Origin: an uncultured Thermococci archaeon
Lineage (GTDB): Archaea > CAYQAE01 > CAYVLA01
Direction of reading: 5' to 3'
DNA length: 64,000 nt
Assembly (NCBI GenBank): GCA_964549615.1
Contig: CAZJVP010000104.1
Location: 57,919-121,918, forward strand
Part shown: positions 1 through 64,000 of the stretch, one piece after another
Layout: each line of letters opens with the position of its first letter
Numbering within the stretch: position 1 is the first letter of the stretch
Notes under the pieces: generated by a model
What the model saw: only the letters and a program-made list of their open reading frames with translations
The model's database searches: none
Told to the model about the DNA's origin: nothing
Position numbers and translations under genes: made by a program

Positions 1-155
1 AAGGACTCGCGCACGCCCACCAGAGGCCAGCAACTCTAATAACTATTACGAGGGATGGATCGGGCGCCGTTTGGCAGAGACCCCGCCGATGAACGATGCG
101 TAGGATTTATTAGATGACCGCCGGTCGAAGACCCAAAGCCGGGGGCGGTAGCGCG

Positions 156-1556
156 TTGGCTGCAAAGGAGAAGTGCGCAGTATTCTCGGCGTACTCTGCC
201 GACTGCGAGACGATGGTGGCGAAGTCCATATACTGCGGCCTGCTTTCGATGCAGCACAGAGGCCAGGAGGCGTCGGGGATTTGCACCTACGACACGGAGA
301 AGCTTCGCCTACACCGCGGGCTCGGCCTGGTCAGGGAGGTCTTCGACGACGCCGATCTGCAGGACCTCTTCGGACACGTTGGAATTGGACATAATCGTTA
401 CTCCACAACCGGCGAGGCCTCCCCGGAGAACTGTCATCCCTTCCTCATCAAGGGGACCAAGAACGGCATAGCGATCGCGCACAACGGCAATCTTGTGAAC
501 TCCGAATCGCTCAGATCGTATCTAGCAGGGCGTGGCCACGTTTTCACCTCCTCAACGGACACGGAGCTCATCGCCCATGTGCTAGCGATAGAGCTGCTGC
601 GCCATGACCTAGAGGAAGCCCTGATCAATACCATGAGGAGGATCAGCGGGGCATACTCGCTCGTCATACTGACCGGAAAGGGGGAACTCGCTGCCGTACG
701 GGATCCGCTAGGCTTCCGCCCGCTCTGTCTCGGCTCGTGCGGGGAGACCTACTACGTCGCATCCGAGTCCGTGGGGGTGGAGGCGGCCGGAGGCGCGTTT
801 GAACGTTCGGTTCAACCGGGCGAGATAGTGCTTTTTGGTGATGGCGGACCCAGAAGCGTGAGGCCGTTCCGTGAGAGGAAACCGGCTCACTGCATGTTTG
901 AGTACGTTTATTTCTGCCGGCCCGACTCGATCGTCGAGGGAAAGTACGTGCTGCATGTGAGGGAGAGAATCGGCAGGATTCTCGCTAGAGAACATCCCGT
1001 GCAGGCCGACGTGGTCGTCCCGGTCCCAGACTCGGCGAGGACGGCGGCGGCTGGTTTCTCCGAGGAATCCGGCATCCGCGCGGTCGAGGGGATTTTCAAG
1101 AACCGTTACATAGGGCGCACATTCATCATGCCGGATCAACCGATGCGCGAGGAGGCGGTCAGGCTGAAGATGGCCGCGGTCCGACCCCTCATCGAGGGAA
1201 AGAGGGTGGTTCTGATGGACGACAGCATTGTGAGGGGAACGACGACGCGTCAGATCGTCGAGATCCTCAGGAGAGCTGGGGCCCGGCAGGTTCACGTCAG
1301 GATCGGCTGTCCGCCGCTGAAGTGGCCCTGTTTCATGGGCATAGATATGGCGAGCAGAGACGAACTTGTGGCTTCCAAGCGTAGCGTGGAGTCCATACGG
1401 AGGAAGCTGAAGGCGGACTCGCTTGGATACCTAAGCATCGAGGGCCTCGTGCAAGCCATTGGGCTTGGGAAGGACAGCCTCTGCTTGGCCTGTCTTACGG
1501 GCCAGTATCCCGTCAAGATCGAGGATGAACGATACAAGCAGGCGCTGACTTCATAG
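156..1556 (+). CDS. purF: amidophosphoribosyltransferase (glutamine PRPP amidotransferase, Fe-S type with short propeptide)
   Basis: EKC N-terminal nucleophile, QHRGQE, GHNRYST, HNGNLVN, PRPP motif VLMDDSIVRGTT; Fe-S Cys in HCMFEYVYF, CFMGID and CLAC. Start placed at in-frame TTG 156 (ORF track starts at 114). Confidence 0.96.
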   Translation: MAAKEKCAVFSAYSADCETMVAKSIYCGLLSMQHRGQEASGICTYDTEKLRLHRGLGLVREVFDDADLQDLFGHVGIGHNRYSTTGEASPENCHPFLIKGTKNGIAIAHNGNLVNSESLRSYLAGRGHVFTSSTDTELIAHVLAIELLRHDLEEALINTMRRISGAYSLVILTGKGELAAVRDPLGFRPLCLGSCGETYYVASESVGVEAAGGAFERSVQPGEIVLFGDGGPRSVRPFRERKPAHCMFEYVYFCRPDSIVEGKYVLHVRERIGRILAREHPVQADVVVPVPDSARTAAAGFSEESGIRAVEGIFKNRYIGRTFIMPDQPMREEAVRLKMAAVRPLIEGKRVVLMDDSIVRGTTTRQIVEILRRAGARQVHVRIGCPPLKWPCFMGIDMASRDELVASKRSVESIRRKLKADSLGYLSIEGLVQAIGLGKDSLCLACLTGQYPVKIEDERYKQALTS

Positions 1557-1564
1557 GTGGTCGG

Positions 1565-2917
1565 ATGCAGAAGGTGTTGGTCGTGGGAAACGGGGCTAGG
1601 GAGCATGCGATCGCTGAGGCCCTGGCCCGAAGTCCTCAGAAACCAGAGCTGTACTGCTACGTCACGGCCCGGAACCCGGGGATCCTACGCATCGCACGGG
1701 GATACCAGATCGGGGACATTAGAAAAGGAAGTGAGGTGGCTTCCTATGCGAGCCGCATGGGCATAGACATCGCGGTAATCGGGCCCGAGGGTCCGCTGGA
1801 GGCCGGCGTGGTGGACGATCTGGAGAGCGCAGGGATAGTGTGTGCAAGCCCATCGAGGAAGGCGGCAGAGATAGAAACTAGCAAGCTCTTCGCAAGGTGG
1901 CTGATGGACAAGTACAGGATTCCGGGGAGGAAGGAGTGGAGGGCATTTGAGGATCCCCGGGAGGCAGAGAAGTTCATCGACGAGATGGCCAGGCCCGTTG
2001 TCGTTAAGCCAATAGGTCTGACCGGCGGGAAAGGGGTGAAGATAGTCGATCCGAGGGTGTCCGGACAGCTCAAGGATCTAGAGGAGGCCAAGGCGTACGC
2101 GAGGAAGGTAATCGAGGAAAGGATAGGAGGCGCGGCGAAGGTCTTGGTCGAGGACCTTCTCATCGGCGAGGAGTTCACGCTGCAGGCCTTCGTCGACGGC
2201 AAGCACCTGGTGCCAACCCCGATCGTGCAAGACAACAAGTTCGCCTACGAGGGTGACACGGGTCCTTTCACCGGGAGCATGGGGTCGTTCTCGGACAGCA
2301 ATCACCTGTTGCCTTTCATGACGGCAATGGACTTTTACGCCGCGCTGCAGGTGATGGAGAGGACCGTGGAAGCGCTCAGGAAAGAGGGCCTGCGGTACAA
2401 GGGTGCTCTGTACGGCGGATTCATCCTGACGGCGGAGACCCCCAAGGTTCTGGAGTTCAACGCCAGATGGGGCGACCCTGAGGTCATCAATGTGCTGCCC
2501 CTTTTCGAAGGGGACTTCTTGGATGCCTGCTGGGCAATGGCGGAGGGCAAGCTGCGCAAGTTGGTTCCGAGCTTTAAGAACAAGGCGACGGTCTGCAAGT
2601 ACGTCGCGCCCCAGGGCTACCCGATCGATCCGGTGAAGGGCGGCAAGGTGGAAATTGGCGACCTGGGAAGTTCCAAGGCCCTCATCCACTTCGCCTCCGT
2701 CGACGAACGCGATGGAGAGATCTTCATGAGCAGCTCTAGGGCCTTGACCTGTACCGGCATAGCCGACACCATGGTCGAGGCGGAGAGGATCGCCGAGGAC
2801 GCCATATCGAGGATCAGAGGCCCCGTGTTCCACAGGCCGGACATAGGCACCAAGCGCCTCCTGGAGAAGAGGGTCTCCCACATGAATCGGATCAGGCGTG
2901 GACGGGCCAATGGTTGA
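1565..2917 (+). CDS. purD: phosphoribosylamine--glycine ligase
   Basis: KVLVVGNGAREHAIA, IGPEGPL, GGKGV, EFNARWGDPE; directly follows purF. Confidence 0.96.
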   Translation: MQKVLVVGNGAREHAIAEALARSPQKPELYCYVTARNPGILRIARGYQIGDIRKGSEVASYASRMGIDIAVIGPEGPLEAGVVDDLESAGIVCASPSRKAAEIETSKLFARWLMDKYRIPGRKEWRAFEDPREAEKFIDEMARPVVVKPIGLTGGKGVKIVDPRVSGQLKDLEEAKAYARKVIEERIGGAAKVLVEDLLIGEEFTLQAFVDGKHLVPTPIVQDNKFAYEGDTGPFTGSMGSFSDSNHLLPFMTAMDFYAALQVMERTVEALRKEGLRYKGALYGGFILTAETPKVLEFNARWGDPEVINVLPLFEGDFLDACWAMAEGKLRKLVPSFKNKATVCKYVAPQGYPIDPVKGGKVEIGDLGSSKALIHFASVDERDGEIFMSSSRALTCTGIADTMVEAERIAEDAISRIRGPVFHRPDIGTKRLLEKRVSHMNRIRRGRANG

Positions 2918-4001
2918 ATCGGACCTTGAAGGGCCATGGGTGAAGGCTGACCATGCCTTCGATTCGGTTGCGAAAGCGGTGCCTAATGGGGATCGCGTCT
3001 TCCAGGTCATATCCTCCTACGATGACGTGCGGTTCTTGGTCGAGAAGGCGCCGGGGTACGAGGCAGGCGATACTCTCAAGCTCATAGCGCCACTTCTCGT
3101 TGCGCATGGAGCCGACGAACGATTCCTAAGGCAAGTCGCCGCCTCGCCCGACAATACTACCGTGATCCCCGGGGCAAGGGAGGCGATACGCTACATCAGG
3201 CGCAGCGACCCCTTCTATCTCATATCCACATCCTATGAGCAGTACGTCAACTTCATCTGCTCCTTCCTCGGAGTGCCGAGAAGGAATGCATTCTGCACGA
3301 GCTTTCCAATCGATCGCCTCTCGGCGGGCATCCGGGAGAAAGATATCCGCATGGTCAAGGATTGGACGCGCAGGATAGCCGCGATGCCGCTCATCGCAGT
3401 GGATGATTCAGGGATGTTGGTGGATTCCTGCCGGGAGGCGAAGGAAGCTCTGGACGAGTTCTTCTGGAAGATTCTCCCCGAGAGTTCGTTCGCGCAACTG
3501 ATGCAAGCGGTGAAACCGGTGGGGGGAACCAGGAAGTATGAGGCTCTCCTCAGGGCTCTGTCCCGGGAAGGAAGGTCGCTGGCCGAATCGAAGGTCATCG
3601 GCGACAGCATCACCGACAGCGTCATGCTTTCCAGGGCAAGGGACGCCGGGGGCCTCGCTGTTTCTTTCAACGGCAACAGATACTCAATCCGGAATTCGAA
3701 CGTCGCGGTGGTTTCCGGAAACTGCTGGGCGACGGCGGCCGTGCTTGAGCTATACGGGATCGGCGGGCACGAAGCGGTGAGGGAGGCGGCGTGCGAATGG
3801 GATTTGGGGGTCTTCGGTCGGTTGGAGTCCCGGGGCCTCTTGACGGCCGATCTGGCAAAGGAGCTTCGAATGGCGTTCCCCTCGGCAGAGTCCTTTCCAA
3901 GGCTCTACTGGCTGCAGGACGCTGATGTGGAAGCTGTCATCGCCGAGAGCGAGACCTTTAGAAAGAAGATCCGTGGGACCAGCATAGGTGCGCTGGGCTA
4001 G
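2910..4001 (+). CDS. HAD-superfamily protein of the archaeal COG4030 / EhaR-like family
   Basis: SDLEGPW (HAD motif I-like), YDD...GYEAGDTLKLI, ISTSY, IGDSITD, SFNGNRY; ATG 2910 overlaps the purD stop. Confidence 0.75.
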   Translation: MVESDLEGPWVKADHAFDSVAKAVPNGDRVFQVISSYDDVRFLVEKAPGYEAGDTLKLIAPLLVAHGADERFLRQVAASPDNTTVIPGAREAIRYIRRSDPFYLISTSYEQYVNFICSFLGVPRRNAFCTSFPIDRLSAGIREKDIRMVKDWTRRIAAMPLIAVDDSGMLVDSCREAKEALDEFFWKILPESSFAQLMQAVKPVGGTRKYEALLRALSREGRSLAESKVIGDSITDSVMLSRARDAGGLAVSFNGNRYSIRNSNVAVVSGNCWATAAVLELYGIGGHEAVREAACEWDLGVFGRLESRGLLTADLAKELRMAFPSAESFPRLYWLQDADVEAVIAESETFRKKIRGTSIGALG

Positions 4002-4912
4002 CACCCATCGGCGAGCTCTTCGAGCTGCTTTCTGGTCGGGAGGCCGGCCCGGGCTCCCAACTTCTGGACGCAGAACCAGGCAACCTTGGCCCCGATCCTG
4101 CCGCAGTCGGCCAAGCTCATTCCAGTCATCAACCCGTAGATGAACCCAGCGTTGAAGGCGTCGCCTGCGCCGGTTGTGTCCACCCCCCTGCCTCCGTAGG
4201 CAGGGACCCTTTCCTTGATGGTTCCGTCGGTGATGTAGCATCCCTTGAGCCCCATCTTGACCGCAACCGCTCTTGCCCCCATCCTCAGCAGTTTTCTTGC
4301 ACCCTCTGCTGGAGCTAGCCCGGTCATTAGCCGAAGCTCCCTTTGGTTGGGAAGGACGACCGCACATTTCTCAATTATGGGCTTCAGAGCAGCCAGTCCC
4401 CTTTCGGCGTAAAGTTGGCCTGGGTCCAGGCTCAGTGGGATTTCGATTTCCTGCGCAATGGCAAGCTGGGTTCGAAGCGAGAGGTCGGTCGATTTGCAGA
4501 CGAAGGAGGTCATGTGGAGCAGGTCAAAGCTCGCGAGGTACGCCAGATCCACGTCCTGCAGCGAGATGCAGTCGTTCACTCCGGGGTCGATGAGGAGGGC
4601 CCTTTGGCCTTGCCTGTCCACAAGGGACAGCCCGGCTCCCGTCCTGCCCTCGCAGACAACGATGCCGCTTGTTTCCACGCCCTCGGCCGCAAGATCCCTA
4701 AGCATGGCAGAGCCCTCTGGATCTCTTCCAACTTTGCCCACATAACCGGTGCGCATGCCAAGCCGGGAAAGGCCGACGATGGTATTTGCGGCCGATCCCC
4801 CGGGGTGCCACTCCACGGAGAGCACGAAACCTTCCTCCTCCGCCGACGGTATCTTGTCGACCAACGCGATCTTGTCCATGTTCAGCGCGCCAAACCCCAC
4901 TACGCCAGGCAC
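3998..4912 (-). CDS. PfkB/ribokinase-family carbohydrate or nucleoside kinase
   Basis: PGGSAANT, VGKVGRD, PNQRE, DTTGAGDAFNAG signature. Confidence 0.93.
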   Translation of the reverse strand: MPGVVGFGALNMDKIALVDKIPSAEEEGFVLSVEWHPGGSAANTIVGLSRLGMRTGYVGKVGRDPEGSAMLRDLAAEGVETSGIVVCEGRTGAGLSLVDRQGQRALLIDPGVNDCISLQDVDLAYLASFDLLHMTSFVCKSTDLSLRTQLAIAQEIEIPLSLDPGQLYAERGLAALKPIIEKCAVVLPNQRELRLMTGLAPAEGARKLLRMGARAVAVKMGLKGCYITDGTIKERVPAYGGRGVDTTGAGDAFNAGFIYGLMTGMSLADCGRIGAKVAWFCVQKLGARAGLPTRKQLEELADGC

Positions 4913-5004
4913 GGTCCCCCGTGAGGGAGAGGTCTCTTATAGCTTCTTGTTGGTAATGGGCAAATCCGTCAACATTTTTCTGTAACACTTTTCCCGGCTC
5001 TAGC

Positions 5005-5019
5005 GAAATATTTATATTC
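5005..5019 (+). promoter_or_regulatory. BRE+TATA promoter upstream of repeat protein 1
   Basis: GAAATATTTATATTC in an AT-rich gap; 14/15 identical to 48935-48949. Confidence 0.65.
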
Positions 5020-5100
5020 TCTTAGCAAAAGATTGAACAGCGCCGAAGTATTATACAATAATATGCAATACCATCCTCGGACGGTTACGAGGCGACCGAT

Positions 5101-5730
5101 ATGCTGGGCATGGGTAAGGAGAGCAGGACTGCGGACGACTTGACGAAGAGAGTCGCTCCACCCAAGAAAAAGGAGGATGTGCCGATGGCATCGGAGAAAC
5201 CCATCTCGTCGGAAAGGGAAGGTACAACCTTCATCTCCGAGATCGACAAGGAGTACATAAAGGCGCTCATCAAGCTCAACTACGCCGAAGAGGCACGCAG
5301 GCTAGTGGACGAGGCTTACGCAAAGATGAAGAGGGAGCCGGACAGCCTTCTTACCGAGTCGGAAAGCCAGGAACTAAGAAGGCTGATCGAAGCCGGGAAT
5401 ACACAGAGAGCCGCCGAGCTGCTGGAAGAAGCGTACGAGAGGGCTAGGAAGTTCCAGGAGAGCTTTCTCACCCCAGTGGACAAGGAGTACATCGACCTCC
5501 TGCAAGAGATGGGGGAAAGGGAAAAGGCAAAGATGGTCCTCGACAAGGCCAAGGCGGCGTTCGAAGAGAGGAAGAAGGAAGGAGAACTACATCTCCTGAC
5601 CAAGATCGACCAGGAGTACGTGGACTACCTCATGGAGATCGGCCAGAGGGAGAAGGCTCGGTCGCTGGTTGACAGCATCTACATGAGCAGGAGAACGGAG
5701 AACGAGGTCCTCGCAGACTTCATGGCCTAG
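5101..5730 (+). CDS. hypothetical helical protein with four ~40-aa tandem repeats (paralog of 48993-49550)
   Basis: Charged, helical composition; repeat consensus L(T/S)xxDxEYxxxLxxxGxxExAxxxxxxxY; own promoter; paralog elsewhere in the window. Confidence 0.85.
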   Translation: MLGMGKESRTADDLTKRVAPPKKKEDVPMASEKPISSEREGTTFISEIDKEYIKALIKLNYAEEARRLVDEAYAKMKREPDSLLTESESQELRRLIEAGNTQRAAELLEEAYERARKFQESFLTPVDKEYIDLLQEMGEREKAKMVLDKAKAAFEERKKEGELHLLTKIDQEYVDYLMEIGQREKARSLVDSIYMSRRTENEVLADFMA

Positions 5731-5751
5731 CTCCAGAGCCCACTCTCAGGC

Positions 5752-6984
5752 CTAAGTCACATAGATGGGGTTGCTGTAGATCCACGGTCTGGGCTCGCCG
5801 ACAAGCTCAACATAGGCCTCCAGGCGGTAGGGCCCCGGTAGCTTGGGCCTGTACTCGAGCGCGTCGGACTTGGCGCTTGCAACTAGCTGGCCGTGCCTTT
5901 TCAGCATCAGTTCGGCCGGCGCCGGCAGGTTCGCAAACAGGGTGGGCTTCTCCCCTGCAGCCACGCTGTCGCCCATGAGGCCACGGTCGCGGTCAGTCTC
6001 CCATCTGAAGGAGAACCCCGTCGGATTTGCGAGCCAATCGAACGCGACGTAGCACCTCCCGTTCGAGAGACACTCCATGATCGCGGCTCGGTTCAACCGA
6101 TCGAGGAGGAGATGGGTTCCAACATGGCGGAAGCTCGCTTCGTAGTTGTCCGGCCTGAAGGTGATTCCCCCACCAGGTATGCGGCGCGCGACCTCGGCGC
6201 TTGAAGGCAGCGTCGCGATCCTCCTTCCCGAGAAATCTTGGATCTGGAGATCTCCGACCTCATTGGCACGCAGATGGAACGTGTAGTTTGCGTGACTGTC
6301 GTTGGCGCCGATGCCCGTGGTCCTTGAGCTGCGCAGCATCCGATCCCAGCCGCGCAGATAGATATGCGGGGTCTCGCATATCGCTGACAGTCCGATGTCG
6401 GGATGAAGGGAGATTGCCAGAAGGGTCTCCACCAGCTTTTCCAACCCCGGTGCCGAGTCCGGCCTGAAGACCTCGGAGAGGCGTTTCTGAAGCTTGAAGG
6501 AAGCGTGTGCGTTGTAGATCTCCGTGCCGGTGAGACCCTCCAATTCCCAATCCTCCCGTTCCTCCAGGTGGGAAAGGAAGGTCATTCCGCCCTTCTCCTG
6601 CGCCTGCACGATCATCTCCCTCTGGGTGACGGAGTAGTCGAGTCTTCCCTCGGTGAAGAAGACCAGCAGATGCCCGGTCTCGGCGCCGGGCACGAGGAGA
6701 ACACCTCGCTTTCTTCCACTGAAACCGTCGGCTATCACGTCCAAATCTGAGCGCGGATGCTCGGTGATCATGACGAGCTCTGTGTCCGTCGCCCTTGCGG
6801 CATCCGTTATCTCGTCCAGGGACCCTCTGCTATCGTGCGACAGGGCTGAGTGGCAGTGAACGACGGCCCTCCTGTCCGCGGGCTGGCCGGCCAAGGGTGG
6901 CCTGCGGAGCTGGGAACGTATCGCGTCCAGACCCATTTCGACGCGTTCGAGGTATTCCTCTGCGAGCCGGTCCAGGGCGTCCAA
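5752..6984 (-). CDS. PHP-domain metallohydrolase (CehA/McbA-like)
   Basis: HCHSALSHDS, ITEH, PGAE, EIYNAH, ANDSH, C-terminal WIYSNPIY. Confidence 0.8.
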   Translation of the reverse strand: MDALDRLAEEYLERVEMGLDAIRSQLRRPPLAGQPADRRAVVHCHSALSHDSRGSLDEITDAARATDTELVMITEHPRSDLDVIADGFSGRKRGVLLVPGAETGHLLVFFTEGRLDYSVTQREMIVQAQEKGGMTFLSHLEEREDWELEGLTGTEIYNAHASFKLQKRLSEVFRPDSAPGLEKLVETLLAISLHPDIGLSAICETPHIYLRGWDRMLRSSRTTGIGANDSHANYTFHLRANEVGDLQIQDFSGRRIATLPSSAEVARRIPGGGITFRPDNYEASFRHVGTHLLLDRLNRAAIMECLSNGRCYVAFDWLANPTGFSFRWETDRDRGLMGDSVAAGEKPTLFANLPAPAELMLKRHGQLVASAKSDALEYRPKLPGPYRLEAYVELVGEPRPWIYSNPIYVT

Positions 6985-6995
6985 GGATCGATCCC

Positions 6996-7814
6996 CTACT
7001 CGATCTCAAGCCCGCTTCCTGCGTGCCGCCTCAGGTAATCCACCGAAGGCTCCAGGTCCCTTGCGGCGAGCTCCAAGGTCGTGGGCATGGGCCCTCGGCC
7101 CGCGTCGCCGCAATTCCCCAGCTCCGCCATCAGATGCTTAAGGTCCACGTTGCCGCGCCCTAACGCAAGGTGCTGGTCCCATTGGCCGTCGTTGTCATGG
7201 AGGTGCAGGTACCTGAGCCTCGGCAAGACGGCGGGGAGGAACTCCCTGACTCCGAAGCCGTGCGTGTTCCCGTGGGCCGCATCGTAGGTGAGCGAGACCT
7301 CCGGATCGTATGCTCGGAGTGCGCGCACGTCATCTGGCGTGTTCAGTATCCCGCCGCAGCTTTTCTCTTGGTTTTCGACGCAGACCTCCACGCCCACCTT
7401 GAGGGATTCCTCGGTCAACGTTTGCAGCATGGATACCGCCCTTGGAAGGTGGGGTCCCGGTCCGAGGGCAACCCCGATGTGGGTGTTCACCAACTCGCAA
7501 CCGAGATCGACCGCGAACTGGACCGATTCAAGCGCTGCGACAAGGGCCTTCCTTGCCATCCTTGGGTTTGGGCTGGCCAAGTTGACCTGCCCCTGAAGGT
7601 AGGGTAGATGGGCATAGCGCTTGAATCGATAGGACGACAATGCCTCGGTGAGCCAATCACGCATCCTCCGCGTGATGAGCCCGTCCCTGCCGAGCTTCAC
7701 CTCCACCCCTGCAAGTCGCAGACGTGAGCCAGCCTCCAAGACCTCTTCGCAGAGTTGCATGTCCTCAGATGGCGCAGGAACTGAAGCAAGAACTCGAAGC
7801 CTCAAGGCCATCAT
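6996..7814 (-). CDS. sugar phosphate isomerase/epimerase family TIM barrel (AP endonuclease 2 fold)
   Basis: VENQE, TYDAAHG, HLHDNDGQWDQHLALGRG, TLE. Confidence 0.85.
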   Translation of the reverse strand: MMALRLRVLASVPAPSEDMQLCEEVLEAGSRLRLAGVEVKLGRDGLITRRMRDWLTEALSSYRFKRYAHLPYLQGQVNLASPNPRMARKALVAALESVQFAVDLGCELVNTHIGVALGPGPHLPRAVSMLQTLTEESLKVGVEVCVENQEKSCGGILNTPDDVRALRAYDPEVSLTYDAAHGNTHGFGVREFLPAVLPRLRYLHLHDNDGQWDQHLALGRGNVDLKHLMAELGNCGDAGRGPMPTTLELAARDLEPSVDYLRRHAGSGLEIE

Positions 7815-8221
7815 CAGCCCTTAAGGATAACGAATCTGAGCAAAAGCCCGATGATCAGGGCCGAGATGATCGCGCCCACGAGCATCCTCCTCGCCGATTG
7901 AACTTGGTCCGAGGCGTGATCCCTGAATCTCGTTGTGACGGGTGGCCAGGCGGGCCCGGCCCAGCGCCCGGACTCCTCCTCCCTGTCCCATCGCTCCCAA
8001 ATCCTCGGGGCTTCGGCAGCTCTCCTTCTGCGCACGTGGGCCGAGTAGTCTTCCCAAGTGGTCTTCGCCAGCGGGCGCCTGAGCCCTTCGCATGCATGAT
8101 TTTCGGGCAGGCGATGATCGGGGCAGAACCTCCCGTTGCAGTAACGACATCGGTAGGGCATGAAGCTTCTCTGCCCGCAGAAATCGCACTCGCCACCATC
8201 GGATGACAAATCCCTATACAC
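7814..8221 (-). CDS. AN1-type zinc finger protein with C-terminal membrane anchor
   Basis: CDFC...PYRCRYCNGRFCPDHRLPENHAC; hydrophobic C-terminal helix. Confidence 0.85.
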   Translation of the reverse strand: MYRDLSSDGGECDFCGQRSFMPYRCRYCNGRFCPDHRLPENHACEGLRRPLAKTTWEDYSAHVRRRRAAEAPRIWERWDREEESGRWAGPAWPPVTTRFRDHASDQVQSARRMLVGAIISALIIGLLLRFVILKG

Positions 8222-8227
8222 CGCTCC

Positions 8228-9265
8228 TCAGCGCTTTCCAACACCGATCAGGCCGAGCTTCGCCGCCAATTTCTGCCTCGCACTCACTAGGACAGCGATC
8301 TTGCGCATTGCCAAGGAATAGCCCTCTTCCTGCCCCAGCAGGTCGGCAAGGGGGCGGAAACCGCAATCGGGCGAGAAAACCACATTCTCGACGCCGTAGC
8401 GACTTATCGCGCCTTCCATCTTTCTTTCGACGACGGCCGTGGGCTCCACCCCGTCCTGGTCGTTCGTGGGACTTGTGCTAACCACGCCCACGGACAGAAC
8501 CTTTGAGTAGGATTCTGGCTCATCTGGCTCGTAGGACTCGAAGTTGTGATCCATCCTCGAGAACTCGTGGCTTATGATCTTCGCGCTGGTTCCGAGAAGG
8601 ATCTCGGAGAGCTGCCTTCCGATCCCGCCGCACACGTGGATGCATGGGATCGTCCTTACGCCGTGCAAGGTTTCATCCAGGGTCTCGGCTACCAGGTCGG
8701 TGGCCTGCGCCCGGCTCATGGATAGCTCAAGGAGGTTCGTGCGCTTGCCGATTAGGACGGAAAGAAAGGGCTCGTCCACGCTGACGATCGAGCTCAGCGT
8801 CGAGTACCTTGCGCAGACCTTGTGGACGTATCCGGCCAGCTTCTCGATCACCCAAGGATGTTCCACCACGAGATCAAGGTAGCCGGAAGGGAAGGGCTTC
8901 TTCTTCGCGCCCTCGACCTTAAGCACGCTCGAGAGCGTGAACGGCCCCGTCACGCAGGCTTTGAGCGGGATCGTCCCTTTCTTGCCCCTGAGGATCTCGT
9001 GCGCGTCCTCGACCCAACGGCGGACCTCCTTGGTCACCACGGGCTGGAAATCCTGGGTGATCTCGAATCCATTTCCCTCGCGCCGGATGGTGGCCCCGTC
9101 CACCAGGGGGTCCAGGAACATGCTGTTCATATCGGCCAACTGCGGATAACTCACGAAATCGAGCCCGGCCTTGACCTGGTCGTCAATCGCCCTAGCGAAG
9201 TTGGCCCGGTTATTGGCCAGCGGAAAGCTTCCTATGAGGTTAGTCGCCAAGGGCGGGAGCTTCAA
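8228..9265 (-). CDS. core (single-barrel) MetE-like methionine synthase / methylcobamide:thiol methyltransferase
   Basis: IGSFP, VTGPFTL, VDEP, Zn ligands HVC and PDCG. Confidence 0.8.
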   Translation of the reverse strand: MKLPPLATNLIGSFPLANNRANFARAIDDQVKAGLDFVSYPQLADMNSMFLDPLVDGATIRREGNGFEITQDFQPVVTKEVRRWVEDAHEILRGKKGTIPLKACVTGPFTLSSVLKVEGAKKKPFPSGYLDLVVEHPWVIEKLAGYVHKVCARYSTLSSIVSVDEPFLSVLIGKRTNLLELSMSRAQATDLVAETLDETLHGVRTIPCIHVCGGIGRQLSEILLGTSAKIISHEFSRMDHNFESYEPDEPESYSKVLSVGVVSTSPTNDQDGVEPTAVVERKMEGAISRYGVENVVFSPDCGFRPLADLLGQEEGYSLAMRKIAVLVSARQKLAAKLGLIGVGKR

Positions 9266-9343
9266 GCCGGGGATTCCTTTGAGGGAAGAGCCCCGAGCTC
9301 TATTAAATGATTGTCAAGCAGGTTGACCCGAACGAGCGTTGTC

Positions 9344-9661
9344 TCAGTCCTGTCCTTTGGCCCTGATGACCGTCATGCTCGCCGAGGCCAGAGCCGGCGC
9401 AACGAAGGCCAGGCATACTATCCTAACCTGCAAGCTGGGCACGTACAGCCCCAGCCCCGCCAGGAAGGCGATCGATACGGATCGCCTGAAATTCCAAGAG
9501 ACGAAGGCCTTGTACAGCCAGAACCACACGATCAGCAGGAGAAGCCCGAAGAGGACTGCCATGTAACCTACGGCGAGGTAGCGCGTGAGCACGAGCAGTG
9601 CCACTAGGTCCACGATGACGAGCAGGGTGCTACGCGCGTCCAACGCCACCCCGGGCTTCAC
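9344..9661 (-). CDS. small membrane protein, hypothetical
   Basis: About 4 hydrophobic segments; 8 bp downstream of porB on the same strand. Confidence 0.6.
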   Translation of the reverse strand: MKPGVALDARSTLLVIVDLVALLVLTRYLAVGYMAVLFGLLLLIVWFWLYKAFVSWNFRRSVSIAFLAGLGLYVPSLQVRIVCLAFVAPALASASMTVIRAKGQD

Positions 9662-9668
9662 CTCAGAA

Positions 9669-10616
9669 CTAGAGGGAAGCCAGGGCTTTTAACCTCTCCC
9701 AGTCCTTGTCCACTTTCGCCTGGGCAGCCTCGATGATCGGCCTGTTCTTCTCGGTGAAAAGGTGCCTGAACCGGCCCTGCATGCGCAGCCAGTCCTCGAG
9801 GGGCCTCTTCTGGACCTTTCCCTCGGCGATCCTTTGGGTGACGCCGTTGAGGACGTACTTGCCCTCGATAACCTCGTAGAGGGGCCAGATGCAGGTCTCC
9901 ACGGCTGCCTTTCCGAGCTCCACCCACTGGGTCGTTTCCGCCCTCCATCCCCGAGGACAGGGGGAAAGGATGTTGAGGAAAGTGGGCCCTTCGGTTTCTA
10001 TCGCCCTGTTCGCTTTGTTGATTAGGTCCATGTAGTATGATGGGGTTGCCTGAGCCGCGTAGGGGATATCGTGGGCAGCAACGATCTGGGTGAGGTTCTT
10101 CTTGTATCCCCTCTTGCCCGGTTCGACCTCGCCGCATGGGCTGGTCGTGGTGTGCGCCCCGATGGGCGTGGCGCTGCTGCGTTGAATGCCGGTGTTCATG
10201 TAGGCCTCGTTATCGTAGCAAACGTACGTGAAGTCGTGCCCCCTCTCCAGAGCTCCCGAAAGCGCCTGGAGGCCGATGTCGTAGGTTCCGCCGTCCCCGC
10301 CGAAGGCTATGAACCTTATCTTCCTGTCTGCGGGTATCTTGCCGCGCTTCTTGAGCGCGCGATACATGGTCTCGACGCCGCTTATGGTGGCCGCGGAGTT
10401 CTCAAAGGCGTTGTGGATGAAGGGGATCTCCCAAGCGGTGAACGGGTAGATCGTGGTTGCGACCTCAAGGCAACCCGTCGCGCAACACGCCACGATCGGA
10501 AGGTCGGTGGACAGGAGTATCTGTCTCACGGCGACCGAGGCCCCACAACCGGCGCACAATCGGTGGCCGGGGGAAAGCCTTTCCTTCCTCGTTGAAAGCG
10601 TCTTCAGACTTGGCAT
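9669..10616 (-). CDS. porB: pyruvate/2-oxoacid:ferredoxin oxidoreductase beta subunit (TPP-binding)
   Basis: GHRLCAGCG, ATGCLEV, GGDGGTYDIG, YDNEAYMNTGIQRS, SPCPRGW. Confidence 0.95.
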   Translation of the reverse strand: MPSLKTLSTRKERLSPGHRLCAGCGASVAVRQILLSTDLPIVACCATGCLEVATTIYPFTAWEIPFIHNAFENSAATISGVETMYRALKKRGKIPADRKIRFIAFGGDGGTYDIGLQALSGALERGHDFTYVCYDNEAYMNTGIQRSSATPIGAHTTTSPCGEVEPGKRGYKKNLTQIVAAHDIPYAAQATPSYYMDLINKANRAIETEGPTFLNILSPCPRGWRAETTQWVELGKAAVETCIWPLYEVIEGKYVLNGVTQRIAEGKVQKRPLEDWLRMQGRFRHLFTEKNRPIIEAAQAKVDKDWERLKALASL

Positions 10617-10628
10617 CCAGTTCGCCTC

Positions 10629-11810
10629 CTACTCCCTCACTCCTAGGTATCTGACCCTCTGCTTCACCTTGCCGGTGGAGATTATCTCGGCTAGGTCCGC
10701 ATAGACTTTGGCGATGTCGGCTTGGCCGATGTCCCGGCCGCCAAGGCCGTAGACGTAGTTCACGATCTGGGGCCTGAAATCCTCGTCGAAGAGGGCATTT
10801 CTGACCTCGTTGAATACCGGTGCACCGTAGGCACCGAGGCCGTCGGACCTATCCAGTACAGCCACCGCTTTCACTCCATCAAGCAGCCTGACCATGTCAT
10901 CCTTCGGGAAGGGCCTGAAGCATCTCAGCTTGATCATGCCGACCTTCTTCCCGGCCCTGCGCATCGCCTTCACGGTCGCCCTGGTGGTACCTGCCGTGCT
11001 GCTCAGCACGATTATCGCCGACTCGGCATCATCCATGGCGTAGGGCTCCAGGAGAGAGTAGCGCCTGCCGGCAATCTTGCCGAACTCCTCGGAGACCTCG
11101 CGGACGACCGCCTCCGCGTGGGACATGGCATCGATCTCCTGCATCTTGTGTTCGAAGAAGTAGTCGTAGAGGTCGAGCGGCCCGTAGGTGACCGGATGCT
11201 CGATATCCAGCAACGGGTGGGTGGGCACATACTCGCCCACGAAATCCTTGACCACGTCGTCATCCAGAAGCTCCACCCTCTCCACCGCGTGGGAGGTTAT
11301 GAAGCCATCCATGCAGCACATCACCGGGAGCCTCAGGTCCTTGTGTTCGGCAATCCTGACTGCCTGGATGGTGTTGTCGTAGGCCTCCTGTGGGTTCTCC
11401 CCGTAGATCTGGAGCCACCCGGAGTCCCTAGCGCCCATCGTGTCGGAGTGGTCGCAGTGTATGTTTATTGGGCCTGACAAGGTCCTGTTTATCACGTTCA
11501 TGACGATCGGCAGGCGGTATCCGGCAGCGATGTACAGGATCTCCCACATGTAGGCCAGGCCCTGCGAGGAGGTCGCCGTCATGACGCGTCCCCCCGCTGC
11601 GCAGGCTCCCACGCATGCGCTCAGTGCGCTGTGCTCGGATTCGGCGACTATCAGCTCGGTCTGGACCGAGCCGTCGGCGACGAACTGCGAGAAGCTTTGC
11701 ATGAGCTCGGTCTGAGGGGTTATCGGGTAAGCCGCGACGACGTCCGGATCTATCTGCTTCATAGCATAGGCAGCGGCGTCGTCCCCATTCAAGGGAAGCA
11801 CTTTGGGCAT
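10629..11810 (-). CDS. porA: pyruvate/2-oxoacid:ferredoxin oxidoreductase alpha subunit
   Basis: AAYPITPQT, ESEHSA, TATSSQGL, INIHCDHSD, YGLGGRD. Confidence 0.95.
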   Translation of the reverse strand: MPKVLPLNGDDAAAYAMKQIDPDVVAAYPITPQTELMQSFSQFVADGSVQTELIVAESEHSALSACVGACAAGGRVMTATSSQGLAYMWEILYIAAGYRLPIVMNVINRTLSGPINIHCDHSDTMGARDSGWLQIYGENPQEAYDNTIQAVRIAEHKDLRLPVMCCMDGFITSHAVERVELLDDDVVKDFVGEYVPTHPLLDIEHPVTYGPLDLYDYFFEHKMQEIDAMSHAEAVVREVSEEFGKIAGRRYSLLEPYAMDDAESAIIVLSSTAGTTRATVKAMRRAGKKVGMIKLRCFRPFPKDDMVRLLDGVKAVAVLDRSDGLGAYGAPVFNEVRNALFDEDFRPQIVNYVYGLGGRDIGQADIAKVYADLAEIISTGKVKQRVRYLGVRE

Positions 11811-11815
11811 GCATC

Positions 11816-12097
11816 TCACCTCTCCGGTTCCATACGTATGGCCTTCTTCGGACAGACGGCCATGCAGATCCCACAGCCTTTGCAGTGATCTAGATCAAAC
11901 CCTTTGAACTTGCCATCCGCCACGACTATGGAGGAGTCGGGGCAGTTGATCCAGCAGGTGAGGCAGTTAGAGCACAGGTCCTTGTTGATCACTGGCCTCT
12001 GCGTGCGCCACTCGCCCGTCTTGTACTCCTTTGCGTTTCCAGCCGCCAGGATGAGCCCGCCGGGTGGGATCGTCTTCCACCCGGGTTTCTCGGTCAT
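11816..12097 (-). CDS. porD: 2-oxoacid:ferredoxin oxidoreductase delta subunit (2x[4Fe-4S])
   Basis: TGEWRTQRP, CSNCLTCWINCP, CKGCGICMAVCP. Confidence 0.95.
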   Translation of the reverse strand: MTEKPGWKTIPPGGLILAAGNAKEYKTGEWRTQRPVINKDLCSNCLTCWINCPDSSIVVADGKFKGFDLDHCKGCGICMAVCPKKAIRMEPER

Positions 12098-12663
12098 GCT
12101 TCCACCACCTCCTGATAGGCTCTCTCAAGCGCCCTCATGTTGGCTTGGATCACCTTCTCGTCGAGCTTGGACCCCAAGTGTCCACGTATCGATTGCTTGA
12201 CATTCTCGAGGCTGGTGACGCGCGAGGCCTTGACGAAGGCTCCGAGGCAGGTCGTGTTGGCGATGGGTCTCCCGATTTCCTCCTTGGCGATCTTGGTGGC
12301 GTCAACCGTTAGGATCCTGCCCGAGAACCCCGTCTTCTTTCGTACCTCTTCGGGCGACATGCTGGTGTTGACGAGCAGGGTACCTTCCTTGCGCAGGCCC
12401 TCCGTCACATCGGTTGAGCCGAGGAGGGTGGGATCGAGGACCACCACGTGGTCCGGGGAATAGACGTTGCTGTGCAGATCGATGGGCTCTTCGGAGAGCC
12501 GGTTAAATGCAAGCACCGGGGCGCCCATCCTCTCCGGGCCGTACTCTGGGAAGGATTGAACATATTTGCCATCCGCGATGGCGGCCTCGGCAAGGATCTC
12601 AGCGGCAGTCTTGACGCCCTGCCCGCCCCTGCCGTGCCAGCGAATTTCCACTACTCTGGCCAA
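12094..12663 (-). CDS. porC: 2-oxoacid:ferredoxin oxidoreductase gamma subunit
   Basis: EIRWHGRGGQG, FPEYGPERMGAP, NTTCLGA. Confidence 0.95.
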   Translation of the reverse strand: MARVVEIRWHGRGGQGVKTAAEILAEAAIADGKYVQSFPEYGPERMGAPVLAFNRLSEEPIDLHSNVYSPDHVVVLDPTLLGSTDVTEGLRKEGTLLVNTSMSPEEVRKKTGFSGRILTVDATKIAKEEIGRPIANTTCLGAFVKASRVTSLENVKQSIRGHLGSKLDEKVIQANMRALERAYQEVVEA

Positions 12664-12698
12664 TCAATCACCACTTGGGCGCGGCCGGAAGGAAACCG

Positions 12699-12713
12699 CT
12701 TAAATCTTTTCTC
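12699..12713 (-). promoter_or_regulatory. BRE+TATA promoter of the por operon
   Basis: Minus strand reads GAGAAAAGATTTAAG about 35 bp upstream of the porC start. Confidence 0.55.
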
Positions 12714-12728
12714 GGGGGTCTGCCCGTA

Positions 12729-13217
12729 TCAGTCTTCGGCCCTGGTCAGGCTCAGGTTAACTTGGAACTCCTTGCTGGTCTCCGCAAGCGTGCCGGAGAT
12801 CTTGTCCGTGGCCACTATCCTGACTAGGTACGCCCCACTGAGAACGAGATTGCCCGTGTAATACGGGTACTTGTAGTAGATGTAGGTCGGCCTCTTGGTG
12901 GCATTGGTTTCATGTATCTCTTTCTCGTTCTTCTTCTCGAAGTAGATGTTCCCCGCGGCATCCGAGAGGGAGATGTCGATGCTGACCCAGAACTCGTAGT
13001 GTCGGTCGACCTTCCTGGTCCGGAATCCCGTGACCTCGGTGTAGAAGAAGACGGTCTCGTCATCGCCCAAGAGGTCATTCTCCACCATCGTGAAATTCCG
13101 GGGGCCATAGTACTCTGAGGCCAGCACGATGGGCCTGAGCTGAAGCTTCTGCTGGGTGATGCAAGCGCAGCACAGGATTGCCAGCGGAAGCGTAAGCGGA
13201 ATTGCTAGGGATTTCAT
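12729..13217 (-). CDS. secreted or lipid-anchored beta-rich hypothetical protein
   Basis: N-terminal signal with Cys (LCCACI); aromatic beta-strand-like body. Confidence 0.7.
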   Translation of the reverse strand: MKSLAIPLTLPLAILCCACITQQKLQLRPIVLASEYYGPRNFTMVENDLLGDDETVFFYTEVTGFRTRKVDRHYEFWVSIDISLSDAAGNIYFEKKNEKEIHETNATKRPTYIYYKYPYYTGNLVLSGAYLVRIVATDKISGTLAETSKEFQVNLSLTRAED

Positions 13218-13305
13218 GCCGGGTCTACCGCGTCGGCCACAAGGCGCACCCGGGTAATGATATGTCTTTCGGAGCCCACTCAGTGGCCGGCCTCGGGACT
13301 GGCCG

Positions 13306-14175
13306 TCATACGCCGGTTGGGAGGATCTCCCTGACTAGAAGGCCTATCAGGAAGCTGAGTCCGGCGACGCCCAGGCTGATGCCCGCCATCTCGAGGAATC
13401 GCCTCCTGAATGGCTGGTCCTTGGCGACCGAGATGTAGAAGCTGAAAACTAGGATAACCACTATCGCATTGAGGATCGTGAACGCCAACGCATGGTAGAT
13501 GTTCACGAAGACTAGGAAAGGCATGATCAAGAAGAGAACGGTCAAGACGTAGGCAACGCCAGTGTACACCATCGCCCGCCCAGGCTTCCTCGGACCGCCC
13601 TCCGACTTGGTGGATAGGTATTCTGACGCAGCCATCGAGAAGGATGCCGCTATTCCGGTTATCAACCCCGCGACGGCAACGAGACGTGTGGTCCGGAGGG
13701 CAAAACTCAACCCGGCAAGGGCGCCGGTAAGCTCGACTAGGGCATCGTTGAGTCCTAGGACGACGGACCCTACGTATCTCAGTCTCTCCTCGTCTAACAG
13801 GCCTAGAAGTTGCTTCTCGTGGTCCTGCTCATCCGTCATGACGTCCTTGATTCCGGGCAGATGGCCCGCCATGCGCTGGTAAGCGGCCTGGGCCCTTCCC
13901 TCCCCCCTCTCCATGAGCTTGAGGGCGAAGGTGATGCCCAAGACCTTTGAGATGAGCATGAATTTGTAATACCCTGTGCGGCTCGGCGCAACATCGATCC
14001 CGGTGTTCTCTCTGAAGAAACTGTAATGCTTCAGCTCGTCCTCGGCCACCCTTTCGAGGATCTGGCTGTTGTGCGGATCGCGGACGGACTTTGCTAGCTT
14101 GCTGTATACCCGGTGTTCGGTGATCTCATTTCTCTGCGCGGCTATTAGCCTTCTCGCTAGGTTTTCTGGTTCCAT
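13306..14175 (-). CDS. rubrerythrin/ferritin-like N-terminus fused to VIT1/CCC1 metal transporter
   Basis: QRNEITEH, DELKH, DEQDHE; SVVLGLNDALVELTGALAG and SMAASEYLS (VIT1). Start placed at ATG 14175. Confidence 0.9.
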   Translation of the reverse strand: MEPENLARRLIAAQRNEITEHRVYSKLAKSVRDPHNSQILERVAEDELKHYSFFRENTGIDVAPSRTGYYKFMLISKVLGITFALKLMERGEGRAQAAYQRMAGHLPGIKDVMTDEQDHEKQLLGLLDEERLRYVGSVVLGLNDALVELTGALAGLSFALRTTRLVAVAGLITGIAASFSMAASEYLSTKSEGGPRKPGRAMVYTGVAYVLTVLFLIMPFLVFVNIYHALAFTILNAIVVILVFSFYISVAKDQPFRRRFLEMAGISLGVAGLSFLIGLLVREILPTGV

Positions 14176-14333
14176 TGGCTCACGGAGGCGCCGCGTGCTA
14201 TTAAAGTGGTGCGTGGCGTGGCTCCGTTGGACATTCGCAGGCTGCACCCCCAAGCGGGCAATACCGTGAGGTTCGTCCAGCCCCAGGTCCAAGACGGTGG
14301 CAATGCCAGCCCGGGGGCTCGACGATGCCCCGT

Positions 14334-14350
14334 GAAATTACATTTTAATT
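14334..14350 (+). promoter_or_regulatory. promoter of stand-alone 5S rRNA gene
   Basis: GAAATTACATTTTAATT; TATA spacing predicts a start near 14370-14374, where the precursor stem begins. Confidence 0.6.
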
Positions 14351-14384
14351 CTGCCGTTGGGTTGTCTGTGCGCGAGGGGCAACG

Positions 14385-14533
14385 AGCCGGCGGCCATAGG
14401 GGCCTGGAAACACCCGGTCTCATTCTTCTCGGAAACGATGAAGGAGGAACCCGAACCCGGAAGTTAAGCAGGCCTGCGTCCCTTGCTGTACTGAGGTGGG
14501 CGACCCCTCGGGAACCATGGGTCGCTGCCGGTT
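14385..14533 (+). rRNA. rrf: 5S rRNA containing a 26-nt insertion (putative BHB intron) in loop C
   Basis: Conserved 5S blocks GGCGGCCATAG, GAAACACCCGGTCTCAT, CCGAACCCGGAAGTTAAG, GTACTG, GGGAA, TCGCTGCC. Helix I ends pair; helix II GGCCTG (14401-14406) pairs with CAGGCC (14469-14474). About 121-123 nt without the insert; exact ends are approximate. Confidence 0.95.
14424..14449 (+). other. putative BHB-type intron within 5S rRNA
   Basis: TCTTCTCGGAAACGATGAAGGAGGAA, a GAAA-tetraloop hairpin bounded by a canonical hBHBh' motif; removal gives loop C UCUCAUCCCGAAC. Confidence 0.8.
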
Positions 14534-14550
14534 CGTCCAATCTCGCAGAT

Positions 14551-15129
14551 CTAATCGCCGAGCGTTCTCTTTGCGGCCAGCACCCTTTGGGCCACGGTCA
14601 CCCAGGCTAGGATGCCGATGATGACGATGCCTGCCTGAAGGACGTTGACTTGGGTGGTCAGAGGGTGGAATATGCTGAAGAGAGCCAGCATCACCTGCCT
14701 TTCAGCCCGCTCCGCGATGCCGACCGCCATGCCCGTTGACCCGGCGGCTTCGCCTCTAGCCCTGCAGTAGGGAACGAGGAACGATCCGAAGACCGTCAGC
14801 ATTACCAGCCGCCAGTCCACGATCTCGGAGAGCGCGATCCCACCTAGGACGGCGAAGTCGGATATGCGGTCGAAAGTCGAGTCCAAGAAGCCCCCGAACC
14901 GAGAGACTCGACCGGTTATCCGTGCTACCGCCCCGTCCATCGCATCAAGCGCTCCGGAAGCCAACAAGACAACCCCACCGAGCTGCACCATTTTGAAGCG
15001 GTAGAGGACGGCGGCTACGATCGCGGTGAGAAGGCTGAGGGAGGTGACGGCGTTTGGGGGCAGAAAGGATATGCCTGCAGCAAGACGATCGAAGTACGCG
15101 TTGACTGTGCGACGGTATCTCGTGAGCAA
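14551..15129 (-). CDS. CDP-alcohol phosphatidyltransferase (archaetidylinositol-phosphate synthase-like)
   Basis: PNAVT, DAMDGAVAR...FGGFLDSTFDRISD, YCRARGE, ERAER. Confidence 0.9.
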   Translation of the reverse strand: MLTRYRRTVNAYFDRLAAGISFLPPNAVTSLSLLTAIVAAVLYRFKMVQLGGVVLLASGALDAMDGAVARITGRVSRFGGFLDSTFDRISDFAVLGGIALSEIVDWRLVMLTVFGSFLVPYCRARGEAAGSTGMAVGIAERAERQVMLALFSIFHPLTTQVNVLQAGIVIIGILAWVTVAQRVLAAKRTLGD

Positions 15130-15157
15130 GGGGTTCGACGAGGCGAGTCCAGCGAGC

Positions 15158-16063
15158 CTAAAGATTGTTTCGCTTCAGCCGGCCCGAGCCGCTGTCTGCG
15201 AGGAAGTACGCTAGGGTGAAGTCGGCCAAGGTGAGGCCCAAGGACTTGACGAGTTCGGTCGGGTCCCTGAACTGCTGCGGGGTCTTGTGGTAGTCGCTGC
15301 CAAGGCTGAAGCCTAGGCCGAGGTGTTTCAGCCTCAGGCAGGTGCGACGCAGGAGCTTGAGCAGGTGGGGATGCGTCGCGGCCGTGTACAGGTCGCCGTA
15401 GTTTAGCTCTATGTATAGCCCGTCGGTCTCAACATGGTCGACGAAGCTGGCGATGTCTTCCGCCGTGAGGAGTTCTTCGTTCGCCAGGTCCCCCTTAGCA
15501 TGGATTGCAGTCCTGAGTTCCTGAAGGCGCCTGTGAAATGGATGGAATAGGACCGCTGGTTTGTTCAGCGGGCGGCACACGCTGAGGAGTTCCCGGGCCC
15601 TACGAGCCAGGTGTTCGCCCAACGAGGCGTTCTCATAGTGCCGATAGGTCGGGTCGTGGCAGCTGGTGTTCATGTGGCACCCCACGAAGTCAGGACGTCG
15701 AATGAAATCCCTGCTGACCCTGAGGATATCCCACTCGCCGACCTCCAGGCCGCTGTAGATCGAGGCAGTTCCACGGAAGGCGCTTTTCATCTCATCGACC
15801 TCCCTGTAGAAATCCATGAGTCCTTCCGTCGAGCTTCGGTAGATCACCTGACCATGTTCGGCCTTCAGAGCCGCATCCCCGATTTCATACAACTCGGAGT
15901 GGTCGAGCAACCCGAGAAAACTTATGCCGTTGTCGATGAAGCTCTGCACGAGGTGCTTCATCGGCACATCTCTCTCCTGCCCAGCATGGAGGTGAAGGTC
16001 TATCTCCTTGATGGATTTCGGAGGCGTTGGGTCAGGTGATCTCTTGGACCGAGACATCGTCAA
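15158..16063 (-). CDS. PHP-domain phosphoesterase-like protein
   Basis: DLHLH, LDHSE, GLEV, FHP, ELN, GSDYH. Confidence 0.8.
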   Translation of the reverse strand: MTMSRSKRSPDPTPPKSIKEIDLHLHAGQERDVPMKHLVQSFIDNGISFLGLLDHSELYEIGDAALKAEHGQVIYRSSTEGLMDFYREVDEMKSAFRGTASIYSGLEVGEWDILRVSRDFIRRPDFVGCHMNTSCHDPTYRHYENASLGEHLARRARELLSVCRPLNKPAVLFHPFHRRLQELRTAIHAKGDLANEELLTAEDIASFVDHVETDGLYIELNYGDLYTAATHPHLLKLLRRTCLRLKHLGLGFSLGSDYHKTPQQFRDPTELVKSLGLTLADFTLAYFLADSGSGRLKRNNL

Positions 16064-16235
16064 CCCACGTCCTCTGATGAGTCCTGCACGGACACGGTGG
16101 TTGTGTCTGCTCTGCCAATATTCTCGCTAACGTCCCTAGCCGAATTGGCCAGATGTTCGACCGGATCACTATCTCCGCAGATCTCGGGCGGCATGAGTTG
16201 TTCACCAAAGCGACGGGTATATGGTCCTTTTCGGG

Positions 16236-17033
16236 CTAGCGGCGGCCGATGCCCAGCAGTCTGGCTATCTCGTCCCCGCGGCTTGTGCGGAATTCCTCGG
16301 CGTACTTCACACCGATCCTCTTCCCTATCTCGGAGTTCATTCTCCGGATGGCTGCGTCCACGACGGGTCGGTAGCGCTTCGGGTCGATCTTTCGGTATGC
16401 AGACGGACGAATCCCTTGGGCCTTGATCGCGTTCAAGGCGCCCGCCAGAAGGAACTCCATCTGGGTTCGGTGGCAGCATAGGGCTTTGATCTTGTCTTTG
16501 ATGGTCTCGGTTATGTCGACCACCTCATTGGCATCCACATGGTGCTTGGCGATGTAGTAGCTCTTTGCGACGTTGGGCAGCTTCGTTTCTCCAACCAACT
16601 GCTCCGGATGGTACAGGGGCAGGCCGGCGAAGCCCGCTGCCTCCGTGGCAGCCAGGCCGGTTATCCTGTGGTCCTGATGGGTTTCGAAGGGCGCGAATGG
16701 GTCCCAAGTGATGATGGCGTCCGGCCGGCGCTTTCTCAGCTGGGCCATGATCTTCTCCCGAATCTCATTGAACCTGTAGTCCGCAAGCATCCCGTCCGAG
16801 TACCCCAAGAAGGTCACCGACTTGACGCCTAGGACTTCCGCTGCCTGTAACGCTTCTTCGCGCCGCGTCTCTATCAGGTCCTCGCTTTTCAGCTCATAGG
16901 ACCCTCTCTCTCCGTTGGTGACTATGACCTCTCTGACCTCTGCGCCCTCCTGAACCATTTTCCGCACGGTGCCTCCGGCAAAGAACTCCATGTCGTCTGG
17001 GTGCGCCACGATGGCCAAGACCTTTCGGGGCAA
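16236..17033 (-). CDS. PIG-L/LmbE family N-deacetylase
   Basis: AHPDDME, TNGERG, RREE, HQDH, K...HRTQ, YAEEF. Confidence 0.92.
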   Translation of the reverse strand: MPRKVLAIVAHPDDMEFFAGGTVRKMVQEGAEVREVIVTNGERGSYELKSEDLIETRREEALQAAEVLGVKSVTFLGYSDGMLADYRFNEIREKIMAQLRKRRPDAIITWDPFAPFETHQDHRITGLAATEAAGFAGLPLYHPEQLVGETKLPNVAKSYYIAKHHVDANEVVDITETIKDKIKALCCHRTQMEFLLAGALNAIKAQGIRPSAYRKIDPKRYRPVVDAAIRRMNSEIGKRIGVKYAEEFRTSRGDEIARLLGIGRR

Positions 17034-17037
17034 GGAA

Positions 17038-17835
17038 TCACCTCTGCATTCGCTTCGAGATACGGGAACATATGATGAATGCTGCTGCTGCGGCTCCGAA
17101 GCCGTTGTCGATGTTGGTCACGACGAGGCCTGGCACACATGAGTTGAGCATCGATATGAGGGCGGACTGCCCCGCCATATAGCCGTAGCCGATTGAAGTG
17201 GGAACGCCTATGACCGGCACGTCGACAAGCCCCTTGATCACAGAAGGCAGCGCCCCCTCCATTCCCGCCACAACGATCAATACGTCGACGTCCTCGTCGA
17301 CCATCTTCTTCAGCGGCAGGAAGAGGCGGTGCAAGCCCGCTACGCCCACGTCGCAGGCCATCATGGTCTTGAGCCCGGACTCCTCGCAGACGACCTGGGC
17401 TTCCTCGGCCACGGGGATGTCGGAGGTTCCGGCGGCGATTATTCCGACGCGGCATCCCAGGTCCGGAGGCTTCGAGCCCTTCCTCTTGGCCACTAGGAGT
17501 GCTGAATCCTCATGGTAGTCGAGGTCGTATTTGGCATCATGGAGGCCCCCCCGTCTTGCGAGCACGGCAACCTGCTTCACCTTCTGGGCGTCCAGCCTCG
17601 TTACGAAGATTCGGTCCCGCTTCTGCAGAACGGTTCCTAGGATCTTGGCGATGTCGCTGGGGGTCTTCTTGATGGCAAGCACCGCTTCGGGGAATCCTGC
17701 CCTTGCGTCCCTAGCGAGATCGTAGGCGAATCTGCCCTCTAGGGTCTCGAGGTGATCGAGCCTCAATTGGCGAAGGAGCTCTTCCTCGGAGACTTCGCCA
17801 TTCTTGTACCGCTTCAGGAGTTCATTGAGTTCCAA
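17038..17835 (-). CDS. larB: nickel-pincer cofactor biosynthesis protein LarB (PurE-like)
   Basis: AGTSDIPVAEEA, DVGVAGLHRL, VAGMEGALPSV, GVPTSIGYG, NIDNGFGAA. Confidence 0.9.
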   Translation of the reverse strand: MELNELLKRYKNGEVSEEELLRQLRLDHLETLEGRFAYDLARDARAGFPEAVLAIKKTPSDIAKILGTVLQKRDRIFVTRLDAQKVKQVAVLARRGGLHDAKYDLDYHEDSALLVAKRKGSKPPDLGCRVGIIAAGTSDIPVAEEAQVVCEESGLKTMMACDVGVAGLHRLFLPLKKMVDEDVDVLIVVAGMEGALPSVIKGLVDVPVIGVPTSIGYGYMAGQSALISMLNSCVPGLVVTNIDNGFGAAAAAFIICSRISKRMQR

Positions 17836-18046
17836 ACCGGATCCCGCCTTTGAACCCTCGCAGATAACGCCTCAAACGGCACCCCGAGCTTTGGATTCCG
17901 CCGCGGAACATCCGATCTGGACCCCGGGCGGGACCGGCTCGAGGCCGAACGTTCTTTCCAGACTCTTTCCCCTGATAAGTGGATTCCTCGGGCCGTCCCC
18001 TTCCGGGAAGCCCAACCGAGGGTAGACTGCCGGACCCTTTTTCTTG

Positions 18047-19372
18047 TCGTAGTAGGAAAGTAGGAAAGTATAGGTTTCGAGGGTCTTGGGGTTAGAGGTG
18101 GGAGACGGAGGTAGTTGAGAAGGAGTGGAGGGTGATGGACAGGGTGGCAAGGAAGAGTTTAACGCTTCGACCATTGCTTGGTCGATGTGAGTATTAGCAT
18201 CAAAGAGATCTTCCTTGCCAACCGCCGGAACCGGCAAACCAAAGATGAATATCACTTCATGGTCAGGCCTGTTGAGAGAGAAGAAGTAGAAAGGATGCTC
18301 AAGTGCAAAGACACCCAGGGACACACAACATACGAATGCCCAAAGTCCGGATACATCACAACCATACCCTTCACCTGTAAGAGCCGCCTATGCGCTGTCT
18401 GTGGGAAGAAGCACACCGACGCATGGACTGACAAGGTCAGCAAAGAGCTCTTGGAAGTGACTCATCGACACATGGTCTTCACCATGCCGGACAAGCTCTG
18501 GCCCTACATGGAGCAGCACAGACACCTGCTCAAAGACGTGATGGACACCGTCAAGACAACGCTGGAGGCCGTGGTAAACCATAGGTGGAAAGCCCTCCAA
18601 GTAACGCCAGGGATAATCACGGTGCTCCACACCTACGGCAAGGACCTCAAGTTCAACCCCCCACATCCACGCCATAGTGACAGAGGGAGGACTGCGGGAG
18701 AAGGAAAGAGATCCCTGCAACAGGGAGAGGTGGGTGGATGTGAGCTTCTTTCCCTACGAGAAGCTTAGGGAGGTGTGGCAGTACCAGCTCCTTACAACGA
18801 TCAGGGATAAGCTTCCCTACGACAAGGAGCTTCACAGACTCCTGGACGAGCTCTACCGGGAGAAGGAGAACGGGTTCTACGTCTTTGCCAAGAGACGGAT
18901 CCAGGGAAAACAGAAGGAGTTCATCTGCAGATACGTGGCAAGGTACGTCCGGCATCCAGCTATAGCTGAGACCCGCATAGACAGCTACGACCCGGAGACA
19001 AGGATGGTGGAGTTCTGGTACAGACACGACGACGACACAGAGACGGTGAGCATGCATGTCCACGAGTTCATAGGCAAGCTGGTATCACACATACCGCCCA
19101 GGCAGTTCAAGACCATAAGGTACTACGGGCTGTATGCCAGGAACAAGAAGAAGATCCAGGACGTACTGATAGGGCTGAAGAGGTTCGCCAGAAAGCTCAG
19201 ACAACTAGGCCTACACCGCTACACCAGAACATGTCCATGGCAACCAAGCCTGGAACCCGTCTGTCCAGAGTGCGGAACCAGGATGAAGTTCGTATCCCTC
19301 TACCTACCCGGCCAAGGATACATCACACCAGAAGACAGCACCTAACCAGTTGCAGCGAAGCTGCTTTTCTTG
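18047..19372 (+). mobile_element. IS91-family (rolling-circle HUH/Y2) insertion sequence
   Basis: A-rich composition distinct from flanks; transposase inside; TTTTCTTG immediately before the left end and at the right end; hairpin GCAGC-GAA-GCTGC at 19352-19364. Ends are inferred. Confidence 0.75.
18178..19345 (+). pseudogene. IS91-family transposase, frameshifted in a C6 run (18657-18662)
   Basis: Zn-binding CKSRLCAVCG, HRHMVFTMP, LHTYGKDLKFNP[H-I-H], YVARY (Y2), IRYYGLY; one extra C breaks the HUH motif FNPHIH. Confidence 0.85.
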
Positions 19373-19394
19373 GCGCGAGGAGCTGAGCTAGTGT

Positions 19395-19406
19395 GAAATA
19401 TTTATC
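19395..19406 (+). promoter_or_regulatory. BRE+TATA promoter of the ehb operon
   Basis: GAAATATTTATC about 50 bp upstream of the first gene; SD GGAGGT precedes ATG 19458. Confidence 0.6.
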
Positions 19407-19457
19407 AAAGCGATCCCGAGTCTGCGCTCCAAGCGATGGAACCTTCGGAGGTCGCAG

Positions 19458-19769
19458 ATGTTCGCTTCCCGCGTGGCGTACGGTATTGCCTACCTCATCG
19501 ACATTGCTTGGAACATGCTGCTCTCGGCCTTGAATACGGCCAAGGTGTGTCTGAGCGGGAAGATCGCCGTCACCGTCATCGAGATCGACACCGTTCTAAC
19601 GAAGGAGGTTAGCCAGACCCTCCTTGCGAACAGCATAACGCTAACCCCCGGCACGATGACGATAGACATCGACCATGCGGCCCGCAGGCTTCGCGTCGCC
19701 GCTCTGACCCCGCGGCCGAAGGAGGCAATCATCCCCTTTGAGAAGTACATCAAGGGGATGCTGGAGTGA
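19458..19769 (+). CDS. ehbA: energy-converting hydrogenase B subunit A (MnhE-like)
   Basis: LLANSITLTPGTMTIDID, IIPFEKYIKGMLE; first gene of the operon. Confidence 0.85.
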   Translation: MFASRVAYGIAYLIDIAWNMLLSALNTAKVCLSGKIAVTVIEIDTVLTKEVSQTLLANSITLTPGTMTIDIDHAARRLRVAALTPRPKEAIIPFEKYIKGMLE

Positions 19770-19773
19770 TCGG

Positions 19774-20067
19774 ATGCCGTTCCTTCATGAGGTGGCGGCG
19801 TTCGTCTTCGACCTTGGGAAATACCTGCTTTTCATCGCGCTTTCCATCGCATTTCTGACGGGATCTCGCCTAGTTGCAAGAAAGGGATCCACGACCTCTC
19901 TTGTCGGAGCGAACGCAGCCACGATATCGCTGGGGACGGCGCTCATCCTTCTAGGCCGCGAGTTCGACATCGCCTATACCAGGGAGATCACCTTCGCCCT
20001 GATCCTATTCGGGGCCGTGGGCATCATCACCTTCGCTAGGATTCTTAGGGAGGGGACGATTCGTTGA
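19774..20067 (+). CDS. ehbB: Ehb subunit B (MnhF-like membrane subunit)
   Basis: 3 TM, GAVGIITFARIL; operon position. Confidence 0.75.
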   Translation: MPFLHEVAAFVFDLGKYLLFIALSIAFLTGSRLVARKGSTTSLVGANAATISLGTALILLGREFDIAYTREITFALILFGAVGIITFARILREGTIR

Positions 20068-20354
20068 GCGCGCTTGCGGCCACGATCGAACTCCTGCAGG
20101 GCTTGGTGATGATCGCTGGTTCGATCATGATCATGATATCTTGCGTTGGTCTTTGGAGGTTCAAGGATGACGTCGCGAACGTTCTCTACGGGAGGATACA
20201 CATTGTGGGCATCATCGATGTGACCTGCATCGCCGTGCTCTTGGTTCTGGACTACCCGCTGGTGGCGCTGACCTACTTCCTGCTCATGCCCGTGGTGGGC
20301 CACGCCGTCGGCAATGCGCGGTACTACATGGTCAAGGAGGCGAGGGAGGAATGA
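20064..20354 (+). CDS. ehbC: Ehb subunit C (MnhG-like)
   Basis: GLWRF...LYGRIHIVGIID, HAVGNARY. Confidence 0.8.
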   Translation: MSALAATIELLQGLVMIAGSIMIMISCVGLWRFKDDVANVLYGRIHIVGIIDVTCIAVLLVLDYPLVALTYFLLMPVVGHAVGNARYYMVKEAREE

Positions 20355-20608
20355 GCTTCCCATTTGCGGACCTGCCGGTGTACGCGCTTCTGATCGCATC
20401 CGTGTCGGTGGCGATCCTAGCGCTCTTGCCTAAGGATCTTTACAAAGCCGTGATCGTTGGCGGCGGGATTGAGGGGCTGTCCCTGGCTGTGCTGTATCAG
20501 AGGTTGCTCGCCCCCGACGTATCCATCACGCAGGCGATACTTGCATCGGCGCTTCTCCCCGCCCTGATGTTCATAGCCGTGTACAAGACTTGCCGGTGGG
20601 AGACTTGA
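20351..20608 (+). CDS. ehbD: Ehb subunit D (DUF4040/MbhD-like)
   Basis: KDLYKAVI, LLAPDVSITQAI. Confidence 0.8.
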   Translation: MSFPFADLPVYALLIASVSVAILALLPKDLYKAVIVGGGIEGLSLAVLYQRLLAPDVSITQAILASALLPALMFIAVYKTCRWET

Positions 20609-21027
20609 GCCTCCTCAACATCCAGGTCGCATCGTTCATTGGCTCGGTGAGCCTGATCCTGATAGGGCTCGTGGCGATCCTGTTCATAGACAATCTGATC
20701 AAGAAAGTCCTCGGGATGATGTTCCTGACGGACGGAGTGAACCTGTTCTTGGTCACCCTGGGATACAGGCTCGATGTGCCGGGAGGGGCGATCGTCCCGA
20801 TATTCACCGAGGCCTTCTACAGGGCCGAGAATGCATCCATGCAGGTTGCGGCGACGGACTTTGCAGGCAAGGCCAGTTTCTGCCTGCCGTATGCCCTGGT
20901 GCTGACGAACATCGTCATCGGAGCCGCGACCACGGCGGTCGTCCTAGGCCTCATCATCAAGCTGTACCAGAAGCACAGAAGCCTGAACGCGTCCGAGGTG
21001 CTTGGTGAGGTGGTGGAGCATGGCTAG
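20605..21027 (+). CDS. ehbE: Ehb subunit E (MnhC/NuoK-like)
   Basis: NLIKKV...DGVNLFLVTLGY, LPYALVLTNIVIG. Start placed at TTG 20605. Confidence 0.85.
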   Translation: MSLLNIQVASFIGSVSLILIGLVAILFIDNLIKKVLGMMFLTDGVNLFLVTLGYRLDVPGGAIVPIFTEAFYRAENASMQVAATDFAGKASFCLPYALVLTNIVIGAATTAVVLGLIIKLYQKHRSLNASEVLGEVVEHG

Positions 21028-22558
21028 CCCGCTCTTCTCGACCAAGGAACTCGTGCCCCTCTTCGTGGTGATCCCGATCCTAGCCGCGGTTCTTTCGAAC
21101 TTCCTTTACAAGAGGAGCAGGGCGGTCAAGGTCTTGGCCGGATGCGTGATGCTCGTTCTGGTTCTGTTGCCCTTCTTCACGTCCTTCCAGAGCAACTACT
21201 ACGTCTACGGGGCCCACCCGCAGGTGAACTACGTTCTCAAGGAGGGTGTGGCCATGGCCTTCAACCTCGGGATCGCATACCAGTACACTCAGCTGCAGAT
21301 GGTTCTGTTGATGGCGTTCACCCTGATGTCGGCGCTCAGCGTGGGCGTCGCATTCGTCATGCACGACCGCGTCTCGGGGGTGTATATCTTCCTAATCCTC
21401 ATGGCGATATCAAGTGCCTGTGCGGTTTGCTTGGTCGACGACGTATTCAACATGTTCGTCTTCTTCGAGATATGCACGGTGGCTCAAGCGGGGATAGTGG
21501 CTTGGCTGAGTGAGGGGAATGCCTTCAGGACGTCGCTTAAGTACATGCTTCTTGGCTCGGTTGCTGGTGGGATGCTTCTCCTGGGGATAGCCTTCCTGCT
21601 GGGATCAACGGGCGTCCTGAACGTATCGGATATGTTTGAGTACTTCTCAACCACGGCTACGAGGCGCGATGCCCCGATCGTCTTCATGGGACTAGCCCTG
21701 CTCATCTTCGCATGGTGCTACGGAGGCGGTCTGCCGCCCTTCCACACCATCAAGTCCGAACTGTACTCCAGGGCTTCGGCCGAGGCGGGCGCCGTGCTGC
21801 AAGCCATCTCCAAGGTCCTGTTGATCTCCGTGGGCGTGATAGTTGCCCGGCTATTCTTCTGGCAGGACGTTACCTGGCAGTCGATGATGATACTGTCGAC
21901 GTTCGGCATGATGATCGGCGGCGCGATGGCCATGGTGCAGAACGACTATAGGAGGCTCATAGCGTATGTGGCGGTCAACCAGGCGGGAATCGTGGGAATA
22001 GGGCTTTCCTTCTTCCGAAGGCTGCCGCAGTATGGGACGATGGGGCCGTTGTACCTCTGGGGCCACGAAGGCATGGCCTACGGGATCTTCCACGGGTTCA
22101 ACGAGATCATAGTCACATCGGCGCTTTTCATCAGCGCGGCGGTGTTGCTGCGTACATTCGGGCACACCGATATGACCAAGCTATGCGGCATGTTGCAGCG
22201 CAACAAGGAGTTTGCCTTGTTGACCCTGATCTCTATGCTGGCGGTGTCGGGCATGCCGCCTCTGAACTGCTTCCAGAGCGAGTGGCGGCTCATACAGTTC
22301 GCATTCTCCCACGGGTTCACAACGATAGGCTTGCTCATGGTCGTGAGCACGGTGATGGTCTTTTACGCCCTCGCGAAAGCCTTCGTGCTGGTGTTCCTCC
22401 GTCCCGGCCCTGCTGAACAGGCGAAGCCCCTTCAGATCCCATTTGCAATGACCCTCGCCCTCATGGTGGCAGTTGTCCTTGAGGTGTTCTTCGGCCTGTT
22501 CCCAGACGTGGCCCTTGACCCCATCTCAGCAGGACTCACAGCACTGTTCGGAGGTTGA
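21020..22558 (+). CDS. ehbF: Ehb subunit F (MnhD/NuoM-like antiporter-type ion pump)
   Basis: DDVFNMFVFFEI, SLKYMLLGS, GLPPFH, GMPPLN; many TM segments. Confidence 0.9.
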   Translation: MASPLFSTKELVPLFVVIPILAAVLSNFLYKRSRAVKVLAGCVMLVLVLLPFFTSFQSNYYVYGAHPQVNYVLKEGVAMAFNLGIAYQYTQLQMVLLMAFTLMSALSVGVAFVMHDRVSGVYIFLILMAISSACAVCLVDDVFNMFVFFEICTVAQAGIVAWLSEGNAFRTSLKYMLLGSVAGGMLLLGIAFLLGSTGVLNVSDMFEYFSTTATRRDAPIVFMGLALLIFAWCYGGGLPPFHTIKSELYSRASAEAGAVLQAISKVLLISVGVIVARLFFWQDVTWQSMMILSTFGMMIGGAMAMVQNDYRRLIAYVAVNQAGIVGIGLSFFRRLPQYGTMGPLYLWGHEGMAYGIFHGFNEIIVTSALFISAAVLLRTFGHTDMTKLCGMLQRNKEFALLTLISMLAVSGMPPLNCFQSEWRLIQFAFSHGFTTIGLLMVVSTVMVFYALAKAFVLVFLRPGPAEQAKPLQIPFAMTLALMVAVVLEVFFGLFPDVALDPISAGLTALFGG

Positions 22559-22562
22559 TGTC

Positions 22563-22901
22563 TTGTCAAGGATCGACGACATATTCGATGAGGTTCTCAG
22601 GCTGTCGGCGCAGGTGAAGGAGGGCTCCGGGACCAAGGAGAAGAGCTACGTCGTTGGATCCTTCCTGGGCATAGAGGTACCAATCATCCTTTTCATCATG
22701 GCGCTTTTCTCGTTGGTCAATCTGGGCCTCGCGATTGCCCTCATGGGCATGGCGCTTGCGGTGCTTCTTTTGGTCAGCAACCTCCCCGCGGGCGTCAAGG
22801 TTAGAGTCGAGTCGAGCGATGATTTCGGGTCCATGGCCCTCTACGTCATGGTTGTGTTGTTTGCCTTGGCGATTCTCATAGCATGGTCGTGGTCGGGATG
22901 A
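22563..22901 (+). CDS. ehbG: Ehb subunit G-like membrane protein
   Basis: 3 TM segments; TTG after SD GGAGGT; position between F and H. Confidence 0.65.
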   Translation: MSRIDDIFDEVLRLSAQVKEGSGTKEKSYVVGSFLGIEVPIILFIMALFSLVNLGLAIALMGMALAVLLLVSNLPAGVKVRVESSDDFGSMALYVMVVLFALAILIAWSWSG

Positions 22902-23743
22902 AAGCGGGCGGCGCAAGGTCACTGGTGATCCTCATCCTCGTGGCGGGATTCGGAGGCGTCCTCTTCAGGGAAGCCCTGCGTCTTGGGGAGATCGCCTCGA
23001 CGACGGGCCTGACCATGTACGTGGCCAGAATGTACAACTACCTCGGCCCTTTGATCGCGCCCAACCAGATCACCGTGGTACTCTTCGACTGGAGGGGCTT
23101 TGACACCCTCGGGGAGTGCATGGTTCTCGTCACGGGGGTGATCGTCACCGCGATGCTCTTCGGCAGGGGGGCGATGTCCAAGACGAAGGAGGTCTTGGAG
23201 GAGTTCGCGGGCAGCTTGGAGAGAGCCCACGACTCCGTCGTGTTGGGGCTCTTCGGATACCCCGTGATCATAGCCATCATCGCGTACGGCATCGTCATCA
23301 TGCTCGGGGGCCACATCACCCCCGGGGGAGGCTTCCAAGGCGGGTCGATAGTCGCGACGGGATATCTGCTGGGCGTCATGGGCTACGGGTTGAAGCGCAA
23401 CCCCCTGCGGCTGAGGCATATGGGTCTGTCTTCCTTCGAGACGGCTGGCGCCCTGACCTTCCTTGTCTTGGGCTTGCTCGGTCTGGCCACCACAGGGTTC
23501 TATCTGTACAACACTGGGTCCAACCTCGGTTACATGGAGTTGCTGGAGCCGAACTCCATGGTGAAGACCTACTACAGCCCGAGCGACTCTGGCTTGGCTG
23601 CCGAGCTGAACTACCCGGAACTGCCCGACAGGCCCTATAAGGGGCCTGGCATTCTGCCCTTCCTCAACATTGCCGTATTCCTCAAGGTCCTAGGCGGATT
23701 ATCGACGCTAGTTTTGGTTCTCACGGAGGCGAAGAAAGCATGA
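22898..23743 (+). CDS. fused Ehb subunits H+I (MnhB-like)
   Basis: PNQITVVLFDWRGFDTLGE (H/MbhE-like) and GGHITPGGGFQGG (I/MbhF-like) in one ORF. Confidence 0.85.
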   Translation: MKAGGARSLVILILVAGFGGVLFREALRLGEIASTTGLTMYVARMYNYLGPLIAPNQITVVLFDWRGFDTLGECMVLVTGVIVTAMLFGRGAMSKTKEVLEEFAGSLERAHDSVVLGLFGYPVIIAIIAYGIVIMLGGHITPGGGFQGGSIVATGYLLGVMGYGLKRNPLRLRHMGLSSFETAGALTFLVLGLLGLATTGFYLYNTGSNLGYMELLEPNSMVKTYYSPSDSGLAAELNYPELPDRPYKGPGILPFLNIAVFLKVLGGLSTLVLVLTEAKKA

Positions 23744-24045
23744 GCTTGGCGATACCGCTGGGGGAAATGATCTTCGCCATCATATCCGGTTTTGTGCTGG
23801 GATCGCGGCTGCGAGCCTTTCCGGGCGAGGGCAGGGTCCGCATTGGATACGTCTTCGGCATTGCGGGAGCCACACTGTTGTACGGCGCCTACGACTTCTA
23901 TTACTACCGGATCGGGGGCATCGTGCTGAGGAGGACATGGTACTCACCGGGCCTCTCAGGGGCCTTCCTGTTCGGGATGATCGGAATCATTCTCGGACGG
24001 GAGCTGATTGGGCGCAGGCGGAGCTCCAAAGGAGATGAACCCTAG
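23740..24045 (+). CDS. ehbJ: Ehb subunit J-like membrane protein
   Basis: GFVLGSR...FYYY...GIILGR; position before the polyferredoxin. Confidence 0.7.
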   Translation: MSLAIPLGEMIFAIISGFVLGSRLRAFPGEGRVRIGYVFGIAGATLLYGAYDFYYYRIGGIVLRRTWYSPGLSGAFLFGMIGIILGRELIGRRRSSKGDEP

Positions 24046-25418
24046 TGTTCGTTACAACCTCCGAGTGCAACAAGTGCGGAGACTGCATAAGGGAGTGCCC
24101 AACCAAGGCCATCATGGAGATCGGGGGCCGGGTCGTCAGCTGCATCACGTGTGGGATGTGCGCCGACATATGTCCCACGAAAGCCATCACGATGAACAAG
24201 TACGGAGGCTTCGTCCTCAACAGGGCGAAATGCACCAAGTGCGGCCTTTGCAGGGCGATCTGTCCCATGAACATAATCCGCATGGAGCCTTATCCGGTCG
24301 GCATCTGCGCCCGGTGCGGAAAATGCGTCGATGTGTGTCCCGTGAACGCCAGGCTCGATGGGGGGGCCTTCCTGAAGTTTAGGAAGAAGGAGCTGGTGGA
24401 GAGACTTCTCGGCCTTGCCTACATAGAGAAAACTGCGCAGGAAACGATGCTTGATCTTGAGAGGGCTAAGAAGCCGCAGCAGGAGCTCTCCAAGCGCAGC
24501 ATCAAGATCGACCTTGAGAAGTGCATACGATGCCGGCGGTGTGAGATGACCTGTCCCGCGTCCGCCATAAAATTGGAGATCCAGACCGAGGGATGCACTC
24601 GCTGTGGGCGGTGCGTAGAGGTCTGCCCGTTCGAGGCAGTCGACCTCGAGAACTACGAGATGCTGAAGCGCTGCACCAGGTGTCTGAAGTGCGTGCCCGA
24701 GTGTCCGCAGCGAGCCATCTACGTTGACAAGGGCGAGGTCAAGATCAAGCGTCCGCAGGGTGAGATCAAGGGCACGATCACATGGTGTGCCAACTGCGGC
24801 ATATGTGAACTGAACTGTCCGACGAAGGCCATCTACAAGGATCGTGGCAAGTACCTCAACGACCCCAGCCTGTGCATCCGCTGTGGGAGATGCGTCCAAG
24901 TCTGCCCGATGAAGGTCAGGGTCGAGAAGGACGGGATATTCAAGGGAACCTGTATCTTGTGCGGGAAGTGCATCAAGGAGTGCCCGGTGGGCGCAATATC
25001 CTGGGCCAAGGTGAGCTGGGACGGGAAGGTCACGGAGGCATGCACGAAGTGCGGCACATGCACCCAGGTCTGTCCGACCGAGGCGATCAGCCTGCTGCCC
25101 GGCGGCAACGTCGAGGTCGACATGGGGAAGTGCATAATGTGTGAGACCTGCGCGTCCTACTGCCCCTACGACGCCATACCCATTCTGGTTTCCCAGCCGA
25201 AGAAGAAGGTGGCGGAGGGGATCACGCGCATCGACAAGGACATCTGCGTTAGGTGCATGCTGTGCGTCAAGATATGTCCCCACAAAGCCATAGACGGTGA
25301 CATCAACGTCGATCCCGAGAAGTGCGTGCATTGCGGTGCATGCGCACACATATGCCCTGTGAACGCGATCAAAGTCTGGAGAAAGTTCGACAACGGAGTG
25401 GAGCTTGGGGAGAGGTGA
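24045..25418 (+). CDS. ehbK: polyferredoxin, Ehb subunit K
   Basis: 14 CxxCxxCxxxCP motifs counted. Confidence 0.92.
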   Translation: MFVTTSECNKCGDCIRECPTKAIMEIGGRVVSCITCGMCADICPTKAITMNKYGGFVLNRAKCTKCGLCRAICPMNIIRMEPYPVGICARCGKCVDVCPVNARLDGGAFLKFRKKELVERLLGLAYIEKTAQETMLDLERAKKPQQELSKRSIKIDLEKCIRCRRCEMTCPASAIKLEIQTEGCTRCGRCVEVCPFEAVDLENYEMLKRCTRCLKCVPECPQRAIYVDKGEVKIKRPQGEIKGTITWCANCGICELNCPTKAIYKDRGKYLNDPSLCIRCGRCVQVCPMKVRVEKDGIFKGTCILCGKCIKECPVGAISWAKVSWDGKVTEACTKCGTCTQVCPTEAISLLPGGNVEVDMGKCIMCETCASYCPYDAIPILVSQPKKKVAEGITRIDKDICVRCMLCVKICPHKAIDGDINVDPEKCVHCGACAHICPVNAIKVWRKFDNGVELGER

Positions 25419-25425
25419 TGCTGTC

Positions 25426-25941
25426 ATGTCATTAGGGGGTTTCCTCAGGGTCATAGCGTACGGGATTTACACCAATGCCTCGAGGATCCTTTTCAGGTAC
25501 GACCGAGTGACGAGCAGAGAGCTCCGGAATTCCGTACTCACGGGGTCCGTTAAGGCGCTTACCAGCGAGAACAGAGTGGGCTGCCTGGGATGCGGGGCGT
25601 GCGCGAACATCTGCCCGATGAAGTGCATCAGGATGGTTCCCATAGAAAGCCCGGTGGAGATCATCCCGGGCTTCGTGAAGAGAAGCGTCCCCGAGATCGA
25701 TCACATGAAGTGCATATACTGTTTCCAGTGTCACGACAACTGCCCGATAACCGCGCTTTTCGGCCTCCCGGCAACGATCCATCCTCGCGAGGTAGCCAAC
25801 CCCCTCGACATCGAGGCGATGACCAAGGACCCCACGCAGCTTCTGAAGAGTCCGCTGAAGATACCGGAGGACAAGATCGTGGAGATCGAGAAGCTACTGG
25901 CCGACGAGGCGAGCGAGCTATTGAGGAGGAGGAAACCGTGA
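25426..25941 (+). CDS. ehbL: Ehb subunit L (NuoI-like 2x[4Fe-4S])
   Basis: [29 protein letters not shown]. Confidence 0.88.
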
Positions 25942-26384
25942 AGGCTCTGGCAAGGAAGCGTGCCATCCACGTGATGCTCGTGTACACGGGCGGGTGCAAC
26001 GGATGCGACATAGAGGTTGTGGCCGCGGTCTACTCCCCCATCCATGACTTGGAGCAGTACAACGTCATGCTAACCTGGAATCCGAGGGAGGCCGACATCC
26101 TTCTGGTCACGGGGCCAGTTACCAAGAAGATCGCCCCAGCGCTGAAGGCGATATATGATGCCATACCGGAGCCCAAGGTCGTCGCGGCCGTCGGGGCGTG
26201 CGCGATAAACGGCAATGTCTACAAGAACCTCGGGGGCGATCTCGGGCCAAGCACGGAGATCGCAGGTCCGGTCGAGAACATCATCCCCGTGGATGCGAGG
26301 GTTCCGGGCTGCCCGCCCAGGCCCGAGGACATCATTGCGGCAGCAGCGGCCGCGATCAAGATCCTATCGGGGAGGTCGGACTGA
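25938..26384 (+). CDS. ehbM: [NiFe]-hydrogenase small subunit, Ehb subunit M
   Basis: [39 protein letters not shown]; GTG start overlaps the ehbL stop. Confidence 0.93.
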
Positions 26385-27596
26385 TGTCAGCGGAGGATAA
26401 TGATTACTCCGAGTTCATGGGGAAGGGCAAGGCTAGGGAGAGGACGTTCGACGGAGATACCGATAGGCTTCGTCCACTCGGCCCTCCTCGAACCTTACAG
26501 GACGCGCTACTTCGTCGAGGACGAGATCGTCAAGGACTGCGAGATAGAGATGGACCCGGCATACAGGGGGATCGAAAGGATCCTCGAGGGGATGCCGGTG
26601 GACAGGGCAAACATCATAACGGAGAGGATCTGCGGCATCTGCAGCAACGGGCATCTCTGGAACTCGGTTAGGACCGCCGAGGCGGGTTTGAACATAGAGA
26701 TCCCAAAGGCTGCCCAAGCGATAAGGGTCTTGGCCGAGGAGCTAGAGAGGATCCACAGCCACCTGATATTCATAGCCCATGCCTGCGAGGTCCTAGGACA
26801 TGAGACCTTTGCCTACAGGAGCTTCCTGATGCGAGAGCCGGTCATGCAGATACTGTACATGATATCGGGCAACAGGGTGAACTACGCAATACCCGTGCTG
26901 GGAGGGGTGAGGCCCCGGACGCAGATCGCCCAATGGAAGGGGAAGGCAATTCTGGAGGCAATGGACAAGCTGGACGCCAATTTGAAGAAGTTCATCGAAA
27001 GGTTCTTGGCTGACATAATGGTGATGTCAAGGCTCAAAGGGGTGGGCGTCTGCGACAAACGCACCGCGATCAAGTACCATGCCGTCGGCCCCACCGCCCG
27101 GGCATCCGGCATCGACTTCGACTGGCGCATCAAGATGCCGGAGTACAAGGACTTCGATTGGGACATGGTGGTGTTGGACGAGGGCGATAACGCGGCGAGG
27201 GTCAAGACACGTGCGCTGGAATGCTTGGTATCGGCACGGATTGCAAGACAGGCGGTGGAGAAGGCGATGGGCGACTCCGACGTGCTGAACCGGGACTGGC
27301 AACTCGGCTCGATGGCCATCCAGCACAGCTACATCGAGGTCCCGAGGGGCGAGCTGTACCATTCCTACCGGCTGGATGACCAGGGCAGGATAAGGCACTA
27401 CATAGTCAGGACGCCGACCGTGACGAACCTTGCCACCATGGAGGTTGTGTGCGTGGGCGATCAGCTCACGGACGCCGTCGTAACGTTGGCGACCTGCGAC
27501 CCTTGCCTGACCTGCTGCAATCGATTTGTCGTAATTGACGAGAGGGGAAGGGAGAGGTCGATGACCTTGCAGGACCTGAGGAGGGGTGGATCGTGA
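26384..27596 (+). CDS. ehbN: [NiFe]-hydrogenase large subunit, Ehb subunit N (probable frameshift near 26450; open frame is 26400-27596)
   Basis: L1 ERICGICSNGH, L2 DPCLTC followed by a C-terminal extension, EVPRGE, RTPT. Confidence 0.92.
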
Positions 27597-28612
27597 TGGA
27601 TATTCTCGATGCCGAGACGCTCGCGGGCATCCTAGTGGCGTCTTTCGGGGTTCCGATGCTCGCCATATCCTACTCGGTTCTGCTTCCCGGGATCGTCAGG
27701 AAGATTCAGGCCCGGATCCAGCAGAGGATCGGCCCAGGGATACTGACGCCGGGTTTCTTCGCGATTCTCAAGTTCATGTTCAAGCACAAGCCCGTGATAA
27801 GCTCGCCGATGCCGACCCTGTACAAGTGGAGCCCGAGCCTGGGGATCGCAGCCATGTACTTCGTGGTCATCTTCCTGACGCCGCAGTGGGCGGGGATACT
27901 CGGCCTGGGAAGCCTGGTGGCCATAATCGGGCTTCTGAAGATCGAGGAGTTCGTCTACGTTGTGATGGGCTATCTTTCCTCCAGCATCCTCTCGGTGAGG
28001 CTTCCGTATCCCGACACGGCGAAGGGCTCCAAGTGGTCCGACGCGCACAGGTCCACCCTCGAGAACTGGGGTTCGGTCAGGATGTGGAAGATGATCGTCT
28101 TCTCATCCCTGCCGCTCTACGTCGCGATGTTCATTCCGGTCGCTTTCGCGGGGTCCATAAGCATAGCGGACATCGTGAACTCGCAGGCGGGAGGCAACTG
28201 TTTCATCTTCAGGGTGCCCGGGGCAATCGGTGCGGCGGTCTACTTCCTGGGGTACGTGGCCATCCTCAACGAATACCCGTTCTCGATCGGAAAGGCCAAA
28301 GCGGATCTGGTGGAGGGGCCAATGCTCGAGCTCGCCAGCAGTTGGAGGGCCAGCTACTACTTGATGAGAGCCCTCGTGATGTTCGCCGTCTCGAGCATCT
28401 TCGTCACCCTCTTCTTCGGGGTGCCGCTCGACCCATTGAACGGCTATCGAATCATCGTGCACCTTGTGCTCGTCTTGGTCCTCCCCGCTCTCGGTGCTGT
28501 CCTGAGCGCTTTTAGCCCGATTTTGACGTTTAGACAGGTGGTACCCGTGTCCGTGGTTGCCACCGTGGTCGGTTTCTTCACCTTCGTGATATCGATGGGG
28601 GTTGGCGGATGA
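27593..28612 (+). CDS. ehbO: Ehb subunit O (NuoH/HycD-like membrane subunit)
   Basis: RKIQARIQQRIGPG, EYPFSI...ADLVEGPMLE. Confidence 0.9.
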   Translation: MMDILDAETLAGILVASFGVPMLAISYSVLLPGIVRKIQARIQQRIGPGILTPGFFAILKFMFKHKPVISSPMPTLYKWSPSLGIAAMYFVVIFLTPQWAGILGLGSLVAIIGLLKIEEFVYVVMGYLSSSILSVRLPYPDTAKGSKWSDAHRSTLENWGSVRMWKMIVFSSLPLYVAMFIPVAFAGSISIADIVNSQAGGNCFIFRVPGAIGAAVYFLGYVAILNEYPFSIGKAKADLVEGPMLELASSWRASYYLMRALVMFAVSSIFVTLFFGVPLDPLNGYRIIVHLVLVLVLPALGAVLSAFSPILTFRQVVPVSVVATVVGFFTFVISMGVGG

Positions 28613-28872
28613 AGTTCGCAGTTGAGCCAGGAAAGGTGTTCAATCTCGGAGGATACATCGTCGAGAACGTGGCCAAGCTACCCTACCGTGATCTCGTCGT
28701 GGGAAACCACCTGAAGGAGCCGGTGAAGATAGACGTGCCGATCTACTCCGAACAGATGGTGAACGCGATCAGGGAGTCCGGGCTGATAGTGCGACCCGTG
28801 AGGCAGGGCGAGGATCTAGTCGATGCCATCAATCGTGTCAAGAAGGCCTTGGAGGTCTGGCAGGGGGCATAG
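28609..28872 (+). CDS. ehbP: Ehb subunit P
   Basis: MKF...LGGYIVE...PYRDLVVGN...EPVKIDVPIY...GLIVRPV matches my recollection of EhbP; operon position. Confidence 0.85.
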   Translation: MKFAVEPGKVFNLGGYIVENVAKLPYRDLVVGNHLKEPVKIDVPIYSEQMVNAIRESGLIVRPVRQGEDLVDAINRVKKALEVWQGA

Positions 28873-28875
28873 CAG

Positions 28876-29097
28876 GTGGCAAAGGAGGACCTCGAAGCGT
28901 GGAGTGGAGCGCAGAGATCCCTTCCCGTCTTGGTCGGCCTAGTGTGGATGGCCGTGGGGCTTGCCGTTTCCACCCTGTCGATTATGGAGATCGCCAACCG
29001 CTGGGAGTACCTCCCATGGGGAGTAGCGATGGTGCTGGGCGGGCTGTTTGTCCTTTACCTCAGGCTGGCCGTTCTCCCCAGCGTGCGGAGACTCTAG
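28876..29097 (+). CDS. small 2-TM hypothetical protein at the end of the ehb operon
   Basis: Two hydrophobic helices; 3 bp after ehbP. Confidence 0.55.
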   Translation: MAKEDLEAWSGAQRSLPVLVGLVWMAVGLAVSTLSIMEIANRWEYLPWGVAMVLGGLFVLYLRLAVLPSVRRL

Positions 29098-29142
29098 CCG
29101 GCGTTACTGGTGCATGCCCCCTCGCAGCCAAGGCATGCACGG

Positions 29143-30021
29143 CTATTCCTCGTCGCCGGTTTCTCTTATCCTTCCCGGGAGGAGTTCACGCCTGTACTGC
29201 CTATCGACCAGCTTCCCGAGTATCTCCACTTCCCGGTAGAGGTAGGCGTCGAGCACGGGCGATGGCCGTGCGATGACTAGGTCGCTGAGGTTCTCGTATC
29301 TAGCCAAGACGTACCGAACCTCTCTTCCATAGCTGGTGCCTGCCGGCAAGAGGACCTCAATCTCTTTTCTCACCAGCACTCCTTTGTACACGGTCTCGGG
29401 CGAGAGCTCCTTCTTGTACGATGGGTCTATCTCGTACACGATCTTGCCGCCAAAACTGGCCCTCGAATAGTGCAGGTAATACCCCGCGAAGACGATGGAC
29501 CCTGCGCAGGCGACCGCGCAAACCCGGAGAATCCATGTTATTTGGTCCGCATCCAGGGAGGGAATCCTAACTCTGTCCAACCCCCAGTCGGGGTCCATGT
29601 GGACGTAGGCGAGGACGATGAGGCCGAGGAATAGTTTGCCGAGGATCAAGAACCAGGCTGGATACCAAGAAACGATCAGAGGGTACATCCCTGGATGATC
29701 GGGGAATGGGCTGAACGCAGGGTAGCCGCGCAGATGATAGTAGAAGGAATCTTCGAACGCCCAGAAAGCCAAGTTGAACCCAAGAAGGGTCGTCCCGTCC
29801 CGCAGTGACCGCTTCGTGGCAGCGTACATGGGGAAAAAGCCGAGCCAACATCCGTAGGATAGCCCCCAGTATAGCGCGGTCAGGGTCCCCCAGGGGATTC
29901 TGGGGGCGACGAGCAGGTCCACCACCAGGAAGGCGAAGAAAAGAAGGAAAGCTAGGCAAAATAGCTCGATGGCCGGATGCTCCTCGAAGAACCGGTGCAA
30001 GGATTCCTCATCTCCTGCCAT
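29143..30021 (-). CDS. multi-pass membrane hypothetical protein
   Basis: About 5 TM plus a soluble tail, AFEDSFYY motif; SD GGAGG before ATG 30021. Confidence 0.7.
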   Translation of the reverse strand: MAGDEESLHRFFEEHPAIELFCLAFLLFFAFLVVDLLVAPRIPWGTLTALYWGLSYGCWLGFFPMYAATKRSLRDGTTLLGFNLAFWAFEDSFYYHLRGYPAFSPFPDHPGMYPLIVSWYPAWFLILGKLFLGLIVLAYVHMDPDWGLDRVRIPSLDADQITWILRVCAVACAGSIVFAGYYLHYSRASFGGKIVYEIDPSYKKELSPETVYKGVLVRKEIEVLLPAGTSYGREVRYVLARYENLSDLVIARPSPVLDAYLYREVEILGKLVDRQYRRELLPGRIRETGDEE

Positions 30022-30569
30022 GTTCCTCCACAGGCGTGTCGCGGATTGCCCTGAAGGGCATTTCCCATCTGGGTAATGAAACCGCGCTTCCTGCTGGCCG
30101 GTATCCAGGATCCGTCCAAGGTGCACCCCCTATTGGCGGCGTTCCGGGACGCGTACATGGAGAAGGCCGGGTACGTGAAGCTCCGCCATCTACTTTTCGA
30201 TTTGCTGAAGATGGGCGCCTGCTGATCGCGTAGACGGTAGGATTGAGCCCGGAGCAGAGGTCGCGCCCGCCGGCATCCTTGTAGCCGTAAGGGCGGCGAC
30301 CGGCAAGATCGGCCTCGTTCATGTAAGGCGCCTGCGACTTCATCCCCCGCCTATGGTGAACGGCTGCTAGGAAGGGCCATAAATGTTTCCGGGGAAACCG
30401 GGATTGCCCCAAGATGGGCGACCATCGGTGGCGATCGAGTCGGGGTGCGTCCGTCGTCGCAGAAGCCGCCTGCATTTGAGGCAACGAACGCCGCCGGTAC
30501 GCTAAAGTGAGAGACGGAGACGGAGGCCGACGGAACAGATTAATAGACGTTTCGGCCCCTTGGCTCCTC

Positions 30570-32657
30570 ATGCGATCCAGATCGTCTGCCGAGTATCCCC
30601 AGGCCTCTCGGCATTTCTATGACGAGTCAAATGGTTTGCCATCGAACGCCGTCCACGCAATGGCACGCCGAGGTAACGAGATCTGGGCAGGGACGGAGCG
30701 TGGGATAGCTGTCTATGCCAGGGGCTCATGGAAGCCCCGCATGGAGCGTGGTTGGCCAGCTGGGCGCGTGGATAGGCTGTACGCTCTCAGCAAGGGCATG
30801 GTCGTGGCCCGATGCGATGGGAAAACGATGGTCTTTGAAAGAGGCAGGTGGTCAGACGACGCAGGGCCCGTCGGCCTCGTTGGGGCGGTAGAGGACCAGC
30901 AAGGCACCATCTGGGCACTCTCCGCTGACGGCCTGTGGACGCTCGGAGACAAGGGCTGGAAGCTCCGAAAGGCCAACGACGACGCAGTCGTGTTCACAGA
31001 CTTCATATGGCTCAGAGAGGAAAGGGGAGTAGCCGGGACCACGGACGGACTATTCTTCCTGCAGGGCAAGCGCCTGTACTGGTACATCGTCGAGGCCCAC
31101 GAGGAGGGGCTGCTGAGCGAAGATGTCAGGGCGCTGTGCGAAGACACCTGGGGAGATCTCTGGATCGCCACCGATCGCGGGATCTCGATCTACAGGCCTC
31201 CGAATGGCTGGTGTTCTCTGACGGGCGCTGACGGATTACCCATCGAGAGCTTGACGAAGGCCAGGGCGGGGCCTCCGGGAGTCCTTTGGTTCGGAAGCGA
31301 CAGCGGCCTCCTGCGGCTTAGGGACGGCGTATGGAACTACTACGCCTCGCGAAGGTACCTTCCGGACGACCGCGTAAACGACATCCTTCCTGGAGCGAAG
31401 GGGGACGTCTGGGTTGCGACGCCCGGTGGCATCTCGCACATCACCTATGAAAATATGACCTTGGCGGAGAAGGCCGATCGCTATGCTCGTTTGACGGAGA
31501 GATACCACAAGAGGCGCGGATACGTCACGGTGAGGTGGTTGAAGGAACCGGGCAATCTCGAGTCGGGCCATGTTGAGATATCGGACAACGATGGCACATG
31601 GACCGGGCTGTACCTCGCAGCACAGTCGTTCAGGTACGCGGTAACGAAGGATCCGGAGGTCAAACGCCTTGTCTCAGAGTCGCTAGATGCACTGCTCTAT
31701 CTGGAGGCAGTCACCGGGATTCCGGGCTTTCCGGCGCGTGCGGTCCGAGTTGAGGGGGAGCCGGGTTTTGGGAATGGGCATCCGGAGTGGCATCGCTGCG
31801 CCGACGGGAAGACCGAGTGGAAGGGTGATACCAGTTCGGACGAGATCGACGGCCAGTTCTTCGGGCTCTCCATATGCTACGACCTTGCCGCAGACGAGGA
31901 TGAGAGGGCTCGAATAAGGGCGACCGTAAAGAGGATCGTTGACTACATAATCTCTAACGGCTACCTGTTGGTGGATTGCGATGGGAAACCAACGACCTGG
32001 GGAGTCTGGGCGCCCGAACTGCTCAACCGGGACGATCGGTGGCGCATGCAGAGAGGGCTGAACTCACTCGAGATGATCTCACACCTCAAGGTGGCGTATC
32101 ACATGACGGGCGAAAGGAAGTATCAAGACGAATACGAGAAGATGGTGAAGATGCACCATTACGCTCTGAACTCGATCAAGCAGAGGATCACGGTGCTGGG
32201 CAAGCATACCTGGCACGATGACCAACTGGCGATGCTCTCCTACTACCCGCTTCTGCTCTACGAGAAGGACCCGGATCTAAGGCAGATCCTCCTCCTTAGC
32301 TTGGAGAGGACCTGGCAGCAGCTGAGGGAGATGCGTTACCCCCTGTGGAACTTCATTTACGGGGCAGTTACCCGCAAGCCCTGCGATTCCGAGGCATCTG
32401 TAGATTTCTTGGCAAGGCTGCCCCTTGACTTGGTCAAGTGGGACATCAAGAATAGCGTAAGGGCCGACCTCAAGAGAAACCCAGAGGACCCGAGCCTTGC
32501 CGCGGTTCCAATACCTGCGGATGAACGAACCATCGAGAACTCGGATGGCTGCTTCTTCAGAATTGACGGCGGCTTCCACGGGATGGCGGCCCAGGACGGC
32601 ACGATCTATCTTCTGCCGTACTGGATGGCCCGCTACCACGGGCTGATCGATGCCTAG
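30570..32657 (+). CDS. beta-propeller (two-component-regulator-propeller repeats) fused to a helical catalytic-like domain
   Basis: Repeated GLPSNxV, LWIATDRGI, LWFGSDSGL, VWVATPGGI blades; C-terminal DNDGTWTGLY and KGDTSSDE motifs. Confidence 0.8.
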   Translation: MRSRSSAEYPQASRHFYDESNGLPSNAVHAMARRGNEIWAGTERGIAVYARGSWKPRMERGWPAGRVDRLYALSKGMVVARCDGKTMVFERGRWSDDAGPVGLVGAVEDQQGTIWALSADGLWTLGDKGWKLRKANDDAVVFTDFIWLREERGVAGTTDGLFFLQGKRLYWYIVEAHEEGLLSEDVRALCEDTWGDLWIATDRGISIYRPPNGWCSLTGADGLPIESLTKARAGPPGVLWFGSDSGLLRLRDGVWNYYASRRYLPDDRVNDILPGAKGDVWVATPGGISHITYENMTLAEKADRYARLTERYHKRRGYVTVRWLKEPGNLESGHVEISDNDGTWTGLYLAAQSFRYAVTKDPEVKRLVSESLDALLYLEAVTGIPGFPARAVRVEGEPGFGNGHPEWHRCADGKTEWKGDTSSDEIDGQFFGLSICYDLAADEDERARIRATVKRIVDYIISNGYLLVDCDGKPTTWGVWAPELLNRDDRWRMQRGLNSLEMISHLKVAYHMTGERKYQDEYEKMVKMHHYALNSIKQRITVLGKHTWHDDQLAMLSYYPLLLYEKDPDLRQILLLSLERTWQQLREMRYPLWNFIYGAVTRKPCDSEASVDFLARLPLDLVKWDIKNSVRADLKRNPEDPSLAAVPIPADERTIENSDGCFFRIDGGFHGMAAQDGTIYLLPYWMARYHGLIDA

Positions 32658-32678
32658 CCCCATTAACAATCGTCATGA

Positions 32679-32717
32679 GACAGGACTGTTGGCGAGGACA
32701 GGACTGTTGGCGAGGAC
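32679..32717 (+). repeat. 18-bp tandem duplication (GACAGGACTGTTGGCGAG x2.2)
   Basis: Two perfect adjacent copies at 32679-32696 and 32697-32714. Confidence 0.9.
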
Positions 32718-32718
32718 G

Positions 32719-33717
32719 ATGAAGCCACGCGTGCTGATGGCGGTCGATCCCAAGCTCAGGGACGAGATCTTCAGCCAAGATGCCTTGCGAAGACTGGAGT
32801 CCTTCTCGTCCGCAACCTACCATCCCGGCCCGGGCAGCATGACAGCCGAGGAGCTAGCAAGGAGGATTCCGCGCTTTGAGGGCCTGATCACCTGTTGGGG
32901 TTCGCCCAGGATAACCCCCGAGATCGTGGCGAAGGCGAAGAGACTGCGGATCATCTCGCACTCTGCCGGCAGCGTCAGGCCGTATGTGTGTGATGAGGTT
33001 TTCATGAAGGGGATCTGCGTCACCAACGCATCCTCGGCGATCGCGGTCTCGGTTGCTGAGACCACGATTGGGCTTATCATTGCCTCCCTGAGGCATCTCT
33101 TCGAATACGATGATCACCTGCGCAGCGGTCGTGAGGAGAAGCCAGACTTCGGGGCATCCCATGAGCTGACCGGTCGCACCGTGGGGATCATCGGCATGGG
33201 CGAAGTCGGGAGGAGGGTGATGGCGTTCCTCAAGCCATTCTCATGCAGAATCCTGGTTTACGACCCCTACAAGTCCGCGGCCGAGATCGAGGAGGCAGGG
33301 GGACTTCCCGCCCAGCTTGGGGACCTGATGTCTCAGTCGGAGATCGTGTCGATACACGCTCCAAACATACCATCGAACCGACGCATGATCAGCCGGGATC
33401 TCTTGGCGCGTCTGCGCGATGGCGCCGTATTGGTGAACACGGCGAGGGGGGAGTTGATAGACGAGGACGCCCTCATCGAGGAGGTCAGGTCTGGTAGGAT
33501 CAGCTGTGCCCTGGACGTTTTCGAGGCGAACGCCCGGGAGGTCGCCAGAAGATTGGCGGGGGCCGGCAATGTCATCATGACTCCCCATATCGCCGGGAAA
33601 GCGGTGGAGACCCGGCGCAGGCAGGGGGAGGTGGTGGTGGAAGACATGAGGCTGTTCTTCAGCGGGGGGACTCCGAGAAACATCGTTTCGAAGGAGATGC
33701 TGGAGTGGATGGCCTAG
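32719..33717 (+). CDS. D-isomer-specific 2-hydroxyacid dehydrogenase
   Basis: HSAGSV, VGIIGMGEVG, VNTARG, LDVFE, TPHIAG. Confidence 0.93.
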   Translation: MKPRVLMAVDPKLRDEIFSQDALRRLESFSSATYHPGPGSMTAEELARRIPRFEGLITCWGSPRITPEIVAKAKRLRIISHSAGSVRPYVCDEVFMKGICVTNASSAIAVSVAETTIGLIIASLRHLFEYDDHLRSGREEKPDFGASHELTGRTVGIIGMGEVGRRVMAFLKPFSCRILVYDPYKSAAEIEEAGGLPAQLGDLMSQSEIVSIHAPNIPSNRRMISRDLLARLRDGAVLVNTARGELIDEDALIEEVRSGRISCALDVFEANAREVARRLAGAGNVIMTPHIAGKAVETRRRQGEVVVEDMRLFFSGGTPRNIVSKEMLEWMA

Positions 33718-33790
33718 GCTCCAGTGCGGGCGGTTGGGGTTCATCTGGGTCGAGCCTGCTTGTTTAGCCCGGCTTCCTGCGGCTGGGCGT

Positions 33791-34633
33791 TCATCTCGCG
33801 GGCACCCCTCGTTGGCCAAGACGCGACCACAGCCTCTTTCCCATCAGTGCCAAGACCAGGCTGACGCAGGACACGATGACGATCGGGGGTCCAGGGTCAA
33901 GATCGTACAGCACGGAGAGGGACAGCCCGATCGTCACAAGCACCATGCCGACTACGACGGCGAGGCCCATCATGCGCTTCATGTCGTGCGTGAACAGGCC
34001 GCTGATCGTCGCTGGGATGGTGAGGAGCGCTATGGCGAGGACCACGCCGACGACCCTCAACAGCAGGACCACCGTCAAAGCGATCAGAACCAGGAGAAGC
34101 AAATACAGGCTCCCGGTCGGGATCCCCGAAATCTTCGCGAATTCCTCGTCAAATGTGATGGCGAGCAGCTGCTTGTACATGCACACAACGACGAGGACGA
34201 TTGCGATAGTGAGGCCGACCATGAAAAGGAGGTCCCGAGAGCCCACGAGAACGATGCTGCCGAAGAGGATCGTCATCGGATCGGGCACGATGCCCGGAGC
34301 CTTTGTGATGAAGAGGATTCCCAGCGCCATGCCCATCACCCAGAGCACGCCTATGGTGGAGTCCTCCCTCAGGCGGGTCTTCATGCTGGTGATGCCAAGG
34401 GTGACGGCGGTGCCGACCGCGAAGAGCACTGCCCCGAGGATGGGCTCGAACCCCAGCAGGTAAGCGAGGCCTATGCCGCCGAAGCAGGTGTGGGCGATTC
34501 CTCCGCTGATGAAGACCAACCGCTTGACGACGACGTAGGTGCCGATGATGCCGCAAGCGACGCTGGCTAGGAGTCCGGCGATGAACATGTTCCGGATGAA
34601 AGCGAACTCGGCCAACGGTCCAAGGAGGCTCAT
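33791..34633 (-). CDS. Zn/Mn ABC transporter permease (ZnuB-like)
   Basis: GTYVVVKRLVFISGGIAH, EDSTIG, ILFGSI, TFDEEFA. Confidence 0.93.
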   Translation of the reverse strand: MSLLGPLAEFAFIRNMFIAGLLASVACGIIGTYVVVKRLVFISGGIAHTCFGGIGLAYLLGFEPILGAVLFAVGTAVTLGITSMKTRLREDSTIGVLWVMGMALGILFITKAPGIVPDPMTILFGSIVLVGSRDLLFMVGLTIAIVLVVVCMYKQLLAITFDEEFAKISGIPTGSLYLLLLVLIALTVVLLLRVVGVVLAIALLTIPATISGLFTHDMKRMMGLAVVVGMVLVTIGLSLSVLYDLDPGPPIVIVSCVSLVLALMGKRLWSRLGQRGVPAR

Positions 34634-35373
34634 TGGTGTTCCTCGAAGACTCGGTGCGGCAGGCCATGGGCTATCAGTTCCACTGGGCACTGGTAGGTTT
34701 CCTCGATGTCTTCCTTCGTCAGCTGTTTCTCATCGTGGATGATGAGGCGGCGATTGAGACAAGCGACCCTTCTCACGCGGGAGGAGACGACGCCGATATC
34801 GTGCGTGACGATGACGATCGTGATGTCCCTGTTGAGCTCTGCAAGAAGGTCGTAGAGATTCGTCTGAACCTTCATGTCGATGCCCGCTGTTGGCTCGTCC
34901 AGTAGGAGTATCTGCGGCCTGACTGCCAGCGCCCTTGCGATGAAGACCCGTTGCCTCTGGCCACCCGACAGGTCGTTGATCTGTCGCTGACGGTAGTCGA
35001 GCATGTCGACGGCTCTGAGGGCCTCGGTCGCAATCTCCCTATCCTCCTTGGAGTAGCCGGGCATCCCCCCGCGGTTGGAAAGGCGCCCCATGAGCACGAT
35101 GTCCCACACGCTTATGGGGAAGTCCTTGTCGTACCGGGCGTGCTGGGGAACGTACCCGATCTTGCCCCTGGCCTTGGCCGGCGGCTGGCCCAGCACCGTC
35201 ACCTTGCCCCTCCAAGGAGCCACTAGCCCCAAGGCCGTCTTGAGGAGCGTGGTTTTCCCGCCACCGTTCGGCCCAAGGATGGCCAGGTAGTCTCCGCGAA
35301 GAACGGACAGGTTGATGGCTTCAAGGACCGGGACATGGTCGTACCGGACCCACACATCCTCGAACCGGATCAC
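34630..35373 (-). CDS. Zn/Mn ABC transporter ATPase (ZnuC-like)
   Basis: GPNGGGKTT, LSGGQRQR, LLDEPT, VTHD, HGLPHRV; start uncertain (GTG 35373 or ATT 35388). Confidence 0.93.
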   Translation of the reverse strand: MIRFEDVWVRYDHVPVLEAINLSVLRGDYLAILGPNGGGKTTLLKTALGLVAPWRGKVTVLGQPPAKARGKIGYVPQHARYDKDFPISVWDIVLMGRLSNRGGMPGYSKEDREIATEALRAVDMLDYRQRQINDLSGGQRQRVFIARALAVRPQILLLDEPTAGIDMKVQTNLYDLLAELNRDITIVIVTHDIGVVSSRVRRVACLNRRLIIHDEKQLTKEDIEETYQCPVELIAHGLPHRVFEEHQ

Positions 35374-35477
35374 TTCTTCGGGCTGAATACGGGTTCCCTC
35401 CCCAGATGGCGCGTGAAGCTGCCGCCTTTCTGAAATGGGTGGCCGCAGAAGCTTATTAAAGTGCCGCCGCACGCCAT

Positions 35478-36365
35478 TTAGTTGGCGGTTTTGGTTGCGA
35501 GTCCTTGGGCAAGCTTCGCCGCTACGTCCCTGAGGTTTTCGATGTAGTTCTCGGCCAAAGGGTCAACGGACACCACGGTGCCTCCGATCTCCTCGGCGAT
35601 GGTCTTGGCGCTCGATGAATCGAACTGCGGCGAGACGAACACGACCCGGATTCCGTTCTCCTTGGCCTGCTTCACCAGGGCGAGGATGCCGGTCGGGCCC
35701 GGCCGCTTGCCGGCCTCCTCAACCGCCAGCTCTTGGATTGCGTAATCTCTGGCGAAATATGCCCATGCCGGGTGATACACGAGGAACGAACAGCCCTCCT
35801 TTCCGCTGAAAAGCTGCCTTAGCTCCAAGTCGAGTTGGTCAAGGCGCGATAGGTAGGCGTCGCGCCTTTCCGTGTAGTAGCCCTCGTTTTCCCTGTCGAT
35901 CTCCACTAGGCCGTCGCACATGTTCCTCACCATCTGCTTGGCGTTCGTTGGCGAGAGCCAGATGTGTGGGTCTTTGCCTCCCTCGTGTTCGCCTCCCTCG
36001 ATGAGATCTATGCCCTTGGAGCAGTCCACGACTCTTAGGGCTTTGTTCTGCGCCGTGATCTCGTCCATGTGGGCGATCTCGAATTCGACTCCGCTGCCGA
36101 CCTTGAAGTAGATGCTGGCTTGCGCAACGGCGGCCATCTGCCCCGGCGTCGGGGAGTAGGTGTGCGGGTTTGCGTTCGGCGGGACCATCACGGTAACCCT
36201 TATCCTGTCGCCCCCGATGGCTTCGACCATCTCCTTCTGGGGCAGGATCGTCACGATCACGCCGATCTTGTCCTCGTCGGCCTTGCGGATGCAGCCGTGG
36301 AGGATGGTCGCTAGAACGAGCGCGGCAAGGATCACGATGAGTTCGACGCGAGGCCTTGCCCTCAC
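35478..36365 (-). CDS. Zn/Mn ABC transporter substrate-binding lipoprotein (ZnuA/TroA-like)
   Basis: Lipobox-like LHGC, PHTYSP, DPHIWLSP, YHPAWAYF, DPL. Confidence 0.93.
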   Translation of the reverse strand: MRARPRVELIVILAALVLATILHGCIRKADEDKIGVIVTILPQKEMVEAIGGDRIRVTVMVPPNANPHTYSPTPGQMAAVAQASIYFKVGSGVEFEIAHMDEITAQNKALRVVDCSKGIDLIEGGEHEGGKDPHIWLSPTNAKQMVRNMCDGLVEIDRENEGYYTERRDAYLSRLDQLDLELRQLFSGKEGCSFLVYHPAWAYFARDYAIQELAVEEAGKRPGPTGILALVKQAKENGIRVVFVSPQFDSSSAKTIAEEIGGTVVSVDPLAENYIENLRDVAAKLAQGLATKTAN

Positions 36366-36502
36366 GGTAGCCGGTCTGTGTTCTCGGGTTAAATGTCTTC
36401 GTACAATGGGCAGCTTGGACTGATCGTTGGCACCGGCAGTGCCTTTCTGGCAGATGGCAGATGGGCTACATTTTTCTCCCAAGTAGTCGGGCTCTGCGCG
36501 GC

Positions 36503-37624
36503 TTGAACTCCAAGGAGAGGGTGCTTGCCGCCCTCGAGAGACAGGAGCCCGACAGGGTGCCGACGGGGGAGTTTGCAACGGACTACCCCGTGATAGAGGC
36601 CGCGCTGGGACGGAGGACGTACTGGAGGGCCAAGATCAGGGAGACGAAAGCCCTCTGGCAGGGGAAGAGGGACCAGGTCGTGGAGAGCCAGAAGCGGGAC
36701 ATAGTCGAGTTCACCAGGAAGATGGGTCTGGACATGGTCCCGGTGATGCTGGTCCCGAGCAAGGACAAGGTGTTCGAGAAGCCGAAGCCGATCGGACCCA
36801 ACATGTGGCGTGACAAGGAGGGAAATGTGTATAGGCTTGCCGAGGGAAGCCAGAACCTTCTGTGCGTAAAGAGGGCGGATGAGGGACGGGAGTACACGGT
36901 GGACGACTTCACCTACGAGAAGCCCGAGGTCGATGAAAGCGAGCTCGAGCTCGTCAGGCACGTGGTGGCTGAGCTCGGCGATACGCATTTCATCTTTGCA
37001 AGGAGTTCGGATGGGTCAATAGCCTTGCCCGGCGGCTTGCTGAATGGCATCAAACTCTGCGTTACGAAGCCCGATGTGGTCAAGAAGGCCGTGGAGGTCA
37101 ACCTAAAGCACGCCATCGCCCTGGACAAGGTTTTCGCTAGGGAAGGCGTCGACGCCCTGGCTCCGGGGGCTGACTATGGCTACAATAAGGGCACATTCCT
37201 CAAACCGGAGCTCATCGAGAAACTGTTCTTCCCGGCGATGAGGAGACAGTGCGAGGCGGCCCATGCCATGGGCCTGAAGGTAATGAAGCACTCCTGCGGC
37301 AACAACTGGCCCATCATGGACCTCTTCGTGCGGGCCGGCTACGACGCATACCAGTCGATTCAGCCCACGGCCGGGATGGAGATCGGGAGGCTTAAGGACC
37401 TGTACGGCGATCGCATTGCGCTCTGGGGAGGGGTATCGTGCGAGAGGCTGGCCGGGGGAACTCCGTCGGAGATAAAAGCCCTAACCCGGCATGCGATCGA
37501 AAAGGCCGCGCCGGGCGGCGGTTTCATATGCGCCTCGAGCCACTCGCTACTGGTGGGGACGAAGTTCGAGAACTACTGCGCCATGCTCGAAGAGATAGTC
37601 CGCTTGGGCAACTACCCGCATTAA
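36503..37624 (+). CDS. uroporphyrinogen decarboxylase / MtaA-CmuA family TIM-barrel protein
   Basis: NSKERVLAAL...PDRVP, ADYG, KHSCGN, LWGGV, GGGFICASSH. Confidence 0.85.
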   Translation: MNSKERVLAALERQEPDRVPTGEFATDYPVIEAALGRRTYWRAKIRETKALWQGKRDQVVESQKRDIVEFTRKMGLDMVPVMLVPSKDKVFEKPKPIGPNMWRDKEGNVYRLAEGSQNLLCVKRADEGREYTVDDFTYEKPEVDESELELVRHVVAELGDTHFIFARSSDGSIALPGGLLNGIKLCVTKPDVVKKAVEVNLKHAIALDKVFAREGVDALAPGADYGYNKGTFLKPELIEKLFFPAMRRQCEAAHAMGLKVMKHSCGNNWPIMDLFVRAGYDAYQSIQPTAGMEIGRLKDLYGDRIALWGGVSCERLAGGTPSEIKALTRHAIEKAAPGGGFICASSHSLLVGTKFENYCAMLEEIVRLGNYPH

Positions 37625-37664
37625 TCTTTATCAGGCCCGGGTCCGCCGGGGCTCGGGGTCGCGG

Positions 37665-38432
37665 ATGGACGGAATGCCTCGCGTGGCATTGGCTGTCATC
37701 GGGCTTTCGCTCGTCACCCTTCCATTGGGCATTGCCTTGTCGGAGGCCTACCCGGCCCTGTTCTTGCTCATCTCCGCGTTCTGGCTCGTGTCGCCCATCC
37801 TCTTCACGGAAAACAGGCCCCTCTTCAACCTGTGTCTGGCTCACAGCACCTTTTTCGTGATCCTCTACACGAGGGCCTTGGCAACGTCCACGGTCAGGCT
37901 CCTGGGGCCGTCTATGCCACTCGGATACCACCTCGAACAGGCTGCTGCCTTGGCGGTTCTGATCTTGCTGGCTCGGCGATTCTTCACCCTTGGGATGATC
38001 AGGATGACGCGGCAGGGAATCGGCAGAGCGATGGTGCTCGGGTTGTGCATTGGGCTGCCATTCGGGGTAGTGGATCACCTCTCCGGCGAGCGGATCGTCC
38101 CGATGCCTGACTTGGGCTTTCCAGCATCCTTGCTCTGGATAGCCAGCCTCTCGCTGCTGGTGGGCATGGTCGAGGAGGTGCTTTTCCGGGGGGTGTTCTA
38201 TCGATCCGCCAAGAACATCGTCGGGCCGCGTGCCGCATCGCTGTTCCAGGGCCTGCTTTTCTGCCTCGTCCATTATCCGAATCCGGCATCAGCCCTGGCC
38301 GCAGCGCTGCTTTTCGGGGTAATCATGGTCTTCCTGGTCGAGAGGACGGGAAACATCTTCGGGCCGATCGTGGCACATTTCTCGAACAACACCGTGTGGA
38401 TGCACCTCGCCTTCTACGGACTTTTCCCATAG
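37665..38432 (+). CDS. CPBP (CAAX protease/Abi) family intramembrane metalloprotease
   Basis: EEVLFRG, FCLVH, AHFSNN. Confidence 0.9.
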   Translation: MDGMPRVALAVIGLSLVTLPLGIALSEAYPALFLLISAFWLVSPILFTENRPLFNLCLAHSTFFVILYTRALATSTVRLLGPSMPLGYHLEQAAALAVLILLARRFFTLGMIRMTRQGIGRAMVLGLCIGLPFGVVDHLSGERIVPMPDLGFPASLLWIASLSLLVGMVEEVLFRGVFYRSAKNIVGPRAASLFQGLLFCLVHYPNPASALAAALLFGVIMVFLVERTGNIFGPIVAHFSNNTVWMHLAFYGLFP

Positions 38433-38460
38433 GCGCAGTTCGTGGACGGCCGTTCTGGCA

Positions 38461-39861
38461 TCATTCCTGCCCCGCCTCCGGTCCCCACCAGTCCTTTCTC
38501 AAGAGCGTCTTGCCGTCTGAAAACCCATCCTCCCTCTTGGCCAGGTGCTTGACCATGCGGTTTCGCCAGAAGAGGAGCCGCTTCCTGTACCTGGGGTTCG
38601 CCGAGAGGTCATGGAGCTCGTTTCGGTCGTTCACAAGGTCGAACAGCTCCTCCCTACCCGACATGGGGAAGTAGATGTACTTCTGTTTACCGTCCGTGAG
38701 GTAGTGCATGGCTTCATCCGGCGAGTAGCAGGGGCTGTGCTCGCCGTGGAGATACGACCGCCATGGCTTTCCCCTCACTGCCTCAAACACGCTTCTCCCT
38801 GTCACGGAGGACGGCACGGGAATCTTCGCGGCCTCGAGTATGGTGGGCATGACGTCCTGTAGCCCCACAACCTGGTGGAAGACCCCTCTCGGAAGGTCCA
38901 GTTGCTTGGGGTACCTCAGGACGAAGGGTATCCGCGCCGATCCCTCGTAGGCGTAGGTCTTCCGATGTAGGTAGTGATCGCCCATCATGTCGCCGTGGTC
39001 CGAGACGAAGATGATCAGGGTATCGTCGAGCAGGTTGATGCGACGTAGCTTCTGCATGAGCCTCCCAAGCTCGTAGTCGACATGGGTGCAGCTTGCCATG
39101 TATGCCGCGCGCATCCGGTGGCTCTGCTCTGGCTTCAGCCTGCCCCGCCACGCCGTAGGATCGTGCGGGCCTGGGACGTTGTTCCTCTCCGCCCAGTCCC
39201 CGATCGGTATCTCCGGGAGCTGCCTGTTGATGTACATGTCCCAGAAGTACCGAGGCGGGTCATACGGTGAATGAGGCCTGAGATGGGATGCCCAGATGAA
39301 GAAGGGCCGGGTGGGGTCCCTCTTGACTATCTGCTCGATGGTTACGTCCGTCGTCCAGACCGTGGGATGGTATCTTTCCTCCAAGTGCTAGGGCCGGGCG
39401 TCCCAGGCGTTGGCATCAAGCCCATGGCCTCTCTCCTCTGCGTTCGGGCCGAGGTTTTCCTTGAGCCACTCAAGGTAGTCGTCGGCTCCCTCCCGAAGAT
39501 CATGGCAGATGACGTTGTGGAACCCGTAGAGCTTCCTCGCGGGATGGAGGTTGCGCCAGCCGACGTTGATGCAGTGATAGCCATTGTCCGCGAGGACTTG
39601 GGCGACGGTGTTGCGTTCATTCCACTCCGCCGTGGAGTAGCCCACAAGCCCGCATGCGTAGCTCGACTGCCCAGCGAGGAGGCACCGCCGGGCGCCGGTC
39701 GTTGAAGGGATCTCGGTGTAGGCATTGGGGAAGTAGGCACCCTGATTGATGAACGAATCGAGGTTGGGTGTCTCCACGACGGGATGTCCGGCCAGGCCTA
39801 TGTGGTCGCCGCGCTGCTGGTCGGTTGTGAAGAGCAGAATGTTCGGGCGACCGTGGCTCAT
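38461..39861 (-). pseudogene. sulfatase-like hydrolase (alkaline phosphatase superfamily) interrupted by one in-frame TAG at 39388-39390
   Basis: PNILLFTTDQQR, TPNLD, RPHSPYDPP, SDHGDMMGDH...RK...YEGSARIP; both ORFs are in the same frame and read WDARP*HLEERYHPT. Confidence 0.8.
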
Positions 39862-40010
39862 CAAGAACGCCGGGTCGCCTTGCCTGGGCCGGATTTTTAT
39901 AGATTTGGCTGGCAGACGTCTTCGGCCTCCCGCCCGGTATGACGCTTGCCGGAGTCGCATTAAGCTTGCCCGAGTCGCATTAATATTGGAGGGTTGCCTG
40001 GGCGCAGGGC

Positions 40011-40619
40011 GTGGATGCTGACCGGTTGAGGAGGGCGTCGGGAATATGTAACCTAATCGCACCGGTCGTCGGCCTGTCGATGGTGGGCATTTCGGTCTCC
40101 ATGGCGCCCTGGTTTGACTGGAACCGGAACGCCCTCAGCGATCTCGGGGTGGGCAGCACTGCGAGGATATTCAACTCAGGGCTCATTGGGGCCGGAGTTG
40201 TGGGGTTAATCGGAGCGCCGGGCCTTGTGATCTCGGTGTTCAGGGGCAGATTGGTCAGGGTTGCCGGTGGGCTTTTCGCATCTGCTTGGATCTGGCTGGT
40301 CTGCATCGGCCTCTTTCCCGAGAACGTCGGAAGGATACACTTCATAGTCTCGGTGGCGTTTTTCGTCTCGCTGTCCCTATCGATGATGGCGATTGGGCTG
40401 GGCATGCTACGCTCGGAGGCCAAGGGGAATCGTCTGTACGGCGTGCTCGGTCTTGGGCTGGGCATCACGGCAGCAGTTGCTTGGACGTTGCCCCACGAGG
40501 GGGTGGCCATACCGGAAGCGATCTCGTCCGTGGCCGGTTCGGTCTGGATCGCCGGCCTTGGGGCCAGGTTGCTTCGCGCCCCCTGGTCGTATGCTCAAGA
40601 TCAGCCCGGCTCCTCCTGA
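40011..40619 (+). CDS. DUF998-family membrane protein
   Basis: PWFDWNRNALSDLG, FNSGLI, IGLFPE...H, AIPE. Confidence 0.8.
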   Translation: MDADRLRRASGICNLIAPVVGLSMVGISVSMAPWFDWNRNALSDLGVGSTARIFNSGLIGAGVVGLIGAPGLVISVFRGRLVRVAGGLFASAWIWLVCIGLFPENVGRIHFIVSVAFFVSLSLSMMAIGLGMLRSEAKGNRLYGVLGLGLGITAAVAWTLPHEGVAIPEAISSVAGSVWIAGLGARLLRAPWSYAQDQPGSS

Positions 40620-41758
40620 GCCTGAAGGAGTCTCGTCTCGCCCGCGTCGCCGAGCCTGAGGTTGCCGACGATCACGCGATCCACCTCGGACGCACATGTC
40701 GTGAGAATCCTTATGGCCTCCTCGTCACAGTCGACGGAATCGATCACGCCAAGTTCGACGTACCTTTCGCCTCGGTGCAGGCCGACTATTGCCTGCTTCA
40801 TGTTGACGAGGTCGTTGCATGTTAGGTTGGACGACCTCAGGGGGTTCCCGTCCTGGGCAAGGCCGCGTCGTCTCGCCCGTCGGGCGAGATAGCCCTCGAC
40901 CGTCATTGACGCGAGGTCGTACTTGACTATCTTGGACTGTCTCAGAGCCGAAAGATACTGGCTAAGGCGAAAGGCCCGTCTTGCCTGTAGATCTTTCTTG
41001 CCGGCAGGGAGCGCAGGAAGGCGGACGATCTTGTTTCCCGTGCCCTTGAGGTAGGAAAGTTCTTCCTCGCGCTCAAGGATCACGACAAGGTCAGGCCGAA
41101 CCGCGGTAAGGATCTGTCTGGTCAGATACTCTCCGAGCGGCCCGGCGACCAGGCCGCACGTGTCTAGGATCGTTGTCTCGCCCATACGTTGAGCTTCCTG
41201 CACCATGAGGCGGGTTCCCTCGATCACCTCATCGATGCAGAACGCTGGCGAGGTGTCACCTGCGAAGTATCCTTGGACGAACTCAGCGTCCGTGAGCCTC
41301 AAGAGATGTCTCGAGGACCGGCCAAGCCCGATGACGGTGGGCGGCCCGATGCTGGACTGGCCTACGTCGGCATCGACGAGGTGAACCTCGCCCGCCGTCG
41401 AAAGGCATCTGTTGGCGATGAGGACGCACAGCGTGGACTTGCCCGTGTCCGATTGGCCTGCGACCATGACCTTTCCCAAGCCACGGGGGGGAAGGGAGTC
41501 GATGAATGCGGACCACTCGCTCGGGTATGCTGCCTCCACTGGCTCCAGTCGTCCTGTCCCTGCCAGTCGGATCTGGGAATCTTCCACGGCCTTCAAGTCG
41601 AAGGATTCCCAGATCTTGACTACGAGGGGCTCGTTTTCCTGCGAGAAGATGATTCCCCTACAGCATATGCTTCCCTTCTCGACCGCAAGCCTCAGGGGGC
41701 CCTTGGCGAGAAAGCGGCTTCCCTTGGCGAGGAACACGGCGATACAGAAAGACTCCAA
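40601..41758 (-). CDS. Clp1/Grc3-family polynucleotide 5'-hydroxyl kinase
   Basis: Walker A GQSDTGKST, DADVGQSSIGPP, DTCG, RRAFR lid. Confidence 0.88.
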   Translation of the reverse strand: MESFCIAVFLAKGSRFLAKGPLRLAVEKGSICCRGIIFSQENEPLVVKIWESFDLKAVEDSQIRLAGTGRLEPVEAAYPSEWSAFIDSLPPRGLGKVMVAGQSDTGKSTLCVLIANRCLSTAGEVHLVDADVGQSSIGPPTVIGLGRSSRHLLRLTDAEFVQGYFAGDTSPAFCIDEVIEGTRLMVQEAQRMGETTILDTCGLVAGPLGEYLTRQILTAVRPDLVVILEREEELSYLKGTGNKIVRLPALPAGKKDLQARRAFRLSQYLSALRQSKIVKYDLASMTVEGYLARRARRRGLAQDGNPLRSSNLTCNDLVNMKQAIVGLHRGERYVELGVIDSVDCDEEAIRILTTCASEVDRVIVGNLRLGDAGETRLLQAQEEPG

Positions 41759-41871
41759 CTCTTAACTTTCCTCCAAGTTGCTGGGGTGGATCGGCTCTTC
41801 GCAGGCCGACGGCGGTCTACGCCTCGGAAAGGCATAAAAGACGGTGCCGCCCTTCCACCGACGGTGTTGGC

Positions 41872-42777
41872 ATGGCAAAGCTGCAACTTGGGATCAACAC
41901 GTGCTTTGCGGTCAAGAGGTGGCCCGAGGCGAGGGAGTGGGTCGAGATCGTCGGGTGCAAGCTGGACTTGGATCTAGCCCAGTTCTCTTTCGACCTCGTC
42001 GATCCACGTGTGCGAGCGTCGGTGAGGTCGCGGAAATGCGTGGAGGCAAAGCAAGCTGCAGCGGATCAAGGTGTTAAGATCCACAGCACCTTCACTGGCC
42101 TCGGTGCCTATTCGTTTAACCTGCTCATGCATCCCGATGTGGGCATGAGGAGCGATGCACTGGAGTGGTATGAGCAGGCAGTTCATATGACGTCGGAGAT
42201 GGGCGCGGATGGAACCGGCGGCCACGTCGCGTCGATGAGCTACAATGACTACGGGAACAAGGCTAGGAGGACCTACTTACTGGACTGTCTCGTGGAGTCC
42301 CTGCAGCACCTCTCAAGGATGGCTTCTGATCTGGGGCAGAAGTTCGTCCTCTGGGAGCCGATGCCGGTGCCGCGAGAGCCGCCGTGCAACATCGCGGATG
42401 CGAAATCGCTGTACCGCAGGGTGAACAAAGGGGCCGCGGTGCCCATCTTCTTCTGCATGGATACCGGACATCAATGCGCCTACTCCGAGTGCGACAGGGA
42501 CTTGGACACATTCGAGTGGATCAGGGAGATCGGCCCCATGAGTCCCGTCCTCCACGTGCAGCAGACGGACGGGAAGATGGACAGGCATTGGCCCTTCACG
42601 GCCGAGTACAATGCAAAAGGCCTCATCAAAGCGGAGAAGCTGATAGAGGCCATCGAGGCCTCTGGGGCGAGCGAGGTTGCGTTGATGCTCGAGATCATTC
42701 ATGCCTTTGAAGAGAAAGAAGAGAAGGTTCTGGAGGACTTGGAGAAAAGCGTCGCGTACTGGAAGGAGTACGTCTAG
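41872..42777 (+). CDS. sugar-phosphate epimerase TIM barrel (EryC / D-erythrulose-1-phosphate 3-epimerase-like)
   Basis: LGINTCFAVKRWPE, HSTFTG, WEPM, DTGH, HVQQTDG...HWPFT. Confidence 0.8.
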   Translation: MAKLQLGINTCFAVKRWPEAREWVEIVGCKLDLDLAQFSFDLVDPRVRASVRSRKCVEAKQAAADQGVKIHSTFTGLGAYSFNLLMHPDVGMRSDALEWYEQAVHMTSEMGADGTGGHVASMSYNDYGNKARRTYLLDCLVESLQHLSRMASDLGQKFVLWEPMPVPREPPCNIADAKSLYRRVNKGAAVPIFFCMDTGHQCAYSECDRDLDTFEWIREIGPMSPVLHVQQTDGKMDRHWPFTAEYNAKGLIKAEKLIEAIEASGASEVALMLEIIHAFEEKEEKVLEDLEKSVAYWKEYV

Positions 42778-43481
42778 CGCCAGTAGAAGTCATCTGGCGT
42801 CTCGAAATCCAGGAAGGGCAGGGGTTCTCTCCGCGTGGTCACCCGCTCCCTGAGGGGAAGGGCTATGAGCGCGCCCGCGACGAAGCCGCCGATGTGAGCG
42901 AAGTACGCGACGCCGGGTGAAGCGTAGGCCGCGATTGACAATACGCCCGAGAAAAGCTGGAGGATGAACCAGAACATCAGAAGCGCGGAGGCAGGGATCG
43001 TTACCCAGGTTATGAAGTAGGCAAAGACGAGGGCGTCGACCTTCGCCCGCGGGAAGAGAACGAGGTACGCCCCCAGGACCCCGGCGATCGCTCCGCTCGC
43101 TCCAAGGGTCGGCACATCTGGGCTCATGTTTACCGCCACGTGTAGCATGGCTGCGCAGAATCCGCAGAAGAGGTAGAAAGCCAGGAACTTGAGGTGGCCG
43201 AAAATGTCCTCCACGTTGTTGCCGAAGATGCCGAGGTAGAGCATGTTGCCGAATATGTGCATGATCCCGCCGTGAAGGAACATGCTTGTCAGGACCGTGA
43301 TCGTGCGCTCGCCGGCTACGAGCCTCTCTGGGACGAGTGCCCACCTCCAGAGAAACGCATCGAGCTGGCCCTGGAAATCGAGCATCAACTCGATGAGAAA
43401 GATCCCGACGTTGGCTATCACCAGTGAGTAGGTAACGAAGGGAAACGTGCGCGACGGGTTCCTGTCCCTAATGGGCAGCAT
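42774..43481 (-). CDS. rhomboid-family intramembrane serine protease
   Basis: SMFLHGGIMHIFGNM, GASGAIAG, AHIGGF. Confidence 0.95.
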   Translation of the reverse strand: MLPIRDRNPSRTFPFVTYSLVIANVGIFLIELMLDFQGQLDAFLWRWALVPERLVAGERTITVLTSMFLHGGIMHIFGNMLYLGIFGNNVEDIFGHLKFLAFYLFCGFCAAMLHVAVNMSPDVPTLGASGAIAGVLGAYLVLFPRAKVDALVFAYFITWVTIPASALLMFWFILQLFSGVLSIAAYASPGVAYFAHIGGFVAGALIALPLRERVTTRREPLPFLDFETPDDFYWR

Positions 43482-43566
43482 TTAGCAACGATCCGGCTTT
43501 TCCGCGTCCTTCAAAAGGATTTCCCGGTTTCTTCGGACGACGTCAGGGAACAGTTAAACGTGTTCT

Positions 43567-43776
43567 GTGCAATGGCAGTTTGTGCCCGAAAGGCCTGCCA
43601 TCCTCGTTTGCAAGGACTGCAGATACTGGTACGGCGCCGAGGATGAGGGGTTCGGCCCTTGTTCTCTCAAGCACATGCGAGGCGAGACGAAATACCTCAC
43701 GAGGGGTCTGCATGCATGCGACGAGAAAGCAGCCCTTCGGGAGGCGTTGGCTTCCACGAAGCAGGTTGGGGCCTGA
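43567..43776 (+). CDS. small Cys-rich (putative Zn-binding) hypothetical protein
   Basis: CKDCRYW...GPC...C; fills the gap between rhomboid and GNAT genes. Confidence 0.6.
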   Translation: MQWQFVPERPAILVCKDCRYWYGAEDEGFGPCSLKHMRGETKYLTRGLHACDEKAALREALASTKQVGA

Positions 43777-43816
43777 TCCCATTCGATCCCAACCCCCGGT
43801 CGGCTGCATAAGGGAG

Positions 43817-44632
43817 ATGAAGCCTGAGGACGCGCCCCAGGCGTGCGCTCTCTCCGACAGCGAGGGGTGGGGATTCGATGTGTCGGACTTCAAGCGAATC
43901 CTCGATCTGTGGCCCGGAGGATCCTTCGTCTGTGAGGAGAAGGGCAGGATCATTGGCATGCTCACCACGGCCACGTACGTAAGATCTGGCTGGATCGGCA
44001 ACGTCGTTGTGGAGGAGCGCTTCAGATCGTCCGGGCTCGGGTCGGCATTGGTGTGCCGAGGCCTGGATCACCTGCAGCGGCAAAAGATGGAGGCGGTCCT
44101 GCTCTATTCATACAAGGGGCTTGAAGGCTTCTACAGGAGGTTCGGCTTCAGGGAGCTGGACTCCTACGAATGCTATCGGGGAAGGATAAAGGCTCGCGGC
44201 AAGCGGATCTGTGCTGAGAGGATGTGCAAGGACGACCTCGACGATGTCCGCGAACTGGACGCCCGGCGCTTTGGGGACGACCGGTCGAGGCTCTTGGAGA
44301 GGCTCTTGCGGGACTTCCCCGAAACAAGCTTGGTTCACAGGTCCGGGGACAGGCTGATGGGCTACGTCATGGCAACGGCGTCCGGACGGGTCTGCAACAT
44401 AGGGCCCGGAATCGCGCTTGCGAGATCTTCCGCCCGCCTGCTCCTCGAATCTCTAGGGGTGCTTCTGAGGGGGAAGGAATGCTTTCTGGTCGCGCCGAGC
44501 CAGGTTGGCGCTGGTTTGGCGGGAGAACTTGGGCTCATCTCGAGTTTTTCGGTGACGAGGATGGCCCGCGGGATCCCCCCCGAGGTAAGGACGGACGAAA
44601 TATTCGCAATCGGTGCCCTGGAGAAGGGTTGA
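43817..44632 (+). CDS. tandem GNAT acetyltransferase (YitH-like)
   Basis: WIGNVVV...RSSGLG, FYRRFGF, second domain FGDDRSRLL...IGP, ends ALEKG; true start may be slightly upstream. Confidence 0.88.
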   Translation: MKPEDAPQACALSDSEGWGFDVSDFKRILDLWPGGSFVCEEKGRIIGMLTTATYVRSGWIGNVVVEERFRSSGLGSALVCRGLDHLQRQKMEAVLLYSYKGLEGFYRRFGFRELDSYECYRGRIKARGKRICAERMCKDDLDDVRELDARRFGDDRSRLLERLLRDFPETSLVHRSGDRLMGYVMATASGRVCNIGPGIALARSSARLLLESLGVLLRGKECFLVAPSQVGAGLAGELGLISSFSVTRMARGIPPEVRTDEIFAIGALEKG

Positions 44633-44639
44633 AGCACAG

Positions 44640-44647
44640 TTTTATAT
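44640..44647 (+). promoter_or_regulatory. TATA box of the cysS-like gene (leaderless spacing)
   Basis: TTTTATAT about 22 bp before GTG 44669. Confidence 0.55.
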
Positions 44648-44668
44648 CCCCGGGCGGGCGGGTTTTTC

Positions 44669-45895
44669 GTGTCGGTGCCGGCTGCCCCATGCTTCTACAA
44701 CACCCTGACCCAGAGGAAAGAGCCTTTCGAGCCTATCAGAGACGGGGAGGTGCGGATGTACGTTTGCGGCCCGACGGTGTACGATGAGTGTCACCTTGGG
44801 CATGCCCGATCCTACGTCATTTTCGATGTCATAGCTCGGTACCTTCGGTTCCTGGGTTACAAGGTTCGCCTTGCCATCAATTTCACGGACGTGGACGAGA
44901 GGATCACGCGGAAAGCGGAGGCGGTTGGAGAAGATCCGCTGAAGTTCGCTGAGGCGAGGATAGGCGACTTTTTCAGGGAGATGGATGTCCTGGGCATAAT
45001 GCGGGCCGACATGTACCCGCGCGTCTCCGGCTACGTGGGCGATATGATTCGGGTCGTTCAGGAGCTCTGGGACCGGGGTCTTGCCTACCGCGCTGGGGGC
45101 AAGATCTATTTCGACGTGAACAAGGCAGGCGGCTACGGAGGCCTTCTCCACGGCCGCCCAGAGGACTCGTTGGTAGCCAACGATGCTGAGAAAGGGGCGG
45201 AAACGCAGAAGAGAAGCCCTTTCGACTTTGAGCTTTGGGACGGCACGGTGAAAGACGGTCCCCTCTGGGATTCCCCCTGGGGCAGGGGCCGCATCGGGTG
45301 GCATGTGGAGTGCTATACGATGTCAAGGCTGCTCGGACATCCTCTGGATATCACGGGGGGCGGGGCCGACCTGATCTTTCCTCACCACGAAAGCAACCGA
45401 CTGATAGCCTTGGCGTTTGGCCAGGATCTGGCGCGGTTCTACATTCACAACGGGTTCCTGACGCTGGGCGTGCGGAAGATGTCGAAAACCGGCGGCATCT
45501 ACGTCACGATAAGGGAGGCGCTCAAGGTACATTCCCCAGAGGGCCTTCGATTTTTCCTTCTCGGCACGCACTATAGGCAGAACCTGCCCTTCTCCGATCG
45601 TGCGGTGGCGGATGCAGAAAGACGTCTTGCGGGCATGAGCGGACTGGAATCGATGCTTAGGGATGCCGGGCCGTCGAGGGGCAAGGACGATGGAGCGATG
45701 ATGCAGCTTGTGCAGACCCTGCAGGATGAATTCAAGTCGGCTATGAATGACGATTTGGATACCCCTAGGGCGCTCCGTGCAGTGGGCGATTTCGCGGAAA
45801 GGGCTCGCGGTCTATCAGTCGGGTCCGATGCGGCGGGTAAAGCGCTTGAGGCCCTACGATGCGTAGGTGACGTGTTGGGGTTCAGATGGGCGTAG
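44669..45895 (+). CDS. cysS: cysteine--tRNA ligase-like protein lacking the C-terminal anticodon-binding domain
   Basis: YVCGPTVYDECHLGHAR, NFTDVD, GWHVEC, FPHHE, KMSKT, AMNDDLDTP; ends right after the helical (DALR) region at 408 aa. Confidence 0.85.
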   Translation: MSVPAAPCFYNTLTQRKEPFEPIRDGEVRMYVCGPTVYDECHLGHARSYVIFDVIARYLRFLGYKVRLAINFTDVDERITRKAEAVGEDPLKFAEARIGDFFREMDVLGIMRADMYPRVSGYVGDMIRVVQELWDRGLAYRAGGKIYFDVNKAGGYGGLLHGRPEDSLVANDAEKGAETQKRSPFDFELWDGTVKDGPLWDSPWGRGRIGWHVECYTMSRLLGHPLDITGGGADLIFPHHESNRLIALAFGQDLARFYIHNGFLTLGVRKMSKTGGIYVTIREALKVHSPEGLRFFLLGTHYRQNLPFSDRAVADAERRLAGMSGLESMLRDAGPSRGKDDGAMMQLVQTLQDEFKSAMNDDLDTPRALRAVGDFAERARGLSVGSDAAGKALEALRCVGDVLGFRWA

Positions 45896-45980
45896 GGAAG
45901 GCCCCGAGGTCGGCCGAGCAACCGTTGCGGCAGATGGTCGGTGGCCAAAGAGCCAGGTTCGGCCCAACCGATGCTCGATG

Positions 45981-46718
45981 TCACCCTTCGAATCTGAACA
46001 GTTTAGCCGCGTTATCGTGCAGGATTCGTCTTCGGTCCTCCTCGGCGATGTCCGAGTCTAGGATCTGGCCGAGCGCAAAAGCTGGGCTCAGGAGGGTCAT
46101 GTCGCTTCCGAAGACTATCCTGTCGGATCCAACGGCGTCGACAGCTTCCCGAATGCGGTCATGCTGGAGAACGCTTCCGCAGACCTCAAGGTAGGTGTTC
46201 GGACATCGGAGGCCGCCCTCTATGCCTGCTCGCCACTCGTTCTCCGCGCCACCTCCCATGTGGCCCAGGATGAAACGATGCTTCGGGAAAGCATCGGCGA
46301 GTTCGCAGACCTGGTTCACCCCCTCACGGCCCCACGTGTGTACGAGCACTATCTTTTCCTCCGGGAGTGTCTCGAGGAGCTTCAGGGTTGCCTTGGAGTT
46401 TGCCGGTTCCCCGCTGTAGGATGGGTGGAGTTTGACTCCGACGAAGCGGGGATTCGAGAAATAGGTCTTCATCTGGTAACTGGCCCGATCGGGGTCCCGG
46501 GGATTGAGGTAGACGTACGCGTAGAACCTCCTATCGCTCTGGACGAACTGAGCTGCCTCGCGGTTGCCGGTCTCCATGTCATACGTTATAGCGCGCGACG
46601 AGGAGAAGACTGCCTTCTCGATATGGTACCTGTCACAGAGTTCCGCGACTCGTTCCGGCGAATCGCAGAAGATCGGGAAGAACCATTTTCCGCAATGGGC
46701 ATGGACATCGATTATCAT
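45981..46718 (-). CDS. amidohydrolase family protein (Amidohydro_2)
   Basis: IDVHAH, GVKLHP, LVHT, ILGHMG, VFGSD, ILHDNA. Confidence 0.9.
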   Translation of the reverse strand: MIIDVHAHCGKWFFPIFCDSPERVAELCDRYHIEKAVFSSSRAITYDMETGNREAAQFVQSDRRFYAYVYLNPRDPDRASYQMKTYFSNPRFVGVKLHPSYSGEPANSKATLKLLETLPEEKIVLVHTWGREGVNQVCELADAFPKHRFILGHMGGGAENEWRAGIEGGLRCPNTYLEVCGSVLQHDRIREAVDAVGSDRIVFGSDMTLLSPAFALGQILDSDIAEEDRRRILHDNAAKLFRFEG

Positions 46719-47494
46719 TTGATCCCCAGGATTCGCAGGGCGTTCTCCCTCAGTATCAGGCACCTGTCCTTCTTCGAGATCTGCGATCTCTGCACGTTCA
46801 AGAGAGGTCCCGAAAAGTAGGTGAAAGGGTAGTTGGATCCGAATATCAGCCTCTCCGCACCCACCTCATCCGTCACGAGCTCGACGGCGTCCGGCGTGTC
46901 GAGCATGTCCGTGCCGATATAGAGTCCGTCATATCGGGCCAGCAGCACCAGAACTTCAGAAAGGGTCCAGTAGCTCACGGAGTTCAGGATGACCACTACG
47001 CCGACTGCTTGCGCGACCCGGACGATCTCGGTGCTCCTCCCGGGGCTCATGGCAGGGACCATGACCGGGACTTGCTGGGACGCGGCCTCCTCCAGCAGCT
47101 TGTGGAAGGGGGCGTAGTCCAGCGGCCACCCCTGCAGGTCGGGAAAGACCCGGAGCGCAGCGAATTGACCCAGGTTGAGCGGCTCATCCTGGCGCCCGTA
47201 GTATCTTCTAGGATCGACGGTTGCCGCGGGGATGAGGAAGGGTAGCCTTCGAGAGTTTTCAAGCGTCTCCTCATTGCCTTCGGCGTAGTCGTAGTAAACC
47301 CCCAAGAGCGAGAGGGAGACGGCTTTCTCGACGCCCCAGGAGGAAAGGCGGGACGCCAAAGCTTCCGGTGGGGTGCGCTTGCCTCTCTTCGGATGCCATC
47401 CGAAGCAAGTATTGGAGTCTATGATGCCGACGTCAGGTTTTTCGGCCCGCGTAGTACTCCGCCACCTTCGTAATGCCCCGTGCCATGTCCCCAA
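46715..47494 (-). CDS. amidohydrolase family paralog with degenerate metal-binding motifs
   Basis: IIDSNTCFG (no HxH), LRVFP, LIFGSNYP, ILRENA; start uncertain, probably near 47430. Confidence 0.8.
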   Translation of the reverse strand: MGTWHGALRRWRSTTRAEKPDVGIIDSNTCFGWHPKRGKRTPPEALASRLSSWGVEKAVSLSLLGVYYDYAEGNEETLENSRRLPFLIPAATVDPRRYYGRQDEPLNLGQFAALRVFPDLQGWPLDYAPFHKLLEEAASQQVPVMVPAMSPGRSTEIVRVAQAVGVVVILNSVSYWTLSEVLVLLARYDGLYIGTDMLDTPDAVELVTDEVGAERLIFGSNYPFTYFSGPLLNVQRSQISKKDRCLILRENALRILGIK

Positions 47495-48677
47495 TGTCGT
47501 TCTCCGTGAAACATTCGCGAATGGGAAGCGTTATGATGCTCCTGAGGATCTTCTCCGTGTTGGGGCACATGCCCTCCCTGTACTCCACATCTCGCCCGTG
47601 GAGCGGGCATTCGAATGGGCAGTGGGATGTCCCGTAGGTCCTCTTTTCCCTCAGGATGGGAAACATGTAGAGCGGCTGCCTTATGTAGCCGAACGAAGCG
47701 GGGATGCCCTCGGCGGAGATGGCCTTGGCAAACTGCTCGGGCCCAACTCCAAGGACGTCCTGGTCGATCGTCATGGGGTATAGCCAGAAGGAGTGCTTGC
47801 AGTCCCCCGGGATCTCGGGGGGGTTGACGCCAGGCACCTTCCTCAGGAGTCGCGAGAGGCGCATGCCGAGCGCTCTCCTCCGCGAGACTATCCTCCGGGC
47901 CTTCCGGAGCTGGGCCAGGGCCACGGCGCCTTGGAGCTCGGTCATCCGATAGTTCATCGCAAGGAAGAGGTAGCCGCGCTCACCCCAACCGCCCTCCCTA
48001 GGCCATGCTTTGTCAGCGAAGAGGCGTGCTCTGGATGCGAGCTTATCGTCGCTGGTGATCGTGATCCCGCCGTCCCCGCAGGTGATCTGCTTGGATTGCT
48101 GCAGGCTGAAACAGCCGAAATGGCCGAACGTCCCCGCAAGCTTCCCTTTGCGCTCGGCCAGGTGTGCTTGGCATGCGTCCTCGATCAGGTATAGGTGGTG
48201 GTCGTCACAGATCTGCCGGATTTCCTCCATGTTGCCGACGAGGCCGAAGAGGTGGATCGCGATCACGGCCTTGGTCTTACGAGTTATCTTCCGCTCAAGA
48301 TCGTCCGGGTCCATCGAGTAGGTATGAGGTTCCAGATCCGCGAAGATGGGGATGCAGTTCTGGTAGAGGATCGGAATGATCGTGCCTATGTCCGATATCC
48401 CGGTGGTGATTATCTCGGAACCGGGGTCAGGGTTTATGGCACCCAGCGCGACATGGATCGAGGCCGTTCCAGATGTGGAGGCTATTGCGTGTCTGGTGCC
48501 GTAGAGTTCGGCAAAGCCCCTCTCAAAAGCCTCCACCTTGTCGCCTCCGACGCGGTTCAGCCTCTGAGACCAAATCACGTCGACAAGTTCCCTGAGTTCC
48601 TCCTTTCCTATCTCCCTTCTCTCCGGAAAGGGCGTGAGGCGGGTCCTATCTCCTCCGTCGATCGCAAGCTGAGGCAA
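47433..48677 (-). CDS. DegT/DnrJ/EryC1/StrS family PLP-dependent aminotransferase
   Basis: SGTASIH, IEDACQA, FSLQQSKQITCGDGG, NYRMTELQGA. Confidence 0.93.
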   Translation of the reverse strand: MPQLAIDGGDRTRLTPFPERREIGKEELRELVDVIWSQRLNRVGGDKVEAFERGFAELYGTRHAIASTSGTASIHVALGAINPDPGSEIITTGISDIGTIIPILYQNCIPIFADLEPHTYSMDPDDLERKITRKTKAVIAIHLFGLVGNMEEIRQICDDHHLYLIEDACQAHLAERKGKLAGTFGHFGCFSLQQSKQITCGDGGITITSDDKLASRARLFADKAWPREGGWGERGYLFLAMNYRMTELQGAVALAQLRKARRIVSRRRALGMRLSRLLRKVPGVNPPEIPGDCKHSFWLYPMTIDQDVLGVGPEQFAKAISAEGIPASFGYIRQPLYMFPILREKRTYGTSHCPFECPLHGRDVEYREGMCPNTEKILRSIITLPIRECFTENDIGDMARGITKVAEYYAGRKT

Positions 48678-48934
48678 GCCGCCACCTTGGCGCCAGGCAA
48701 GAAATGGCGGGCTAATTACTATTACCCTAGGCGCTCGAGCTTTACGTCGATTCTTGAGGCCGGGTTGGCGTCCGGGCTGCGCCTAGATGTACGCCGGGTT
48801 CTTCTCGGGGCATTTCCAAGCGGTTTGGCTGTCCAAAGAGGTCGTGGGCAGCGCGGAAGCTAGTTTTGCGAGGTCAAAGGGGCATTCGTTCAAGAAAGCC
48901 TGCGCACACTGCATTATTTCAAGGATATGGGCCG

Positions 48935-48949
48935 GAAGTATTTATATTC
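48935..48949 (+). promoter_or_regulatory. BRE+TATA promoter upstream of repeat protein 2
   Basis: GAAGTATTTATATTC, near-identical to 5005-5019. Confidence 0.65.
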
Positions 48950-48992
48950 CTGCCACAACATAGTGAAAAATGCACAAACGGCACGATAATTT

Positions 48993-49550
48993 GTGGTCCT
49001 GATGGTTGAGGAGAGTGTCGAATACATCTTCCAAACCTCCCTCATGTCGCCGCTTGACAAGGACTATCTCGAGGTCCTAATCAAGCTGGGGTACAAGGAA
49101 GACGCCAAGAAGAAACTCGATGAGCTGTTCAGCACCCGGATGAGGAACTCCAATACGCTATTCACGCCCCAAGAGAGGGAGTGCTTCGAAGCCCTATTGA
49201 AGGCTAGGCAGTTGGAAGAGGCGGAGAGGGCACTTGAGCTGGCGTACAGGAGAAGAAGGGATGTGGACGGCAGTGGCCTGTCGCAGGTTGAGCGGGAGTA
49301 CGTCGAGATGCTCCGGAGAATGGGTGAGAATGAGGCTGCGGCAAGGGTGATCGACCAGGCTGCCCACAGAAATGGAAATGCGAACGGGCCCGGGTTGCTC
49401 AGCGGGATAGACAAGGAGTACATGGATGCCTTGATTCAGCTTGGCAAGCGGGAGAAAGCAAAACAGCTTGTGGATTCCATATACGAAGCGCGCAAGACGC
49501 GGGAGCAGGCCCTCATGATGGATCTATTGAGCCGGGCCCGCAAGCGCTAA
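48993..49550 (+). CDS. hypothetical helical protein with four ~40-aa tandem repeats (paralog of 5101-5730)
   Basis: LMSPLDKDY, LFTPQEREC, LSQVEREY, LLSGIDKEY repeats; C-terminal REKAKQLVDSIY matches REKARSLVDSIY of the paralog. Confidence 0.85.
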   Translation: MVLMVEESVEYIFQTSLMSPLDKDYLEVLIKLGYKEDAKKKLDELFSTRMRNSNTLFTPQERECFEALLKARQLEEAERALELAYRRRRDVDGSGLSQVEREYVEMLRRMGENEAAARVIDQAAHRNGNANGPGLLSGIDKEYMDALIQLGKREKAKQLVDSIYEARKTREQALMMDLLSRARKR

Positions 49551-49554
49551 GAAC

Positions 49555-49562
49555 TTTTTTTT
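49555..49562 (+). terminator. oligo-T archaeal terminator
   Basis: T8 run 4 nt after the stop of 48993-49550. Confidence 0.6.
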
Positions 49563-49608
49563 CGGCAAACGATCCAGTCGTGATCCCGTTCTGATTGGCC
49601 GCCTCTTC

Positions 49609-49675
49609 TCAGGTGCGGCTGGAGGACACCACGCCGACCCTTTTGGCGGGACGACGTTGAAAGCCCCTTCATCAG
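49609..49675 (-). ncRNA. candidate C/D-box guide sRNA
   Basis: Minus strand has box C CTGATGA and box D CTGA, two 10-nt segments complementary to conserved rRNA motifs, and degenerate internal C'/D' boxes. Confidence 0.5.
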
Positions 49676-49797
49676 CGGGCCTTGCACCCGAGAGCATGAC
49701 TGTTGGGTTGCGTGGATAACCACGACCGCGAAGCGGCACAACGGTCTGGCTAGGGTGTACGCCGCCTCGCCTCTGGCAATCTTTATCAACAGCGTGC

Positions 49798-50835
49798 GTG
49801 GCCGAGCTTCCGAAGAGGCTGTTCGTGGCGGCCAACGTCCTGCTACTGGGCATAGGGTTATCGCTTTCCTTCTACCTTGCCTGGTGCCTAGGCGCAAACG
49901 ATGCATCAAATCCGACCGAGTGCGCCGTGGGCTCGGGGGTGGTCAGTCTGCGCTGGGCCCTCACGCTTTTCTGCCTGTTCGCCGCGTTCGGGGCACTGAC
50001 GCACGGATACATGGTGATCAAGACGATAGGAGCGGGCGTGGTCCCGGAGCTGAGCCTGCTTGGCTCAATCACGACCGTTCTCTCCGCCTGCCTTTGGATA
50101 ACGCTGTGCACATGGAGAGGCCTCCCGGTCTCCACGAGCCACTCCATCGTGGGGAGCGTCGTGGGATACGGTCTGTGCCAGTACGGAGCCGCAGGGGTGA
50201 AGTGGCAGGTTCTTGGAGGCATAGGGGCCTCTTGGTTAGTCTCGCCATTGGCGGCGGCCCTGGTGGCTACGGTCCTGTACCGTGCGATGCGGGCGTGGCT
50301 GCCGGCCCGGCGGCGTTCCGAGCAGATCGCCCGGCTGATATTGGTCTTCGCGCTCTGCTTCTCAGCCTTTGCGTTCGGCGCCAACGACGTCGCCAATGCG
50401 ACGGGAGTCTTCTTCACGGTTGCCAAGGGATCCGAAGAGATGACGCAGAGCGTGGCGCTTCTTGCACTTGCTGCCCTCGGAAGCACAGGCATCGCGGTGG
50501 GAGCATTTACCTGGGGATACCGGGTGATCAACACGGTCGGTTTCAAAGTCACTAGGTTGGATCCCGTGATGGGAGGTGCTGCCGAGCTGAGCAACGCTTT
50601 GGCGGTATATTTATTCACAACGGTACCCTTCCTCTTGTTCGGATGGGGAATGCCCATATCGACCACCCTTTGCAGCGTCGGATCGATCATCGGCGTTGGG
50701 CTGGCCAGGGATTACAGGACGGTCTCAAGGCAAACGGTCCTTCGCATAGTGGCAGGGTGGGTGTTCACGGTACCGATCTGTGCCGCGCTGAGCGCGGTCC
50801 TGTATTGGCTCGCAACGGGAGGTCTCGCTCTCTAG
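49798..50835 (+). CDS. PiT-family inorganic phosphate transporter
   Basis: GANDASN and GANDVAN signatures, GLPVSTSH, GMPISTT. Confidence 0.93.
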   Translation: MAELPKRLFVAANVLLLGIGLSLSFYLAWCLGANDASNPTECAVGSGVVSLRWALTLFCLFAAFGALTHGYMVIKTIGAGVVPELSLLGSITTVLSACLWITLCTWRGLPVSTSHSIVGSVVGYGLCQYGAAGVKWQVLGGIGASWLVSPLAAALVATVLYRAMRAWLPARRRSEQIARLILVFALCFSAFAFGANDVANATGVFFTVAKGSEEMTQSVALLALAALGSTGIAVGAFTWGYRVINTVGFKVTRLDPVMGGAAELSNALAVYLFTTVPFLLFGWGMPISTTLCSVGSIIGVGLARDYRTVSRQTVLRIVAGWVFTVPICAALSAVLYWLATGGLAL

Positions 50836-50844
50836 GGTGAGAAG

Positions 50845-51525
50845 ATGAAGAAGACGCGCAGTCTGGGAGTCTGGCTCGGGAAACAAAGGCAGAAGGAGAT
50901 CTTCAAGCTATGCAAGAACCATGTGGCCAAGATAATCCAAACGGTGGAGGAGATGCGCAGGAGCACCCACGCATATGAACAGGCCGACGAGGAGCGCGCA
51001 TCCGCCCTGGCAAAGGCCGCCTCCCAGATGGAAAAGGAGGCCGATGCGATCAAACGGTCCATCATGGATGAGCTGGTCAGGGAGATCTTCCACCCGATGG
51101 ACCGAGACGAAATCCTTCGCCTTGTGTTGGAGGCGGATGGGATCGCGAGCAACGCCAAGGCGGCTGCGGGCAAGCTTTCCATGATACCCAGGAAGGTGGT
51201 CTCGGACTCTTTGGCGCACAGCTTGGCTGAGCTCTCCGATGCGCTGGTGGCGACGGTCAACGCAATGGGCGAGGCGTTCGATGCCCTCGTGGAGGGCGCC
51301 GAGAACGTCTTCGAACTGTGTCAGCGAGTGGAGACCCACGAAGAGCAGATCGATGAGTTCAGGGCGACAATGATCCGGGACCAGTTCATCCCATGGTGCC
51401 AGGCCACGGACCGGACGGGTTTATGCATCATACTGAAAGAGGCCATGGACAACATGGAGAAGGTGGCGGACGAAGCCGAGGACGTGGCCGATGTGATAAG
51501 GAGCATAGCAATGACCTCGCGCTAG
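50845..51525 (+). CDS. DUF47 / PhoU-like phosphate transport regulator
   Basis: EKEADAIKR, HPMDRDE, EEQID, EKVADEAEDVAD; next to PiT. Confidence 0.9.
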   Translation: MKKTRSLGVWLGKQRQKEIFKLCKNHVAKIIQTVEEMRRSTHAYEQADEERASALAKAASQMEKEADAIKRSIMDELVREIFHPMDRDEILRLVLEADGIASNAKAAAGKLSMIPRKVVSDSLAHSLAELSDALVATVNAMGEAFDALVEGAENVFELCQRVETHEEQIDEFRATMIRDQFIPWCQATDRTGLCIILKEAMDNMEKVADEAEDVADVIRSIAMTSR

Positions 51526-51541
51526 GCATCGCCTGGTTCGC

Positions 51542-51979
51542 CTAGTGGCCGGTGCCGGTCGGCACGACCCTCACGGAATGCACGGAGTACTTGTGTCCCA
51601 TCGAGGTTATCGAGAACTTCTTGTACCAACCGAAGGGCACGATCTCCACCTCGGGCATGTTGAGCTCCCCGACGAGGAGCTTCTCCATGGCCGCAGCGGT
51701 GGACGAGGAGCTCTTCTCATCCCTGCCGACGAGGAAGGCGAAGGCAAAAAGGATCAGCCTCTTTGGACCCACCTTGGATATGTAGCTCCGGATCTCGTTC
51801 GCGGCCAGCCGTGCGACCTCGGAGGGATCCTGATCGTCGGCCGCCTCGGTGGAGTATAGCACGACAACTGCCTCGCCGAAGTTGCGTGCCTTCATCTCGT
51901 CCGGAATCTCGACCGCGATGGGGGTCCTGATCTTGGCCTCGTACCAAAACGACTCTACGTGTACGAACAGCATTCTCAT
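51542..51979 (-). CDS. free-standing archaeal threonyl-tRNA synthetase editing-domain homolog
   Basis: MRMLFVHVESFWY, PFGWYKKFSITSMGH. Confidence 0.8.
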   Translation of the reverse strand: MRMLFVHVESFWYEAKIRTPIAVEIPDEMKARNFGEAVVVLYSTEAADDQDPSEVARLAANEIRSYISKVGPKRLILFAFAFLVGRDEKSSSSTAAAMEKLLVGELNMPEVEIVPFGWYKKFSITSMGHKYSVHSVRVVPTGTGH

Positions 51980-51988
51980 TACAAATCC

Positions 51989-52783
51989 TCACCCTCGGAA
52001 GGCAGGCCCGATGGCATCGGTCGGACATGCATCCCGGCATTCCATGCAAAGGATGCATTCGGAATCCCATCTCAGGCCTGCCTGGCCCTTGATGTCGATG
52101 ATGCCCATGCTGCAGGCCCTCTCGCATCTGAGGCACCTTATGCATCTTTCCTGGTTGACCGAGATCCCAGCGCCCTTCGCTGAGGCAGGGAGGGACAGGA
52201 TTGCGCCGAGCGGGCAGACGTACCTGCACCAGGCCCGCTTCTGCGTTGCGGCAGAGAAGGACACGGCGACGAGGAACACCGCAAAGCCGACGGCGAAGGA
52301 GTTTTCCGGTTTCCAGATCGAGGAGAGGGCCCTTGACGTGACGGACATGGGCGCCATCCATTCGAGGAAAGTCCATCCGGCAAGCACGGAGACGAGGAGC
52401 CCAGCGACCAGGATCACGTACTTGAGGCATCTGAGGGACTCCGGCATCCGGGCTCCCCTTCGCCCGAAGGAAATCATGTCCTGCACGAAGCCCAGCGGAC
52501 AGATCCAACCGCAGAACGCCCTACCCAGGGCGAGGCTTGCTGCCAGCATGGCGGCGCCCATAATCAGAAGCGGGATGGGGGTAACGGCGCCCGACAGGGC
52601 TGCGGAGATGCTGAGGAGCGGGTCAACGTGCCAGAGAAGCCGGATGGGTAGGGAGGGGTTGGTGACGGCATAGAGGACTAGGATCAGCATCTGGGCCTGA
52701 ACGATGTGTCTGATGTATCGGAGTTTGATGCTGGATAGGAAGGATCTCCTTTCCGACCGCCCGGATTGCCGGTCGTTGGGCAT
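51989..52783 (-). CDS. NapH/MauN-like membrane 4Fe-4S protein
   Basis: GRAFCGWICPLG, RAWCRYVCPLG, two CxxCxxCxxxC motifs. Confidence 0.9.
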   Translation of the reverse strand: MPNDRQSGRSERRSFLSSIKLRYIRHIVQAQMLILVLYAVTNPSLPIRLLWHVDPLLSISAALSGAVTPIPLLIMGAAMLAASLALGRAFCGWICPLGFVQDMISFGRRGARMPESLRCLKYVILVAGLLVSVLAGWTFLEWMAPMSVTSRALSSIWKPENSFAVGFAVFLVAVSFSAATQKRAWCRYVCPLGAILSLPASAKGAGISVNQERCIRCLRCERACSMGIIDIKGQAGLRWDSECILCMECRDACPTDAIGPAFRG

Positions 52784-52787
52784 TCGA

Positions 52788-53453
52788 TCAGGCCCTCCAT
52801 TCGGTGCGCTTTGCCCCGGTCCCCGAGACGGTCACAGCTTTGGGCGTGGTGGGGCAGGCGTACTCGCATGCGCCGCAACCAACGCAGACCTCGTGGTTGA
52901 ACACGGGCCGCCTCACCGTCGCGCCCGATCCCTTGCCCTCGCCGCCCTTCGTAGTTATGGCGCCCTCGACGGGGCATATCTCCTTGCACGCCAGGCATGG
53001 CTGCTTGAGCGCATAGGCTATGCAAAGCCTTGTGTCAACGGAGGCGGTGCCCATCTTCAGCTTGGTCGAAAGTTGGTTGGAGGACAGGCCCTCGAGGTTG
53101 ATCGGTTGGAGGACTTTGACGGGGCAGGCCTGGATGCAGTTCTGACAGCCGTTGACGGGCATTATGCAATAGCCCCTGCTCGGGACCAACTTCGGCGTCA
53201 TCAGGTTGGGGAAGCCGTTCTCGAGGCCTTGCAGCTGGAGGGCCGAGTTCGGGCAGGCTGAGACGCATCTGCCGCACCGCGCGCACAGCGCGAGGAAGCC
53301 ATCCTCATCTATCGCGCCGGGTGGCCTCGGGGTGGGCTGCTTGCCAGTCCCGCTTGCGAGGCTTGCGCCGACGACCGAGACGACCGCGCCCGCTCCCACC
53401 GTGGCAATGAAGCGCCGCCTGCTCATCGCATCGAAGGGGCTATTCGTTGCCAC
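52788..53453 (-). CDS. NapG/MauM-like Tat-exported ferredoxin
   Basis: SRRRFI Tat motif, RPPGA, CARCGRCVSACP, CVGCGACEYACP. Confidence 0.9.
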   Translation of the reverse strand: MATNSPFDAMSRRRFIATVGAGAVVSVVGASLASGTGKQPTPRPPGAIDEDGFLALCARCGRCVSACPNSALQLQGLENGFPNLMTPKLVPSRGYCIMPVNGCQNCIQACPVKVLQPINLEGLSSNQLSTKLKMGTASVDTRLCIAYALKQPCLACKEICPVEGAITTKGGEGKGSGATVRRPVFNHEVCVGCGACEYACPTTPKAVTVSGTGAKRTEWRA

Positions 53454-54519
53454 CGTGGGCCTTCCTCCTATCCCATATCATCGCGGCTAGGCCTAGGGCG
53501 ACCGAGGCCACGGACAGCGAGGCGTATGGCGCCCATGGCGGCAATGCGGAGCTCATGGAAGGGGGTGGAGAGGGTCCGGTGCCCTCCTTAGCATCGACTT
53601 CGAAGGTCTTTGCCAGGACGCTGGAGGGTTCGGCGTCGCCGACCCCCAGTCCGCTCGCGATCTGCACGTACGCGTTACGACCATCAAATCCAAAATCCTC
53701 GTACCCCAAGGAGTAGGCGAGCGCCATTGATGCGACGTCGACCGCTACGGGATCCACTCCTGCGACAACCTTTCCCATTTCAACGAGCTCCCCTGGGCCG
53801 CGGGGCCCGCCGGACACCAAGACCCTCGTTGCATCAACCACCGTGAGGCTGGGCCGGATGCCTAAGGAAAGGTCTGCGATGGCGCCGTCAAGACCCTGTC
53901 TGTGGAAGGCAGCGCGATCGTAGACCAGTCCCATGAGGCCCTTGAGGCCGACGGAGGAGCCCGTGGCTTCATGATGCTTGAGGACGGGCACGTTGATCAG
54001 CACATCGCTCTCAAGGTAGGCCTTAGCGATCTCCACTTCCCTCAAGGTTTGGGCCCCTTCCAGCTCAACTGTCTGGAAGTCCGATTCTTGTTGGAGCACC
54101 AGGAACTGCGCTCCCTGCTCCTCGGCGGCGGCACGGAGGCCATTGATCTGAACGGTGAGTGCGCTAGGCTTGTTGATCGTGTGGTCGGCGAGGATGACCT
54201 TTGAGGCACCGGCCTCGAGCGACAGCCTCACGACGGCGGATGCAATCTCGGGACTCGTGTTGGCCCCCGTCCCGGACGGGACGCTGAAGCTCGCGTTTGG
54301 TTTGACCAGCACGACGTCGCCCCGTCCGACGAAAGTGTCGATTCCTCCTAGGCCGTCCAAGGCCGCTGACACCAGCTCCGAGGGAGTGCCGTTCCGGGCA
54401 ATGACCACGGATTCGGGGCCGGGGCCTGGCTTGGCGTTCGCAATTCTCTCCTTGAGCAAGGCCAAGAAGCAGGACGCCGTCCCAATCTCAAGAAAGCGAC
54501 GCCTCGAGAGATGCGTCAT
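53440..54519 (-). CDS. DUF362-domain protein with Tat signal and C-terminal TM anchor
   Basis: SRRRFL, VLVKPN, INVPVLKHH, LKGLMG, DPVAVD; hydrophobic C-terminus. Confidence 0.85.
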   Translation of the reverse strand: MTHLSRRRFLEIGTASCFLALLKERIANAKPGPGPESVVIARNGTPSELVSAALDGLGGIDTFVGRGDVVLVKPNASFSVPSGTGANTSPEIASAVVRLSLEAGASKVILADHTINKPSALTVQINGLRAAAEEQGAQFLVLQQESDFQTVELEGAQTLREVEIAKAYLESDVLINVPVLKHHEATGSSVGLKGLMGLVYDRAAFHRQGLDGAIADLSLGIRPSLTVVDATRVLVSGGPRGPGELVEMGKVVAGVDPVAVDVASMALAYSLGYEDFGFDGRNAYVQIASGLGVGDAEPSSVLAKTFEVDAKEGTGPSPPPSMSSALPPWAPYASLSVASVALGLAAMIWDRRKAHGGNE

Positions 54520-54701
54520 TGCCGGCGATTCTCGCCTTGCACATTAATAATGATGACATAGTCTCGCGACATCAACCCAAGCTTGCACCGCAGATCAGGC
54601 GCTGCGGAGAGACCGGCTTAAGGGATCTGCAGTCCAGGAGGTCAGCCAGGAAGCGCGCCGGTTGGGTAAGAATTATATACGGAATGGACTGGTGGCTGCT
54701 C

Positions 54702-55835
54702 ATGGCCCTGCGGGGCGGTTGCTTTCTTCTCGAGCTCGGCGCTGACGAGCAGACCTTGGAGAAGTTGGTGGCGCTGCAGTGTTGCGGGCTGCATGTGAGC
54801 GCGGCTGTCAGAAAGCAGAACAGCCTATGGGTGCGGCTTGATGTGGTGGCTTCGACGCAGAGGATCGCGGAGGCGGTTGGGCCCGGCGTGCCGGTGAGTA
54901 GGACCCCATCGGTCCCCGTGCTTGAGGCCCCGCCTGGGACCGACTGGTTCGTCCGGTCGGTGGGGAGCCCATACGTCTTTGAACGATCGCTACCGCAGGT
55001 CCTAAACTCGCTTAAGGAAGTCGCTGATGAGATCGGCGAGACGGACCTCGTGCAACTTCAGATGATCGAAGGCGACCCGGCGATACTGGACATGCGGGTC
55101 TCAACGCGGAGGGGGGAGAGGCTTGAGAGCAAGAGGGTCAGGATGTTGGAGCTTGCCGAGAGGCTAGGCATAAGCATGCTCGTTCAGCCTCTTACGATTT
55201 TCAGGAAGCCCAAGGGGTTGGCATGCTTCGATCTTGACAGTACCTTGGTGAGCGAGGAGCTGATAATTGAGGTCGCAAAGAAGGCGGGCAGGGAGGAGCA
55301 GGTCGAGCGCATCACGAAGATGGCGATGGCAGGGGAGTTGGACTACAAGCGGTCGTTCATCCAGAGGGTTGCGCTCTTGAGGGGCGTAGCCGAAAAGGAT
55401 ATGCTGGAAGTCTGGGAGTCAGTCAGGCCCTCGAAGGAGGTGATAAGGCTTCTCGACACGCTAAGGATGCGGGGCATCAGGACGGCCATACTCAGTGGTG
55501 CCTTCAGTTTCTTTACCGAGAGAGCGAGGGAAAGGCTGGGCGTGGATTTCTCGGTTGGCAATGATGTCGAAATCCTAGACGGCAGGCTAACGGGCAACGT
55601 GAAGGGCGAGATCGTTGACGGAAAGGTCAAGGTGAAGAAGATGCGTGAGCTGGCCGCCAGCTTGAACCTCACCTTGGATCAGGTCGTGGCGGTCGGCGAC
55701 GGGGCAAACGACCTTGACATCGTCACGGAGGCTGGGACTGGGATAGCCTTCAACAAGGGGGGTGTGGTGAAAGCGTACGCCGACGCGCTCGTGCCCAACG
55801 GCCGGCTAGGCGACATGCTGTTCCTGATAGGATGA
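54702..55835 (+). CDS. serB: phosphoserine phosphatase with N-terminal extension
   Basis: FDLDSTL, ITKMAMAGELDY, RVALL, LSGAF, VGDGANDL. Start placed from TATA (AATTATATA, about 54671-54679). Confidence 0.88.
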   Translation: MALRGGCFLLELGADEQTLEKLVALQCCGLHVSAAVRKQNSLWVRLDVVASTQRIAEAVGPGVPVSRTPSVPVLEAPPGTDWFVRSVGSPYVFERSLPQVLNSLKEVADEIGETDLVQLQMIEGDPAILDMRVSTRRGERLESKRVRMLELAERLGISMLVQPLTIFRKPKGLACFDLDSTLVSEELIIEVAKKAGREEQVERITKMAMAGELDYKRSFIQRVALLRGVAEKDMLEVWESVRPSKEVIRLLDTLRMRGIRTAILSGAFSFFTERARERLGVDFSVGNDVEILDGRLTGNVKGEIVDGKVKVKKMRELAASLNLTLDQVVAVGDGANDLDIVTEAGTGIAFNKGGVVKAYADALVPNGRLGDMLFLIG

Positions 55836-55854
55836 ATGTTCAGAGGATGGGGCT

Positions 55855-57108
55855 TTGAAGAGGCCTGCAGTCCTTCTCCACCTGACTAAGAAGAACTGGT
55901 ACAGCTTCGTGCCCCTGATCAACAGCCTGGATCAGTCCTCCGTTGAGGCGGAGCTCGTCCTGTCCGCAGACGTCCTGCAAGCGCTCAGGGAGGCGCGTCG
56001 GAAGTACGAACCGGTCATCTGCTGTATGTCCTTCTTCAGCACCCAGCTCGGCCAAGTCGCCCGGCTGGTCGAAAAGATCCGATCGGAGTTCGGCAACGAG
56101 GTTAGCCTGGTGGCGGGGGGACCGCACGCCTCGGCGCTACCGCGGGAGACCCTCAGGCTCGGCTTCGACGTGGTCGTGAAGGGAGAGGGGGAACTTGTCT
56201 TCCCGGAGGTTGTGAAGGATCTTTTGGCGCGTAAGCATGGGTCGCGCTGGACCGGGAAAGTGGTGGAAGGGGTTCCGTTGCCCAATCTGGACATGTTCCC
56301 CGCGGTGTCGCTCCAGCGTGGCCTGCATCCGCCCATCGAGATCACTAGAGGATGCCCCTTCAGGTGCAAGTTCTGCTCGGTTCCACACATCTTCGGCCCG
56401 GTCAGGCATAGATCGGTAGAGTCCGTGGTGCAGACTGCCAGCAGGTTGGTTAGGCTGGTGCGCCGGTGGGACTTCAGGTTCATCTCGCCCAATTCGCTCG
56501 GATACCAGTCCCGCTCCAAGGCTCCTAATGAAGAGGCTGTTGAGCGTCTGCTGACCTCCCTTCGCGCACTGGAGGGCGAAAAGAGGATCTACTTCGGCAC
56601 GTTTCCCAGCGAAGCCCGGCCAGACTTCGTCACGAAACGGATGGTGGAACTGATTGCCGACCTTGCGGACAACCGGAGCGTATGCATAGGCGCCCAGTCC
56701 GGGTCGGATGCGGTGCTCAGGAAGGTTGGGAGGGGGCACACGCTGGATGAGGTCTACAGCGCCGCAGGCCTTATCTTGGACGCTGGGCTGAGACCGATGA
56801 TAGACTTCATCCTCGGATTCCCGTGTGAGAGCGAGTCGGACCAGTTGAAGACCCTCGAGGTTATGCGCGATCTGGTCAGGATGGGCGGCAAGGTGAGGGT
56901 TCATCACTTCATGCCCCTTCCGGGGTCGGCCATGTCAGGGATGGCTGCCTCCCGGATAGCGCCTGAGGTGCTGGAGGAGATCGGGAGGATGGCGCTCCGC
57001 GGGTGGGCTTCGGGCGCCTTCGCGCAGCAGATGAGGTTCGCGCGAGAGAGTGCTTTAGCCCGCGGCAGCGCATCTATTTCAGTCACGAGGGGAGTTGGAG
57101 ATCGTTGA
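55855..57108 (+). CDS. B12-binding domain / radical SAM protein (TIGR04013-like)
   Basis: AGGPHAS, GEGE, EITRGCPFRCKFC, FGTFPSEARP, GAQSGSD. Confidence 0.88.
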   Translation: MKRPAVLLHLTKKNWYSFVPLINSLDQSSVEAELVLSADVLQALREARRKYEPVICCMSFFSTQLGQVARLVEKIRSEFGNEVSLVAGGPHASALPRETLRLGFDVVVKGEGELVFPEVVKDLLARKHGSRWTGKVVEGVPLPNLDMFPAVSLQRGLHPPIEITRGCPFRCKFCSVPHIFGPVRHRSVESVVQTASRLVRLVRRWDFRFISPNSLGYQSRSKAPNEEAVERLLTSLRALEGEKRIYFGTFPSEARPDFVTKRMVELIADLADNRSVCIGAQSGSDAVLRKVGRGHTLDEVYSAAGLILDAGLRPMIDFILGFPCESESDQLKTLEVMRDLVRMGGKVRVHHFMPLPGSAMSGMAASRIAPEVLEEIGRMALRGWASGAFAQQMRFARESALARGSASISVTRGVGDR

Positions 57109-59345
57109 GACTGGGAGCAAAGGACCTGAAGGGGCAGACCCGCCTTGGCGGGGCGGTGGAGGTAGATGCCGCCGCAGGAGGGAAAGTCGCCCAAGGGTCG
57201 GACATCGTGCAACTCGTTCTGGAGAGATCTGGATACCGCGACCTGAACCCGCTTCAGCGTCTTTCGGTCGAGAGAGGGGTTCTAGGGGATCGGAACATGG
57301 TCATCTGTTCCGCGACGGCGAGCGGAAAGACTGCGGTGGCCGAAATGGCGATGCTGAGGACCCTCATCGAGTCCGGAAAGAAGGCCGTCTACATAGTCCC
57401 CCTTCGAGCCTTGGCAACGGAGAAGTACGAGGAGTTCAAGAAGAAGTACGAACCACTCGGGTATCGGGTGAACATCCAGAGCGGGGATCGTGACCTGTCG
57501 AAGAGCCCGTTCTCACTGCGGTTCGACATCCTCGTGACGACCTCGGAGAGGTGCGACTCCATCCTTCGATCGAGGCCGATGTGGTTCGATGACGTGGGCA
57601 TCGTGGTCGTGGACGAGATCCACCTGTTGGACGCGGAAGATCGGGGCCCGACGCTGGAGATGGTCATAACCAAGTTCAGGAAGATGAACCCCAAGGTCAG
57701 GTTGTTGGCCCTCTCGGCAACGATAGGGAACCCGGACGAGATCGCGGAATGGCTCGAGGCCGTACAGGTCCTCTCGGAGTGGCGGCCGGTCAAGCTTAGC
57801 CAAGGGATCTACAGGAACAGGACGATAAGGTTCCTCGAGGACGATACTGAGAGGTTGGAGGAGGTTCGGGGCGAGATCGGCCAGGCAGCCGTTAGGCTCG
57901 CGTACGACACTGTAGTCCGGAACAAGCAGGCCTTGGTGTTCGCGAACTCAAGGCGTGGGGCTGAAAGGTTGGCCGAGGAAACGGCCGAGGTTCTGGGACC
58001 GTTGTTGGAGGAGGATGACCGGATCAAGCTGGCAGACCTCGCCGAGAAGATACTGTCAGCCGTCGGCTACCCGACCGAACAGTGCCGCAGGCTGGCTAGC
58101 GTAGTTCGCCGTGGGGCTGCCTTCCATCATGCCGGGGAGACGAGCGAACAAAAGAAGCTGATCGAGGACTCCTTCCGAGCTGGGCTCATAAAGGTCGTCT
58201 GCGCCACTCCAACGCTCATCTACGGCGTGAACCTGCCCGCCATGAGGGTCATCATCCGGGATCTGAGGAGGTTCTCGGGTTTCCACTCCGAGTACATACC
58301 CGTTCTTGAGTACCGCCAGATGTGCGGACGCGCTGGAAGGCCGCAGTATGACGATCACGGGGAGGCGATCTCGATAGCCAGATCGGAGGCTGAGGAGAAG
58401 GTCATCTTGGAGAGGTACATCCGAGGCGAGATCGAAGACATACGGTCCAAGATCGCGCTCGAGCCAGTCCTGCGCATGCACATCCTCGGCCTAATAGCAT
58501 CTGGTTTCGTGCGGAGGTGGGATGAGATAGTCGGGGTCATGCGGTCCACCTTCTACGGCCACCAGTTCGGGGCGGGAGAGGAGCTTGAGGCAAAGATAGA
58601 GACGGTGATCCGCGACTTGGTGGACTACGGATTCGTCGTCGCAAAGGACGGGATTCACGAGGCGACCCCCGTCGGCAGGCGCGTCTCCGAGCTGTACATC
58701 GATCCGGACACAGGGCACAGGCTATGCCTGGCGATGGCCGAGCGCAAGAAGAGGAAGAAGCGCGTCGGCACGCTTCCGCTCCTTGTCATGATCTGCTACA
58801 CCGTGGAGATGAGGCCTCTTCTGGGGCTCGGCGGCAACTGGGGGGAGATCGAGGAGAGGGTGAAGGACCTTGAGAAGGACAACATCGTGCCCGTCCCAGT
58901 TGAGTGGGGCTACGAGTACGAAGAGTACCTGAGGGCTGTGAGGACCGCGCTGATGTTTGAACGCTGGATCAACGAAGCCGGCGAGGACGCCATAATGGAC
59001 GAGTTCGGCGTTCCCCCGGGAGGATTGCGGGCCAAGCTCGAGACGGCTGACTGGCTGCTCTACGCTGCAAGCGAGATATCGAGGCTCTTGCGAGCAGGGG
59101 GAAGGCCGGAGCTGGAGAGGTTGCGGCTCAGGATGAGGTACGGGGTTAAGGAGGACGTCCTGCCGTTGGTGGCCATACCACAGGTGGGGAGGGTGAGGGG
59201 AAGACAGCTCATAAGGGCCGGGTACAGGGGGTTGGATGATCTGAGGAAGGCGTCGTTGGCCGACCTGAGTGCGGTACCCAAGATCGGCCCGGTCCTGGCG
59301 CTGCACATCAAGAACTGGGTGGAACGGCAATATCCGAGCGATTGA
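57105..59345 (+). CDS. hel308: Ski2-like DNA helicase Hel308/Hjm
   Basis: TASGKT, PLRALA, DEIH, LSAT, HHAG, TPTLIYGVNLPA, GRAGRPQYD, YGVKED...GRVRGR; start uncertain. Confidence 0.93.
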   Translation: MRLGAKDLKGQTRLGGAVEVDAAAGGKVAQGSDIVQLVLERSGYRDLNPLQRLSVERGVLGDRNMVICSATASGKTAVAEMAMLRTLIESGKKAVYIVPLRALATEKYEEFKKKYEPLGYRVNIQSGDRDLSKSPFSLRFDILVTTSERCDSILRSRPMWFDDVGIVVVDEIHLLDAEDRGPTLEMVITKFRKMNPKVRLLALSATIGNPDEIAEWLEAVQVLSEWRPVKLSQGIYRNRTIRFLEDDTERLEEVRGEIGQAAVRLAYDTVVRNKQALVFANSRRGAERLAEETAEVLGPLLEEDDRIKLADLAEKILSAVGYPTEQCRRLASVVRRGAAFHHAGETSEQKKLIEDSFRAGLIKVVCATPTLIYGVNLPAMRVIIRDLRRFSGFHSEYIPVLEYRQMCGRAGRPQYDDHGEAISIARSEAEEKVILERYIRGEIEDIRSKIALEPVLRMHILGLIASGFVRRWDEIVGVMRSTFYGHQFGAGEELEAKIETVIRDLVDYGFVVAKDGIHEATPVGRRVSELYIDPDTGHRLCLAMAERKKRKKRVGTLPLLVMICYTVEMRPLLGLGGNWGEIEERVKDLEKDNIVPVPVEWGYEYEEYLRAVRTALMFERWINEAGEDAIMDEFGVPPGGLRAKLETADWLLYAASEISRLLRAGGRPELERLRLRMRYGVKEDVLPLVAIPQVGRVRGRQLIRAGYRGLDDLRKASLADLSAVPKIGPVLALHIKNWVERQYPSD

Positions 59346-59450
59346 TGGCTCCGAGGAGCGCGGGGTAAGATTTCGGCTCGCGGCCCGGCATTGGAGGCGT
59401 CTCTTGTTGGGCGCCGTGCCAACGGGAAGGGAGGATCGGGCGCCGGCGAG

Positions 59451-59466
59451 GAAGATTTATATATAA
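59451..59466 (+). promoter_or_regulatory. strong TATA promoter of the thermosome gene
   Basis: GAAGATTTATATATAA about 65 bp upstream of the ATG. Confidence 0.65.
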
Positions 59467-59528
59467 CCAATAAGCTAGCTGATGTTCGCTATTGATCTGG
59501 GCTTGAACCCGTTTGAAGGTGACATTCC

Positions 59529-61220
59529 ATGGCGACACAGCTGGCAGGCACGCCCGTACTTATACTGAAGGAAGGGGCTGAGAGAAGGAGAGGAAGAGAT
59601 GCCCAGGCCAATAACATTCTGGCCGGAAAGGTCATCGCAGAGGCGGTGAAGTCGACTCTCGGACCGAGGGGCATGGACAAGATGTTGGTGGACACCCTGG
59701 GCGACGTGGTGATCACCAACGACGGGGCAACGATCCTGAGCGAGATGGACGTCGAGCACCCCGCGGCCAAGATGATGGTCGAAGTGGCGAAGGCCCAGGA
59801 CGAGGAGGTCGGTGACGGAACGACCACGGCCGTTGTGCTGGCCGGGGAACTCCTCAAGAAGGCGGAGGAGCTGATCGAGCAGAAAATCCACCCGACGGTC
59901 ATCATACAGGGCTTCAGAAGGGCGGAGGAGAAAGCCCTGCAGATCCTAGACGATCTTGCGGTGAAGGTCAACCCGGACGACGAGGAGATGATGAAGAAGG
60001 TTGCCATGACGTCCATGACCGGGAAGGCCGCCGAGAGCGCCCTTTCTGTCCTCGCAGATCTAGCCGTAAAGTCGGTGAGGCAGGTCGTGTCGAAGAAGAA
60101 GCCGAGGAAGGGGGAGGCGGAACCGGGCTACGACTTCGACATCGACTATGTCAAGATCGAGAAGAAGCAGGGCGGAACCATTGCGGATTCCCAGCTGATT
60201 CGCGGGATCCTGGTGGACAAGGAGAGGGTTCACCCAGGCATGCCCAAGAGGGTGAAGGACGCCAAGATCGCGCTCCTCAGCTGCGCGCTTGAGGTGAAGG
60301 ACACCGAGACGGACGCCAAGATCAACATCGAAGATCCGTCCATGCTCGAGAGCTTCCTGGCCCAGGAGGAAGACATGCTCAAGGAGATGGTGGACAAGAT
60401 CGTGGCGAGCGGCGCGAACGTCGTGTTGTGCCAGAAGGGAATCGATGACATCGCCCAGCACTACCTGGCAAAGGCGGGAATCCTTGCTGCCAGGAGGGTG
60501 AAGAAGAGCGATGTGGAGAACCTGTCCCGCGCTACTGGCGCAACCATCGTTACCAACGTGCAGGAGCTTTCAGCCGCTGACCTGGGCTATGCAGGCTTGG
60601 TTGAGGAGAGGAAGATAGCAGGCGACGACATGATCTTCGTCGAGGACTGCAAGGATCCCAAGGCAGTCACGATCCTCGTCAGGGGAGGCACCGAGCACGT
60701 CGTCGATGAGACCGAGAGGGCGCTACACGACGCCGTATGCGTCGTCGGAGACATCGCAAGGGATCCAAGGATCGTGTATGGTGGAGGCGCCACGGAGATC
60801 GCGATTGCCAACCAGCTGTCCGAGTTCGGAAAATCGGTCGGGGGCCGGGAGGGACTTGCGGTTCAGGCGTATGCCGAAGCCGTCAAGGAGATCCCGAGGG
60901 CCTTGGCCGAAAACGCGGGAATGGACCCGATAGATGCTTTGCAGGATCTCGTCGCGAAGTCGAAGGAGAAGGGCCCGTCCACCGGCCTGGATGTGATAAA
61001 CAAGAGGGTCGCGGATATGGCCGAGCTGAACGTCGTCGAGCCTCTCGCGGTGAAGATGCAGGCAATCAAGTCGGCCACGGAGGCAGTCGCGGTTCTTCTG
61101 AGGATAGACGACGTGATTTCCGCCAAGGGAGAGGCTGCCGGCGGTGGCGGTAAGAAGCCCAGCGAGGAGGGCGAAGAGGAAGAGGAGAAGGAGACCGACA
61201 CTGACACCGACTTCGATTAG
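59529..61220 (+). CDS. ths: thermosome subunit (group II chaperonin) with acidic C-terminal tail
   Basis: [42 protein letters not shown]. Confidence 0.97.
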
Positions 61221-61292
61221 TGCGGTCGGCCCCTCGCTATTTTTGGCGCGCGGCCCGTCTTGCCACCCCCTTGGCGGCGGGCCCGGGCCATT

Positions 61293-61841
61293 CTACATCA
61301 TGCCCAAGTCACCGAGCTTCTCGATGAGCCCGTTGAGTATCTCCTCGGCATCCGACGCCTGTTTCATGCCGGCAAGGACCAGTTTGCCAGTTCCGAAGAC
61401 AAGTACCGAGATATTGGACCCGTATGGCTTGTAGACGAGACCCGGGAATTGCTCGGGTTCGTACTCGACGTTCTCCACGTTGAGCGCGAGTTCATCGAGG
61501 TTGAGGGTCACGCCTAGGTCCACCGTTGCGACGACGTTGGTCACGACGACCTGGGGCCGGGCCTTAATCTTGATGCCCAGGGAATTCAGGCGCCTTGTCA
61601 GCTCCCTCACCCCCATCTCGGCCATCTTGACGCTCTTGGCGCCTGTGCAGTTGATCTTACCGTTTCTGAAGACTAGAAAGGAAACTTTGGGCTCCTTTAG
61701 CTTCACTATGAGGGCGGGAAAACTGTCGGGATCGTACTCGGCTTCCTCAAGCAGGGATGCAAGCTCCACCAGGTCCAGGTCCGTCTTGAGGTCCACGGAC
61801 GCAACTATGTTCTGGACCTCGATCTTCGGAGGATTCTTCAT
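61293..61841 (-). CDS. tbp: TATA-box-binding protein
   Basis: Two repeats: NIVASVD...YDPDSFPAL...LVFRNGKINCTG and NVVATVD...YEPEQFPGLVY...LVFGTGKLVLAG. Confidence 0.96.
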   Translation of the reverse strand: MKNPPKIEVQNIVASVDLKTDLDLVELASLLEEAEYDPDSFPALIVKLKEPKVSFLVFRNGKINCTGAKSVKMAEMGVRELTRRLNSLGIKIKARPQVVVTNVVATVDLGVTLNLDELALNVENVEYEPEQFPGLVYKPYGSNISVLVFGTGKLVLAGMKQASDAEEILNGLIEKLGDLGMM

Positions 61842-62050
61842 TGGCGTGATTTAAAAAGGCCCCCGGAAGCCTTAAAAAGATTTCGGAGGCGAAGGCCGGT
61901 TTCGGACGGTTGGGGATGCACGAGCTGACCAGCCGGGGTTCACCGATGAGTCCAGGCGGGTCACGCGCCGTCTGCCGAGCTCCACCCTTCTCGTTGTCTG
62001 CATGGCTCTCGTCGACCTCCTTGTCTCACTGGCGGGGTTCTCGACTCACG

Positions 62051-62350
62051 CTACTTCCTGACAATCATGTAGGCTACGATCACTATCCAGGCGGCAAACA
62101 TGACTGTCCAGGAGGCGTACATCATGATTGTGGGCACTCTTCCAGCTATAAGGCCGATGATTAGTGTGCCGATGAGCAACGAGACTACCAGCAATGTCCT
62201 TGTGATAATGAGATGCTTCACAGCGAATCTCCGCTGCTCTCTGGTGATCCGTTCCATCTTGTTGATCCGCTTGGCAAGGACCTTGTCTTCGTTGGTAGGC
62301 ACATCATGGCCCCGTTGGCTAGCAACCCAACCTGTCCAGTCCTTCGGCAC
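62051..62350 (-). CDS. small 2-TM hypothetical protein
   Basis: Charged N-terminus followed by two hydrophobic helices; start uncertain. Confidence 0.55.
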   Translation of the reverse strand: MPKDWTGWVASQRGHDVPTNEDKVLAKRINKMERITREQRRFAVKHLIITRTLLVVSLLIGTLIIGLIAGRVPTIMMYASWTVMFAAWIVIVAYMIVRK

Positions 62351-62502
62351 TTGCTAATGGGTTGTTTGGACGGCCTAATATGCCCTACGGTCAGAGGTCA
62401 GAGGGATTGGGGATTGGCAGTGGTTACCAATGTAGATTAGGGCACCGCTCCTGCGTGCTGAGGATTGAGCCCCAGGCGCGCTGCCCTGGGCTCCGGAGGA
62501 TG

Positions 62503-63999
62503 TCATCCGTGGGGTTTGATGGTTATCTGGCTGAGCCCCATCATCTCAGGATCGCCGGCCATGATCTTCTCCAAGACCGGGGGCGCCTCGCGAATCGGCA
62601 GCCTGAGCGCCTTGAATCTCCAGGGTTCAAGCCTTGAGTAGCTCATTGAGATGAGTGCCATGTCCATGTAGGTGGTGAGCTCGTCGAATGGCACCATCGG
62701 GCAGTCGTATATGGTGACCTTCTTTCCCTCTATCAACCTGTGCAGCCCCCCTTGGTCTTCAACGGAGTAGGCCACATCAACTAGGATTGCATACACGTCC
62801 ATGACCCTGTAGGCGACCTCCATTGACCGTCTTGTCCCGATGGCGTTGAAGATCATGCGGATCCGCCTTCCGGCAAGTTCCAGCACCTTCGAGACCGCCT
62901 CGCTCGTCGAATGCGCAAGAACGGGGTAGATCCTCTTTCCCAGCAGTTCCGGTGCATCGGGGAGCCCGTTGAGCCGTTGGAGCTTCTCCTCGCTGTAGTC
63001 GACCACGATGAGCCTATCCGAGTATCCCTCAATCAGCCTCTGCAGTATGTTGAGTGCTACCAAGCTTGTGCCGAGCACCAGGATTGGCTTTCTCAGCTGG
63101 TAGTCCATGATGCCCTTTTTTGTGAAAATGGTGCTCTTCGTTATGGCGTGTTCGGCTATGGCAAGGGCCTCCGCGAGGCAGGCTGCGTCGGGCCGGGAAT
63201 CCAAGTTGATCCTCCCGCACGGGATGCGGAGCACGTTTTCATCCGGGAGCTTGATGAACTGGGCATGGGACCCGTCCACGTCGACGCCGAGCTTAGAGGG
63301 CTCGCTGCACGCGCCGCTTTCCATGCAGTTCGGGCATTTGCCGCACCGCAGTATTGGCACGCCGACGACCATATCCCCGACCGCCACACCCTTTGCGTCC
63401 CTGCCGACGGCCACTACCGTTCCAGCGAACTTGTCGCCCGGAACGAGGCCGTCGCGCCCTTTCATCCCAACCAATTCCTCCACGTCGGTGGCGGAGGAGA
63501 GGATCCTTATGAGAACCTCCCTGAGTCCGAGATCCTTGGTCAACTTCCTCTTCTCGGGCCTCAGCTTCCCGTCCCTGAAGGCCAGAACGATCTGCTCGTC
63601 CGGTATTGGGTACTTCTCCAGGATCGATTCGGCTTCGATCCGTTCCGGCGGCACGACCTTGGGCCTGGGGAGCAGGACGGATTTGACCTCCATGATGGTG
63701 TGCTCCAGGATCTGTTGCTTCTGGATCTCGCCGATCGCCTTGTTGAGGAGCCTGGCTATGCACGGGTCGTCCTCCCAGGTCCTCAAATGGACGTCGATCG
63801 TGTGGGGCAGCGGCATCGTTGTGACCTTCTGTATCGTGTGATCGTGGATGTGGATGGTCGTGCTTTCGTCCAGCATCAACCTGAGCTTCATCGTTCCGAG
63901 CAGGACGTTTCTCTCCTCAAGTTTCCTGTTGAGGCTCTCTTCGACGCGGTCGCTTTCCTTTGCTGCCCTCAGGTCTGCGATCGCCTGGGAGACCGCCTG
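62503..63999 (-). CDS. large protein (5' end beyond window) ending in a degenerate zinc-dependent medium-chain dehydrogenase (MDR) domain
   Basis: FAGTVVAVGRD...VGDMV...CGKCPNC...C...GSHAQF, CLAEAL; frame stays open to the window edge. Confidence 0.75.
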   Translation of the reverse strand, partial: QAVSQAIADLRAAKESDRVEESLNRKLEERNVLLGTMKLRLMLDESTTIHIHDHTIQKVTTMPLPHTIDVHLRTWEDDPCIARLLNKAIGEIQKQQILEHTIMEVKSVLLPRPKVVPPERIEAESILEKYPIPDEQIVLAFRDGKLRPEKRKLTKDLGLREVLIRILSSATDVEELVGMKGRDGLVPGDKFAGTVVAVGRDAKGVAVGDMVVGVPILRCGKCPNCMESGACSEPSKLGVDVDGSHAQFIKLPDENVLRIPCGRINLDSRPDAACLAEALAIAEHAITKSTIFTKKGIMDYQLRKPILVLGTSLVALNILQRLIEGYSDRLIVVDYSEEKLQRLNGLPDAPELLGKRIYPVLAHSTSEAVSKVLELAGRRIRMIFNAIGTRRSMEVAYRVMDVYAILVDVAYSVEDQGGLHRLIEGKKVTIYDCPMVPFDELTTYMDMALISMSYSRLEPWRFKALRLPIREAPPVLEKIMAGDPEMMGLSQITIKPHG

Positions 64000-64000
64000 C

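What the first reader, a model, noticed from the sequence alone, without database searches (positions are those of the whole stretch)
14372..14546. The entire 5S rRNA is enclosed in a second canonical BHB motif (excision and possible circularisation)
Seen: outer helix GCGAG 14372-14376 / CUCGC 14542-14546; central 4-bp helix GGGC 14377-14380 / GUCC 14535-14538; 3-nt bulges AAC 14381-14383 and AAU 14539-14541; inner helix is 5S helix I from G14384-C14534. The outer helix starts about where the TATA box predicts transcription to begin. Known: the archaeal splicing endonuclease EndA cuts after the second nucleotide of each bulge, and this releases 16S/23S pre-rRNAs as circles and circularises SRP RNA in Thermoproteus. 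Inference: the 5S precursor 14383-14540 is excised like an intron and may be ligated into a circle, giving nested double-BHB maturation. A competing pairing that extends helix I by two base pairs is possible.
Basis: partly seen in the sequence, partly recalled or inferred. Interest (0 to 1): 0.8.

Follow-up and report, generated by a model that had tools for sequence, protein, structure and literature searches.

The report
Splicing motif enclosing a 5S rRNA
In a small group of hot-spring archaea the short leader and trailer of the 5S ribosomal RNA gene fold into the motif that the tRNA-splicing enzyme cuts, suggesting that 5S rRNA is cut out, and perhaps closed into a ring, in a way so far described only for the two large ribosomal RNAs.

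Summary
The genome's only 5S rRNA gene (Rfam 14386-14533, 89.8 bits) stands alone. Its roughly 12-nt leader and the first 12 nt of its trailer can form a bulge-helix-bulge (BHB) on top of helix I: a 5-bp outer helix, a 4-bp central helix and two 3-nt bulges.

For a real motif:
- It is kept in all 7 family-level sequences I could get, with compensatory changes in the outer helix.
- It is missing next to helix I in 46 of 46 other archaeal genomes examined.
- The same geometry and cut rule reproduce two tRNA introns of this genome.
- The same geometry fits the 23S processing stem and a 26-nt intron in the 5S itself.
- An equivalent leader/trailer BHB encloses the SRP RNA.
- EndA (two paralogues) and RtcB are encoded.

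Against, or open:
- Energy folding prefers a competing pairing in 6 of 7 sequences.
- One relative has only 3 of 4 central pairs.
- No RNA data covered the locus, so cleavage and circularisation are inferred.
- No paper found describes a BHB around 5S.

Verdict: a new variant of a known processing system. Interest is about 0.65.

The parts
14338..14349 (+). Conserved A/T-rich promoter box (TTACATTTT.A invariant in 7 of 7; TTTTAAT at 14343-14349). It lies 22 nt before the outer helix.
   Evidence: Invariant columns T9-T17 and A19 of alignment A1; sequence. Its role as a TATA box and the predicted start near 14372 are inferred from the usual archaeal spacing (recalled).
14372..14376 (+). 5' strand of the outer helix (GCGAG); probably the first nucleotides of the transcript.
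   Evidence: It pairs with 14542-14546. Three of the 5 pairs show a change on both sides among 7 sequences.
14377..14380 (+). 5' strand of the 4-bp central helix (GGGC).
   Evidence: 27 of 28 cells are paired in 7 sequences.
14381..14383 (+). 5' bulge AAC. The predicted EndA cut is between 14382 and 14383.
   Evidence: AAC in 5 and ACC in 2 of 7 sequences. The cut rule was checked on two tRNA introns of the same genome.
14384..14534 (+). 5S rRNA with its 11-bp helix I (Rfam match 14386-14533).
   Evidence: 89.8 bits; inner helix 11 bp; only copy in the assembly.
14424..14449 (+). Predicted 26-nt BHB intron in loop C of the 5S rRNA (the inner, first BHB: central TCTC 14418-14421 with GAGG 14444-14447, bulges ATT 14422-14424 and AAC 14448-14450).
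   Evidence: Rfam shows 27 inserted nucleotides where the model has 1. Scanner hit. The same motif is in G000-G003. The interior varies while the BHB is invariant.
14535..14538 (+). 3' strand of the central helix (GTCC).
14539..14541 (+). 3' bulge AAT. The predicted EndA cut is between 14540 and 14541.
   Evidence: AAT in 5 and AAA in 2 of 7 sequences.
14542..14546 (+). 3' strand of the outer helix (CTCGC). It lies 4 nt before the stop codon of the convergent gene 14551-15129.

Best explanation
The 5S rRNA of this lineage is made from its own promoter as a short precursor. The whole leader of about 12 nt (14372-14383) and the first 12 nt of the trailer (14535-14546) pair into a canonical BHB stacked on helix I.

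The archaeal splicing endonuclease EndA must already act on this precursor to remove the 26-nt loop-C intron. I propose that it also cuts between 14382/14383 and 14540/14541. That would release a 158-nt pre-5S, or 132 nt once the intron is out. This defines both ends without needing a precise terminator.

The ends it leaves (5'-OH and 2',3'-cyclic phosphate) are held together by helix I. They are therefore likely to be joined by RtcB into a circle, at least as an intermediate.

What is shown and what is inferred:
- Shown: the motif, its conservation and the enzymes' genes.
- Inferred: cleavage, ligation and the fate of the circle.
For: 1. Exact BHB geometry at the stated coordinates.

2. Conservation. 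All 7 family-level sequences keep a leader/trailer stem with two 3-nt bulges. These are the window, G001-G003, and metagenome loci L047, L065 and L069.
- Five of the 7 pass the strict scan or match by eye (G000, G002, L047, L065, L069).
- G001 has 2 bp, a bulged A, then 7 bp as its outer helix.
- G003 has 3 of 4 central pairs.

3. Covariation. Three of the 5 outer pairs change on both sides. Overall 98.2% of cells are paired, against 36-58% when the partner is slid by 1-3 columns. 2 of 500 shuffles reach the observed score.
- In G001 the leader is 5 nt longer and the trailer complement is longer too.
- Sequence outside the motif, between the promoter box and the helix and after the helix, is not conserved.

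4. Control. Among 46 of the 56 archaeal genomes outside the phylum, 0 have a BHB next to helix I. Two have some weak A/T-rich hit elsewhere.

5. The same geometry with a cut after the second bulge nucleotide reproduces the ARAGORN intron borders exactly in 2 of 9 short-intron tRNAs of this genome. The mirror geometry does so in 0 of 9.

6. The same scan finds a strong BHB (outer 12, inner 11) around this genome's 23S rRNA.

7. The SRP RNA of the same genome has an equivalent leader/trailer BHB next to its terminal helix (outer 9-10 bp). The strict scan finds it in G000, G001 and G003.

8. Enzymes: EndA as two paralogues with tRNA_int_endo domains, and RtcB at 607 bits.

9. No run of 5 or more T within 20 nt after the 5S in 0 of 4 family genomes. 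Such a run is present in 13 of 46 controls and in the sister family's G004, which lacks the BHB.

10. Published passages:
- In uncultivated archaea a canonical BHB goes with circular 16S/23S transcripts and its absence with none (PMC12918454, passages).
- A leader/trailer BHB of Thermoproteus SRP RNA is cut by recombinant EndA (PMC4731332, passages).
Against: - No RNA evidence. RNA runs X5 and X21 laid nothing. X20 gave one 151-nt contig of a relative that runs from inside the intron through the trailer with no joint. If that contig is RNA at all, it is an unprocessed form.
- RNAfold and RNAalifold choose the competing fold: helix I plus 2 bp, a 4x4 internal loop, and the outer helix plus one G.T pair.
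- The BHB conformer costs 0.9-5.4 kcal/mol more in 6 of 7 sequences at 37 C. It is the minimum-energy fold only in L069.
- Covariation distinguishes the two registers only weakly. The BHB central helix has 27 of 28 cells paired. The three extra pairs of the rival fold have 17 of 21.
- A register with a 3-bp central helix and C14383-G14535 fits all 7 sequences, including G003.
- The covariation comes from only two lineages (G001, G003), and the 7 sequences are kin.
- The single-sequence shuffle gives only about 1.5-2.3%.
- If transcription starts later than 14372, the outer helix is shorter than 5 bp.
Confidence: 0.55

Rival explanations
1. EndA cuts the leader/trailer BHB, but only to trim the ends. 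The product stays linear, with the 6-nt 3' tail removed by an exonuclease or tolerated, and no circle forms in meaningful amounts.
For: Same sequence evidence as the best explanation. Published passages describe 5S circles in Sulfolobus and Halobacterium as rare and with variable ends (PMC3326292; PMC12558985). So 5S is not known to need a circular stage.
Against: In passages read here, BHB-excised RNAs are ligated by RtcB: 16S/23S (PMC12918454) and Thermoproteus SRP RNA (PMC4731332). Here the two ends sit on an 11-bp helix and RtcB is encoded.
Confidence: 0.15
2. The leader and trailer form a processing or protective stem with a symmetric internal loop (the minimum-energy fold). Another nuclease or a protein recognises it, or it simply shields the ends. 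The likeness to a BHB is incidental and EndA does not cut it.
For: RNAfold and RNAalifold predict this fold. It is 0.9-5.4 kcal/mol better in 6 of 7 sequences. G003 lacks the fourth central pair. In the passages read, other archaea process 5S by other nucleases: tRNase Z in Haloferax (PMC7714728), cuts at A/U-rich motifs in Methanococcus (PMC10515664 abstract), and FAU-1 in Pyrococcus (PMC7758197).
Against: Two of the rival fold's three extra pairs are each broken in 2 of 7 sequences (G002, L069), while the BHB central helix is kept there. Bulge sizes are 3 and 3 in all 7. The same genomes carry the same arrangement on SRP RNA and a BHB intron inside the 5S, so EndA meets this precursor anyway.
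Confidence: 0.22
3. Chance complementarity of G+C-rich flanks, with no function.
For: Shuffled flanks give a comparable motif next to helix I in 75 of 5000 trials. Such motifs are expected to be common genome-wide (my estimate, not computed).
Against: The motif is kept in 7 of 7 relatives while neighbouring flank sequence diverges, with changes on both sides in 3 outer pairs. It is absent next to helix I in 46 of 46 other genomes.
Confidence: 0.03

Closest known systems
BHB processing stems of archaeal 16S and 23S pre-rRNA (EndA cleavage, RtcB circularisation)
   Same: An rRNA enclosed by a leader/trailer stem that carries two 3-nt bulges 4 bp apart. This genome's own 23S has one. The same enzymes are encoded.
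   Different: Here it is the 5S rRNA. Passages read say 5S does not follow this route (PMC12918454 Background) and that 5S circles would have to form without BHB motifs (bioRxiv 10.64898/2026.03.23.713588 Discussion).

The stem is minimal: the whole leader is the 12-nt BHB strand. Only 1 nt on the 5' side and 6 nt on the 3' side lie between the cuts and helix I, so there is hardly room for a second, linearising cut.
Leader/trailer BHB of the permuted SRP RNA of Thermoproteus (PMC4731332)
   Same: A small stable RNA with its own promoter. A short leader (23 nt there) pairs with the trailer into a BHB. Recombinant EndA cuts it and the circle is the working form (passages).
   Different: The gene here is not permuted, so circularisation is not needed to restore the order of the parts. 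It is a different RNA (5S), from a different lineage (MAGs titled Candidatus Hadarchaeota archaeon). The non-permuted SRP RNA of this lineage carries such a motif too.
Circular 23S rRNA kept in mature archaeal ribosomes (PMC12918454)
   Same: A circle made at a BHB close to the terminal helix and capped by a small loop (abstract and passages).
   Different: Shown for 23S only. The closing loop there is a GNRA tetraloop. Here the predicted joint would leave 7 nt (14535-14540 plus 14383), not of GNRA form. Nothing is known about whether a closed helix I fits the 5S site.
Low-level circular 5S rRNA species of Sulfolobus solfataricus and Halobacterium salinarum
   Same: Circular forms of 5S rRNA exist in archaea (PMC3326292; PMC12558985).
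   Different: Those have variable ends and low counts, were discussed as possible degradation products, and are not tied to a BHB.

Membership tests
Canonical archaeal BHB (hBHBh') substrate of EndA | Two 3-nt bulges on opposite strands, separated by a 4-bp helix | tested here: met
   Window: 4 of 4 central pairs, bulges 3 and 3. Across 7 sequences the bulges are 3 and 3 in all, and the central helix is 4 of 4 in 6 and 3 of 4 in G003.
Canonical archaeal BHB (hBHBh') substrate of EndA | Flanking helices on both sides of the motif | tested here: met
   Outer 5 bp and inner 11 bp in the window. Outer 5-8 bp in G002, L047, L065 and L069, 6 bp in G003, and 2 bp + bulged A + 7 bp in G001. The outer helix counts fully only if transcription starts at or before 14372 (inferred).
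Canonical archaeal BHB (hBHBh') substrate of EndA | Handedness: on each strand the bulge lies 3' of the central 4 nt, with the cut after the second bulge nucleotide | tested here: met
   The same geometry and cut rule give the exact ARAGORN intron borders of tRNA-Thr(CGT) and tRNA-Gly(TCC) of this genome: 2 of 9 short-intron calls, against 0 of 9 for the mirror geometry. The other 7 calls have odd lengths and were not resolved.
Canonical archaeal BHB (hBHBh') substrate of EndA | Cleavage by the splicing endonuclease at both bulges | not testable with these tools
RNA runs gave no cover of the locus.
Canonical archaeal BHB (hBHBh') substrate of EndA | The organism encodes EndA and the ligase RtcB | tested here: met
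   PF01974 matches in two genes (393 aa with two catalytic-type domains; 403 aa with one), both also with PF02778. RtcB PF01139 at 607 bits.
Canonical archaeal BHB (hBHBh') substrate of EndA | The motif is the favoured or an accessible fold | tested here: inconclusive
   It is the minimum-energy fold in 1 of 7 sequences (L069) and 0.9-5.4 kcal/mol above it in the other six, at 37 C. RNAalifold picks the rival fold.
Circular pre-rRNA intermediate (16S/23S type) | Permuted junction reads that join the two BHB cut sites | tested here: inconclusive
   Four runs were laid. No RNA contig spans the sites and no joints were listed. Contigs cannot show absence.
Circular pre-rRNA intermediate (16S/23S type) | Later opening of the circle at the mature ends | not testable with these tools
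   Only 1 nt and 6 nt lie between the predicted cuts and helix I. Mature ends are unknown.
5S rRNA (Rfam RF00001) | Score above the gathering cut-off over the full model | tested here: met
   89.8 bits against a cut-off of 38, model positions 1-120, with 27 inserted nucleotides in loop C.

The most novel reading that the evidence does not exclude
In this hot-spring lineage the working 5S rRNA in the ribosome is a covalently closed 132-nt circle. The non-permuted SRP RNA, which carries the same kind of leader/trailer BHB, probably is too. EndA and RtcB would make the circle in one pass that also removes a 26-nt intron from loop C. The splicing machinery would thus serve as a general end-maturation and circularisation system for small stable RNAs, making them proof against exonucleases at high temperature.
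Probability: 0.2. Interest if true: 0.85.

Novelty: new variant of a known kind. Interest (0 to 1): 0.65.

Why it matters
How archaea mature 5S rRNA is poorly known and seems to differ from group to group (passages). Passages read here say that BHB excision and circularisation apply to 16S and 23S but not to 5S.

A conserved BHB around a stand-alone 5S gene, nested around a BHB intron in the same RNA, would extend the EndA/RtcB pathway to the third rRNA. It also gives exact, testable cut sites and junctions. Together with the like motif on the SRP RNA of the same genomes, it points to a lineage in which the tRNA-splicing machinery shapes the ends of several stable RNAs.

It also matters for annotation. 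5S genes with introns and BHB flanks are longer than the models expect.

Tried and rejected
**RNA evidence.** The look-up of sequencing runs listed 21 runs. I laid 4 of them (X5, X21 and X20 as RNA, X1 as DNA) at 85% likeness.
- X5 and X21 laid nothing.
- X20 gave one 151-nt contig of a relative (14441-14546, then an unlike trailer) with no joint.
- X1 is probably the source DNA.
- Nothing can be said about ends, junctions or expression.

**More relatives.** Six passed my context filter, and 4 of those were true 5S genes. L065 and L096 are identical over the 340 nt printed, and L085 and L137 are chance hits. The genome-contig scan returned only the three family genomes already held. The whole phylum in the held genome set has 5 species.

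**Sister family G004.** There is no convincing outer BHB, only weak A/T-rich hits with an outer helix of 2-3 bp. A run of six T follows the 5S at once. Its longer loop-C insertion gave no strict BHB in my scan.

**16S.** The gene is split over contig ends. A joined scan of its flanks gave only one weak hit (outer 5, inner 4), which I do not count.

**RNase P RNA.** No flanking BHB.

**Scripts that went wrong.**
- One search used wrong alignment columns for the 3' strand. Its numbers are void, and one search replaces it.
- Searches missed short introns because my scanner skipped pairs closer than 20 nt. One search corrects this.

**Literature searches.**
- '5S rRNA' + 'bulge-helix-bulge' + 'circular': 18 papers.
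- '5S rRNA' + 'intron' + 'archaea' + 'splicing endonuclease': 46 papers, 20 listed.
- 'pre-5S' + 'BHB': 2 papers.
- 'circular 5S': 2 plant papers.
- '5S rRNA intron': 0 papers.
- 'SRP RNA' + 'bulge-helix-bulge' + 'circular': 3 papers.
- I read only abstracts or passages, never whole texts, and none of it describes a BHB around 5S. Subscription journals are not in the library, and supplements were closed. The supplementary figures of PMC12918454 (BHB structures per lineage) might bear on this and were not seen.

Full report
**What is there.**
- Window 14386-14533 (+) is a 5S rRNA by Rfam: 89.8 bits, E 5.9e-18, full model, with 27 nucleotides inserted in loop C where the model has one. It is the only 5S match in the 3.2-Mb assembly.
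- The gene stands alone. Upstream is a divergent VIT1/rubrerythrin-like gene (13306-14292, minus). Downstream is a convergent CDP-alcohol phosphatidyltransferase gene (14551-15129, minus).
- The 16S-23S unit is on another contig.
- All letters of the finding are correct: outer helix 14372-14376 with 14542-14546, central helix 14377-14380 with 14535-14538 (one G.T), bulges 14381-14383 and 14539-14541, and helix I from 14384-14534.
- A scanner written for this geometry reports it with outer 5, central 4/4 and inner 11. Every other hit near the gene has an outer or inner helix of only 2-3 bp.

**Is the geometry the right one?**
- On each strand the bulge lies 3' of the four central nucleotides. 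I recalled this as the arrangement of tRNA introns and then tested it in the same genome.
- With a cut after the second bulge nucleotide, the scanner gives exactly the ARAGORN intron borders of tRNA-Thr(CGT) and tRNA-Gly(TCC). That is 2 of 9 short-intron calls; the mirror geometry gives 0 of 9.
- The other 7 calls have odd gene lengths and probably hold further introns. I did not resolve them.
- The same scan finds a long canonical motif (outer 12, inner 11) around the genome's 23S rRNA.

**More than chance?**
- Shuffling the 45-nt flanks 5000 times gave a BHB next to helix I with an outer helix of at least 5 bp in 75 trials. One sequence alone is suggestive at best.
- The held genome set has only five species in this phylum. 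Public titles of three contigs read 'Candidatus Hadarchaeota archaeon' MAG.
- The three other members of the family (G001-G003) and three distinct metagenome contigs (L047, L065/L096, L069) all carry the enlarged 5S and a leader/trailer stem of the same plan.
- The variants seen in the relatives are:

| Sequence | Outer helix | Central helix | Bulges |
|---|---|---|---|
| G002, L069 | 6-8 bp | 4 pairs | ACC and AAA |
| L047 | 5 bp | GGAC with GTCT | not noted |
| L065 | as the window | as the window | as the window |
| G003 | GAAGAG with CTCTTC (two pairs changed on both sides) | A opposite G at the fourth pair | not noted |
| G001 | 2 bp, a bulged A, then 7 bp; leader 5 nt longer, trailer complement lengthened | not noted | not noted |

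- On the alignment, 3 of the 5 outer pairs have a change on both sides and the central helix has 27 of 28 cells paired. The whole structure has 98.2% of cells paired, against 36-58% when partners are slid. 2 of 500 shuffles reach the observed covariation.
- These sequences are kin, and the double changes come from two lineages.
- Between the promoter box and the helix, and after the helix, the sequences are not alignable.
- Outside the phylum I examined one 5S copy from 46 of the 56 genomes. The ten not examined were the lowest-scoring or partial matches. None of the 46 has a BHB next to helix I, and two have a weak A/T-rich hit elsewhere.
- The sister family's genome G004 has no convincing motif, and a run of six T follows its 5S directly.

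**The rival fold.**
- RNAfold on the window and RNAalifold on the seven sequences choose another fold. It extends helix I by C14383-G14535 and A14382-T14536 and the outer helix by G14377.T14541, leaving a 4x4 internal loop.
- Forcing the BHB costs 0.9-3.6 kcal/mol in five sequences and 5.4 in G003. It costs nothing in L069, where the BHB is the minimum-energy fold (37 C; the differences are smaller at 70 C).
- Two of the rival's three extra pairs are broken in G002 and L069 (17 of 21 cells paired), where the BHB central helix holds.
- G003 breaks one BHB pair, while a 3-bp-central register fits all seven.
- Covariation therefore proves the leader/trailer stem and the two 3-nt interruptions. 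It favours the exact BHB register only weakly.

**Context that favours EndA.**
- (a) The loop-C insertion is itself framed by a BHB: central 14418-14421 with 14444-14447, bulges 14422-14424 and 14448-14450. The cut rule gives a 26-nt intron, 14424-14449. Joining 14423 to 14450 gives the loop C that the Rfam consensus shows. The motif is invariant in G000-G003 while the interior varies in length and sequence. EndA therefore has to handle this precursor anyway.
- (b) The SRP RNA of the same genome (C72:40933-41243) is enclosed by a leader/trailer BHB next to its terminal helix (outer 9-10 bp). The strict scan finds it in G000, G001 and G003. G002 keeps it only with mismatches (by eye), and G004 lacks it. 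RNase P RNA has none.
- (c) Two EndA paralogues and RtcB are encoded.
- (d) ARAGORN finds only 25 tRNA genes in a 99%-complete genome, 16 of them with intron calls. This hints at many unusual introns and a busy splicing machinery.
- (e) The promoter box ends 22 nt before G14372, and the spacing to the central helix is 27-28 nt in six sequences and 32 in G001. By the usual archaeal spacing (recalled), the leader is then just the BHB strand.
- (f) No T-run terminator follows helix I in the family, so some 3' processing is needed.

**Mechanism proposed.**
- EndA cuts at 14382/14383 and 14540/14541, and at the two intron sites.
- RtcB joins the exon halves. Because helix I holds the outer ends together, it probably also joins 14540 to 14383, giving a 132-nt circle whose helix I is capped by 7 nt.
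- Whether the circle is opened again or used as such is open. Only 1 and 6 nucleotides separate the cuts from helix I.
- The nucleotides that would stay in the product (C14383, A14539, A14540) are invariant. The second 5' bulge position and the third 3' bulge position vary, but A14381, which would be discarded, is invariant too. With seven sequences this is a weak hint.

**What is known.**
- Passages read state that 16S and 23S, 'but not 5S', go through excision and circularisation (PMC12918454).
- Low-level 5S circles occur in Sulfolobus and Halobacterium, with unclear meaning (PMC3326292; PMC12558985).
- Confirmed 5S circles would imply circularisation without BHB motifs (bioRxiv 10.64898/2026.03.23.713588).
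- 5S ends in other archaea are made by tRNase Z, by cuts at A/U-rich motifs, or with FAU-1.
- The closest precedents are the leader/trailer BHB of the permuted Thermoproteus SRP RNA, cut by recombinant EndA (PMC4731332), and circular 23S rRNA kept in ribosomes (PMC12918454).
- Searches for '5S rRNA intron' (0 papers), 'circular 5S' (2 plant papers) and 'pre-5S' with 'BHB' (2 papers, neither on this) found no description of a BHB around 5S.
- The library lacks most subscription journals, and supplements were closed.

**Verdict.**
- EndA excision is the best reading, at about 0.55, with a further 0.15 for cleavage without a circle.
- A non-EndA stem remains a serious rival, at about 0.2.
- Circularisation is a reasonable but untested inference.
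- It is a new variant of a known processing system, with exact predictions that one suitable RNA data set would settle.

Noticed in passing
window 14424-14449 (motif 14415-14453): The 5S rRNA carries a predicted 26-nt BHB intron in loop C. Removing it restores the Rfam loop C consensus. The motif is invariant in G000-G003 and the metagenome relatives, while the interior varies. I found no paper on introns in 5S rRNA.
   Followed up: partly
G000:C72:40933-41243 (L182 1501-1811): The non-permuted SRP RNA of the same genome is enclosed by a canonical leader/trailer BHB next to its terminal helix (outer 9-10 bp, central 4/4, bulges 3 and 3). The strict scan finds it in G001 and G003. G002 keeps it with mismatches (by eye) and G004 lacks it.
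   Followed up: partly
G000:C46 (L158) about 938-967 with 4029-4058: A strong canonical BHB processing stem surrounds the 23S rRNA (983-4014): outer 12 bp, inner 11 bp, with two equally good registers one base apart.
   Followed up: yes
whole assembly G000: ARAGORN finds only 25 tRNA genes in a 99%-complete 3.2-Mb genome: 9 without introns and 16 with intron calls. Several have odd lengths. This suggests many tRNA genes with multiple or unusually placed introns that the program misses.
   Followed up: no
L150:1456-2637 (-) and L151:1195-2406 (-): There are two long EndA paralogues. One is 393 aa with two catalytic-type domains and an N-terminal domain. The other is 403 aa with one catalytic domain and two N-terminal-domain stretches. 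Subunit type and specificity were not worked out.
   Followed up: partly
L031 (G004:C4:5569-5726): The sister family's 5S is 158 nt, with a longer insertion at the same loop-C site. My strict scan finds no BHB around the insertion. It has no convincing outer BHB and a T6 run right after the gene.
   Followed up: partly
G000:C78:1-672 and C46:41-678: The 16S rRNA is split over two contig ends and matches the model in pieces. Its flanks gave only one weak BHB-like hit.
   Followed up: no
window 14441-14546: An RNA-library run from sediment (X20) holds a 151-nt contig of a relative that starts inside the predicted intron and runs through the trailer into unlike sequence. If it is RNA, it is an unprocessed precursor. 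It may equally be DNA in the library.
   Followed up: no

What the first reader, a model, noticed from the sequence alone, without database searches (positions are those of the whole stretch)
14424..14449. Putative bulge-helix-bulge intron inside 5S rRNA loop C
Seen: loop C reads UCUCAU-[UCUUCUCGGAAACGAUGAAGGAGGAA]-CCCGAAC. It folds into a canonical hBHBh': exon helix CGG 14415-14417 / CCG 14451-14453; central helix UCUC 14418-14421 / GAGG 14444-14447; bulges AU|U 14422-14424 and AA|C 14448-14450; intron helix CUUC/GAAG capped by UCG-GAAA-CGA. Cutting after the second nucleotide of each bulge removes exactly 26 nt and gives UCUCAUCCCGAAC, the canonical 13-nt loop C. The topology is the same as a tRNA anticodon-loop intron. 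Known: BHB introns occur in archaeal tRNAs, 16S/23S rRNAs and cbf5 mRNA; loop C is highly conserved and binds uL5; reported 5S insertions, such as that in Halococcus, are retained expansion segments. I know of no described spliced 5S rRNA intron. Inference: this 5S rRNA needs EndA plus an RNA ligase to mature, and CGG must switch partners to form mature helix III.
Basis: partly seen in the sequence, partly recalled or inferred. Interest (0 to 1): 0.95.

Follow-up and report, generated by a model that had tools for sequence, protein, structure and literature searches.

The report
Likely spliced intron in 5S rRNA
The only 5S ribosomal RNA gene of this archaeon is interrupted in loop C by a 26-base insert shaped exactly like the introns that archaeal tRNA-splicing enzymes cut out, and the same design recurs in many other archaeal 5S genes, so 5S rRNA probably joins the list of spliced archaeal RNAs, though no RNA data confirm it yet.

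Summary
Window 14386-14533 (+) is a full-length 5S rRNA gene and the only one in a 99.5% complete genome. Bases 14424-14449 are a 26-nt insert in loop C that fits a canonical tRNA-type hBHBh' motif. Removing it leaves a 122-nt canonical 5S.

All 5 genomes of the phylum carry an insert at the same site. So do DPANN-type archaea, with unrelated hairpins but the same geometry. In 23 distinct contexts, the 4-bp central helix is fully paired in 21. The four intron-helix pairs are paired in 22-23 and use 4-7 pair types each.

DPANN 5S genes also carry BHB inserts at other sites, each following the same rule. A canonical BHB was found in:
- 27 of 37 expanded archaeal 5S genes first examined;
- 0 of 13 further ones from another phylum;
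- 0 of 10 expanded bacterial 5S genes;
- 0.5-3.6% of randomised controls.

EndA and RtcB are encoded, and the promoter is conserved.

There is no RNA evidence: the one metatranscriptome holder gave no laid contigs. The window's minimum-energy fold is not the BHB. My literature searches found no description of a 5S BHB intron.

Verdict: probable EndA/RtcB-spliced 5S rRNA intron (about 0.75). The main rival is a retained expansion segment.

The parts
14386..14533 (+). 5S rRNA gene (148 nt including the insert), the only 5S gene in the genome
   Evidence: Rfam RF00001 at 89.8 bits, model 1-120; a single match in the whole genome
14386..14423 (+). Exon 1 (38 nt): helix I 5' strand, loop A, helix II 5' strand, helix III 5' strand and the 5' half of loop C, ending ...UCUCAU
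   Evidence: cmscan alignment; cut position from the BHB geometry
14424..14449 (+). Putative BHB intron, 26 nt
   Evidence: Excision gives 122 nt and raises the profile score from 73.3 to 86.1 bits
14450..14533 (+). Exon 2 (84 nt), starting CCCGAAC: the 3' half of loop C and the rest of 5S
14415..14417 (+). h, 5' strand (CGG). It pairs with 14451-14453 (CCG) in the precursor and belongs to helix III in the mature RNA
   Evidence: h 3/3. In 23 contexts: h1 23/23, h2 23/23, h3 10/23
14418..14421 (+). Central helix H, 5' strand (UCUC, exon)
   Evidence: H 4/4. H fully paired in 21 of 23 contexts; pair 3 covaries as U-A 8, C-G 14, U-G 1
14422..14424 (+). 5' bulge AUU; predicted cut between 14423 and 14424
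   Evidence: The bulge is exactly 3 nt in all parsed homologues: AUA 19, AUU 3, GUA 2, AUG 2 of 26
14425..14443 (+). Intron hairpin h': CUUC/GAAG, then UCG-GAAA-CGA with a bulged U at 14439
   Evidence: h' pairs 1-4 are paired in 23, 22, 23 and 22 of 23 contexts, with 4-7 pair types each
14444..14447 (+). Central helix H, 3' strand (GAGG, intron)
14448..14450 (+). 3' bulge AAC; predicted cut between 14449 and 14450
14451..14453 (+). h, 3' strand (CCG, exon 2)
14338..14349 (+). TTACATTTTAAT block, invariant in 7 of 7 relatives within otherwise divergent upstream DNA, about 37 nt before the 5S start. Read as an archaeal TATA/BRE-type promoter; that reading is inferred
   Evidence: Alignment A2
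14372..14385 (+). Partly conserved leader immediately 5' of the mature 5S start
   Evidence: Alignment A2, invariant columns G81-G83, A86, C88-A90

Best explanation
Bases 14424-14449 are an archaeal bulge-helix-bulge intron in the sole 5S rRNA gene.

Proposed pathway:
1. The gene is transcribed from its own promoter, unlinked to the 16S-23S operon.
2. In the precursor, exon bases UCUC pair with the intron's 3' end GAGG to form the 4-bp central helix. CGG pairs with the CCG that follows the insert. The intron forms its own hairpin. This leaves two 3-nt bulges on opposite strands, the same topology as a tRNA intron at position 37/38.
3. The splicing endonuclease EndA cuts after the second base of each bulge.
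4. RtcB joins the exons into a 122-nt 5S with a canonical loop C, and probably circularises the 26-nt intron.
5. CGG then re-pairs to complete helix III.

What is shown and what is inferred:
- Shown: the motif, its conservation and covariation, restoration of the 5S consensus on excision, presence of the enzymes, and absence of a second 5S gene.
- Inferred: cleavage, ligation and circularisation.

The same kind of insert is fixed in all 5 genomes of the phylum. It occurs sporadically at several sites in DPANN-type archaea.
For: **The gene and the motif**
- It is a full-length 5S gene with the insert in loop C, and it is the only 5S gene in a 99.46% complete genome.
- The motif is strictly canonical: H 4/4, h 3/3, h' 4/4. 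Excision gives 122 nt and raises the profile score from 73.3 to 86.1 bits.

**Conservation in the phylum and relatives**
- 5 of 5 genomes of the phylum carry an insert at this site, each with a single 5S gene.
- In the close relatives the bases next to the bulges are invariant, while the hairpin tip varies in sequence and length.

**Scans that did not constrain insert content**
- These scans found the same site and geometry, with unrelated hairpins, in 5S genes whose records are titled Ca. Woesearchaeota (L034, L062) and Ca. Aenigmatarchaeota (L039).
- They also found it in metagenome contigs L074, L077 and L080.

**Pair counts over 23 distinct contexts**
- H pairs: 21, 23, 23 and 23 of 23. 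Pair 3 covaries (U-A 8, C-G 14, U-G 1).
- h' pairs: 23, 22, 23 and 22 of 23, with 4-7 pair types each.
- The shifted register that thermodynamics prefers in the window forms completely in only 2 of 23 contexts, against 21 of 23 for H.

**Length-based surveys**
- 9 of 149 5S-bearing genomes in the phylum of G041 have an expanded 5S, and 16 of 135 in the phylum of G042.
- Of these 25, 18 have a canonical BHB whose excision restores the profile.
- The BHBs lie at several sites: loop C, after CUCGGA (L117-L120), after UUCGAA (L136), and two-intron genes L117 and L120. At each site the intron's 3' end is complementary to the 4 exon bases before the 5' bulge.

**Overall counts and controls**
- Canonical BHB in 27 of 37 expanded archaeal 5S genes and 0 of 10 unique bacterial loop-C-expanded 5S genes.
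- Randomised controls: 5 of 1080 and 39 of 1080.

**Enzymes and expression signals**
- EndA is present in 5 of 5 genomes of the phylum. RtcB scores 607 bits.
- aragorn predicts 17 tRNA genes with introns of 70 nt or less in this genome.
- The promoter block is conserved.
Against: - **No RNA evidence.** One metatranscriptome held 0.50 of 12 sampled words, but no contig could be laid.
- **Energetics.** The BHB conformer is 5.4 kcal/mol above the predicted MFE of the window precursor.
- **Weak outer helix elsewhere.** Outside the window's family, h often has only 2 bp; its third pair forms in 10 of 23 contexts.
- **G004 is not canonical.** The most distant member of the phylum has H 3/4 (an A-G opposition) and h 2/3, and it encodes only a single 190-aa EndA.
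- **Loop C can host non-BHB inserts.** 12 of 13 expanded 5S genes in the phylum of G007 have a hairpin insert on the 5' side of loop C with no BHB. Bacterial 5S genes carry about 40-nt loop C inserts.
- **Exposed sites.** Stepanov and Fox 2021 (PMC7812874, passages read) name loop C positions 34-37 and 52-53 as the least obstructed sites for retained bacterial expansions. By my recalled, unverified E. coli numbering, the second DPANN site is about 52/53. Retention is therefore not sterically absurd.
- **Unexplained cases.** 10 of the 37 expanded archaeal 5S genes did not meet the canonical criteria.
Confidence: 0.75

Rival explanations
1. Retained expansion segment. The 26 nt stay in the mature 5S as a hairpin projecting from loop C at the top of the central protuberance, as in Halococcus and some bacteria. 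The BHB-like shape would then be incidental or serve another purpose.
For: - The predicted MFE keeps mature helix III and stacks the insert on it as an extended hairpin.
- Retained 5S insertions are documented, and loop C is listed among the least obstructed sites in bacteria (PMC7812874, abstract and passages).
- Archaeal and bacterial loop C inserts without any BHB exist.
- Conservation across the whole phylum fits a structural element as well as it fits a fixed intron.
Against: - The register of the MFE hairpin is not conserved: all four pairs form in only 2 of 23 contexts. The BHB central helix is conserved in 21 of 23.
- The insert's 3' end is always complementary to core loop C bases. 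Stepanov and Fox describe expansion modules as lacking noticeable complementarity to the core.
- Bulges of exactly 3 nt separated by 4 bp recur at several unrelated 5S sites and in unrelated hairpins.
- 0 of 10 bacterial and 0 of 13 phylum-of-G007 expanded 5S genes show this geometry.
- The chance rate with the hairpin kept is 3.6%.
Confidence: 0.15
2. Cut but not rejoined, or only partly spliced. EndA cleaves the BHB but the two pieces (38 and 84 nt) remain unligated and are held together by helices I-III. Alternatively, spliced and unspliced 5S coexist in ribosomes.
For: - All the evidence for EndA recognition applies equally.
- Fragmented or permuted rRNAs made through BHB processing are reported in archaea. 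I saw only the search listing and abstract of PMC7758197 on permuted 23S.
Against: - RtcB is encoded.
- By established knowledge of the pathway, BHB-cut exons of tRNA and rRNA introns are ligated.
- Nothing in the sequence suggests that ligation is blocked.
Confidence: 0.07
3. Non-functional locus or assembly artefact. The insert would be a mis-assembly or mark a pseudogene, with the real 5S missing from the bins.
For: The genome is a 104-contig assembly. Some other contigs in the scans show tandem duplications in loop C that look like artefacts.
Against: - The same insert occurs in 5 of 5 genomes of the phylum and in independent metagenome contigs. L073, L079 and L105 have an identical 148-nt gene.
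- The exons score 86 bits after excision.
- The promoter block is invariant.
- No other 5S gene exists in genomes that are 91-100% complete.
Confidence: 0.02

Closest known systems
Archaeal pre-tRNA BHB introns at the canonical 37/38 position (EndA plus RtcB pathway)
   Same: Identical topology: outer helix, 4-bp helix made of exon loop bases paired with the intron's 3' end, 3-nt bulge, intron hairpin, second 3-nt bulge next to the outer helix, and cuts after the second bulge base. The intron is short (26 nt). The enzymes are encoded here.
   Different: The host RNA is 5S rRNA loop C, not a tRNA anticodon loop. The outer helix is only 3 bp and must be given up to form mature helix III. Splicing has not been observed.
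BHB introns in archaeal 16S and 23S rRNA genes, and BHB processing stems flanking 16S and 23S
   Same: EndA substrates within ribosomal RNA. Maturation of a ribosomal RNA depends on the tRNA splicing machinery (PMC7714728 and PMC10515664, abstracts and passages).
   Different: None of the papers I searched or read describes this for 5S. PMC12918454 (passage) states that excision and circularisation concern 16S and 23S but not 5S rRNAs. From recall, the known rRNA introns are usually much longer.
Retained 5S rRNA expansion segments (Halococcus morrhuae 108-nt insert; clostridial loop C inserts), Stepanov and Fox 2021
   Same: A 5S gene longer than normal because of a helical insert. Loop C is one of the sites used (PMC7812874).
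   Different: Those are kept in the mature RNA where tested, lack complementarity to the core, and among archaea were reported only in Halobacteriales. Here the insert pairs with core loop C bases in BHB geometry. That paper itself warns that untested inserts might be excised.
BHB intron in archaeal cbf5 pre-mRNA
   Different: The host is a protein-coding RNA.

Membership tests
Archaeal BHB (EndA-dependent) intron | Two 3-nt bulges on opposite strands separated by a 4-bp helix | tested here: met
   Window: bulges 14422-14424 and 14448-14450, H 4/4. H is fully paired in 21 of 23 homologous contexts.
Archaeal BHB (EndA-dependent) intron | Flanking helices h (exon-exon) and h' (intron) of at least 2 bp | tested here: met
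   Window: h 3/3, h' 4/4 plus 3 more pairs. Across homologues h1 and h2 are paired in 23/23, h3 in only 10/23, and h' in 22-23/23. The 2-bp minimum is recalled, not taken from a call.
Archaeal BHB (EndA-dependent) intron | Excision at the bulges restores a functional host RNA | tested here: met
   The product is 122 nt. The profile score rises from 73.3 to 86.1 bits, and no other BHB candidate in the sequence gains score.
Archaeal BHB (EndA-dependent) intron | The motif is maintained by compensatory change in homologues | tested here: met
   H pair 3: U-A 8, C-G 14, U-G 1. h' pairs show 4-7 pair types each. Controls: 0/10 bacterial, 5/1080 and 39/1080 randomised.
Archaeal BHB (EndA-dependent) intron | Splicing endonuclease and RNA ligase are encoded | tested here: met
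   EndA: a 393-aa protein with two PF01974 stretches plus PF02778, and a 403-aa paralogue. EndA is present in 5/5 genomes of the phylum. RtcB scores 607 bits.
Archaeal BHB (EndA-dependent) intron | Cleavage and exon ligation are observed (spliced RNA, circular intron) | not testable with these tools
   The one run search found one RNA holder. Laying its contigs gave 0 laid.
Retained 5S rRNA expansion segment | The insert is a self-contained helix without complementarity to the 5S core | tested here: not met
   The last 4 paired bases of the insert (14444-14447) are complementary to core loop C bases 14418-14421. This holds in 21 of 23 contexts. The criterion is quoted from PMC7812874.
Retained 5S rRNA expansion segment | The insert is present in mature, ribosome-bound 5S | not testable with these tools
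   No RNA or structural data were reachable.

The most novel reading that the evidence does not exclude
BHB introns in 5S rRNA are a real, widespread and so far undescribed class. One is fixed in the single 5S gene of a whole archaeal phylum. Others are scattered over at least three sites in roughly 6-12% of the sampled genomes of two DPANN-type phyla, including genes with two introns. In these organisms the large ribosomal subunit would then depend on the tRNA-splicing endonuclease and ligase for all three of its RNA-processing routes. The recurrence of the same few sites could point to insertion into exposed positions of folded or assembled 5S, for example by reversal of the cleavage-ligation reaction.
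Probability: 0.65. Interest if true: 0.85.

Novelty: new variant of a known kind. Interest (0 to 1): 0.78.

Why it matters
5S rRNA has been the one archaeal ribosomal RNA thought to mature without the splicing endonuclease. The surveys and reviews I read treat 5S inserts as retained expansion segments.

If the insert is spliced, three things follow:
- The substrate range of EndA and RtcB grows to include 5S rRNA.
- Ribosome assembly in a whole phylum would depend on tRNA-splicing enzymes.
- Some 5S genes score poorly or are missed in DPANN genomes; unrecognised introns would explain this.

It would also give a compact natural system (a 148-nt precursor with a 26-nt intron) for studying how a BHB competes with the mature fold of its host RNA. 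For annotation, 5S models should allow BHB inserts at these sites.

Tried and rejected
**RNA evidence.** The look-up of sequencing runs on the 148-nt gene listed one metatranscriptome (X1) holding 0.50 of 12 sampled words, plus one added run (X2) holding next to none. Read laying on window 14336-14583 at 90% likeness laid 0 contigs from both. I draw nothing from this. The 0.50 share would fit a spliced form, partial cover or a relative equally well.

**Thermodynamics.** RNAfold does not predict the BHB as the MFE. I rejected the MFE register as the biological fold because it is not conserved.

**tRNA calibration.** I ran my BHB criteria on aragorn's 17 short-intron tRNA genes. Only 1 of 17 was canonical. 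aragorn's intron lengths are unreliable and 15-18-nt introns cannot hold a 4-bp h', so I do not use this as a sensitivity estimate.

**False positives in the pattern scans.** The genome-contig scan returned 39 loci. Most were false: Thermus and relatives match through the 5' end of a normal 5S, some are random matches, and some are tandem-duplicated loop C segments. The metagenome scan returned 40 loci with a similar mix.

**Other points.**
- I considered a pseudogene or artefact and rejected it (see rivals).
- I did not classify the EndA type of the second paralogue.
- The E. coli numbering of the insertion sites is from recall and unverified.
- Supplementary files of papers were not consulted. 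Those of PMC7812874 may list further expanded 5S genes.
- The literature library lacks most subscription journals, so "not described" means not found or in the passages read.

Full report
**What is there**

Rfam's 5S_rRNA model matches window 14386-14533 on the plus strand at 89.8 bits over its whole length. This is the only 5S gene in the genome, which is 3.21 Mb in 104 contigs and 99.46% complete. The 16S-23S genes lie on other contigs, so the 5S gene stands alone. It sits between a VIT1/rubrerythrin-like ORF and a CDP-alcohol phosphatidyltransferase ORF, both on the minus strand. About 37 nt upstream of the 5S start, a 12-base block TTACATTTTAAT (14338-14349) is invariant in 7 of 7 relatives while the surrounding DNA diverges. 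I read it as an archaeal TATA/BRE-type promoter; that reading is inference.

**The motif**

I wrote a scan for the tRNA-type geometry. On the 5' strand it is h, H, a 3-nt bulge, h'. On the 3' strand it is h', H, a 3-nt bulge, h. Cuts fall after the second bulge base. Each candidate's spliced product was scored against an nhmmer profile of 25 insert-free archaeal 5S genes taken.
- The candidate at 14422/14448 has H 4/4, h 3/3 and h' 4/4.
- It removes 26 nt (14424-14449) and leaves 122 nt.
- It raises the score from 73.3 to 86.1 bits.
- After that excision, the best remaining BHB candidate would lose 17.3 bits.

The predicted MFE of the precursor is not the BHB. It keeps mature helix III and pairs the insert in a register shifted by two bases (-64.4 kcal/mol). 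Forcing the BHB costs 5.4 kcal/mol.

**Relatives**

The phylum, as the genome tool defines it, holds 5 species genomes. All 5 have one 5S gene, of 146-158 nt, with the insert at the same place. In the same call, the full-length 5S matches of the 36 genomes from other phyla measured 113-124 nt. G012 gave only a partial match, and G017 and G040 gave sub-threshold matches of 90-104 nt. The public records of the three closest relatives are titled Candidatus Hadarchaeota archaeon. The fourth is titled uncultured archaeon. Within the window's family and its metagenome relatives, the bases next to the bulges (CUUC...GAAG, GAGG or GAGA) do not change, while the hairpin tip varies in sequence and length. 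The most distant member, G004, is less regular. It has an A-G opposition in H and only 2 of 3 h pairs, and it encodes a single 190-aa EndA. The family of the window has two EndA genes of about 390-500 aa.

**Other lineages**

Two collection scans used patterns that fixed only the conserved 5S bases around loop C and left the insert free.
- Besides many false matches, they found 5S genes with inserts at exactly this site in records titled Candidatus Woesearchaeota (L034, L062) and Candidatus Aenigmatarchaeota (L039).
- They also found such genes in metagenome contigs L074, L077/L101 and L080. All were confirmed as 5S.
- Their hairpins are unrelated in sequence, and the inserts are 20-30 nt.
- All parse into the same units.

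**Length-based surveys**

These surveys do not depend on any sequence pattern.

| Sample | Genomes with a 5S match | 5S longer than 128 nt | Canonical BHB whose excision gains at least 5 bits |
|---|---|---|---|
| Phylum of G041 | 149 of 151 | 9 | 7 of 9 |
| Phylum of G042 | 135 of 151 | 16 | 11 of 16 |

In total, 27 of 37 distinct expanded archaeal 5S genes met the canonical criteria (H 4/4, h' 4/4, h at least 2/3). The ten that did not are G004, L074, L080, L116, L121, L122, L123, L125, L126 and L133. The first four, and L133, miss by one pair or a one-base shift.

**More than one site**

The DPANN-type genes carry BHB inserts at other places as well.
- After CUCGGA in the 3' strand of helix III (L117-L120; H is CUCG/CGAG).
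- After UUCGAA in loop C (L136; a similar 18-nt case is L143 in another phylum).
- Three bases downstream of the main site (L133, with h' 3/4).
- L117 and L120 have two inserts each. Removing both brings them to 116-117 nt.

At every site the same rule holds. The four bases before the 3' bulge are complementary to the four exon bases before the 5' bulge. That is the BHB rule, not a feature of 5S architecture. I regard it as the strongest single argument.

**Covariation and controls**

Over 23 distinct loop C contexts:
- The H pairs are formed in 21, 23, 23 and 23 contexts. Pair 3 switches between U-A (8), C-G (14) and U-G (1).
- The h' pairs are formed in 23, 22, 23 and 22 contexts, with 4-7 pair types each.
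- h1 and h2 are formed in all 23, but h3 in only 10.

The register preferred by the energy model in the window forms completely in 2 of 23 contexts, against 21 of 23 for H.

Controls:
- 0 of 10 unique bacterial 5S genes with an insert of about 40 nt in loop C are canonical. One of them lies beside a bacterial LSU gene.
- 0 of 13 expanded 5S genes from the phylum of G007 are canonical. Twelve of these carry a 17-20-nt hairpin on the 5' side of loop C with no BHB, and two members of the same genus lack it.
- Shuffled introns give 5 of 1080. Hairpin kept with a random tail gives 39 of 1080.

**Enzymes**

- The genome encodes a 393-aa EndA with two catalytic-domain stretches and an N-terminal domain.
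- It also encodes a 403-aa paralogue.
- It encodes RtcB.
- EndA is present in 5 of 5 genomes of the phylum.
- aragorn predicts 47 tRNA genes, 17 of them with introns of 70 nt or less.

**What is not shown**

No RNA data could be brought to bear. Retention of the insert therefore cannot be excluded. Loop C hosts non-BHB inserts in other archaea and in bacteria. Stepanov and Fox (PMC7812874; abstract and passages) name loop C and positions 52-53 among the least obstructed sites for retained bacterial expansions. They also caution that untested inserts may be excised.

**Literature**

Six full-text searches and passages of seven papers (plus the outline) gave no description of a BHB or spliced intron in 5S rRNA.
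- The phrase "5S rRNA intron" occurs in 0 papers of the library.
- PMC7812874 reports archaeal 5S expansions only in Halobacteriales.
- PMC12918454 states that excision and circularisation concern 16S and 23S but not 5S.
- The library lacks most subscription journals.

**Verdict**

I put the probability that this is an EndA-cut, RtcB-joined intron at about 0.75. Retention is at about 0.15, cutting without rejoining or partial splicing at about 0.07, and an artefact at about 0.02. The mechanism is a known one; the host RNA and the phylum-wide fixation in a sole 5S gene are new.

Noticed in passing
L145-L154, L142, L144 (5S genes from the phylum of G007); L155, L156: Twelve archaeal 5S genes of 137-140 nt carry a 17-20-nt G-rich/C-rich hairpin on the 5' side of loop C, with compensatory changes but no BHB. 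This is probably a retained expansion segment. Ten of the 12 sampled genomes of one genus have it and two (120 nt) lack it.
   Followed up: partly
L117, L118, L119, L120 (after CUCGGA); L136 and L143 (after UUCGAA/UCCGAA); L133: Further BHB-type inserts at other 5S positions in DPANN-type genomes and in one other phylum. L117 and L120 have two inserts in one gene.
   Followed up: partly
L076, L078, L082, L085, L090, L092-L095, L099, L102, L104, L109: A group of bacterial 5S genes (L090 lies beside a bacterial LSU rRNA gene) with an insert of about 40 nt in loop C that forms two small hairpins and has no BHB.
   Followed up: partly
G000 contigs C88 (L110 1456-2637, minus) and C90 (L111 1195-2406, minus); G001-G004: The window's family carries two EndA genes: a two-unit protein of about 390 aa and a second of about 400-500 aa. 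G004 has a single 190-aa EndA. The subunit type of the second paralogue was not worked out.
   Followed up: partly
G017:C1:337637-337831, G040:C1:227942-228034, G012:C23:13411-13456: Odd 5S matches in other archaea: two adjacent sub-threshold hits of 90 and 104 nt, one of 93 nt, and a partial hit covering only model positions 17-62. These could be split or heavily interrupted 5S genes.
   Followed up: no
L040, L054, L070, L086, L091, L100, L045: 5S genes with a tandem duplication of the loop C/helix III segment, one of them containing Ns. They look like assembly artefacts.
   Followed up: no
G000 contigs C46 and C78: The 16S gene is split across two contig ends and the 23S gene follows on C46. 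The 5S gene is unlinked, on C104.
   Followed up: partly
L039 4898-5008 (minus): A 111-nt tRNA match about 0.7 kb from the intron-bearing 5S gene in the record titled Ca. Aenigmatarchaeota. It presumably contains an intron.
   Followed up: no
window 14157-14540 (minus) and 14206-14610 (plus): ORFs of 127 and 134 aa overlap the 5S gene. They are mechanical ORFs over an rRNA gene and should not be annotated as proteins.
   Followed up: no
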